Below, in pieces: positions 1 through 64,000 of a stretch of 64,000 nucleotides of DNA. The first letter of the stretch is position 1; every line of letters begins with the position of its first letter. The DNA is from Styela clava (Eukaryota): positions 4,278,001-4,342,000 of the forward strand of contig NC_135250.1 in assembly GCF_964204865.1 (NCBI RefSeq), given 5' to 3'. The notes beneath the pieces were generated by a model, which was given only the letters and a program-made list of their open reading frames with translations, did no database searches and was not told the origin of the DNA. Position numbers and translations under genes: made by a program.

Positions 1-782
1 GTATATATGCATTATATAGTCACAATTGCAGCTGCGGCGGATAATACTGCAAAAATGATTGACAGGTTATTTGCAAAATTTTCACAGGATCTGAGTTATG
101 TTTTGTCACAACCACCCACATGTCAGTGTATAGCACAGATATGTTTTTCTTTTCTCTCCCACCACCATTGCGACATCGTGATGCTCTTATATTATTACAG
201 TTTTATTACAAATTTTCATGCAATACAACGGAAGCGGAAATAATAGACGGCCTATGAAAAGGCCAGTTTTGTTTGATGAAATCATAACTAAGACACCGCG
301 TCGTCGTGCTCGCTGCCGAATAGACTCGGGGAAACGTCCCTCGTACTGCAACCGAACCGACACCAGAGTTTACTTTCAACGTTTGGTTACAAAAATAAAT
401 ACTCCGGCTCTTGATCCTGGTTTTAAGAAATCGACTCCGTCACCTTCGACTCCCGCGTAACAAAAATTTCAATACAATATATCTGGCAAAATTATTTTAG
501 TTTCAATTGGAAAAATCAAAATTTACGGCTACGCGATTTTTGAAAAAACGGTTCCAATACTCATGATTCCATGTTTGCTTCACAGACTAGCACAGCGGTT
601 CGTAAACTTTTTGTTCGTGCGGTGCCACCGGCAACGGGTCTGCAATTTAATTCCAATGTAAAGTAATTTATGATTTGATAGCTTACAAAAGATTTTATAG
701 ATTTGGTTTAAATACCATACTTTTGTTTTAGTATATTTACTTACTCATTGTTAAGCTGTTGTAAACTACGAAATCACTCAAA

Positions 783-2622
783 ATGAAGATATTCTTGACT
801 GCATGCTTGTGCTTCATGTTCGTCGCGAGAGGTTCGTATTTCAGCGGTTTTTTAAACTTGTTTTCTTGGCTTTAAATAAAAAATTATGGTACTCCCGTAG
901 TGTGTGTACCAGGTTAGGAATAGGCCATAGTTTTATTAGGCTTTTACGTATTTTAGTTCTATTACGAGTCCGAAGTGAATATCGAAGTGAATTTTTTGTA
1001 ATCTAAAAACCACTCGTTGAATTATTGTTATTTATTTTATCACTTATAATTCAGGTTACGCGATTCAATGCTACACTTGTATTAACTGTCGCGATGCCAA
1101 AAATCTAGTTGCTTCTCAACTCGTGAACTGCTCTAGCTCATTCATGACGTGTCAAAAGACTTCCATAAACGGTGAGTGCTTTATACACCATACACATTGC
1201 TTTAGAACGTTACTGCATGGATCAGTGGTTTTCAACAATTTCATATTCAAATGCTGGACATTTTCGAATACCTGGTGATTACAGAATCGAATCGAATAAT
1301 ATTTTCGAATCGATACTCGAATATATCGAGTGTTCTATTGCAATGGATCCTTCAGACACATAATTTAGTGACGTATTCGATTACTCAGACAGTTCGCCGA
1401 GTGTCCACACACATTGATAAACATGTTTCATTAATAAATCTCTTGGAAAAAAGAGTCGCATTATTTTGCATTTTGAAAATATGACTTGAGTCACTTCGAT
1501 CTTTTTCGAACAAAAAAACAAGATGGCGAAATTTCTATTTAAACCGATTCGAATAATGTATTGTTCGATCGATTCGAAATGCCCATCCCCAGTTTAATTT
1601 GAATAAAATTTTTAGACGTTGTTACACGAACTTGTGGAGTCTCAACTACTACCGGATGCAATAAAGTCACTCTTGCTACTATAACCACGGAAACTTGCAG
1701 CTGCAAAGGGGGTGAGTCATTGTATCATTTTTTATACTTTTATACGCATTTCTCTCCACACAAGGCTCGGTACTCCCGTAGTATGTGTATCAGGTTAGGG
1801 TTAGGCCATAATTTTATTCCGATTTTCCTTATTTTAGTTCTATTACGAGTTCGGGACTGTCTGTGTTAGCCAAGTATATACCCCCTGCCGATAGGTTTCA
1901 GTCCTTTTAAACCAGGGGTCGGCAACCTTTTGTCGCTCGCGGGCCAAATTTAAGGGTTGCAAGTCATTGGCGGGCGCACATATTTTTAGAAAGTAGAAAA
2001 CCGAACGGATGATACTTTTTATAATAAAAATCAATCAGTGATCCATCTCTCGAATAGAATATAGATTTATTTCCTCATTGCAATGCCTCTCAAAAAATTC
2101 CATCTGAATATTTTTGGCGCCATTGAACCCTTTGCACTTAGCATCAACTTTTCTTCGTTTTGGTGCCATTTGTTAAATTATAATCAAATTATAGGCTCAT
2201 TAAACGAGTAATTGTGAATTTTATACTTGTTAGATTATAATACTATTTAGTCTACACTTGTCTCACACTAAATTCTGTTACGGAAAGAATCAAAACAAAT
2301 ATTTTGTAGGTATAATTCAGTGAAGCGTCGCGGGCCGGATTATATTACTTCGCGGGCCCTGGCTGTAGGTTGCCGACCCCTGCTTTACACAATTAGTTAC
2401 TTCCATATTGGTACACACACTTCTGGAGCGATGTATAATGCGGTTCAACTCTCTTTATTCAAACAAACGAAAATAAGTCGATATTTTAAAAACAAAAGTG
2501 TCATCACGTTTGTTAATTTTTTTCAAATTTATTCAGATAAATGCAACGGAGCTGGAACCGTGAAATCGAGCATCATAGTTGGATCCGTTATCAGCCTCCT
2601 TGTTGCTAAATTTCTTCTTTAG
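783..2622 (+). CDS. Ly6/uPAR (three-finger) GPI-anchored protein, copy A1, 115 aa, no stalk
   Basis: Exons 783-831, 1055-1171, 1616-1711, 2537-2622, all GT-AG and phase 1, give MKIFLTACLCFMFVARGYAIQCYTCINCRDAKNLVASQLVNCSSSFMTCQKTSINDVVTRTCGVSTTTGCNKVTLATITTETCSCKGDKCNGAGTVKSSIIVGSVISLLVAKFLL*. This has a signal peptide, a 10-Cys LU pattern ending CxC..DKCN, and a hydrophobic GPI-type C-terminus. Confidence 0.9.
1913..2382. mobile_element. hAT-type MITE nested in a Merlin-like MITE (A1 intron 3)
   Basis: TIRs CAGGGGTCGGCAACC...GGTTGCCGACCCCTG with an imperfect 8-bp TSD (ttttaaac/ctttacac). It interrupts a copy of the ggtactcc repeat that spans 1769-2430. A second copy is at 62234-62641. Confidence 0.8.
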
Positions 2623-3844
2623 ACAAGAAATAACAAAATTAAATTTAAGTCGATTAAAGTATTGCATATGAATTACATTATAGAATATATAACAAACTTT
2701 TTACTTTTTTTTCGAACAAAGATTAAGATAACCACTCATGCTGCATATTCAAACAATTCTACTTTTTCCAAGAATCCTTGATCTCAGTTGGCATATAGTC
2801 TACTCCAGGGATGGACAAATTATGGCTCGCGGTCTCCCCAAGTATTTTGAGCGGCCCCCTGCTACTACATAAAAACTACCTAAAAAATTTAGTTATCTTA
2901 TATTGATTTCAATTATCTAAACTATGAATTTTTTTGAAATGATATTCATGTTTTTTCGTCACCGGTTTAACAATATCAGTCACCATTAAATTTGACACTA
3001 TCATAGCGAATGGGAATAGTGGATGTGACGTCACGGTCAATTCGTTGTAACGCTGAATCATAATAAGCACTGTGTGACAAACGCCATCTAGTGGAGCTTT
3101 GGCAACGAAACTGAAGACGTTTTTTACTCGCTGTTGACGTAATTTATGAACAAGCTTGGTCATATATGAATTATAGATTATTTGAACGTAGTTGTCTTAT
3201 ACAAATTTCAATACAGGAAACGATGCGTCTCATGTTCGCCATTTTATTTCAAAAGAAAAGAATTGCAATGAGTCCAGATATAGCACCGGGTATGTTTCGG
3301 ATATCCGGCGATATCCGGCTTCATTATTTCAATTATTTGTTTTATTTTTTTTTATTTTGTGTAAACAATATATTGAACAAAAATGCAATATTTATGACGT
3401 CATATTTTATGACTGACGTATTTTATTTCATTTTCGAATAAATTGATATCAATATTCAAAGTGTTCTGGTTTGAAATTTTAGAAACTGGGGTAAAATATT
3501 ACATTAGTAATTTACTTATGAGATTGTATTCTTGCCATTGTCGTTACTCCTGCAGTATAACTACCAGGTTAAGGTTAGGCCTAGCTATTCCGATTTTCTT
3601 TATTTTAGTTCTATCACGAGTTAGGGGCTGTGTTAGTCAAGCAAATATACACCCTGCTCATAGGTTTCAGTCCCTTTATACAGCTTGATGTAAAGTAGGC
3701 AAACAAAATTAGTTACCTCTATATTGGTACATACACTTCTGGAGCGCCGATAACTATTTTTGGACACAAAATGGTACTGTGGAGCGTTTTATTATTATTA
3801 TTATGTTGTTAGTAATTTTCTTGTTGTTGTTGTATTGACAAAAT

Positions 3845-4010
3845 CCGACACTTTTACCAAATATTGTGACGTTGCTGGGATCGCCACCAATTGATTATAT
3901 GTTGTCTCGGACCCATCTGTTGCATAAAAATATATTAAAAGGATTCATTAAAAATTTCAAAGTGAAAAATAACAAAAATTTCAAAATTTTACAAAATTGA
4001 CCGCGAAAGG
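3845..4010 (-). pseudogene. Orphan duplicated fragment of the carboxylesterase catalytic-serine exon plus upstream intron
   Basis: Closely matches about 15077-15241 (accaaatattgtgacgttgctgggatcgccaccaa...gtctcggacccatctgttgca). GESAG has decayed to GKSVG and no other esterase exons are nearby. Confidence 0.85.
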
Positions 4011-4793
4011 TTTTTTTTATGCACCGAGTTCAACAATTACTGTCAGTCATGAAAAGTATACAGTATGCTGTGTCATTGCTTCAGGAAATATTATTCAGCA
4101 AAATATGGAGTCAGCTCAAATGTAACAACTGGGTATTTAAAATGCGCAATAAAAAATTTCTTCGCGACATTAATAACGGCGGGAAATTTTTATTCAGTTA
4201 GCCAGATGTGAAATTCATATCTATAAATTTATAGTGACGTTTGATAACGTCGAAGGCGAAATACTCCACGGCAGTTAGGTCATCTTGGGTTTCGTTTTCT
4301 GTTGTTACAACTCCTTACAATATACACCGACATGCGATAAACCTACTTCTGATTATAGTATTAATATTATCTAGTACATTATCGAGTATTCAAACTTTTT
4401 AAGTCAGCCGGAGTGCTAGGTAATGATCTATGAAACAGCCGCGTTATGATCGCTTATGTGAATAAATACAAGCTCACGTATCGCATGATTAAATGTGAAT
4501 ATATTCCACTGCCATTTGCCATAAATTAATGCTTATAAAATTAACATTTCCTTCGCAGGCGTGATGGTTTGTAATCGCAATATGGAAAGTTAATGCGTCG
4601 CGATTTTAGAAAGTTCGGGAGATTTTTAGAAGATTGGCGCGAACCACTGCCTTTGTTTGCAAGATATATCTCAAGTTCATTGGCCCAGCATTCTTTTTGC
4701 TTCCAAATCTTTATTTTCTTGAATCAGGATATTTCCTAAGTAACCATTTAACTTTTATAAACATGAACGTTATTAGGTTGATATTATTGCATG

Positions 4794-5025
4794 GATACTC
4801 CTGAAGTATGCGTACCAATATGGCGGACACCGGAACGTAGTATATGTGTACCAGGTTAAGGTTAGGCAATAATTTTATTCCAACATTCCTTATTTTAGTT
4901 AAATTACGAATTCGGGGACTATCCAAGTGACTCCCGTAGTATTTGTACCTGAAATTATGGCCTAAACCTAACCTGGGACACATACTGCGTTTCGGTGTCC
5001 GCCATATTGGTACTTCAGGAGCACC
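4794..5025. mobile_element. Merlin-like palindromic MITE (long form)
   Basis: Long TIRs (GGTACTCCCGAAGTATG..CCAAGATGGCGGACACCGGAACGTAGTATGTGTACCAGGTTAGGGTTAGG consensus) and a near-8-bp TSD (attgcatg/atttcatg). Other copies at 14660-14895, about 17037-17253, 43526-43760 and 63971-64000 (cut by the window edge). Confidence 0.8.
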
Positions 5026-6210
5026 ATTTCATGTATAACGACATCAGGTAGTAGATGATTGAGTATAATGTGTATTTTTCATTAGGTTTTTGAACCGCTA
5101 TGGGATGGTTGTGTTTAACATCGGTGAAATACCTGCATTTATCTTTATATACAGCAGACATTGTTTTCATAGTTTGTAGTTTTTTTCAAATCTCCAAACC
5201 TTTCGACTGAAAACAAATAGAAATTGTAGCATCATTGTCGCTGAAATTGCGAAAAAAAATTTTGTTATGAAAAAATCCCACACGCACATAGTTAGAATTG
5301 TCTCTCAAATTACAAATCGCAAGAAATTTTTTCCCCCTTGTTGAAAAAATTCTACATTCGCAAAACGCCGAGTTGAAACCGCAAATTTTCCAAAGGATCT
5401 ACGTTATATTTTGTTACATCAATCCTTTCTGCATATGCCATATGTCAGTCCAGGCAACGAGTATTTTCGTTCTTGTTTTGCACCAACATTGCAACATCGC
5501 GATGCTCTCTCATACTATATAACAGCGTTTTGTTCGATTTTTTTTTCGATACTCTTCTAGACTGAGGGAGCGAAAGCAAAAATAATAGACACAACTAAAA
5601 CGTTGTTTCGTTTTGGTCGCAAAAAATACTTCTGAACTTTCTTTGGTAGAAAATAAGACTTCGACTCGGAAATTTTATAAATAAAGTCAGATAATTGATT
5701 TATTTGCCCGATGACAGTAATTTGAAGTATCGTTTAGTAAATCCTTTCCATGGTTGTAGAAATCTAATTACGTAGCGTAACTAATTACAAAAATAATAAA
5801 TACGGTTCTTGCAATCTTTTTAGGATAAAAATTATAGAATTAAAAATCATATTATACGGTTACGAATCTATAGCAAAATGATATAAATGTATCAGCAGTT
5901 AAAAAATTAAAACGTTTAAACAACGTAATACGAATGGAAAAAAGCTCACAGATGAAATACAAATGGCGGCAAAAAGCGCAAGCGATTCCGGTTTTAGGCG
6001 GGGTCGTTGAAATTTGAGACCGCAAACCTGTAATGACGTAACGCCCACGTCACCGGCAACGGTCTACCATTTTATTTCCAATATGAGTAGTTTATGATTT
6101 GATAGCGTATAATAGATTTTGTAGCTTTGGTTTTAATTTTATACTTAATTTTATTTTTAGTATATTTACTTACTTATGGGTTGTTCAAAGGTTTAATTAA
6201 ATTACTGAAA

Positions 6211-7816
6211 ATGAAATTACTGTTGATTGCATGCTTCTGCTACATGCTCGTCAAGACAGGTTCGTATTTCCGCGATTTTTCAATTTTTTTTTTTTCTGGA
6301 TTAAAAATAAAAAACTATTTCGAACAATTTTTTGAAATACACAAACGACTCGTTAACATATTGATATTCATTTATTAAATATTATCCAGGTTACGCGATT
6401 CAATGCTATGCTTGTATTTCCTGCAACGCTTTCGTCATAAACCTTGCTGCTTCACCAATGATGATCTTTTCTAGCTTATTCGCGACTTGTCACACAAGAT
6501 CTGTAAATGGTGAGTGCCTTCATACATCTTACACATTGTTTTTAAAATTTTACTGCATAAACCCGTAGTCTCAACAATTTCATTTTCAAATACTTTTTAT
6601 TTTACTCATAGTTTGCTGATTGTTCACGCACAATAACAAACGTGTCTCGTCAATAAATCACCCACATGTCAGTTTGTATTTACAAAAATATGCTTCAACA
6701 AAAATAAATGACGGATTCACAAAATAGAAACATTTCGAAATTTTTGTCAGAACCCCAATTCGAACAATTTACTGTTCGATTCGAAATGACATCTAGTTTA
6801 ATTTGAACATAATTTTTAGACGTTGTTACACAAACTTGTGGATACCTTACCACTACCGGCTGCAATAGTCATATGCGCACTTGCATTTGCCAAAAGTGTA
6901 AGTCATATTATTTTTTTTATACTTTCAAACGTCATTTTCTCTGTACAAGCGGCCACTGCTAGGTAGTGAGATACATTGGAAGGACTGGAACTTTTTTGCG
7001 CCTCATTTTCTAGCTCGGCGTTGCCCTGTTTATCACACCCAAGGTGGGGTGGTGTACATAGGATTTATACCTGAGATTTTTAAGCGGCGATGGGAAACGT
7101 AATAGTACAACGCTTCCACCATTATGCTTCAGACTCAGTATATAAATTGAATCCTCATCTCTCGCAAACCTACCATGAAATTTTTTATGAGTTTTTTATA
7201 CTTTTCCATCCTGAAAGAGGCTTTTGACAAAGAAGTACTAAGGTACATATTGAAATCGATCGAAAGCATTTGGGTGGGAAGCTACCATTTCAGTTCGGAA
7301 TTGTCAATCAAGTTTATTAGACCTTGCATGGGTGAGGTGGTTTGCATGGGATTTGAACCTGAGATGTTTGGATGCGATGAAAGCAAAATTAACAATTCAA
7401 CTATAATGCTTCAGGTTTATTTTTTTCTTCAACACTGACAATCTTACTATTAAAATCGTTTGAAGGACGAAATCCGATTCTGTATTAAATACTCAATTTA
7501 TTACATCATGCATGGGGGTTGAATCTGTGATCGTCATATCCAAGTAAATAGAAAAATAAAATGTAAATTTAGTAGGTAATAGTTTTTTTTTAAAATCTAT
7601 TCAGATGCATGTAACGGACCCGATACAACCGCTGCAGCAACAACTTTGACCTCTGAACCCACCACCACTCCGATCACTGAACTCATCAAATCTTTGACCT
7701 CTAAACCCACCACCACTCCGATCACTGAACTCATCAAATCAGGCGCTGGAACCATCAAATCAAGCATCATAGTTGGATCCGTTATCAGCCTCCTCGTTGC
7801 TAGGTTTATTGTTTAG
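6211..7816 (+). CDS. Ly6/uPAR GPI-anchored protein, copy A2, 152 aa, 9 Cys, 42-aa stalk
   Basis: Exons 6211-6259, 6390-6509, 6820-6897, 7605-7816 read open: MKLLLIACFCYMLVKTGYAIQCYACISCNAFVINLAASPMMIFSSLFATCHTRSVNDVVTQTCGYLTTTGCNSHMRTCICQKYACNGPDTTAAATT(LTSE/KPTTTPITELIKS)x2GAGTIKSSIIVGSVISLLVARFIV*. The fourth Cys is replaced by Phe. Confidence 0.8.
7646..7741 (+). repeat. 48-bp in-frame tandem duplication in the A2 stalk exon
   Basis: Two copies of ttgacctctRaacccaccaccactccgatcactgaactcatcaaatc. Confidence 0.9.
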
Positions 7817-7918
7817 AGTTAGACCAGAAATACGAAAATTAAGTTGGTTGAATTATTACATATAATTTTCATAATAGATTGTATCACAAAATTTTCTTTT
7901 TTTCTGAACAAAGCTCTA

Positions 7919-8223
7919 GACGAGAATATCGGTCGGAGACCGAAGACTTATCGATCGGAGGTTAGGGGATCCCCCAAAACAGCGCTCTCACTCCATAGTG
8001 ACACCGTGTGTCCCATCACTATTTAAAAACTAAATCGCTAATTATACGACATAATTTATCGAAAATCAATAGACTTTTGATCCGAGCTATGATGAATGCA
8101 CATGCAAAATTTGGAGCAGATTCAACTCCGCTTTCGTGAGATATCGCGTACAACTAACAGACAAACAAACAAACAGACAAATACCTATCAACATACTTAC
8201 CGATCTTAAGATCGATAAGTAAT
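7919..8223. mobile_element. Helentron-associated (HINE/DINE-1-like) non-autonomous element
   Basis: Subterminal inverted motif acttatcgat...atcgataagt, terminal hairpin cttaccgat..atcgataag and an (ACAG/ACAA)n microsatellite. A near-identical second copy is at 11014-11296. The family assignment rests on structure only. Confidence 0.6.
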
Positions 8224-9425
8224 AAGCACCAATTCACATTTAAACGAAACCAATTTTTTCAATGCCCGATTAATTCCTTTGACGTGTGGTCTACCCTAGC
8301 GATGGGCAAACTTGGGCCCGCGGGCCGCCAAGCGAATGCAAATAGTGACTATGGCGTCACAATTAATTTCTCAATGCGATTAAACAATTTGGTTTGTTAT
8401 AACGAGTTGTTTAAGATAACCGGAATTCAAAGTAACGCTGAATCATAATAAGCTCTATGCGATTGGCGCCATCTAGTGGAGCTTTGGCAAAGAAACTGAA
8501 TACGTTTGTTACTCGCTGTTGTTGACTTATTTTATGATAAAGCGTGGTTATACATAAACGATAGATAAATTGAATGTGAGTTACTTGTCTTATACAAATT
8601 CCAATACAGGCAAAGTTGAATCTCATGTTCGCCATTTTATTTCAAAAGAAAAGAATTGCACGGAGTTCGATATAGCACCGGATATGATTTGGATATCCGG
8701 ATTTGTTTCTAATTCTTTCCTTGTGAAACTAGAGAATCTAGAGAACTTTGCGACCGGATATTTTCGGGTATCCGGTTTCATTATTTTAATTTTTTGTTTC
8801 ATTTCTTCTCATTTCGTGAAACAATATATTGAACAAGAATGCACGATTTATGACGTCATATTCTATGACTGAGGTATTTTTTTTTCATTTTCGAATAAAG
8901 CGTTTTCAATGTTCAAACTGTTATGATTGAAATTTTAAAAAGCTGGGTAAATATTACATTAGTAATTTGCTTATGAGATTGTATTATTATATTGCCATTA
9001 CTCCCGTAGTATACGTACCCGGTTAAGGTTAGGTTATAATTTTATTCCGATTTTCCTTATTTTAGTTCTATCACGAGTTAGGGTCTGTGTTAGCCAAGTG
9101 AATATACCCCCTTCCCATAGGTTTCAGTCCCTTTACACAACTTGATGTAAAGTAGGCGAACAAAACTAGTTATCTCCATATTGGTACACACACTTCTGAG
9201 CCTCCATTGCCAGCTTAAAAAAAATGCTTCCAGCTTTACAATACAAAGCAATAACTTATTTTTTTTGAGTCGCAAGTATTTGAACGATAGATTACGATAT
9301 CGTTACTGTGAAAGATTTGATGCCCGGTACTACTTTTTTTATCCTTCGTGTCCATATATTCGAGCATTGCTGTCAACGCTTCGAATAAAATTAGTTTTGC
9401 TTCAGTCAATCGGAAATAAAAAAGG

Positions 9426-9536
9426 GGTGCTCCAGAAGTATGCGCCCCAAGATGTCTCACAACCTGCACCCTGACCGGTACACACATACTATGTTCAGGT
9501 TGTGCGCCATCTTGGTGCGCATACTTCTGGAGGTCC
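9426..9536. mobile_element. Merlin-like short palindromic MITE
   Basis: GG...CC termini with the exact 8-bp TSD aaaaaagg. Sister copies: 18004-18113 (exact TSD ggcaaacc), 21720-21829 (gtttattt/gtttattc), 42766-42876 (exact aaatgttc), 22178-22270 (truncated). Confidence 0.8.
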
Positions 9537-9663
9537 AAAAAAGGAGCCTCTTGCTTTATGAATTGCATTTAAATTTCATTTTTGCAAACATAATAAATTA
9601 AAAGCAATAAAATTTGCATAATTTTCAACGAATACTAGATGAGGAATAGTTTGCTCTTAAATT

Positions 9664-19065
<9,402 letters not shown>

Positions 19066-19864
19066 TTCGAAATTCTATTTAAATAGATAACTGTAAACAC
19101 TGTAAATATTAGGATAAGCGACACTATGTGCCGCTATACTGATCAGAGACTTAACCTTTATTATCAAGCTAAAAGAAATTCAGCGGAATGTACAATCAAT
19201 CCGAAACCTTTCTTGAGAAGTTCACTCATTTTGTCTCGCTCGTTATAATTTCCATGCCCGACAACTAATACGCATATACAATAAAATAGGAAGGTTTTAT
19301 AGTGTCATTTCCAAGAATGAATAAATTCTTCTTGTTGACTAAAAATAGAAAACAAAAATGAAAGAATGCTTCTTTCGACTAAAAGTAGTCCGTTATTCTT
19401 ATAGTAATTGGATGTTATGTCTGAAATGCACGCATTTCATCGGACATGGGATTTCCCCTGGTACGTGATGCAAGGTCCTGCAAATGCCACAAGCTAAACA
19501 ATGTGGTGTTTAATTCTATTGTTTTTTGCATTTTCACTTGACATTTTTGTTTCGCATTTTAATTAATTGGGGTATCGCTGACTCGATGATGATCGAGAAA
19601 CTGATATCTAACGATACCTTGAAGAATCTCTTCACAGATTTAGTTTGCTGTCGAAGTTATCCAATCTATACAAGCGAGTATTTTCATCTATCTTGCTTGG
19701 TTCTTTTTAAGGAGGAATTGATAGTACGCGAAAAATTTTGGGCTAACAGTGAATCGCTCAGGAATACAGCAAAATAGTGTTGAAAAGGGAATACTAATTT
19801 GTGTCTCGTGCAAATGCCGCAAAATCACAGTTCACCACATATGTTAAAAGTTGTTGGGCCCCCG

Positions 19865-20510
19865 ATGACGTCAGCCTTCTTTTTAATTCAGACACATTTC
19901 ATGGTAAGTCGGAATAATATTTTTATTTCTTTTACTTACTTATTGAAATATACATAGAGTAGCCCTGCGTCTCGATTTAATGGTAACAACGCGGAATTGC
20001 TGAAATTATCTGACGCACGACACGCAAACCTTATGTAGTGGACGACGTCAGTTTCATTTTTGAGTTTGGACGCAAAAGCATGGTAAGTCTCGCCGGAACG
20101 TAAGTTTGATCTCACTAAATTACTTATTGAAATATACAGAATGTAGCACTACGTCTCGATTTAATAGTAACAACGCGGAATTGCTGAAATCATCTGACGC
20201 ACGACACGCAAGCTTTACGTAGCGGACGACGTCACATTCATTTTTGAATTTAGACGCAAAAGCATGGTAAGTTTTGCCGGAACGTAACTTTGATCACACT
20301 GAATTACTTATTGAAATATACAGAATGTAGCCCTACGTCTCGATTTATTAGTAACAACGCGGAATTGCTGACATCATCTGACGCACGACACGTACACTTC
20401 ACGTAGCGGACGGCGTCAGTTTCATTTTTGAATTTGGACGCAAAAGCATTGGTTAGTCTCGCCGAATCCTAATTGTTATTTAATCCAATTACTTGTTGAA
20501 ATATACTTAC
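19865..20510 (+). repeat. ~184-bp tandem repeat, ~3.5 units, carrying GACGTCA and ATG-GTAAGT
   Basis: gacgtca-like cores at 19867, 20044, 20228 and 20412. The shared block ttacttattgaaatatac...gtaacaacgcggaattgctga...tctgacgcacgacacg recurs in each full unit. Confidence 0.9.
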
Positions 20511-23500
20511 AGTACAACCTAGATAGCTTGTTATAGTTAGGAACTGACGTAGTCTTTCCATATCTAGCTTATTATAATCATGAGCTTATTAGCTTACTGT
20601 GAGATCTCATGTAGAAAGCTACTGCCACTAATACCAAAAGGTGACACCGTCTACGTTTCAAGTACATAACGTTAGAGTGGTGTAGCGGCGTAGCGCACGA
20701 GATTTCGTGAATTAAACCTTTTTGACAAAATATTAGCTGACATCGCTGAATTCCTATTCTTTATAGCAAGGATTTTACAAAACTGTAGCGCCGCACAGGC
20801 TAAGGCTAGACTCAACATTCTGCTAGCATTGTTAATGACAATATTCTGCAAACTCGAAGCTATATCCTAACTACAAATGCAGCAACACTGTGCTTATACA
20901 TGCTATCCATTGCAACGACAATTTCTTAATTTAGCATACCAATATTTAGATACCTAATCGTTTTTGAATAACTCTCTGCATCGACCTACAGTTAAAACAT
21001 TTGTACGCCTACTATGGTCGTCGTGTTAGGCAGTGTAGGCTAACAGTAGACTTTTCGCAAACATTTTAGCAGTCTCTGATAAAATCATGCTTTTACCTGT
21101 TTAATCATTCACTATGATCAAAGCTCGTCTTGTGCCCTTACTTGCGACATAAGTAAACAAAGCCCGCAAAAATCTAGATAGACAATTCGTGCCAAAGGTA
21201 ACGAACTAAGTTTGTTCGCCTACTTTATACATCAAGTTATATAAAGGCACTGGACACTATTGGCAGGGGGTATATCCACTTGGTTAACACAGACAGTCCC
21301 GAACTCGTAATAGAACTAAAATATAGAAAATTGGAATAAAATCACGGTACAACCTAGCACACATACTACCTGAGCGTCGTATTTTGAATAGCCGTCTGGA
21401 TCGGTCAGATTGGTTTCAGTCACGTGACAGCTGACCAATCAGGAGTTCCCAATATTTTTCGTTAAATTCTTCACTTCGCGTATTTGACAACTCTTTAATA
21501 CTCCATCACTACTCATAAAAGTACTATATTTTTTAAAATAATTATTAAACCCCCAATAAATAATAAAATTAATGAAATGTTTTTGGAAATAGAGGACTGC
21601 AAGCAACCCTAGGTACTGATTTTTTTCACTGTAGCAACCCCCAAAACAACAATAATTAGGCAAAAAGTAATTAAAGAGCCATAATGCGCATTGTCAATAA
21701 AGGTTCAGATTGTTTATTTGGCGCTCCAAAAGTATGTGTAACAAAATGGCGCACATCCTGAACCCTAACCGGGTACACATACTATATTCAGGTTGTGCGC
21801 CATCTTGGTACACATACTCCGGAAGCTCCGTTTATTCTTTGGCGAGTTCGCTTAAACTGAAGCTATGCGTTTTTCGATTTTTGTAGAGATTCATTTAAAA
21901 CACGACTAGTATTACTTTCATTTTTATTATAAAATATGACGCGAAACTTACTTTTTACTCCTACCAAAGCTTACTCCCAACAAAACCCTAGCTAAGCTCC
22001 AATTCAAATTTGAACAAAAAACTTTTTTTAAAAAACCGTTTTACTGGTTCATCAAATACTCTACTACAGTAATGGATCTCAATCTAAAACAGGGTCCCCA
22101 GAAAATTCTGAAAGTCACAGTGGGTCGCTTTTTTACAAAATTCCAAATATTACTGATTATATTTCGTTGGAATTTTCGGAGCTCCCGAAGTATGTGCACC
22201 AAGATGGCGCACAACCTGAATCCTAACCTGGTACACATAATATGCTCAGACTGTGCGCCATCTTGGTGCATAGAAGAACCGAATTTTCTTTGTTAATTTT
22301 TTAATTGATACTGATGAGCTGCTCAATATGTATGTGGAAAGCATCGTGACTCAAAAACATGGAGGCATCATTGTGCTAAGTGCAGTCATGCCACGAAAGC
22401 TCCCGACATGCGCAGCTTTCTTACTTTGTGATAATTTCTGGGAAAATTGTAAATTATGTAAAAACGATAGTTTTGTATTAGTTATGTTGTAATGTTTCGA
22501 CCTTGAAAGCACTACATGCCTATACTTGAGTCATGGGATATTACAAAATTTATTTTTGAAAAAAATTTTGGTTTGCTTGAAAAAGAGGTTCGAACCACTG
22601 CTCTACCCAATTCATAACAAAAGAAGATGTATGTAGTGGGCGATTCATGAGGGACCCATAATCAGATATATTTTCTGTTATTTATGATTTATTACATTTT
22701 TCGGAACTCCAGAAGTGTGTGTACCAATATGGAGGTAACTAATTTTGTTCGCCAATTTTACATCAAGTTGTGTAAAGGGACTGAAACCTATGGGCAGGGG
22801 TAATATTCACTTTGCTAACACAGACAGTCCCCGAACTCGAAACCCATTTTTCAATACATTGTTTTCAATATTGAAAATGTTTTGGTTTGAAATTTCAGTA
22901 AGAATGGTAAAAACATAAGATATGAGTCTGAAATGTGTTTATTGAAATATATTCAAAATAAAACCATTGGATGAGAAATATTTGGATTTGATGAAACTTT
23001 TACAGCCCCGACAAGCGCAGGTATTTTGTGCAGCGCAATCTTAAGTAATATACGACGATGTAAATGATCATAATATTATATATTACCGTTAAAGTGCTAT
23101 TTTGATATCACATTAATGATTCGTTGATCACCTGATTCAATGTTATGTGTTGTGAGTATACAAAAATATAGTTTAAAAAAATTGTTGTAAAACGCTAAAG
23201 TTGTAGAATGCATGAATTCGTCGTGTTGTGACGACTACTGAGAATGCGAACGCATTTACACTGTTTGCATACCTTAGCATTAATTTTATCAAAAGCAATT
23301 TTATTCGTATTGAAGTAATCTTTTTTTTTTATGAGATATTTTGCATTTACGATCTGATAAAACATTACAAGCAGTCTGACACAAATTTATTGATTTTTTT
23401 CAACAGTATTAAGCGGAAGAATGAATCAGAATAAAAAACTATATACTGTAGAGGTTTGTTGTTTTTTAGAATTATTTTAGGCGGTGCCTTGCTAGCGAGA

Positions 23501-23577
23501 AGGAAGAAGCTATTTTTGGTGTTGATACTTTATTCGCAACGTTAATTTCGTTGTTTTAATTCACAAATTCAATCGGA

Positions 23578-25441
23578 ATGAATTTGTTATTGATTGCTTG
23601 TTTTTGTTTGATGGTTGCTTATACAGGTATGTTAATAAACATTGTTACTTGTACTGTTTCTTGTAGCATCGAGCCTAGTTTATTTAGTTTCAAAATCTCA
23701 AAACCATCTGGATTTATATGGTCTGGTCAATTTATTAAACGCTCGGCTAGAAGAGTGAGTTTGGAATGACAGTATTCCTTCTGGCAGGATAAAGTAATTC
23801 TGATCCCAGGCACGACCACACCCAGGGCAAGTTTATTCCTTTCTGTTCTCACGATGTTTACACTTAAATTTATCGATAGATTAGCATTTGTAATAATCAG
23901 CGTCTGATAACTCTGGACGAGAAGTATGATATGAGAACTCGTGAAAATTGAATTCCTTTTGGGCAGGTAACGCAGCCAAGTGCTACACTTGCAGCAATTG
24001 CAGCGATGAGAAGTTGAGTAGTTCCCAACTGATGAATTGTTCGGTTTCCCAGACCACATGTGTCAAAGAAACGAAATCAAATGGTGGGCATTTTATTCTT
24101 ATCCGGCAGATACCTTATTGGTCCTAAATACTTCTTGTAATTTTACAAATATTTCAGCATCTTGAGCGATACAAGTAAAAACAAAAAAGCATTGTTCAAT
24201 TATTTGGACACAATGCATACGGGTGTCTGTTTGATATGTTCATTGCCGAGCAACCGAGTTTGCTGCAAAGAAATAAAAAATTGTTCATTTTTAATTGAAA
24301 AACTTCAAATTAATTTTGGTTGAGACGTTATTTACATCAAGTACTGAATTTTTAGCGGCAACAGCAATCACCCAACACAACAAGAATTTAACAAAATGTT
24401 CGATATGTTCATCTAGTGTCTAATAAAAAATCTGTTATCAAACTTTACGAATCATAATGCGCACTGTCAATTAATGCTTTGATTACGGTTTTCATCATAC
24501 ATAAGGCACTGCGGACTATAGAACGCAACCGGTACCGGTTTGGGTGCAGGCAATATGGAAGGGACTACCTGATCCATATATTAGGCGCAACAGCTTATAA
24601 GGCGTGCGATCATTCTTGAGACAGAAAAGTAAGCCTTGAGATTCCTAAAATACAAGGAAGTAACATCAATCTTCAACCTTGATTTTAGGTGCTGTTAATC
24701 GATATTGCACCTCACCGCGTGAAAGTGGATGCAAACAAAAGGGAAGTGGTGAATTCGCGACCGACATTTGTTTTTGCAACGAAGTTGAGTTTGAATTCTT
24801 AATGTGATAATCTCAATCATATTGCCATCAACAGTCGGCTGCGGTCTCTGAACAATTAGTGACTTGGTCGGCGTACTTTTAGCAATTTTCTGAAATATGG
24901 GAACCTGTCAAAATAATAGTGAATTTGATACAAAATAGAAGTTGTCCTGAAATTTAGTATTATTGATAATTGATCCACATTAGTCGGGAGATCATATATA
25001 CTTATGAATCCTGTTATGTGTATATTAGTCAATTGTAGAGCCCAGATGAACACTAACACAAATGTATTTCTGTAACGTCACATCTGACCAAGGTAAAAAT
25101 TTCAGACAAACAGCTCATGGACATAGTAACTAATAAATAAATGAAACAGTATAAAACTTTAATAATATCGCCAGCATATCAGGCTCAAATCTCTCTTTGT
25201 AAACAAACGGAAAGATGATGATATTTTAATTCACTAGTTATAATAGTTTTTTTTTCAAATTTATTCAGATGGATGTAACGGAATTGATAGCAACTCTTCA
25301 GCCGCTGCAACAACCACTTCGATTATTGAACACACCACTTTAATCATTCAACCAAACACTTCAAGCGCCGCAACCATCAAATCAAGTTTCCTGATTGGAT
25401 TCGTTATCAGCCTCATCGTCGCTACATTTATGGTCGTTTAG
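23578..25441 (+). CDS. Ly6/uPAR GPI-anchored protein, copy B3 (144 aa if spliced canonically), with a mutated intron-3 donor
   Basis: Exons 23578-23626, 23967-24083, 24689-24784, 25269-25441: MNLLLIACFCLMVAYTGNAAKCYTCSNCSDEKLSSSQLMNCSVSQTTCVKETKSNGAVNRYCTSPRESGCKQKGSGEFATDICFCNEDGCNGIDSNSSAAATTTSIIEHTTLIIQPNTSSAATIKSSFLIGFVISLIVATFMVV*. The donor reads G|ttgagt where paralog B9 has G|gtgagt, so it may be a pseudogene or a frameshifted isoform. Confidence 0.7.
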
Positions 25442-26649
25442 ACCAGAAATAATAAATGATCATAATAAACACTTTGTGACTGGATCTTTGGAAAAAAACA
25501 TGAAACGTTTGATATTCTCTGTTGTTGATTTATCTCACAATCAAGCGTGGTTATACATGAATGATAGATAAATTGAATGTGAATTACTTGTCTTATACGA
25601 ATTCTAATACAGGAAAGTTGAATCTTATGTTCGCCATTTTGTTCCGGAAGAAACTAATTGCAATGAGTCCGGGTATAGCACCGGATATGTTTTGGATATC
25701 CGGATGGATTTAAATTCCTTCCTTGATTCAACTTTGCCTCGGATATTTTCGGCTATCCGGTTTCATTATTTTAATTTTCTGTTTCATTTTTCTCATTGTG
25801 TAAAACAATTTATTTAACAAAAAACCACTATTTATGACGACATATTCTATGACTAACGTTCTTTATTACATTTTTGTTACATAACTCAGTAACAGGGAAA
25901 ATAAAACTTGAGTTTGGAAAGTTGTCTATTGCGATTTGTTCGAGTCAACTCGTCTATCCAACACTGCAAATAGCTCAATGTATTCAACTTTCGGCAAAAC
26001 TGAAAAGAAAAAATAAGGGCTCATCCAGGATTTTCTTGGATTCAAAATCGAAATTCCCATGCAACAGCTTTTGAAACAGTTCTCACTATTTAATTGTGTT
26101 CAAGGTAACTCGCGATTGCGTTACAACGAAATAAAAGCATTAATTCTTCGAAATACCACGGCAATCTGTTGACATTGAAAAATAAGATAAAAATTTGAGA
26201 TGACTAATTTTTAATTTTGATACGTATTGACTGGTACAACGAATTCAATGATTTGTTTTCTGGTAATCAGTATGGGATTTATTGAACGTATGCTTCAACA
26301 TATTTTCTGCAAAGTAATCTGAAGTATGATACGATATAAACATCATAACATTATATATTTCCGTTACAGTGCTAATTTGTTACCACAATAATTTAATCAC
26401 CTGATTCAATGTTAAAGCGTTCTGACTGTACTGTCAGTGTTAATTTTATCCAAATCCATTTTATTCGCATTGAAGTAACTCTGATAACTGATAAGATATT
26501 TTGCACTTACGATCTGATAAAACGCTACAAGCAGTCTGACCCAATTTTTTTAACAGTATTAAGCGGAAGAGTGAATCAGAATAAAAAACTATATACGGTA
26601 AAAGCATGATATCTTTTTAAGAATTATTAGGCAGTGATTTGCACTTGGA

Positions 26650-26925
26650 ATGAATTCGTTATTGATTGCTTGTTTATGTTTGATGATTTTTGCTACAGGT
26701 ATGTGGATAAAAATTATCACTTTTACAGTTACTTGTAGCATTGAAAAAACTCTATTGGTTTTAAAATCAATCCCAAAATTACCTGTGTCGTGTAGCACTC
26801 CCCTGTGCAAAAAGTCTGATATGGGAACACGTAAAAATTAAATTCTTTTTAGCAAGGTTACCCGACAGAATGGTGGTGCAGTGCCATGATGACTTCCTTA
26901 CGTGTGACAAAGAAACTGAAAATAG
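26650..26925 (+). pseudogene. Ly6 relic B4
   Basis: Exon 1 is intact (26650-26698, MNSLLIACLCLMIFAT|gtatgt). The exon 2 remnant at about 26857-26925 lacks CYxCxxC but keeps gtggtgcagtgccatgatgacttccttacgtgtgacaaagaaactgaaaat, matching B9. Exons 3 and 4 are absent. Confidence 0.8.
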
Positions 26926-27032
26926 TGGGTATTTTATTCATATCGCGCATTGATCCTAAATATTTGATGTAACTTCACAAATATCTCAGCTGTCTTGAGC
27001 AATACAAACAAGAAAGCTATGCTCAGATTAAT

Positions 27033-27272
27033 GGACACGCATCGCCACCTAGTGGCAAATTCGGATGACGTCATAGCACACAAAAACTCGAATTATATGC
27101 AGCTCACCTGAATATTTAAAATAAATAAAAGAAATAGCCTTCTAGCGAAAAAAGGCACTGAAAATTTTGAAGCGATTGGTCCAGTAAGCAAAAAGAAAAG
27201 CGTTTGTTTTCTGTGACAAAGAAGAACAACAACATAATACTAAAACGATCTATAGGTCCACTTACGTGTCCA
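27033..27272. mobile_element. Second HINE-like dispersed repeat family
   Basis: ggacacg...tgacgtcatagc...ctgaaaattt..aagc.attggtccagta...(aac/aag)n...ataggtccac...gtgtcc. Related copies near 15245-15500, 44468-44790, 51602-51790 and 58262-58530 (inverted). Confidence 0.5.
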
Positions 27273-28499
27273 ATAAGAACAAGAAAGCAATGTTCAGTTA
27301 TATAAACACATTACAAACCAAAACCCCCAAAAAAGTGGCTGATATGCCGGCGAAGATGTCAAATACATAACACATTTTTATAAGTTACAAATAGTTTCAA
27401 CACTAATTACAAAATATTCACCACCCCCTAAATGTGCCCTCCAACCTCACCCCCTCGTTTTAAAATAAAATGCTGTGGAACATACAGAGTCACCGGATTT
27501 TGGAGTTAACTAATTTTGTTCGCCTACGTTACATCAAGTTGTGTAAAGAAACTGAACTCTATGGGCAGGGGGTATGTTCATGGCACAGACAATCCCCGAA
27601 CTCGTAATAGAACTGAAATATAGAAAATCGGAATAAAATTATGGCCTAACCCTGGTACACACACTACGGGAGTACCTCTTCCTACTTTCATTCCATACAA
27701 GGCTCTGTACAAGCTGACAATGATATTTAAGGAACGACTATTTTATTTTAGTAGTTTTTATTTGTGAAATATTATATTGTAACGTGCAAAAATAAGAAAT
27801 AAAGCAAGAATAATAAATAGGAAATGAACGATGCTGATAATAACAATGATAATGCTTTTGCGGAATTGATTGGGAACATAACTTTTTGCCGCGTAGGTGT
27901 CAGATTGTGTATTTTTACTTTCAGAATTTTGATAAGAATGAGAGAAAATAAATTAGATGCATCTATCTTTACTCAGAGAAAATATCAATAAAACATCCGA
28001 ATTTTGGCAACACCATAGAACAAAACACTTTTGTACAAAGACCCCGCCACTAATGTAAAAATGTGATATTGAAAAAAAAACTGCCACGCTTTTCAATAAC
28101 AAATCAGTTGGGGTTCAAGTTTGAGTTAGGAATGATTGAAAATTAGAATTCCCAGCGCATTTCGCATTCCTAACCCTTATGCACTCCAACCATAATAATT
28201 ATTATTATTTTTTCAATTGGAGCGTTTGCCGGGGGCTTTGTACGAAAGATATCAAAACACACAGCTATTTTGTAGTTTGGAATATTACAGTTATTTGGGT
28301 TATATGTAAAAAAAAGAATAAATGGGGTTTTAAATTACATTTTCTCAAGAAATAAAAGAAAAGTACTTTTATAATCTTGGTGGTTGTTACATTTCGCTTT
28401 CATATTAGCATTCATTCTTAAACACATAAAAATAGGAAAATTTGAAACAAAATTAAGTTATCGTTGGTTTCAAAACACACAAAAATGACTTCAATCAAT

Positions 28500-28677
28500 G
28501 CTCCAACTCACTCTTCTGACCCGGAATTTTACCGAATTGACCACACCATAAAAATCTAGATGGCTTAGAGATTAAACCAAGTAAACTATGTCCGATGCTA
28601 CAAGGAACAGTAAATATAATAATATATCCACATACCTGTAGCAGCAAACATAAACAAGCAGCCAATAACGAATTCAT
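28500..28677 (-). pseudogene. Ly6 relic B5 (frameshifted exon 1 plus start of intron 1)
   Basis: Exon 1 at 28677-28636 is 42 nt versus 49 nt in all paralogs. Intron homology to B3 stops at about 28500 and no further exons follow. Confidence 0.8.
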
Positions 28678-30761
28678 TCTGAGTGATTTTGTGAATTAAA
28701 ACGACAAAGTTAACGTTACAAATAAGTATCAACACCAAAAATAGCTGCGTTTCTCTACTCGCTAGCAAGGCACCGCCTAAAATAATTCTAAAAACTATAA
28801 CAGACTTCTACAGTATATAGTTTTTTATTCGGATTCATTCTTCCGCTCAATACTGTTGAAAAAAATCAATAAATTTGGGTCAGAATGCTCGTAATGTTTT
28901 ATCAGATCGTAAGTGCAAAATATTTTATGAAAGGAGGATTACTTGAATGCGAATAAAATCGATTAGAATAAAATTATTACCGAGATATTTAGAACGGTGC
29001 GAATGCGATCGCTTTGTAAGTAGTGGTTATAACGAGACAAATTTGTACATTTCATAACTTTAGCGTGCGAAAGATATCTTTGTACGATCAGAACGCTTCA
29101 ACATTGAATCAGGTGATTAACGAATCAATACTGTGGTAACAAAATAGCACTGTAACGGAAATATATAATATTATGATGTTTATATCGTAACTTATTTCAG
29201 ATTACTCTGCAGGAAATACGTTAAAGCATCGGTTCATCAAATCCCAAACTGATTACCAGCAAACAAATCAGTGAATTCGTCGTACCAATCAATGGGTATC
29301 AAAATTAAATATTATTCATTTCAAAATTTTTCATCTTAATTTTTAATGTCCACAGATTGCCGTGGTCATTTGAATCAGTAATGCTTTTATTTTGCTGTAA
29401 ATCGACGCAATCGCAGGTTACGTTGAACACAATTAAATCGCAACGATTGTTTTAAAAGCTGTTGCATGGGAATTTCAATTTTGAACCCAAGAAAATCCTG
29501 GCTGCGCCCCTGTTTTTGCCTTTCAGTTTTGTCGAAAGTTGAATACATTGAGATATTTGCAGTGTTGGAGAGACAAGTTGATTTGAAAAAATCTCAATAA
29601 ACAAATTTCCTAACTCATGTTTTATTTTCCCTGTTATTGAAGTCACCGAGCTCTCTTATTCCCTTCCAATTCCCTTTAAAAAGTTCAGATATGGAAAACA
29701 ATTTATTCAAAAATGTAATAAAATACGTCAGTCATAGAATATGGCGTCATAAACAGTGTTTTTTTGTTCAATAAATTGTTTCGCACAATGAGAAAAAAGG
29801 AAACAAAAAATTAAAATAATGAAACCGGATACCCGAAAATATCTGCAGGCAAAGTTGAATTTTTAGTTTCACAAGAAAAAAATTTGAAACCATCCGGATA
29901 TCCAAAACATATCCGGTGCTATATCCGGACTCATTGCAATTCTTTTCTTCTGAAATAAAGTGGCGAACATGAAGGGCAACGTTGTCTGTATTGGATTTTG
30001 TATAAGACAAGGAAATCACATTCGATTTATCTATCGTTTATGTATAACCAAGCTTGATTTTGGAATAAGTCAACAACAGCGAGTGACAAACGTCTTCAGT
30101 TTCGTTGCCAAAGCTCCACTAGATGGCGTTTGTCACATAGTGCTTATTAGATTTCAGCGTTACAACGAATGGCGTCATTTTAAGATTCTTTTATAACTGG
30201 ACACAACACAATAAACCAAATTAGAAAATTTTTAAACATACGCAAATGATAAAAAAAATATAACTAGGTGCGTGGAACACGAAGACCACCCCATGCACAC
30301 TACCTCGTTAGGGTGTAAGGAGTTAGGTAGTTGCGTAGCCTAGGGATTGGAAAAGTTTTTCATTGCAGGGGCCGAATTGGGAAATTGACTGTGACGTCAC
30401 AGCCACTGTTGCCATTCGCTTTGAATTTAATGGTGGCTGACATAGTTGAGTCATAGACGAAAAAATATCGATATTCATTTAACAATTCACAGTTAAGATT
30501 TTTCAATTAAATTTGTATGTAGTTGTTAACAATTTTCACAACTTTCTCCAAGAGTAGTGGGCCAGCGCAAAATGCCTGGCGGCCCGCGGGCCCCAGTTTG
30601 CCCATTCCTAGGGTAGACTACAAATCTGGTTTTGTTTAAATGTGAATTGGTGCTTATTTGTTTCTTTGTTCAAAAAAAAAGTAAAAATTTCGTGATAAAA
30701 TCTATAATGAAAATCATATGTAATACTTTCTTTCAATCGACTTAGTTTAGTTATTTCTGGT

Positions 30762-32469
30762 CTAAACAATAATAAATTTAGCAATGAGGAGGCTGATCAG
30801 GGATCCAACTATAATGCTTGATTTGATGGTTCCAGCGCTTGATGTGAGCTCAGTGATCAGCGTGGTGGTGGGTTCAGAGGTCAAAGTTGTTGCTGCAGCG
30901 GTTGTATGGGGTCCGTTACATGCATCTGAATAAATTTAAAAAAAAACTATTACCTTCTAAATTTGCATTCCATCTTTTTACTTATTTGAATAGGGATATC
31001 GCAGGTTGAACGTGATGCATGACGTAATAAATTGAGTATTCGATACAGAGCCGAAAAGATTTCGTTCTTTCAAACGTTTTTAAAAGTAAGCTTGACAGAG
31101 GCGAATTTCAATAAAATAAACCTGAAGCCTGATGGTTTAATTGTTAACTTTGTTTTCCAACGCAGTTCAAACATCTCGGGTTCAAATTTCACGCCCGCCA
31201 CTTCACCCATGCAGGGTGTAATAAAGTTGGTTGGCAATGCCGAATTATTATGGTTCCCACCCAGAGCACTTTGAATGATTTGAACCTTAGTAACTCCTTG
31301 AAAGCCATTTTGTAGAGGAAACGTATAAATAACTCATAGTAGGTTTGCGAGAGATGAGGATTCAATTTAAAACTGAACTTGGAGCATAATAGTTGAAGCG
31401 TTATATAATTACGCTTTTCATCGCCGCTTAAAAATCTCTCTCTGGGGATTTAATTCCCATGTGCACCACCCCACCCTGGGTGTAAAAACTGGGCAATGCC
31501 GAACCAGGAAATTCCGCAAAAAAAGTTCCACTTCTTTTAAAATATAGCAGCCTCCTGCCTTGCAGTGACTGCTTTTACAGAGCCTGGTGCGAAGTGAGTT
31601 GCTTATAAAAGTATAAAAATTGATAAAACGACTCACTCCCTTTGCAAATGCAAGTTTCCGTGGTTATATGAAACAAAGTGTCTTTATTGCAGCCAGTAGT
31701 AGTAACCTTGGGGTCGCCACATGATCGCGCAACAGTCGCTGTAACTGAAGTTTCAAATTAAACAATCAAAGTATCCATACTGAAATTATAAGTAATTGAC
31801 ATTAAATCAACTTAGAGAGTGTAAACAGGATCTTCAAATGTCTACGTAGGGATTTTATCACCAGTATGCCCTTTAAATTGAAAACAATTTTTTGAAACTG
31901 GCTTCAAGGATTTATTATCGAACATATTTGATTAAACACATGTTTCGTTTTGTTGTCGTTGTTTTGTGAAAATGGGCATTTGTACCGGTTTATTGTTATC
32001 ATAATTTAATTTGGTCAGAGATAGTATTTTTTTTTACCCCCCATCCATTTTAACATGGATGTTCTAGAATAGTTGTTGGAAAAACAGTTGCTTAATTAAA
32101 ATAATAAGTTTCTGAGACTTTCAAAAGCAATGTGAATGATGTGTAAAGCACTTACATTCAATAGAAACCGTCTGACAAGTTGAGTTAGAGCATTCAATGA
32201 GTTGAGAAGCATCGAGCTTTTTGTTATCGCCACAGTCCACACATTGGTAGCACATAATCGCGTACCCTGGATTACAAGAAATAAAAAGAATAAAAAGCAG
32301 TGAACGAGTGGTTTGCAAAAAAATTGGTTTATTTTAACATAAGAACGCAACGCAATTACAGTAATAATAACTTAGTTACAGCATTGTTTGGAACAAAACA
32401 AAAAAACAGATTTTACGAACCTGTCGCGACGAACATGAAGCACAAGCATGCAATCAAGAATATCTTCAT
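30762..32469 (-). CDS. Ly6/uPAR GPI-anchored protein, copy A6, 141 aa, 25-aa stalk
   Basis: Exons 32469-32421, 32266-32156, 31738-31637, 30925-30762: MKIFLIACLCFMFVATGYAIMCYQCVDCGDNKKLDASQLIECSNSTCQTVSIESTVARSCGDPKVTTTGCNKDTLFHITTETCICKGNACNGPHTTAAATTLTSEPTTTLITELTSSAGTIKSSIIVGSLISLLIAKFIIV*. Confidence 0.9.
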
Positions 32470-35059
32470 TTTGAGTGATTTTGAAACTCGGAATAGCTTA
32501 ACAATAAGTGAGTAAATTTACTAAAAATAGAACAGAAATTTAATATTAAAACCGAAGCTACAAAATTCCATGTAAAAACTATCAAATCATAAATTACTTC
32601 ATATTGGAAATCAACAAAAAGGCACAAACGTCGCAGAATTGTTAGCGATGAGGCACGCCATGCAGAACTGCGGACTCAAATTTAAACTCTCCGCCCCGCC
32701 CTCGACTCCGACCAAAACCCGAATCTAAATCATTCACTATTTTGTCGTCTGTTCCTCTATATACGATAGCGGTTGCCTCGAACTTTTCCATCAGTATTAC
32801 TTTTGCATTTAAGTCAATGAGCTTTGAGCACACTTGCATAAAAGTATCTCCTACGATTTTCGAAACTGGTAAAACTATTTATATAGAAATACTGGCACTC
32901 TTTGACACGATTCTAAATTTTCTCATACTTATATAAACGTGAGAGTCAAAATTGATTTCTTAAAAAAAATTTAAATAAGATTCAAACGCTTCAGAGTTGT
33001 GAGTACTCGCAGTTGAATGCTTTTTTTTGAGTCTGCAGCGCTCGAAACTGATTATTTATGAAATTTACTTGACTCGGACTCGACGCGAACGCTTCAGGGT
33101 CGCAGTCTACTGTTGAGGATTTCGAGTCTGTAGCACTTCTTTTCGGCAGCGACCACGACGACACGGTGGTATGAGTGTGATATCGACAGGCGAAACTGGC
33201 CTTTTTATAGGCCCTCAATTATTTTTGCTTCCGCTCTTTCGGTCCAGAAGAGTATCGAAGAAAAAATCCGCACATGACGCTGTAATAATATGAGAGAGCA
33301 TTACGATATTGCAGTGTTGGTGCGAAACAGAGAAAAAATACTCGTTGCCTGGACTGATATGCGCTTATTTGCTTATATGAAATTCTTTCAAAGACAAAAA
33401 GAATGCTGGGCCAATAAACCTGAGATATATCTTGTAAACAGTGGTTCGCGCAATCTTCTGAAAATCTCCTGAATTTTTCAAATTCACGACGCATTAAGGT
33501 TCTATATTACAATTACAAACCATCGCGCCCGGAAAGGAAAATTTAATTGATAAGCATCAATTTATGGTGAAGAAAAGGGGAATATATCCACATTTGATCA
33601 ATGCGATACGCGAGCTTGTGTTTATGGACTTACACGATTATACCGCTGCTGTTTAATAGCTCTGGCTGACTTTTGTACAGTTTTACCTGTCTTCACGCTG
33701 TAAAACGTCACTATAAATTTGCATCTATAAATTGCGCATCTAGCTAACTGAACAAAAATTTCACTATGCTAATGTTGCAAAGCAAAGTTTGATTGCGCAT
33801 TGCAAAACCCGATTGTTACATTTATGCTGACACGTATTTTGTTGATTGATATTTTTTAAAATGCATTTTTGCCATACCAGTGTCATCAGAAGCAGTAGAG
33901 CGCTTATTTAGTGCGGTGGATTGTAGTTAAATGCAAAAACAGATGTTACCCGCTTTTGTTATGAACTCTTTGAACACCAGATTTGCATATAACATGTAAA
34001 TTAAGGAAATGATTCAGGAATTATCCGGATTAACTACATTATTAAAAACAGTCGATGAACAGAAAATTGATAATTTTCTGAATGAGCAGAGATGACTCAG
34101 AGGCAGAATGGCAGAGAAATAGAATAAGAGTGCCAGAATGATGCTGAATTGTCATAGTTAGACAATACTCCTAAATTCAAAGTTAACGAAGTCAATCAAT
34201 TTTATCGTCTTTCATGTCTCTTTGCACATGCAGTCCTATTTACTAGACACTAAATCTAAATTTTCATAAATTCAGTAATCTTTATTAAATTCTATTCTTA
34301 CGGACATAAATTGCTATAAGATGGGATGGGACTATATATCTCAATGACAAGCCCTCCGCAGTGATTTTGAAACTGTTCGCCGTTGGATATTTTCAGGTGT
34401 GCACTGACGCTTTCTGAAATAACAATAAAGCAATTGTATTGAGTTTGATTAAAGATAGAATTTAATATTCAGAATGTAAATTATTCTGTTGTTCAATAAC
34501 GGCATTTTATAAACTAACACTATTGTGAAAAATATATGACGTCTTTTAACCAACATCTCTCCCAAATCTTTGTTCCCTTAATTTGTATTTCTTGGCGGAA
34601 AAATTGAGAGATCATAAAAGCAGAAATCTCCAGATTATGCTCACACAAACGGAATTATACCACCGTCGGTATCTCCGCCCCTGAAATGGTAAATGTATCA
34701 ATTCTCACATTCTGAGAACGTTCTTGCTCCCTTATCAAAACAAATAGTTGCATGCACTTTGCTTCAAGCAAAGTCGCTAGACCTCGATCAATCATAGTGT
34801 GCCATCTGATGGCTTCACGTCCGTTTATTAGTCCAAGTCGTGTATGTGATTAGTTAGCCTGTTATTATTTGTTTCAGGTGGATGGATTAGCTATAAAGAC
34901 TTCTTACATTAAAGACAATCAACTAAATATATGTATAAATTTGTAAATAATGGTCCGTGCCGTATTGGACTCGAGTGTGGATGTGATGCTCCAAACAGTG
35001 TTAGACGAAAGTCCCTACAACCCTGGTCGCGAGACCAGTCACGTCCTAGTTTGAGCCCC

Positions 35060-35265
35060 GACGTCAAGTAGAATAACTGAGAAAAGTAATTTCAAGACTT
35101 TGGTAAATGGTAATACAAGTCCGAATCGACTAGAATAACTGAGATAAGTCATTCCGGGTCTTCGATAAAGGGTGATACAAGTCCGAGTCGAGTAGAATGC
35201 CTGAGATAAGTCATTCCGAGTCTTCGATAAAGGGTAATACAAGTCCGAGTCGAATCGATGACTTG
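35060..35265. repeat. ~59-bp minisatellite, ~3.5 units
   Basis: Repeats of caagtccgagtcgagtagaat..ctgagataagtcattccgagtcttcgataaagggtaata. Probably internal to a degenerate TIR element (cagtgtt at 34997 ... cagcactg at 35281). Confidence 0.8.
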
Positions 35266-36515
35266 AGCTTTCCCAGCACTGCCTCCAACCGCAGATAACT
35301 TTTGGTCAACAGTTATCGTCAGTAACTATTCTAATATAGTGACGTCACAAAACTTTATTTCAAAATGGAAATAAAATATATCGAGCCATTCAAGACACTT
35401 TCATCACATAACTAGTTATCTTTACTCTTGCTACAGCATCCTTGCATTATATACACACAGATCCGCCAGACAAAAGCATAGAATAAGGATAAGTAGTTGG
35501 TCCCCTAGAGACCCAGCCAACCAACATGCGATAAAAATCGATTAAATTTGCTCATTTCGTTTTGAACGGTTAAATTCGGCAACATTTTTTTTTTTCAAAT
35601 GAACGGTTTTAAAGAAATCTTCACAAAAGTCGAAGAGTGCCGTGTTTTAGTTTACGCGAACTCGACAAATTGATCACTAACGGCCCTCGTATGGAAGGAG
35701 ACCGAGATTTTGGGTCAAATCGAAGTTTATTAAAACCTCGTTCATAAACATAAATGTTTTACCAAGAATAGCTATTGACCAGTGGAAGTAGTTTTTTGTC
35801 AGTGTAGAGAAATTTTAAGGGTAAGGTGACGCAGGGGCTTAGCCACAAATTTTCAAGGGAGGGTTCTGTCATTTTTGATTGCCAAGTTGGACCGCAACAG
35901 CTAGCGTGTCCGGTCGTGTAGCACGTCCGTCAGCAAGTCGGTCGGAGGCCGGAAAACGAGTGTTTTCATGAGTCTTGTGAGTCCAAAAAGCTTTTCAAGC
36001 TACAAAAATTGCTATGTATGTTACAAAAAATGCTTTAGTTTTTAGAGGGGATTCCGACCCTCAACCCCCCTGACTACGGGTACATCGATGTATTCAGCTC
36101 AAGGTAAAATGACTGAATGAAAGGGAAGCCGCTGTTTTCGCTCTCAGTGATTTCCAGAACGGTTGAACAACTTTTTTATACAACATTTATTCACACCCTT
36201 CGCTCAAAATTGCCCTATACAGGCAGCCACTGTTATCTAACAATACTACTAGCTACTATCATTTAAAAGGATCAGAATCTTTCCCAAAAAAATCGCCCCA
36301 TGATTACTGTTTCGTCAGGGTGTAATGTCTTGAGCGGACAATATCAAAACGAGAAGATATCAGGCTTTCCAAAACTCAGTAGTATTTTAAATGTATTTGG
36401 GATATTTATGTGAGATATTGTCTACAGATTTGTGCAGAGCAAATTTAGTAAATATCTCAGGTTATAATACAAGCAATAAAAACATATAATGTCATTTTCT
36501 TATTTCTGGTCTAAA

Positions 36516-38278
36516 CTATGATACAGCTATAGCAACGAGGAGGCTGATAACGGATCCAAATAGAGTGCTTGATTTGATGGTTCCGGCGCGTGAAGTCGAC
36601 GGTTCAAAGGTCGAATTGGTGAGTTCAGAGGTCAAAGTAGTGAGTTCATTGGTCGACGTTAATATTGCAGCGATCGAAGGGATAGTATCAATTCCGTTAC
36701 ATCCATCTGAATGAATTTGAAAAATTTAATGAAACTATTGGATTAAAATATCACCATCTTTTCATTTGCTTGAATAGGGACAGTTGAGCAGAATCATGCT
36801 GGCGATAATATTGAAGTTTCATACTGTATCATATATTCACTAGTTTGTAAGCCACGAGTTGCTTGTCTGAAAAGATATGACTCTGGTCAGATGAAAAGAT
36901 ATAGAAATACATTTGTGTTAGTGTGCAGCAGGACTCTTGACTTGCTAAAAATACGCATATCATGATCCATAAGCATATATGACTTCCCGACTAATGTGGA
37001 CCAATTATCAATAATGATAAAAACAGCAGTGATAGAATGTTAGGACGAATTCTCATTTTATTCGAACTCACTATGACGACAGTTTCTCTAATTTCAGAAA
37101 TTCTTTAATATTTAATCTGAAAAAGTATGTCGACCAAGTAACTAATTGTTCAGGTACCCATTTAAATTCCAAACTCGCCTCCTTTGCAAACACAAAATTC
37201 GGTCATCATGTCACCACTCCCTGATTGTGAGCATCCAGTGTCGACGAGTGTGGATCAAGATCGCTTAATATCACCTGAAATCAAGGTTGAATATTAACTT
37301 AGAGTATTGATAAGATAATACGTGGAGTATTTTACGGACCGTGAGGCCTGCTCCAAATACTTTTTCTTCTCAAAAATCGATCGCGCGACCCATAATCCGG
37401 TACGCCCAATGTAGAGATCACTTAGTGCTTTATTGCCTACACTCAAAACTAATACCGATTCCGGTTGCGCGTTATAGTCCGACCCGCCTTATGTGTGGAT
37501 AAAACCCCAATCTCAGCTTTTACTGACGATGCGCAATATGGTGCATAAAATATGGTAACTGGTTTTTTATTGGACACGCAGTGCACGTATTTAACGTTTC
37601 CTTAAATTCTTATTATTTTAGGGCTGATTGCTGTTATCGTAAATAAACAGTACTTGATGTGGTTGATATCCCTAGAAGGCCATTACTATTTCACCCAAAT
37701 ATATTTTTGTCGTTTTTTTATACAGTAAAAAAAAAGATAATTTTTTATTTCTTTGCAGCAAACTTGGTGCTCAGCAATGGCCTCACAAAGCAAATACTCA
37801 TGTGCGATAATTGTGTTTATATAACTGAACAAGTCTTTTTTTGTTTTTACTCGTATTGCTCAAGACAGCTGAGATATTCGTAAAATTACACAAAATATTT
37901 AGGACCAGTAAGGTATCTGCGCGATATGAATAAAATACTCACCATCTGCGGTTTCTTTGCTACATGTAGGTTTTGAATCAAGACAAATCACCAGTTGAGA
38001 ATCTTTCAATTTTCTTTCATCGTTGCATTCATAGCATTGATAGCACTTGATTGCGTAACCTGGTTAAAAGAATTTTCATTTTTCCTCGTCCTCATATCGG
38101 ACTTCTCGCGCGGATATTAGTGCTCCAAGAAACAAGGAAAACATGGTTTAGACTCTAGAGATTTTGAAAACAAATAAACTATGTTCGAAGTCACAAGAAT
38201 GAGCAAAAGTAACAATTTTAATCACATACCTGTAGAAGCAACCATCAAACATAAACAAGCAATCAATAACGAATTCAT
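36516..38278 (-). pseudogene. Ly6 copy B7, full exon set but in-frame TGA at Cys6 and a GC donor
   Basis: Exons 38278-38230, 38059-37943, 37274-37179, 36706-36516: MNSLLIACLCLMVASTGYAIKCYQCYECNDERKLKDSQLVICLDSKPTCSKETADGDIKRS*STLVDTGCSQSGSGDMMTEFCVCKGDGCN...SVISLLVAIAVS*. The TGA is at 37257-37255 and intron 3 begins gcgagt. Confidence 0.8.
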
Positions 38279-38569
38279 TCCGATTGAATTTATGAATTGA
38301 AACAACGAAAGTTAACATTGCAAATAAAGTATCAACACCAAAAATAGCTGCTTCTCTCTTCTCGCTAGCAAGGCGACAAAGTTTTTCATTCTGATTCAAT
38401 CTTCCGCTTAATACTGTTAAAAAAATCAAAAAGTTTAGGTCCGAATACTTGTAGAGTTTTATCAGATCGTAGGTACGAAATATTTTATGAAAGAAGAATT
38501 ATTTCAATGCGAATGAAGTCAACTCAGATAGAATTAACGCTGAGATATGCGAACGGTGGAAATGCGTTC

Positions 38570-38987
38570 ATCACCTGAAATCAAGGTTGAATATTAACTT
38601 AGAGTATTGATAAGATAATACGTGGAGTATTTTACGGACCGTGAGGCCTGCTCCAAATACTTTTTCTTCTCAAAAATCGATCGCGCGACCCATAATCCGG
38701 TACGCCCAATGTAGAGATCACTTAGTGCTTTATTGCCTACACTTAAAACTAATACCGATTCCGGTTGCGCGTTATAGTCCGACCCGCCTTATGTGTGGAT
38801 AAAACCCCAATCTCAGCTTTTACTGACGATGCGCAATATGGTGCATAAAATATGGTAACTGGTTATTTATTGGACACGCAGTGCACGTATTTAACGTTTC
38901 CTTAAATTCTTATTATTTTAGGGCTGATTGTTGTTATCGTAAATAAACAGTACTTGATGTGGTTGATATCCCTAGAAGGCCATTACT
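38570..38987. repeat. 418-bp near-perfect copy of 37270-37687 (B7 intron 2) inserted upstream of B7
   Basis: Base-for-base match at an offset of 1300 with only a few substitutions, followed by a short repeat of cctagaaggccattact. Confidence 0.9.
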
Positions 38988-41575
38988 TACCTAGAAGGCC
39001 ATTACTAAGTAACTAGTGCTCGCAACTCGACAAAATTGTACATTTCATCTTCAGCGTGTGAACTATATTTTTGTACAGTCAGAACGATTTAGCATTGAAT
39101 CAGGTGATTAACGAATCATTACTGCGGTAACAAAATAGCACTGTAACGAAAATATTATAACATCATGATCTTTATATCGTACCATACTTACATTATAGCA
39201 TAGGTTCATCAAATCGCAGCGTGATAATCTTTTTGTTTTTTTAAAATCATCTCTTCCATTCAACAAATTTCGTCGAAGTACGATTTACCACGTAGTACAA
39301 GGTGTATTGAAAAAATTCGACTAAATTACTTGTTTCTTTTGCAGCAATACTCCAAAATAGACCGTGTTGATGACGATGCAAATGTTGTCAATACTTGATT
39401 AAATCCTATTTCGAATCTCAAAATAATGTTGTATGGTTTAAAAATATATTGGAATCTTTGTGCCATCACATATTTATCCATTTTGCTGTTGTTTATGAAT
39501 CAACTATGACTCGATCATCAACTCGACTTGGAATCTGAGAATTCAGTGACTCGACTTGACTTGAGAATCGAATTTAAAATTTGCTGCATATCGGAATTGA
39601 TAATAAATAATGAATTTTTGTTTAATAAATTTTTTACTCAATATGAGGAAAATGAAGCAAAAAATGCATCCGTATGTTCAAAAATATTCTGTGCTATTGT
39701 AGAGTTTTATCAGAGCGTAGGTGCAAAATATTTTATGAAAGGAGGATACTTGAATGCGAATAAAATCGATTAGGATAAAATTAACGCCGAGATATGCGAA
39801 CGGTGCAAATGCGATCGATTTGTAAGTAGTGGTTACAACAAAGCAAATTTGTACATTTCATAACTTTAGCGTGCGAAAGATATCTTTGTACAATCAGAAC
39901 GCTTCAACATTGAATCAGGTGATTAACGAATCAATACTGTGGTAATAAAATAGCACTGTAACGGAAATATATAATATTATGATGTTTATATCGTACCTTA
40001 CTTCAGATTACTCTGCAGGAAATACGTTAAAGCATCGGTTCATCAAATCCCAAACTGATTACTAGCAAACAAATCAGTGAATTCGTCGTACCAATCAATG
40101 GGTAACAAAATTAAATATTATTCATTTCAAAGTTTTTTTATCTTAATTTTTATTGTCCACAGATTGCCGTGGTATTTTGGATCAGTAATGCTTTTATTTT
40201 GCTGTAAGTGGACGCAATCACAGGTTACGTTGAACACAATTGAATCGCGACGACTGTTTTAAAAGCTGTTGCATGGGAATTTCGATTTTGAACCCAAGAG
40301 AATCCTGGCTGCGCCCCTGTTTTTGCCTTTCAGTTTTGTCGAAAGTTGAATACATTGAGATATTTGCAGTGTTGGAGCGACAAGTTGATTTGAAAAAATC
40401 TCAATAAACAAATTTCCACACTCATGTTTTATTTTCCCTGTTACTGAGTTCACCGGGCCATTTTATTCCCTTCTAAATCCTTCTAAAAAACTTTAACGTA
40501 GAGGTAGATTTGTATATGGAAAACAATTTATTCAAAAATTTAATAAAATATGTCAGTCTTAGAATATGACGTCATAAATAGTGCATTTTTGTTCAATAAA
40601 TTGTCTCACACAATGAGAAAAATGAAACAAAAAATTAAAATAATGAAACCGGATACCCGAAAATATTCGGACGCAAAGTTGAATCGCTCGTTTCACAAGA
40701 AAAGAATTTTGAAACAACCCGGATATTCAAAACATATCCTGTACCATATCCGGACTCATTGCAATTCTTTTCTTCTAAAACAAAATGGCGAACATGAGAT
40801 TCAACTGCGCCTGTATTGGATTTTGTTTAAGACAAGTAACCCACTTTCAGTTTATCTGTCATTCATGTATAACCAAGCTCAATGATGCATGATGTCAGCA
40901 ACAGTGAATAACAAACTTCGTTGCTATAGCTCCACCAGATGGCGCCAGTCGTATAGTGCTTACTATGATTCAGCGTTACAACGAGTTTCGATTTTTTAAA
41001 CAATTACTTTATAACAAGACACACCCAATAAACCAATTAGTGAATTTTTAAACATTTGCGAATGATAGAAAAAAATAACTAGGTGCGTGGAACACAAAAA
41101 CCACTTCATGCACATGACCTTGTCATGATGTACTGGATTGGGTAGAGCAGGAATGCGCAAAGTTTTTTTGCAAGGGCAGCATTGAGAAATTTGCTATGAA
41201 ATTGTCGAATTGAATGGTGGCTGACATTGTTGAATCGAGGACGAAAAATATAATAAAATGATTTTAATAATTCATAGTTCAGACATTTTAAATAAAGTTT
41301 AGGCATGAATCTAAATCTTGTATGTAGTTGTAAGAAGTTTTTACAACTTTCTCCGAGAGCAGAGGGCCACACAAAATTTGTGGCGGCCCACCATCTCTAG
41401 GGTAGACTATATGCCAACTGAGATAATCGGTGCTTGAAAAAAGTAGTGTCATTTAAGTATACATGGGTGCTTATCTGAAGCGTTGTTCGGAGAAAAAAGT
41501 AAAAATTTCGTGATATAATCTATAATATAAATTATATGCAATACTTTCAATCGACTTAGTTATGTTATGTCTGGT

Positions 41576-44500
41576 CTAAACAATAATAAATTTAGCAACG
41601 AGAAGGCTGATAACGGATACAAATATGATGCTTGATTTGATGCTTCCGGCACTTGAATGGGTTGCTGCTGAATCTGCTGCTGCAGTGGTTGCAGGTGTGA
41701 TGTCAGCTCCGTTACATCCATCTGAATGAATTTAAAAAAGTTTCAACTTTAAATTGACATTTCATCTTTCTATTTATTTGGATATGGATATCGCAGGTTG
41801 AATGTGATGCATGACGTAATAAATTGAGTATTCGATACAGAGTCGGAAAGATTTCTTTCCTTCAAACAATTTTAATTCGTATGTGACTTACTGTTTGTCT
41901 AGAACACGTTTAGGAGTGAAGTCGTGATATCTCATAGAAACAATTTTATAGTAAGAGTGACAGCGATGAAATTCAGTGTTTCTCAAACTGTGTGACGCGG
42001 CAAACTAGTGCGCCGTGAGAGATTCACAGGTGTGCCGCGGAACTTTTTGGAATCTTAGAATATAAGCTATTCGTTTACGAAATGACCTGTTTTTCAATCA
42101 TTGTTTCCCAAAAAGTTTGTACGAGTTTTGGCTATACGCTTACAAATACTATTCAATCATCGGTGCAAAAGCCGTCAAATTAATCTTTGCATTGTCATTT
42201 GCACAGATTTTTTACTCTGATTGAACTTAAAAGCAAAAAGGAAGCGACTTTTTGGAATTGACGATGAAATGCGGGCGTGATTGGCAACAACGGAACCTTG
42301 TTTCAATGTTATTTGTTCCTGAAAACAGGCGCTCCCATCGCATTAACATTTGTAGAATAAATTTGTTTAAAGCTAACTTCATTTTTTTACAATTGTGCCG
42401 CAATTTTCGTTTATTTGTCTAGTGCGACACAAGCAAAAAAAGTTTGGTAACCACTGGCTTAAGGCCACGTTTCCCAGCGAGGAAGTAATTTGAATGAGAA
42501 GGAAATATTACTTTGTATTTGCGTGTGGCATTACTAGTATTTCATACTTATTTAGTCGATTAAAAAATGAAAAGTTGATTTTACCGAAAACGAAAAACTG
42601 TTTAGCTAACATGATCTGTCAAAAAAGATATTCTTTCCGGTTTGAATGATTTTGGATAGGATTCATAATTGTGTGTGCCATTACTAATATTTTATACTTA
42701 TTTAGTCTTACTGTATTGTATTCAATCTATATTTATGTAGACATTATAAACTATAGAAAATGTTCGGTGCTTCCGTAGTATGTGCACCAAGATGGCGCAC
42801 AACCTGAACGTGGTATTGTATCAGGTGAGGGTTATAAGGTTGTGCGCCATCTTTATACACAAACCACGGGAGCGTTAAATGTTCAGGGGTCAGCGTACAA
42901 ATCGCATGTATCACAACCAAATGTTTTGTTATGGATTGAATGACAAAGAAGAATAGAGTTTTAAGCGTAGTAAGGGAGGAATTCAGCGCTTAAAAATAGA
43001 CCAAGGAACTGAAGGAAGGGGTTTGTCAAAAAAGATTGAGAACCACTGGTTGAAGAGTTGGACTTGTACATGTAGACTATGCCCACTACATTGCATAGGG
43101 TGTAATAAACTGTGTAGGTAATGCCGAATCAAAAAAAGTTACATTGATTCCGAGATATAGCAGCTTCCTTGCTCTGATGGAAAGGCGTATAGAAGTATAC
43201 AAAAAAAAAAATACTAGAACTTACCCTTATTGCAATGGCACGTTTTCGAGGTTACATTATGCTCAGTGGTTGTTTTGCAGCCTGTTGTAGTAGTCGAGTT
43301 GCTGTTACATGATCGCGCAACAATCCCTGTAAATAATAATACGACAAATTAAAACAATTGAAGTTTTAGACTAAAATCGAAAGTAATTGTGACATTAAAT
43401 CAACAATTCGTATGAACAAGAGCCGAAGCTTCAAATGTCTATTCACCGATTCTCAACCTGTAGGCCATGGCCTACTGGTGAGCTATAGAAACATTCTCAA
43501 GTGGGTCACAAATTTATAAAATTGCGGTACTCCCGAAGCATGTGACCCAAAATGGCGGACTCCGGAACGTAGTATGTGTACCAGGTTGGGGTTAGGCCAT
43601 AAGTTCAGGTACAAATACTATGCAAGTCACTTGGCTAGTCCACGAAATTGTAATAGAACTAAAATAAGAAAAATTTGAATGAAATTATGGCCTTAACCTA
43701 ACCTGGTACACATACTACGTTCCGGTGTCCGCCATCTTGGTTCACATACTTCGAGAGTACAAAATTGCTATGGTCATTGAAACAAGTTCTTTCATTTGCG
43801 TCGCAATAGTTAAATTTTTAGTGTAGTAGCAATGAACGATGATGCAGCTTTTTATCATAATTATTAAAGTAAAAGTGTTTATTTTTTGCAAGAGATTCTT
43901 GTTTTCACGTAGTTTTTCCATTGCATGAATAATTCAACGGGCCTATATATTTCCAGACCACGAATAAAAAAAGGTTGAGAACCACTGGTCTATGCAGTGA
44001 GTATTGAAAATTTCAAAAGCGTTGTTTTATCACTCGTATGCCGTTCAGATTGAAAATGAAACCAGGCTCGGGTTTTATTATTGGACATATTGAATTGTCA
44101 CCTGGATCGTTTTGTTATTGTCGTCGTTGATTTGTAAAAAAAAGTATTCGTGCCGGTTTGTTTTCATAATTTTAACGATTAGGAATAGTATTTTTCCGTA
44201 ACGCTTTATAATGGATGTCATAAAATAACCGTTTGGTAAACTGTCGGTTTTATAAGGATAATGTTTTAAGACTTTTATAAGCAATGTGTGAAGCACTTAC
44301 CCTTCCAAGAATCCCACCGACAAGTCGAGATTGAGCTAGGGCAATTGATGAGTTGAGAAGAAACTAGCTCTCCGGCATCGTTGCAGTTCATACAAATGTA
44401 GCATTGAATAGCGTAACCTTAATTACAAGAAATAAAATGAATAAAAAGACAGTATGCACAGATATATGGACACGAACCCCAAAACCGAATTCAAAGCTTG

Positions 44501-44948
44501 TGCAGTAGCGGGAATCTTCTTCTCTGACATGTGATTACGGATCCGCCACATGGTTGATTACGTTGCGTAATTTTGATTACGTCATCATACAATACTTCGA
44601 GGTAAAAAGCGAATTCCATACAAATCACAATTTTTTTTTTTAATATTGAAATTACTAGCGACAACAACAATTTTTACCCCGTAAAAATTTCAAAGCAATT
44701 GGTCCAGTATATAAAGAGAGAAGCAAAGTAGAAGAAAGCTGACATCATCAACAATTTAACAAATTTATTCATAGGTCCACTCCGTGAACGAACGATTTAG
44801 AAATCGCAAAACACTTGGTTTGCTTCAATATAATAACTTATTTACAGCCTTGTTTGGAGCCAAACAAAAACCATAATAAAAAATAGCAGAAATACGAACC
44901 TGTCGCGACGAACATGTAGCACAAGCATGCGATCAAGAAAATCTTCAT
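41576..44948 (-). CDS. Ly6/uPAR GPI-anchored protein, copy A8, 137 aa, 19-aa stalk
   Basis: Exons 44948-44900, 44417-44301, 43326-43225, 41721-41576: MKIFLIACLCYMFVATGYAIQCYICMNCNDAGELVSSQLINCPSSISTCRWDSWKGIVARSCNSNSTTTTGCKTTTEHNVTSKTCHCNKDGCNGADITPATTAAADSAATHSSAGSIKSSIIFVSVISLLVAKFIIV*. Confidence 0.9.
41974..42456 (+). mobile_element. Deleted hAT (Buster/Charlie-type) element with decayed transposase C-terminus
   Basis: TIRs CAGTGTTTCTCAAACT...AGTTTGGTAACCACTG. The internal frameshifted remnant reads ELKSKK..IDDEMR..TTEP..KQALPSH*, resembling the Buster-group transposase end. No clear TSD. Confidence 0.7.
43526..43760. mobile_element. Merlin-like palindromic MITE (long form)
   Basis: Long TIRs with aaaattgc as a direct repeat on both sides. 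Confidence 0.85.
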
Positions 44949-46584
44949 TTTGAGTGATATCGAAGTTTACAACAGCTTAACAATGAGTAAGTAAATACAC
45001 TAAAATTAAAGTATAATATTTAAACCAAAGCTACAAAATCATTTGTAAAAGCTATTGAATCATAAATTATTTCATATTGGAAATCGAATGGTAAACGCGT
45101 TGCAGAGTTGTTAGCGATGACACATACGATATGCCATGCAGGTTTGCGGACTCAAATTTCAACGACTCCGCTCAAAGCCTGAATCCAAATCATTCACTAT
45201 TTTTGTCGTCACTTCATCTATACGTTAGCGGTTGATAGAGTCGAAATACTTATATAAACGAGGAAGTCAAAATAAATTTTACTCAATAAAACTAAAATAA
45301 AATTCAAACGCTTCAGAGTTGTGAGTTCTCGCCCTTTAATGCATTTTTCAAGACTGCAGCGCTCGAGACTGATTATTTATGAAATTTTGTTGACTCGGAC
45401 TCGACGCGAACGCTTCAGGGTCGCAGTCTACTGTTGAGGTTTTCGAGTCTTTAGCTCTTTTTTTCGGCAGCGACCACGACGACACGATGGTATGAGTGTG
45501 ATATCGACAGGCGAAACTGGCCTTTCTATAGGCCCTCAATTATTTTTGCTTTCGCTCTTTCGGTCCAGAAGAGTATCAAAGAAAAAATCCGCACATGACG
45601 CTGTAATAATATGAGAGAGCATTACGATATTGCAGTGTTGGTGCGAAACAGAGAAAAAATACTCGTTGCCTGTACTGATATGTGCTTATTTGCTTATATG
45701 AAATTCTTTCAAAGACAAAAAGAATGCTGGGCCAATAAACCTGAGATATATCTTGTAAACGAAGGCAGTGGTTCATGCAATCTTCTGAAAATCTCCCGAA
45801 TTTTTCAAATTCACGACGCATTACGGTTCTATATTACAATTACAAACCATCGCGCCTGGGAAGAAAAATTTAATTGATAAGCATCAATATATGGTGAAGA
45901 AAAGGGGAATATATCCACATTTGATCAATGCGATACGCGAGCTTGTGTTTATGGACTTACACGATTATACCGCTGCTGTTTAATAGCTCTGGCTGACTTT
46001 TGTACAGTTTTACCTGTCTTCACGCTGTAAAACGTCACTATAAATTTGCATTTATGAATTGCGCATCTAGCTAACTGAACAAAAATTTCACTATGCTAAT
46101 GTTGTAAAGCAAAGTTTGATTGCAAAACTCGATTGTTACATTTATGCTGACACGTATTTTGTTGATTGATATTTTTGGAAATGCATTTTGGCGATACCAG
46201 TGTCATCAGAAGTAGGAAAGCGCTTATTTAATGCGGCCGGATTGTAGTTGAATGCAAAAACAGATGTTACGCGCTTTTGTTATAAACTCTGTGAACATCA
46301 AATTTGCATGTAACATGTAAATTAAGGAAATGATTCAGGAATTATCCGGATTAACTGCATTATTAGAAACAGTCGATGAACAGAAAATTGATAATTTGAT
46401 GAATGAGCAGAGTGACTCAGAACTAGACAATACTTCTTAAATTTAAAGTTAAAGAATTCAATAAAATTTTGCATGTCTTCTTCTACATGCAGTCTTATTT
46501 AGTAGACACTAAACCTAAATTTTTCTAAATTCAGTAGTTTTTATTGAATTTTATTCCTATGGGAATCCCATAGGATGGGACAGG

Positions 46585-48639
46585 TATGGTGGCCCATCGT
46601 TGTCGCGCGTAAAATTGAAAAAAATGAAAATAAAAAAAAAATAAAAAACTTAAAATAAAAGTAAATTAAGAAAATAGTTGTGAAAAAACATAAAAAAAAT
46701 GCAAAAAAAATAAAATGCAAAAAAAATGAAAACGAAAATAAAATAAAAACGGAATAAAAAAAAGCAAAAAAAAAAAATTAAAAAAAAAAAAAACGTGAAT
46801 AAAAAGAAAATAAAAGGGTTGACAACGAGGCCCGCCTCGTAGCCCATCGTTGTCACGCGTTTTTATTTTGAGAAAATTTGCTTCTGCTTGGGACCAACGT
46901 TGTCATGAATATTCCTACGCGCACAAACGGTGTTCCCTGGGTTTCTGACTCACTAGTAGGGCTGGGAATGGTTAACCGGTAAACCAATTTCAGATGGTTA
47001 ACGGTTATGATTTATTTTAACCGTTAACTGACATCTCAGGTACAAATCATCTTCATACCGTACAATATCGTCAAATATTATTACGTCATTGCAAATTTAT
47101 CTCTTGCGGCGTTTAATTAAAAAAATATTACTAACTGTGTGGGTAAGGAATCAATATATGTAAAAAATAATGGAAGCACCAAGGTTGCTAATAATAAAAA
47201 TTTACAATGATAAATTCAGAATCAGTTTTCGGTCGATTTCGAAATATATTGTTCACGATTTCATTGCAAAATCGGATATTCAATGTCATACAACAAGTGT
47301 GCAGTTGATGCCGTTTTCTCTATGAAATATATCTCGAAGTAGAATTTGCACATCGAACACTGAAAATTTGTCACATAAATGACGTTTAAGAACGGAATCG
47401 GGTTTTCTAAAATATTTCCACATGCCCGAACCACGCTGCCTATCTTTTGCAGCAGAGGAATCATGAAATTAACTCGATTCGTGAATAATTTTGAGCGATA
47501 CCGGGATAGGAACTCGCGAAATTGCATTATAACCATTGCGACGTAACAAGCTGAAATTATAATTATTACGTCAAACGTCAAGCGGCGTTTACCGGTTAAC
47601 CGGTTAATTTTACCCGGTTAACGGTTAAAGTGTTTCCCTGAAATTCCCAGCCCTACTCACTACTGATTTTTCTGAGCAATATTCAATAAATTCAAAACGG
47701 AAATGTTCTATAAGTTCTTCATGCTACAAGTTCAACTAGAAGTAATATATTTATAATAATGATAAGAGAATATAGAATTAGGTACGAAAGTTCGGGAAAT
47801 TTGTTTATACGTGTAGAAGGTAATTGAATTGGAGAATGCTGCTCAACTAGCACAGACTTGAATTATAGAAAAGGACTGTGTGCATGAAGTAGCCTAGTTA
47901 GACTCGTCCGTCGGCTCTGGCCACTACTGTCTGATCGTTCAACTACGAGGCTGGAAGGCGATTATGGTTAGACCTGATTTCAATGGAATGTGCATGTCGG
48001 CATGTGCATACGGTATGACATACCGTGCACTGGGCTGGTAACGTACCGATCCAGACGAATGATAAATCGCGCGGGCTCAACCATTTATTTCAATCCACTC
48101 ATCGATTCACCATATTCTACTAGACTGGCCGTATCTCCCGCTCGTTTCATGAGTGACTATATGGTGGGTATCGTGTACGATCAGACGGGTATCGGTTTCG
48201 CACGAGTGTCCGGCCAACTGAGCATTTAAGCAGCATTCTCCAATTCAACTAACTTCTACACGTAAAAACAAATTTCTCGAATTTTCGTATTCAATTCCCT
48301 ATTCTCCTGTCATTATTTTATATATATTAATTACTTCTAGTTTAACTTGTATCATGGAGAGTTTATAGAACATTTGCAAATTAAATTTATTGATTATTGC
48401 CCAAGAAAATCAGTAATGAGTTAGAAACCCAGGGAAAACCGTTCGTGCGCGTAGGATTATGCATTTTTTCAATTTTTTTTTTTTATCATTTTTTTTATTA
48501 TTTTTATTTCAAATTTATTTATTTCAAATTTTTTTTGTTTTTTCACAACTATTTTTTTATTTTACTTTTATTTCAAGTTTTTTATTTCATTTTTTAATTT
48601 TTTTTTCAATTTTATGCTTGACAATGATGGGCCACCATA
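46585..48639. mobile_element. Non-autonomous long-TIR DNA transposon, IS3EU-like ends, 6-bp TSD
   Basis: Termini TATGGTGGCCCATC...GATGGGCCACCATA with the exact TSD GACAGG (46579-46584, 48640-48645). Imperfect inverted arms of about 400 bp or more. Absent from the paralogous site near 34300. Confidence 0.8.
46957..47655. mobile_element. hAT-type MITE nested inside the IS3EU-like element
   Basis: TIRs TAGGGCTGGGAAT...ATTCCCAGCCCTA, subterminal ggttaaccgg repeats, 8-bp TSD ctcactag/ctcactac. Confidence 0.85.
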
Positions 48640-50782
48640 GACAGGCATAAATTACTAAAAGATGGTATGAGACAGATAGTTATGTCCTATGGACAAGCAC
48701 TCCGCAGTGGGTTCCCAGGTGTGCACTGAAGCATTCTGAATTGATAAAAAGGCAATTGTATTGAGTTTGATTCAATATAGCATTTAATATTTAGAATGTA
48801 AATTATTTTGTTTTTCCATATCGGCATTTTATAAACTGACACTATTTTGTCAAATATTCTCGACGTCTTTTAACTGGCATTTCTCGCTCGACGTTGTTCT
48901 CCGAATTTATAATTCTTTGCGTAAATTGAGAAATCATAAAAGCAGAAATCTTCAAATATTGCTCACACAAACGAAATCATACCACCGACGTTATCTCTCC
49001 CCTGACAAGGCAAATGAGTCAATTGTCACAGTTTGAGAATTTTCTTGCTCCCTTAAAACAAATATTTTCATTCAGGAAGTTTGCTTCAAGCGAAGTCGCT
49101 AGACTTCAACTAAGCTAGCGTTTCCCAACCGAAGAGAAACTATTTGTAACTTATCAAAAGAGTTATGTATTTGTAGGACCGTTTTCACTGGTAAACGCCA
49201 TTTTCTGGATATTCAAATACAATTATATTCAAGTTAGGAATTCAACCGTAGTTTCGCATCTCAAAAACTTAGGGGGGGGGGGGGGGGGGGGGGGGTGTTT
49301 ACCGCCTACAGCGTAGAGTGCGGATAAGTGATAGAAGAAAACTTGAAAGTCTCATTAAATGCTAAACCACCCAAAACTACCGCAATACCCTTCATGTTTA
49401 TGTGAGGACAGTTATTGTAATAAAAAATTTTATTTGGTCAAAATCACAATGAGAATGCAATAAATAAATAAGCAAAATTGCACAAACATAATTTACAGAA
49501 AATTTTACTAAAGTGCATTGTTGTGCGGGGAGTTTGAGGAAATTGAATACACACAATCATATGGCCACCAAGACCTCTAATAAGATTCATATATTTATTC
49601 ATGTCGCTTATTAACCTTGCATGGCAAATTAACCTAGGCTTGCGGGTAGGGATATACGTTTCAGAATTTCAAATCGATTCGAAGAAATTTAAGAAAAAAT
49701 GCTTGATTCTATTCAGAAAGAAAAATAGATACCACAAGGCAACTGCACGACACAGCAGCGCTACCGTTATATCGACCGAAAGCGTTTATTATCCTTGCGT
49801 TTACAGCTTTCCAAAGCCGTGACACTCCCAGAGTCGTTATATTTCATATTGGTAGCAGCTTTCGAGGGACCAATGGTTTCGCTCAATTTTGTTCGACTAC
49901 TTAAAATGTTACAAAGTTTCACAAATATTTGGAACGTTCCTTCAAATTATCTACATAATAATATTATAATAAAACATCATTGCTTCATACCGTATGCCTG
50001 CGATGCTTGCCTCGTTATCATTGGTTCTTTTAAAATCATGGCGCATACGGTATACTAACTATAGCGATTATAATTTGGATGAATTTTGAAGGTCAATTTT
50101 AGAAGAAACAATCGCTATAAATCCGATATTATTTGCAAACATAATTGTATGTGAGTAAATATGTAACTGAGTATAGCTTTATGTAATAAAAAATAAATCT
50201 TAGCCGTAATATATTTGGTAGTTGATACATCCATGCAGTGTGTTTTTCTGGTAACTTTCTTAATTCTTCAAGCTCATTATTGTTATTTTATCAAAATTTA
50301 TACTATATTTCTTCCAAATTTGAGAAAAGTTGACGATAATATGATGATATACTAAATAGAATCAGATTCGGAAATATTCGAATCGAAACATTGTGATTCG
50401 AAATTCGATTCGAAAAAAAATATTCGGAACTTACATCCCTACTTGTTGGAAGTGCTGATCATCTCTGATTATTTAAACGTTTGATTGTCGCCCATATACT
50501 GGAGCGTAGCCATTAATTCTCATGGGGCTTAGACCGTAACAGACAGCGGGAAAACGTGGATTTCCAAGAGATTTAAGGATCCAAAATGCGTTTCAAGGAG
50601 AATGAGAATAAAAGGACACCCCTGCCCCCAGCACAAAAAAAAAATAAAATAAGGATAAATTAGGCCCGAGTATTATTTCTCGCAAAAAAATGAAATAATT
50701 GTCTTATTTTCGGAGACAGAGTACATGGACGAGGTGGCGGGCATCGAATTTGTACACGAGGTGTGTACCTGCTATATATACC

Positions 50783-51080
50783 AGATGTGGGCAAGGTTTT
50801 TGAAAAAGTGGGCCAAAAATTTTGCCCGCTTGGATTTACGGGCCGCGTAAGTGTGACGTAAAGAGTTACATTTTATGAAAAATATTTACAGTGTTGCGAA
50901 AGAAAAAGTAGGAAACAATAAATTCGAGATAAAACTCAATTTAATCGCAATCTCAACAAATTCCTTGAGCTGTTTTTCATTTGAAACATCAAAATTTAAT
51001 TTTAGTTTGTGGTTGTGGCAGCATCAGGCGGGACAGATTGAATTACCCAATCACGCGGGCCGAAGTTTGCACATGTCAGC
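50783..51080. mobile_element. Degenerate hAT-type MITE
   Basis: cagatgtgggcaagg...gcgggccgaagtttgcacatgtcagc. Its right part is the reverse complement of about 12450-12560. Confidence 0.55.
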
Positions 51081-51905
51081 GCTACCATTATAGTCAAACC
51101 TGAGGCATACGATTCATAAAAGTTCTGTTCGTCACTATTCAAATTTCTCGATAATATAGGCATATAAATATCACGTCCTTGTTACTGCCATATTTTCTTG
51201 CACATCTTCGACGTTATCCTCATTTTTACCTTTATTTTTTCTTTGAAGATACCGTTCGCTCAATTTGGCTTCTACTGCTGTTATGTGAGGTGGAGGGGCC
51301 GGCAAGACCCAGAATGCAAGGTACGAATATTAGTCCGTTCCAGAGACCGTATCCAACGACACACACGAATACCTGAATTATAGAAAATTGACTTTGCTAT
51401 TATAGTATTAATAGTAAACGTTTTAAGCGAGTCGACTGCTAAATGGTAAATGTTTTAACAAGTTTTGAAGCAATCTATAGACCAGGGTTGTGGATTCGGT
51501 TTTTGAAATGTTGACATTCTGAACTGAACTTGAAATCCCAACAATTTTAAATAGCACCGTAAAATCAATAAGAAAAACAAGAGAACTATGCTCAAATATA
51601 TGGACACGTAGAGCCACATAATTTTGATGACGTCATAGCGAAAAAAAGAAATAGCTTCCTGGAGAAAAAATTTTATCTTTAACGACTGAAAATTTCAAAG
51701 CAATTGCTCCAGTATTCGACGAGTAAAAGTAACAACCTTCTGGCGACCTCTTCCGTTATTGGGTACTGGAAACTTATATCAATAGATCCATAGGTTGCAG
51801 AGAAAAGCTATTTTCCCAAATAACAATAATCAAGACAAAACATTAGTACATTTCGTGCACAATATGAAAAATATTTTTAAATAATTGTATGATTATTTTT
51901 AACAG

Positions 51906-52157
51906 TTAAATTACGCTGGTCGAGAAATTGATTGTGAAGTGGATTGGAAGTTTAAAAGTTTTAGACTGACGTGGGATGCAAAATGTCGGGACAAATTAAA
52001 CCCATCAATTATGCATTTGTGTGGAGGGTATAACAGCGATGTTGGAGCCTGTGAAGCTTCCTTTTCGTTTTTGATCCAATATGGCTCCGATATTGGAGTT
52101 TATCCAACTCCGTGTGATCGTGGCAACTTTGTTAAGTCTTGTGTTCCCCCTCCGTAA
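51906..52157 (+). CDS. Terminal exon of a putative anti-lipopolysaccharide factor (ALF)-like protein; 5' exon(s) unresolved
   Basis: Acceptor tttttaacag| is followed by 83 open codons: LNYAGREIDCEVDWKFKSFRLTWDAKCRDKLNPSIMHLCGGYNSDVGACEASFSFLIQYGSDIGVYPTPCDRGNFVKSCVPPP*. It aligns by eye with ALF (SI...S..GA.E.S...G). A candidate upstream exon at 51249-51320 (ag|...AAG|gtacga) is in phase 0. Confidence 0.6.
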   Translation, partial: LNYAGREIDCEVDWKFKSFRLTWDAKCRDKLNPSIMHLCGGYNSDVGACEASFSFLIQYGSDIGVYPTPCDRGNFVKSCVPPP

Positions 52158-55100
52158 AAAAATTGATTCAAGTCCATTTTGTGTGTTTTGAGAGCGATAA
52201 GTTGATTTTTTTTTTCGTTTATTTTTTTTTTATGTATTTTAAAATGAATGACTAGAGCAATGTATTTCTTGAGAAAATATAATTTGAAACCTCATTCATC
52301 CTTTCTCTTTCACCAGAGGCGAACTTATTTTTCATGAGGCGCCCTCAAAAAATACTCAAAGCGCACTTACACGAAAAAAAATTACTGCCTTCAAATAACA
52401 CTGAATTTTGTGATCTCTTTAATGTATACATCATGCCATTTGAAGTTTGAAAACACGTTGGCCCAAAGACTGTCAACTATTCTTCCTCACCTTTGCCTGA
52501 TTTTCCACTCGCTACCCTCGTTAGGGCAGATAAATTAACTCCAGCTCACGAAAGTCCGGCCTTATTTTGTGAACCCTGTCCTACATTAAACCTAAGAGTA
52601 CTGTAAAATTCCAAATAACAAATATCTCTCTATCTGTGCGTTCATTCTATTATTGTGCTGAAAACTCGAATGTTTTATTGAAATTTGCTTTTTTTAGATG
52701 CATTCAATTTATTTTTCTCTCAATTTTATCTAAATTCCAAAAGTCAATAACACAATCGGATCTACACGACAAAAAATTACGTTCTTCATATCAATTTCGA
52801 TAAACATCGACAGCGATGTTCTATAGCTTTGGCCCATTATGACCGTCATTATCGGCTTTGTTTATTTCCTATTTATTAAGCTTTATTTTTTATTTTCACA
52901 CGTTATCATATGATATTTCATAAATAAAAAACGTACTAAAATAAAATAGCAGTTTCTTACATACCAATATCAGTTTGTACAGAGGGTTATATGTACGAAA
53001 AGACGTAATGAGACAGAAAAAAAGCAAAATCACCAGCGAATTACTGTTGTCCACGGGTGTACGATATTATATATTATTTGTCGGTTGGCCATACAACCAA
53101 CTTCACACATCTGACTAGATTCCACAGAAAATTAAGTTTTTGCAATGTACGCAACAAGTTATAATTATAAAATTCCGCATCAACAAAATACATTACCGAA
53201 TAGGGCCACAGTAAATGGCTTGGGAGAGACGGGTCGCGGCCCAGGGCCACATGTTGCACAAATGCGAACTGTAGGACAATACATATATATACCTAGATCA
53301 GAAGAGTATTGACGACAGCACAATAAATTAGGAAATTTATTTTTTCCTTGACTGACTTCGATTTACGAATTTACTCCAAGTTAAATGCTTTGAAAAACAG
53401 TTGGGCGACAAGAGGAAAGGCCGACATTAGGGCGCTCCAGAAGTGCGTGTACCAATATGGAGGTAACTAATTTCGTTCGCCTACTTTACGTCAAGTTGCG
53501 TAAAGAACTGAAACCTATGAGCAGAAGGTATATTTATTTGTCTAGTTTAGGGGAAAGTGGAGAAGGTTGGGACACTTTTTTCTTTTGCATATTTTGAGCC
53601 GTTACCTCTGCATATTCACTTAAGTTTGCGAGACTAATGCATAGAGGGGTAAATGTAGTTTTTATTCAGCAACAAAGAAATTCCTTTGCGACACACATCT
53701 TACTACCAAAATGCTTTGGAATACGTCTGTCAAGTGTCCCACTGTACCCCACTTGTGGGGCCTATTCGGACAGAATAGTCTGTCGAAATTCAACGAAGTA
53801 TGCCCTTAAAAATAAGCAATTAATCAGCATAATCGTCTAAAGAACAGGGAGACTTCAAATTTGAAGATTTAATATTTTTAAAATCAATGTTCAACTGAAA
53901 TACTTCAGATATTTTGGCAAAAAATTTTGCAAACAAATTTGATTATTTCCTTCCTCGAATCTAAATCTGGAAATATTATTGAATCTCGAATATATTCCAT
54001 TTTGGACCATGGGTCGAAAAAAAACCATAATATTACACAAAATATAACGCATCTCTAGGTCTCTAAGGACTTATTGTATCAAACACTGTCGAATTGTGCC
54101 CGGTAGGGCATGTCCCACTAAACCCCGGTCCATTGTCCCCCATAGGAAACAAATATTTTTAGACCATCCCACGGCGGAATTCGGAAGGCACATCCACTCG
54201 CCAACGTTATGAATATTTTACAATGCACTATAGCTGATAAATATCTGACGGTGGTTTGTCATGTTGAAAAGGCTAAAGTAGAAAAAGAAAAAAAATGGGA
54301 TGGTGAAATTTTAGTTTCAACCTCCCAAAACCAATTTCACCCCATATTTCGCGCCGCTCTACCCGTTCGCGGGGACGTTGTAACTCACCAAAGGTCGGAT
54401 CGAAACATCGAACCGTGGACAGGATTGCGGATATAGTATCAGTGGGAAAGCTGATTTTGAATAGAACTAAAATAAGGAAAGTGGGAATAACATTATGGCA
54501 AACCCTAAACTGATACACATACTTCAGGACCGACATAAGAACCCCGATTTGGCTTAAATTGCAAAAGCGCAAGATACCGAGACAAATAAACCAATTATTT
54601 AGGTTCAGCTTAGGACGAAAATTGGTTAACAATCACCATATCTAAATAGGTAGGCTACAAATCGAGCGGGTTACCCGGTAACTCAGTATGTTCCATGGAT
54701 TTTTATTTTAAGGAAGGGGTTGGGAGCAAATTTGCTGATATGTATTCTTGTTATTAATGATAGAAGTATTTGTAACTTATAAAAATGTGTTGACTTATCA
54801 TCTTCACCGGCATATAAGTTACTTTTTGAATTCAATTTTATTTACGTTAAGAAATAAGGTCAAGTGTCACACCTGAAAATTAATGGAGGGAGAGTGTAAA
54901 TCAATGCCCGGTGTTAATATCAAAACGGCAATCAAAAATATATCATAAACAAAAATCATTACTATTTGGAAAATACAAAAAATCGATGTCACTTAAAGTT
55001 TCAATACCTTTGGTGTAAGAAGTCAATATCGATTTTAAGTAAGTTTATAATCATTGCCATAATAAACGAAAAACACGACTGCTATCGCTTCAGCGAAGTT

Positions 55101-55483
55101 TGTATTTTAAGTAAATCCTACGTGTATTATCGTGACCCACTAATGCAAGGCCCTTTATAAGCAGCATCTGATATCTAGCGGTATGTAATGGATACTTCCG
55201 TAGTATGTGCACCAGTTTAGGGTTAGGCCATAATTTGATTCTGATTTCCCGTGTTTTAGTTTTATTACGAGTTTGGGGACTGTCTGTATTAGCAAAGTGA
55301 ATATACCCACTGACCATAGGTTTCAATCCCTCTACCTACACAACGTAAAGTAGGCGAGCTCAAATTGTTTCCTTATTGGTATATACACGGCTGGAGCGTC
55401 ATCTAATGAGCTACTATCATTTGATAGGATCGGAATCATTCTCAAAAAATTACCTAATGAACACAATCTCGGGTGTGTCTAAA

Positions 55484-57126
55484 CTATAATACAGCTATAG
55501 CAACGAGGAGACTGATAACCGATCCAACTATAAAGCTTGATTTGATGGATCCGGCGCTTGAAGTGGTTTCTGTAGCAGTTGTAGAGGCGGTATCCATTCT
55601 GTTGCATTTATCTAAATAAGTTTGGAAAGTACTATTAATTTCTGAATTATAATAACTAGCTTTTCACGTTCTGCAGCTTAAAGCTTTTGTTTAAATCTTT
55701 CCAAGATCAAAGCATTTAAAATCCAAACTCACCTTCTTTGCATATACAGACTTCCCTCATCACATCACCAGCCAACCTTTGTTTGCATCCAGTTTCATTG
55801 TGTTTGGAGCAAAACAGACTAACAGTACCTAAAAACGAAGTTGAAGATTGACTTGATATTAGCGTATCGTATTTTAAGGACATTAAGGCCTTCTTCAAAT
55901 ACTTTTTTTTCTCATAAATCGATCGCGCGCTTTATAAGCCTGTGCGCCTAATATATCGATCAATTAGTGGCGCAGCGGTGTGGCTAAGCGTTAGGAATAT
56001 GCTCGCCACCGCAGTGACCGCACCTCTGATTACGCTGCGTGGGTTCGCAGGTTCGAATCCCATGCGGGGATAGCTATGTGCGAGAGGATTGCTGGACTCC
56101 TCGCCGTCTTTGGGTGGTTCAAGTAACTGCTGGTCGGTTACGGCTTCCTTCACCATCAAGTCCATGCTTTCCAAAACAAATAACTAACTAATCCCATACC
56201 CGACATGGAATGGTAACCGGACGAGATGCCATGGTTCGCCATATGGTTAAGCCGTTTTATCGGCTTTCCACCTCCCCAGGATAGATATGTAAATCCTATC
56301 CTATCTTGGTTTCTAATTCTTTACTGCATACTGTCGAAACCAGCACCGGTTGTACTTAATGCACGTGAACAGCCCTAGTCCGAGCATTTACTGACGGTGC
56401 GCATTATGGTCCGTAACATACGGTAACTGATTCATCATTGGACACGAGATGAACATTTTGCAAAAAAATTCTCGTTGTTTTTGGGGTGATTGCTGTTGCC
56501 GTGAAAAATCCAGTACTCGGGAGTGGTTGAAATCTTTGAAAGGCTTTCGCTGTTTGATTTACAAAAAATTATTTTTGCCGTTTTTCAGTTAAAATGGGGA
56601 TCATTTTTATTTCTTTGCAGCAAACTCGGTGCTCGTTAATGACCTCACCGAGCAGACGTCCATAAGTGGTCATTGTATCCAGATACCTGAACATTGCCTT
56701 TTTTTTCTTATTCGTATTGCTCAAGATAGCTGAGATATTTGTAAAGTTACATGAAATATTTAGATCAATAAAGTATCTGCGCGATATGAATAAAGTGCAC
56801 ACCATTTTCAGTTTCTTTGGCACATGTAAGGAATTCATCACGGCAGTCCACCACCATAAGAAATGTTGTCAACTTCTTATCGTTGCAATGGGAGCAAACG
56901 TAGCACCTGATTGCGTAACCTGGTTAAAAAAAAAAAAAATTTCACGTGTTCCAAATATCATCCTTCTTTCACGGGGAGTAGTGCAACACGAAACAGATGG
57001 TTTTGAGATTTGAAGATCAAATAAACTATGCTCGATGCTACAAGAAACAGCAAAAGTAACAATTTTTATCCACAAACCTGTAGTAGCAATCATCAAACAT
57101 AAACAAGCAACCAATTCCGAATTCAT
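55484..57126 (-). CDS. Ly6/uPAR GPI-anchored protein, copy B9, 129 aa, 14-aa stalk
   Basis: Exons 57126-57078, 56919-56803, 55828-55733, 55611-55484: MNSELVACLCLMIATTGYAIRCYVCSHCNDKKLTTFLMVVDCRDEFLTCAKETENGTVSLFCSKHNETGCKQRLAGDVMREVCICKEDKCNRMDTASTTATETTSSAGSIKSSFIVGSVISLLVAIAVL*. Confidence 0.88.
55967..56305 (+). mobile_element. tRNA-derived SINE in B9 intron 2
   Basis: A-box-like TGGCGCAGCGGTGTGG, perfect B-box GGTTCGAATCC (56050-56060), non-tRNA body and (cctat)n tail. The paralogous B7 intron (gatcacttagtg|ctttattgc, about 37427) lacks it. Confidence 0.8.
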
Positions 57127-59588
57127 TCCGAGTGATTTTCTTAATTAAAACAACGAAAGTTAACTTGACAAATAAAGTATCAACACCAAAAGTAGGTGCT
57201 GTCTTCTTGCTAGCAAGTAGGTCTGTAGGTCTGTAGGTCAAGTAGGTCTGTCTTCTTGCTAGCAAGGCACCGCCTATAATAACTCTAAAATATATAACGG
57301 ACTTCTACAGTATATAGTTTTTTATTCTGATTCACTCTTCCGTTTGTATATACTATTGAAAAAATCAAAAATTTTGGTGCGACTACTTGTAGAGTTTCGT
57401 CAGATCGTAAATGCAAAATACCTCATGAAAGAAGTATTACGTCCATGCGAATAAAATCGACTTGGATAAAATTAGATATGCGAACGGTGTAAATGCTTCC
57501 GTGATCATAAGTTATTACAACTCAGCAAAATTGTACATTTCACTTAATCATGTGAACTATATTTTTATACAGTCATAACGCCTTAGCATTGAATAAGGTA
57601 ATTAACGAATCAGTAACAAAATAGCACTGTAACGGAAATACATAATATTATGATAATTTATACTTTATCTGGTACTTTACTTCAGATTAAGCTGCATGAA
57701 ATACATTAAACCATAGTTTCATTAATTAAATCACCGTGTGACGACGCAATATAGTAACCTTTCTGTTTTTCAAAATCATCTCTTACTTTTAATAAAATTC
57801 AGTTTCAGTTGAACCATGTAGTTCAATTAGTATTGAAAAATAAAAAACGTTTAATTTACTTGCCTGTTGCAGAAATAACTCGAAATAGGCCGTGTTGAAG
57901 GACGAGTCAAATGTCGTCAATACTTGATTTAATCCTATTGCAAATTTCAAAATAACGTTGTATGGTTTGGAAAAATATTTAATCTTATTGTCATCACACT
58001 CATATTTATCCATTTCACAGTTGTTTATGAAATCAACTATGATTCGATCATCAACTCGAATTGGAATCTGGGAATTCAGTGACTCGACTTGACTTCAAAT
58101 CGAATTTTGAAATTGCTGCATATAAGAATTGATTCAAAACTGATGGGTATAATATTTATCATGACTCGTACTCTAATTGTGACTCAATTCTGTCCAAATT
58201 TTTTGAACTCGGTTGACTTATTACTCGGACAAAATCGCATCAAGCAAAACGTCGAACTTATTGGACACGTTTTAGTGGCCATAATGATCGTTTCAAAATT
58301 TTGTTGTTATTGTTATTATTGTTATTTGTCTCCGTCTCCATTTTTAAAAAATCGCTTTTCTCTTCGAATACTGGACCAATTGCTTTGATATTTTCAGTGG
58401 TTAAATATGAAATTTTTCTCCAGAAGGCTTTTTACTTTTACTTTTATTTTTTTTCCTTTTTACTTTATTACTTTTTTCTCTCGCTATGACGTCATCAAAA
58501 TTATTGTCACTGGGTGGCGCCACGTGTCCATATATTTGAGCATAGCTCTCTTGTATTTTATATCCTTCCTTGTCACTTCGTTCACCGGGTCCCTTTATCA
58601 CTTATTCTCTTTTAAATTCTTCTAGAAAGCTCAGCATAGAGATAGATTTGAATATTGAAAACAATTTATTTCACAATGTAATAATATACCTCAGTCATAA
58701 AATATGACGTCATAAATAGTGAATTTTTGTTCAATATATTTTTTACACGAAATAAGAAAAATGAAACATAAAATTGAGACAATGAAACCGGATATCCAAA
58801 AATACTCGGTTCTATATCCGGACCAAAAGCTTTGTTCCACAAAGAAAGAATAGCTATATCCGGACTCTTTGCAATACTTTTCTTTTGAAACAAATCGGTG
58901 AAACATTAGTTTCAACGTTGCACTAATTTGGTTGAGACAAGTAATTTATATTCAATTTATCTATCGTTCATGTGTAACCAATCATGATCATAAAATAAGT
59001 CAACAACAGACAAACGTTTCAGTTTCTTTTCCAAAGCTCCACTAAATGACGTTTGTCACAAAGTTCTTATTATATTCAGTATTTTTTGAAGCATTTCCTT
59101 ATAACATGTCAAACCCAATAAACCAATTAGACAATTTTTGAAGATTAACAAATTATAAAAAAGAAAACTGCGAGTGACGCAAAAAATGCCCCATGCACCT
59201 CGTCAGGACGTAATGAATTAGGTAGTTGTGTAGGCTAGGGGTGGACAAAGTTTTTTTTTTTGCAAGGCCCGCATGGAGAAGTTGAATGTGACGCCACAGC
59301 CACTGTGTTTGCATTCGCTTCGAATTTAATGGTGGCTGAAATGGTTGAGTCAAAGACGAAAAAATATCGATATTCATTTTTAACAATACACAGTTTAGGT
59401 TTTTCAAATAAAATTTGTATGTAGTTGTCAAAAATTTTCACAATTGTTTCCAGGAGCACGGGGCTCGCGCGAAATGCTTAGCGGCCCGCGCGCCCCAGTT
59501 TGCCCATTTCTAGGGTGGACTACAAGTCAAAAAAAATATTCGGGCCTTGAAAAAATTGGTTTTATTGAAAATGTGAATTAGTGCTTAT

Positions 59589-62500
59589 CTAACGCTTTGT
59601 TTTGAAAAAAAAGTGAAATTTTGAAAAGTTGAAATTTGAAAATTTGCGATAAAATCTATAATCGGAACCATATGTAATACTTACAATCGACTCAGTTTTG
59701 TTATTTTCTGTATAAATTATAATACATTTAGCAACGAGAAGGCTGATAACGGATCCAACTATTTTGCTTGATTTGATGGTTCCAGCGCCTGATGTGGTGG
59801 GTTCAGAGGTCAAAGTGGTGGGTTCATTGGTGCCAAATTCTACGAATCCAGCGTTTGATGTGATTAGTTCAGCGATCGAAGTGATTAGTTCAGTAATCGA
59901 AGTGGTTGGTTCATTGGTCGAAGTGGTTGGTTCATTGGTCGAAGTGGTGGGTTCATTGGTCGAAGTGGTGGGTCCATTGGTCGAAGTGGTGGGTTCATTG
60001 GTCGAAGTGGTTGGTTCATTGGTCGAAGTGGTTGGTTCATTGGTCGAAGTTGTTATTGCAACGGTTGGAGAGTTGGTATCGAGTCCGTTACATCCATCTT
60101 AATAAATTTAAAAAAAAAACTATTCACTCCTGAATTTACATTTAATCTTTTTACTTATTTGAATAGGAAGATCGCAGATTCAACCCTATGCATTATGCAG
60201 GGAAAGGTAGGGCTGTAGCCATTCCTAGTATCGAATCGAATCGAAGAAAGTATCGAATTACGAGATTTCCAAATATACTTACTCACTTTTTATTTTAAAT
60301 ATCTGCTAGATATAGATTATCATTCATTTGGAACGCGTATGTGTCTTGCTATCGAATAGTTAAAAAAAAATTGCGCTATCGACTAAAAAGGGGGGTCCTA
60401 TATTGAATTCATTTTAAAAATCCAGGCTAGATCTTATTTTCGGGGAAATACGGTATGTACAATTGATATCCACTTGGTTTTTATGTCTGCATTTCAATTT
60501 TCCTATTATTAAGTCTCAATGAAATATTTCAGACATTCAAAATCGGAAAAATGACATTTTGATACATTATTCTGCCAAACCTTCAATTTCATTTTAAAAG
60601 ACTTAATCTTGCTACTAGCTTCAAAAATATCACATCCTTTCCTCTCGATAATTTTACCTGATTTGTGTTTTTAAACATGATTTGTGATTTTGAATATGGC
60701 TCTTAGATGAGACAATTTTACAAGTCGAAAGATATCTTGAAAACTAGCAACCATCGAAAGTTTTTCCTGGGTTAGAAGCATATCGTGTGTACCTTACAAC
60801 ATTCGGCACGGTACACCCCTGGTACACCCTATCGTCGTGGTACACCCTTCAAACTTTTAGGTACTTCCTGGGGTGTACTATACACCCGGTTGATGAGCAC
60901 TGTTTTAGACTCCCCCAACTTTCTCTCTTGTAAATTCCTGCCTACGACCCAGTAAGTAAGTATCATAATAGTAATAAATAACTAAACAAAATTAGTAATA
61001 CAACAGACAAATAAAAGGCAAGATTCTTCTCTAAAAACGACAAAATTCGTCTATGGGAAGAAGGTCGCCCTAATAGGTATGTTTTTCATCGCACCCCCTA
61101 AACTCGGGTTCAAATCAAAGATCCACCAATGGTTATAATAAACTGGGTAGACTAGGGGGGGGGGGGGGGACCCCTGGCACGTGTGCCCATTTATTCGGCA
61201 CGCGAGCGAGGCCTCAGAAATGAGATCATTCTCTTTCAGATAAAAAGTTTCGAGGCTCTGATTTATCTGATGAAACTCGGTGTTTGTTCATTCTTATCGT
61301 TTGTTAACAATCTGTTATTCATTTAAAATTTTAAACTCTTTTTGTCTTTTCAAGACATATGGCTACAGAGAAATAGATATGACGTAACAGCTGAGTTAGC
61401 TCTTGACGAATTGTGACGACACACAGCATTCATTGGAGGTTCATTGCTACGTAATATATAGTTCGTCTGTGCCACCATTTTTCTTCATTTCTGATTGATT
61501 TATGAAGTTGTACAGCTCATGTAGGTTAGAGTAACTTGTTAACTTACTGAAATAAATTGATTTCGAAAGAAATATAACCAGTAGTTCGTATATTTCTTTG
61601 AAAGTTACAAAATATAATCCCAATGTAAATCTCTATCAACTGTAATGCAGCAGCAGAAGTCTCACTTATATAGAATAAGAAAAGTAATCAAATCTATTTG
61701 TCGGGCTGATATTTTCCCGAATAGTGAATCTGTCTGTAGCTTACATGTTTAGAAGGTTTATTATTGTGTATTTTTGCTTTAAAAGTAACAAAGCACTGTT
61801 TTTAATTTTGGTCGGCACGCGGAAGAATTCTGTCGTTAAATTTAGCCGATTTGGGCACGCGAGCCGAAAAAGGTTGCCCACCCCTGGGGTAGACAATGTC
61901 GAACCGAAGACGTTTCAGTCCTTCCAATTATATACTAGTTTCCTGCCTAGCAGTGGCTACCTCTACAGATCCTTGTGTGGGAAGAAATGCGTAAAAAAGA
62001 ATGCAAAAGTAATACTTACCCCCTTCGCAAACGCAAACTTCAAAGTTGAGAGATCCGTTAGTGACTGTATTGCAGCCAGTCGTTAAATTGTGGTCGCCAC
62101 ATGTTCGCACAACATACCCTGTAATTAAGGTTTCAAACTAAACAATCAAAGTATCCAAATGAAATTAAACGCAACAGACATTAAATCAACTTAGAGAGTC
62201 ATAGGAACAGAAGCTCTGAAGGTCTATGTAGACCAGGGGTCGGCAAACTTTTGTCGTTCGCGGCCCAAAATTAAAGGTTGCAAGTCATTGGCGGGCCGCA
62301 CATATTCGAAGGAATGGCCAATAAATCACATTTTTCAATCAGATTTCAGTTATATTTTAAGCAGTGCGCGAAGAATGATTCTTTTGAACTTTTTCTGCGC
62401 TATTAAACCATTTGCACTCAGCATCAACTTTTTTACGTTCTGTTGCCTTTTGTCTAATTATAATCAATTTATAGGCTCATTTAACGAGTGATTTTGAATT

Positions 62501-63177
62501 ATATACTTGTTAGGTTATTTAGTGTTTCAAAACAAATTCTGTTACGTATAGAATATAATTGTCAATACAGTTGTTTTGTTATTATAATCCAGTGAAGCGT
62601 GGCGGGCCGGATTATATTGTTCCGTAGTTTGCCGAGCCCTGATCTAGACAGAAGCCGGTGGAAAATCCAAATGCGGTATGTTATGTATGCCGTTTAGATT
62701 GACAATTAAACTGGGTTCTGAGTTTTATTATTGGACATATTGAATTAGACATATGTATCGTTTTCCTATCGTTGTTTTGTGAAAAAAGACATTCGTGCTT
62801 GTGTTTTGTTACCATAATTTTAATTTGATTTTAGGAAACTGTCGGTTAATCTGTTGAGACTTTCAAACGGAATGTGTATGATGTGTACTTACCACGTGTA
62901 GTATTCGTCTGACAAGTTGAGTTAGAGCATTGAATGAGTTGAGAAGCATTGAGCTTTTTGTTATCGCCGCAGTTCTGACACTGGTAGCACATAACCGCGT
63001 ACCCTGGATTACAAAAAATAAAATGAATAAAAAGCAGTGAACGATTTGTTTGCAGAACACTTGGTTTATTTTAACATGAAAACTTAATTACAGAATTATT
63101 CATGACCAAACAAGATAATTTTACGAACCTGTCGCGAAGAACATGTAGCACAAGCATGCAATCAAGAATAATTTCAT
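59589..63177 (-). CDS. Ly6/uPAR protein, copy A10, 255 aa, 99-aa mucin-like stalk and 41-aa read-through tail
   Basis: Exons 63177-63129, 63003-62893, 62118-62020, 60097-59589: MKLFLIACLCYMFFATGYAVMCYQCQNCGDNKKLNASQLIQCSNSTCQTNTTRGYVVRTCGDHNLTTGCNTVTNGSLNFEVCVCEGDGCNGLDTNSPTVAIT(TSTNEPT)x7...SGAGTIKSSKIVGSVISLLVAKCIIIYTENN...FKTKR*. Confidence 0.85.
59897..60050 (-). repeat. 21-bp coding VNTR, 7 copies (TSTNEPT)
   Basis: Seven copies of tcgaagtggtKggttcattgg on the + strand, in frame within A10 exon 4. Confidence 0.95.
61153..61886. mobile_element. hAT-type non-autonomous element in A10 intron 3
   Basis: Exact 8-bp TSD GGGTAGAC (61145-61152, 61887-61894). Ends taggggg.../...cacccctg with subterminal ggcacg motifs. 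Confidence 0.8.
62234..62641. mobile_element. hAT-type MITE, sister of 1913-2382
   Basis: TIR CAGGGGTCGGCAAAC...GTTTGCCGAGCCCTG with TSD atgtagac/atctagac. Confidence 0.85.
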
Positions 63178-64000
63178 TTTGAGTAATTTCAAAACAGAAC
63201 AGTAAGTAATATTACTAAAAATATAACAGAATAGAATAAATCATTAATTACTTTGTATTATAAATCAAATGGTAGATGCGTTGCAGAGTTGCTAGCGAAG
63301 AAGAATGCCATGCAGGCTTGTCGACTCAAATTTTACTGACACCGCCCAAAGCCTGAATCTAAATCATTCAATATTTTTGTCGTCGCTTCATACATTAGCG
63401 ATTGCTTTGAACTTTTCCATCCGTTCGCGTTTAAGTCAATGAGTTTAAGTGTCTTCTGTGATTTTCGAAAATGTTGAAATTATTCATATTATTTAGCTGG
63501 ATATGGCATTCTTTCTCACGATTTTAGATTCTTTCATTTTTCTATGCAAATAGGATTCAATGACAATATGTTATTATTGTTTTTTGAATAATTGCAAACA
63601 TCATTTTTAGTTGAAGTGTCTCGAAAACAGAGCCGTACTTCTAAATTTCCCTAAGTCAAAATATCTTACTTATAAAAACGAAGAAGTTGATTTTTTTAAA
63701 TGAACCTAAAATAAAATTCAAACGAGTTGTGAGTCCTCGATTCATTTTTTTGAGACTGATTGTTTATGAAATTTACTAAACTTGACTTCGGATTTGGAAT
63801 TTTAAAATTTTCTGAAACTCGGAACATACTCAAGACTTATTTTTAATGAAATCTCCTTATGATTATGACTCGATTTGACTTAGAGCTCACAATCAGTGAC
63901 TGGACTTGACCTGTGACTTCCTTTTCCTAAACTCGTAATTGACCCGAGACTGACTGTTCATGAAATTCATGGTACTCCCGAAGTATGTGAACCAAGATGA

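Follow-up and report, generated by a model that had tools for sequence, protein, structure and literature searches.

A probable remote relative of the anti-lipopolysaccharide factor domain at the C-terminus of ascidian Sushi-repeat proteins, with an orphaned copy inside a Ly6 cluster of Styela clava

An unannotated exon in the genome of the ascidian Styela clava is likely to be an orphaned paralog of a long-conserved ascidian C-terminal module, which would itself be a remote homolog of the anti-lipopolysaccharide factor (ALF) domain. The exon lies in a stretch of 64,000 nucleotides of contig NC_135250.1, hereafter called the window, and all coordinates given without a contig name refer to positions of this window. 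ALFs are small secreted proteins with a signal peptide and an N-terminal helix; their LPS/lipid A-binding hairpin is strongly cationic and amphipathic and is closed by two cysteines 20 residues apart. What is new here is the family-level result, namely the presence of an ALF-type domain in ascidians. An earlier reading of the DNA made from the letters only (the sequence-only reading) had proposed an ALF-like gene at this place and had remarked that it would be notable in a non-arthropod host. The host is indeed the ascidian S. clava, and ascidians are the sister group of vertebrates.

The terminal coding exon occupies positions 51906-52157 of the + strand and encodes a six-cysteine ALF-like domain in an intact frame of 83 codons (coding part 51906-52154, from the translation) followed by a TAA stop (52155-52157). 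It is preceded by a polypyrimidine tract and a cag splice acceptor in phase 0 (51893-51905, reading ...tttttaacag| and ending at 51905). The position and phase of this acceptor are the same in all four paralogs that were matched with the exon peptide and examined. Re-translation gave a peptide identical to the one reported earlier, and the stop and the acceptor were confirmed. The window is AT-rich (~35% GC), and at this base composition the chance of an 84-codon open frame is ~0.002 per start. The peptide has a net charge of -1 and a pI of 5.7, and its hairpin loop, containing four basic and three acidic residues, reproduces the net charge of +1 noted before.

The tblastn check for paralogs that had been suggested proved productive. 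The exon peptide alone matched four further exons in the genome, and a profile search raised the number of family exons in the S. clava genome to at least 12, with a shared intron position. When its own genome was searched with the family HMM, the window exon scored 94.9 bits (E 1e-24). The window exon and its paralogs share twelve invariant columns, including conserved Cys, Asp and Y-P-x-x-C-D positions, and cysteines 39, 49, 70 and 79 of the window exon are conserved across the family. A profile of five Styela exons was run against 1.84 billion representative proteins and gave 42 matches at E <= 0.001. About 30 of these are ascidian-type proteins carrying the domain at their C-terminus, with Styela, Clavelina lepadiformis, Phallusia mammillata and Ciona savignyi among the named sources. 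At C10:5618748-5618999 (L002/L016) a paralog lacks the final cysteine and a short hydrophobic tail (LVTLIVL) replaces G-C. The family exon at C3:18551101-18551343 (L025) contains five stop codons and is a clear pseudogene, in contrast to the intact window exon.

Outside the window the domain is found in a recurrent context. A tandem pair on C18 and a gene on C5 are annotated five-exon genes in which the ALF-like domain forms the last exon, after a signal and Cys-rich head, a coiled coil, a Sushi repeat spread over two exons and a CxCxxCxxGxxC...TSW linker. In the family proteins, whose public annotations read 'uncharacterized', 'P-selectin-like' or 'RIPK2-like', Pfam identifies Sushi and kinase domains ahead of the module. 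By sequence, the true family of the exon is that of the ascidian Sushi-linker-Cys-rich tail proteins, such as S. clava XP_039265260/61 ('P-selectin-like') and XP_039270086, C. savignyi H2YMF6 and Phallusia CAB3260926. The window copy shares with these proteins the domain, the intron position and the conserved Cys, Asp and Tyr-Pro positions. It differs from them in having neither an upstream Sushi/linker exon nor an annotated gene model, in missing the first cysteine of the CxC pair and in carrying VPPP after the last cysteine.

A second group of family members is built like receptors: a RIPK-like kinase at the N-terminus is followed by a membrane span and by two to four Sushi repeats, after which come a CxCxxC linker and, at the C-terminus, the ALF-like domain. 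Such proteins appear in public annotation as 'RIPK2-like' or without a name. Examples are Styela XP_039261602 ('RIPK2-like') and Clavelina CAK8693823 and CAK8676596. These receptors share the ALF-like domain with the window exon and carry it as their outermost C-terminal module; they are long, span the membrane and have their kinase on the cytoplasmic side, whereas the window locus encodes the terminal module only. This architecture was seen in P0029 (S. clava XP_039261602), in P0030 and in P0032 and P0039 (both C. lepadiformis), and receptor-like loci are present in the genome at C13:15036021-15036269 and 15056333-15056578 (L020/L022). The RIPK-like kinase-Sushi-ALF proteins are candidate pattern-recognition receptors. 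Across the predicted architectures, the module is normally the C-terminal part of Sushi-repeat proteins and kinase-linked receptors and not a free peptide. This usual context had been missed by the sequence-only reading.

The window copy stands apart from this family. Its highest identity to any relative is 38%, its end branch is 1.46 long compared to a median of 0.72, and in the tree it does not belong to the clade that the other Styela paralogs form, pairing weakly with a Phallusia protein (38% identity). It has six cysteines; the extra CxC cysteine by the linker, which is kept in the C18 and C5 paralogs, is gone. Since its frame has remained open despite this divergence, unlike that of the five-stop copy at C3:18551101, the sequence argues for an old, fast-evolving paralog that has been held open under long-term constraint. 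With an HMM of the Sushi/linker exon, that exon was detected at the nine other Styela loci that were scanned, no more than ~1.3 kb upstream (E 1e-19 to 9e-2), the weakest score belonging to the broken C3 copy, and tblastn also places it in the pair on C18 and in the gene on C5. Upstream of the window exon on the + strand neither search found a Sushi/linker exon (best HMM E > 2; nothing by tblastn), and tblastx against the paralog loci showed no conserved upstream exon. The window exon is thus the only intact copy without an upstream Sushi/linker exon.

The sequence ahead of the exon holds several landmarks that had been pointed out earlier, and all of them are present. A TATA motif, TATAAATA, lies at 51163-51170 (+) and is also kept in a duplicate copy of the region. 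A 72-nt candidate upstream exon at 51249-51320 (+) is open in phase 0 but begins with ATA and contains no in-frame ATG; the GT donor behind it scores 8.3 bits with a simple matrix, and an overlapping frame resembles a signal peptide. An ATG stands directly before a GT at 51443-51447 (+, donor score 5.7). It would supply a methionine only and no leader, and is unlikely to be the start of the six-cysteine domain. As seen from read depth, high-copy repeats cover 50761-51128, upstream of the TATA motif and with matches elsewhere in the window, and 51497-51864, where they fill most of the putative intron just ahead of the acceptor. Over the latter the depth of the DNA run is more than 1000 times that of single-copy sequence, and it is high in every other run.

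A segment at 50657-51536 (+) is duplicated, with 85.5% identity, at C1:4343672-4344564, ~2 kb beyond the end of the window. The duplicate (L013:1672-2564) lies 15 kb downstream, is ~0.9 kb long with 92% identity in its core, and includes a TATA motif and a short ORF. The ALF-like exon is absent from the duplicated segment. A second collinear block matches window positions 49339-49606. Where 51249-51320 begins with ATA the duplicate has ATG; it also lacks 1 nt of a G run, its signal-like frame contains a TAG, and the donor GT is replaced by GC. The sequence-only reading had taken the overlapping frames as a sign of a frameshifted allele. The two variants seen in the reads, a 1-nt deletion at 51295 and an A>G change at 51251, correspond to the duplicate at C1:4344132-4344396, and therefore there is no frameshifted allele: the variant is the 92% identical copy 15 kb away, which has a stop in the signal-like frame.

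The same reading had envisaged a stand-alone ALF-type gene, for which a 5' exon, a start codon and a transcript were not found. Within 12 kb upstream no convincing ATG-led hydrophobic exon in phase 0 is present, and no protein containing the exon occurs in either protein collection (one covered by a word-indexed search, the other by the profile on 1.84 billion proteins). In the RNA-seq check that had been recommended for the 5' exon, three presumed RNA runs listed no contig on the exon and gave a summed depth of 0-1.9 over 51865-52048. This negative result on expression is weak, since the runs are made up of contigs and were only presumed to be RNA. Unlike the first two thirds of the exon, 52049-52232 has depth in each of the three runs. 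Because the DNA run is raised there too, to 4-5 times single-copy depth, this signal likely comes from a short repeat or a T-rich low-complexity tract just past the stop codon.

We consider it somewhat probable that the window copy is a stranded exon, the 5' part of which was lost fairly recently, and a less probable, still tenable view is that it forms the 3' end of an unannotated small gene. In its full form the latter view, which we regard as rather unlikely, supposes a working gene in which a leader (51249-51320 or another) is spliced on to give a secreted, free ALF-like protein of ~9 kDa. That such a product would act as a soluble binder or antimicrobial factor, as envisaged earlier, appears equally unlikely. 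Several features are in keeping with a working gene. The frame is intact and every fold-critical residue is kept despite the deep divergence, the cysteine count is even (6), and the loss of the extra CxC cysteine fits life without the linker. The candidate upstream exon, open in phase 0, is followed by a strong donor and sits ~80 nt past the TATA motif, and the duplicate has an ATG exactly at its first codon. However, the codon at that position in the assembly is ATA and an in-frame ATG is absent, while the only variant in the DNA run is the duplicate and not an allele. Moreover, the candidate leader is atypical as a signal peptide, neither an RNA contig nor an annotated protein is seen, and in the duplicate the frame is broken and the donor mutated. 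A stranded exon, orphaned from a Sushi-linker gene, therefore remains our preferred reading of the window copy.

The relation of the module to ALF cannot be read from a direct match. Pfam returned no family at E <= 10 for the window exon or its four paralogs, and PF11630 (ALF/scygonadin; Pfam cut-off 25 bits), run over the whole genome, matched no family exon and gave one unrelated weak match. The hmmscan check against the ALF family that had been proposed thus failed, PF11630 being silent on the exon and on its paralogs. Among PDB sequences, 2JOB included, the ascidian profile had no match, and a search of the ESM Atlas gave no usable match. The connection is found through the remaining 12 of the 42 profile matches, which are proteins that contain no cysteine and carry one to five repeats of the domain; the five-exon Styela profile matched them at E 5e-22 to 1e-4 among the 1.84 billion. 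Ten of these (P0003-P0005, P0007, P0008, P0012, P0013, P0026, P0034 and P0035) come from short JGI/IMG contigs, 0.9-2.2 kb in length; a long ENA contig is the source of P0041, and P0042 (XP_019630273) belongs to the amphioxus Branchiostoma belcheri. The full-length five-repeat proteins have a hydrophobic anchor close to their N-terminus. A metagenome scan for the DNA of a bridging protein gave no match.

PF11630 is the top Pfam family in all 12 repeat proteins, which align to about positions 20-91 of its 100 profile positions. Ten exceed the Pfam cut-off (26-44 bits; 32.9 bits for the amphioxus protein), and the other two reach 24.1 and 18.0 bits. Alignment of 35 ascidian domains with 39 repeats by hhalign gave a probability of 98.2% (E 4e-14) over 73 columns. 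In the reverse direction, a profile built from the repeats only found Styela domains with up to 48.7 bits and the window exon with 9.8 bits. When the repeat profile was run against the PDB, its sole match at E <= 10 was the shrimp ALFPm3 (2JOB, E 0.005, residues 27-96); searches of PDB sequences with the bridging proteins P0004 and P0041 themselves did not match ALF. Two motifs, G-R-x-I at the start of strand 1 and G-A-x-E-H-A at the start of the helix, are common to the ascidian domains and the bridging domains that qualify for PF11630, and in ALFPm3 just the opening Gly of strand 1 and the Ser-Gly ahead of the helix are retained. Because the profiles connect in both directions, because 2JOB is the sole PDB match and because a confident structural model matches 2JOB, the ascidian domain is best regarded as a remote homolog of the arthropod ALF domain, a link that is supported only indirectly and runs through the bridging repeat proteins. 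The ALF identity claimed from the letters holds in this sense of a remote relative, by the two-way profile chain and the model, and not in the sense of a direct Pfam or PDB match.

AlphaFold, given an 18-sequence alignment, modelled the exon domain with a pLDDT of 94.3 and a pTM of 0.82. The model consists of three strands (residues 6-17, 20-29 and 36-42) and an 18-residue helix (45-62). In the Foldseek comparison with ALF that had been proposed as a check, 2JOB gave the best superposition (TM 0.64, rmsd 1.5 Å over 62 columns), with weak E-values for every match. Among 48,161 chains compared with the model, 2JOB was third, level with double-stranded RNA-binding domain (dsRBD) folds. The structural alignment begins at 2JOB residue 27, past helix 1. 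As far as the model goes, the fold is compatible with ALF, and the fold alone cannot tell ALF from dsRBD-like folds. Many dsRNA-binding domains are structurally tied with 2JOB as matches to the exon model.

It could be argued from this tie that the likeness to ALF is that of a shared, common dsRBD-like alpha/beta fold, with no homology and an unrelated function. This reading, which we judge improbable, would account for the lack of a direct Pfam or PDB sequence match and for the weak dsrm match (E 0.027) that one bridging protein shows. However, it does not explain why profiles connect the ascidian family with Pfam-qualified ALF-domain proteins both ways, why PF11630 tops Pfam for every bridging protein, why the bridging profile picks 2JOB out of the PDB, or why the strand-1 and helix motifs recur in ascidian and bridging domains, with ALFPm3 keeping a part of them. 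The dsRBD family (PF00035) has no sequence match to the exon or its paralogs in Pfam, so that the likeness is at the fold level only. The ascidian module further differs from dsRBDs in being extracellular and disulfide-rich (both predicted), and the exon has no dsRBD N-terminal helix. We therefore favour ALF over dsRBD, because it is the sequence profiles and not the fold that separate them. The structural tie suggests that the ALF fold may be a dsRBD-like fold put to use outside the cell.

Judged from its sequence, the exon is a genuine coding exon and a chance ORF is excluded. The view that the frame arose by chance, or belongs to a pseudo-exon long dead and without coding meaning, could appeal to the lack of a gene model or sign of expression and to the high-copy repeats on both sides, but it is hardly credible in view of the family HMM score (E 1e-24), the conserved acceptor phase, cysteines and motifs, the pLDDT of 94 and the stops that a long-dead copy this diverged should hold, like the C3 copy.

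With the window exon and 2JOB both placed on positions 324-393 of one repeat profile, their hairpins can be compared column by column. Gly5, Glu7, Ile8, Cys10 and Cys27 of the window exon share columns with Gly31, Glu33, Cys34, Phe36 and Met53 of 2JOB, respectively, and Cys55 of 2JOB is an insertion immediately ahead of the column of window Asp29. The beta-hairpin of the window exon, from the Cys10 codon (51933-51935) to the Cys27 codon (51984-51986) and thus spanning 51933-51986 of the + strand, corresponds to the LPS-binding hairpin of ALF. It has the spacing C-x16-C as compared to C-x20-C in ALF, with Cys10 and Cys27 each lying two residues inside ALF Cys34 and Cys55. The register shift proposed earlier, in which each hairpin cysteine moves two residues inward (16 versus 20 residues between them), therefore holds on shared profile coordinates. 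Disulfide pairing was read from the secondary structure of the model. Its turn is at residues 18-19, which puts residues 10 and 27 opposite each other, and a Cys10-Cys27 bond would clamp the hairpin. Cysteines 39, 49, 70 and 79 probably anchor the C-terminal tail on strand 3 and on the helix.

Compared with ALF (PF11630; ALFPm3, 2JOB), the ascidian module has in common a beta-sheet with a long helix and an N-terminal hairpin closed by a cross-strand disulfide (both predicted here), together with the Gly that opens strand 1 and the Ser-Gly that precedes the helix. The alignment spans 2JOB residues 27-101. In contrast to ALF, the exon has no direct Pfam match and lacks the N-terminal helix, and the window copy has four extra cysteines and a Y-P-x-P-C-D tail. 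Unlike the classical cationic ALFs, its hairpin carries only +1 and its domain has a pI of 5.7; such a low charge speaks against classical cationic antimicrobial action. Moreover, ALF is a free peptide of ~100 residues from arthropod hosts, whereas the ascidian module is usually C-terminal in Sushi proteins and its host is a chordate.

These features suggest a possible role for the module. It would follow the Sushi (CCP) repeats and the CxCxxCxxGxxC...TSW linker as a disulfide-rich alpha/beta domain, either in secreted proteins or in the outer part of receptors with a cytoplasmic RIPK-like kinase. The three strands and long helix appear to be kept, strands 1 and 2 forming the hairpin that binds lipid A in ALFs, here presumably clamped by a cysteine pair set two residues inward on each strand. 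The module may thus be an extracellular ligand-binding tip, most plausibly for a microbial glycolipid or another amphipathic surface. Because it caps Sushi stalks, which in some proteins connect across the membrane with a RIPK-like kinase, it seems plausible that it senses ligands, either on the cell surface or in body fluid. The window copy sits alone in the Ly6 cluster without Sushi/linker exons. A further-reaching proposal, which we regard as doubtful, is that the ALF-type hairpin module did not originate in arthropods but goes back to an old extracellular domain of eukaryotes, used in ascidians as a sensing tip, and that the window locus encodes a free soluble decoy or opsonin. If this were true, the Sushi-stalk proteins and RIPK-like receptor kinases would form an undescribed system of pattern recognition in chordates, directed at microbial glycolipids.

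ALFs are presented in a 2025 review as defence peptides of arthropods, namely chelicerates and crustaceans (PMC11767717). In the excerpts returned by a full-text literature search, no paper puts ALF in tunicates or amphioxus, and the paired terms were not visibly connected. For DUF3254, the old Pfam name of PF11630, the sole non-arthropod mention found in such excerpts is a rotifer gene in a table. The results described here indicate that a divergent, cysteine-rich ALF-type domain is widespread in ascidians, and the range of ALF is widened by the amphioxus protein and the metagenome-contig repeat proteins that pass the Pfam cut-off. Among invertebrate chordates, the kinase-linked members provide a directly testable candidate for a microbial sensor of a new type. 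The window locus is of lesser weight, as an orphan copy of uncertain activity and possibly an inactive, peripheral member.

The surroundings of the exon are those of a Ly6 cluster. Ly6-type first three-finger exons (GYAIxCYxC...) are found on the + strand over 1021-24124 and on the - strand over 32124-63070, and the cluster is made up of two oppositely oriented arrays with a strand switch between ~24 kb and 32 kb. The ALF-like exon, on the + strand, lies amid the minus-strand Ly6-type exons 44278-44418 and 56768-56923, and its placement inside the Ly6 cluster by the sequence-only reading is correct in that such exons flank it on both sides, though on the opposite strand. A Ly6/uPAR three-finger identity was considered for the exon itself and rejected, as it has no Pfam match and its model consists of three strands and an 18-residue helix. 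Elsewhere in the cluster, 33554-33700 and 45881-46027 (+) are identical cysteine-rich open pieces of 49 codons, probably a repeated unit or transposon.
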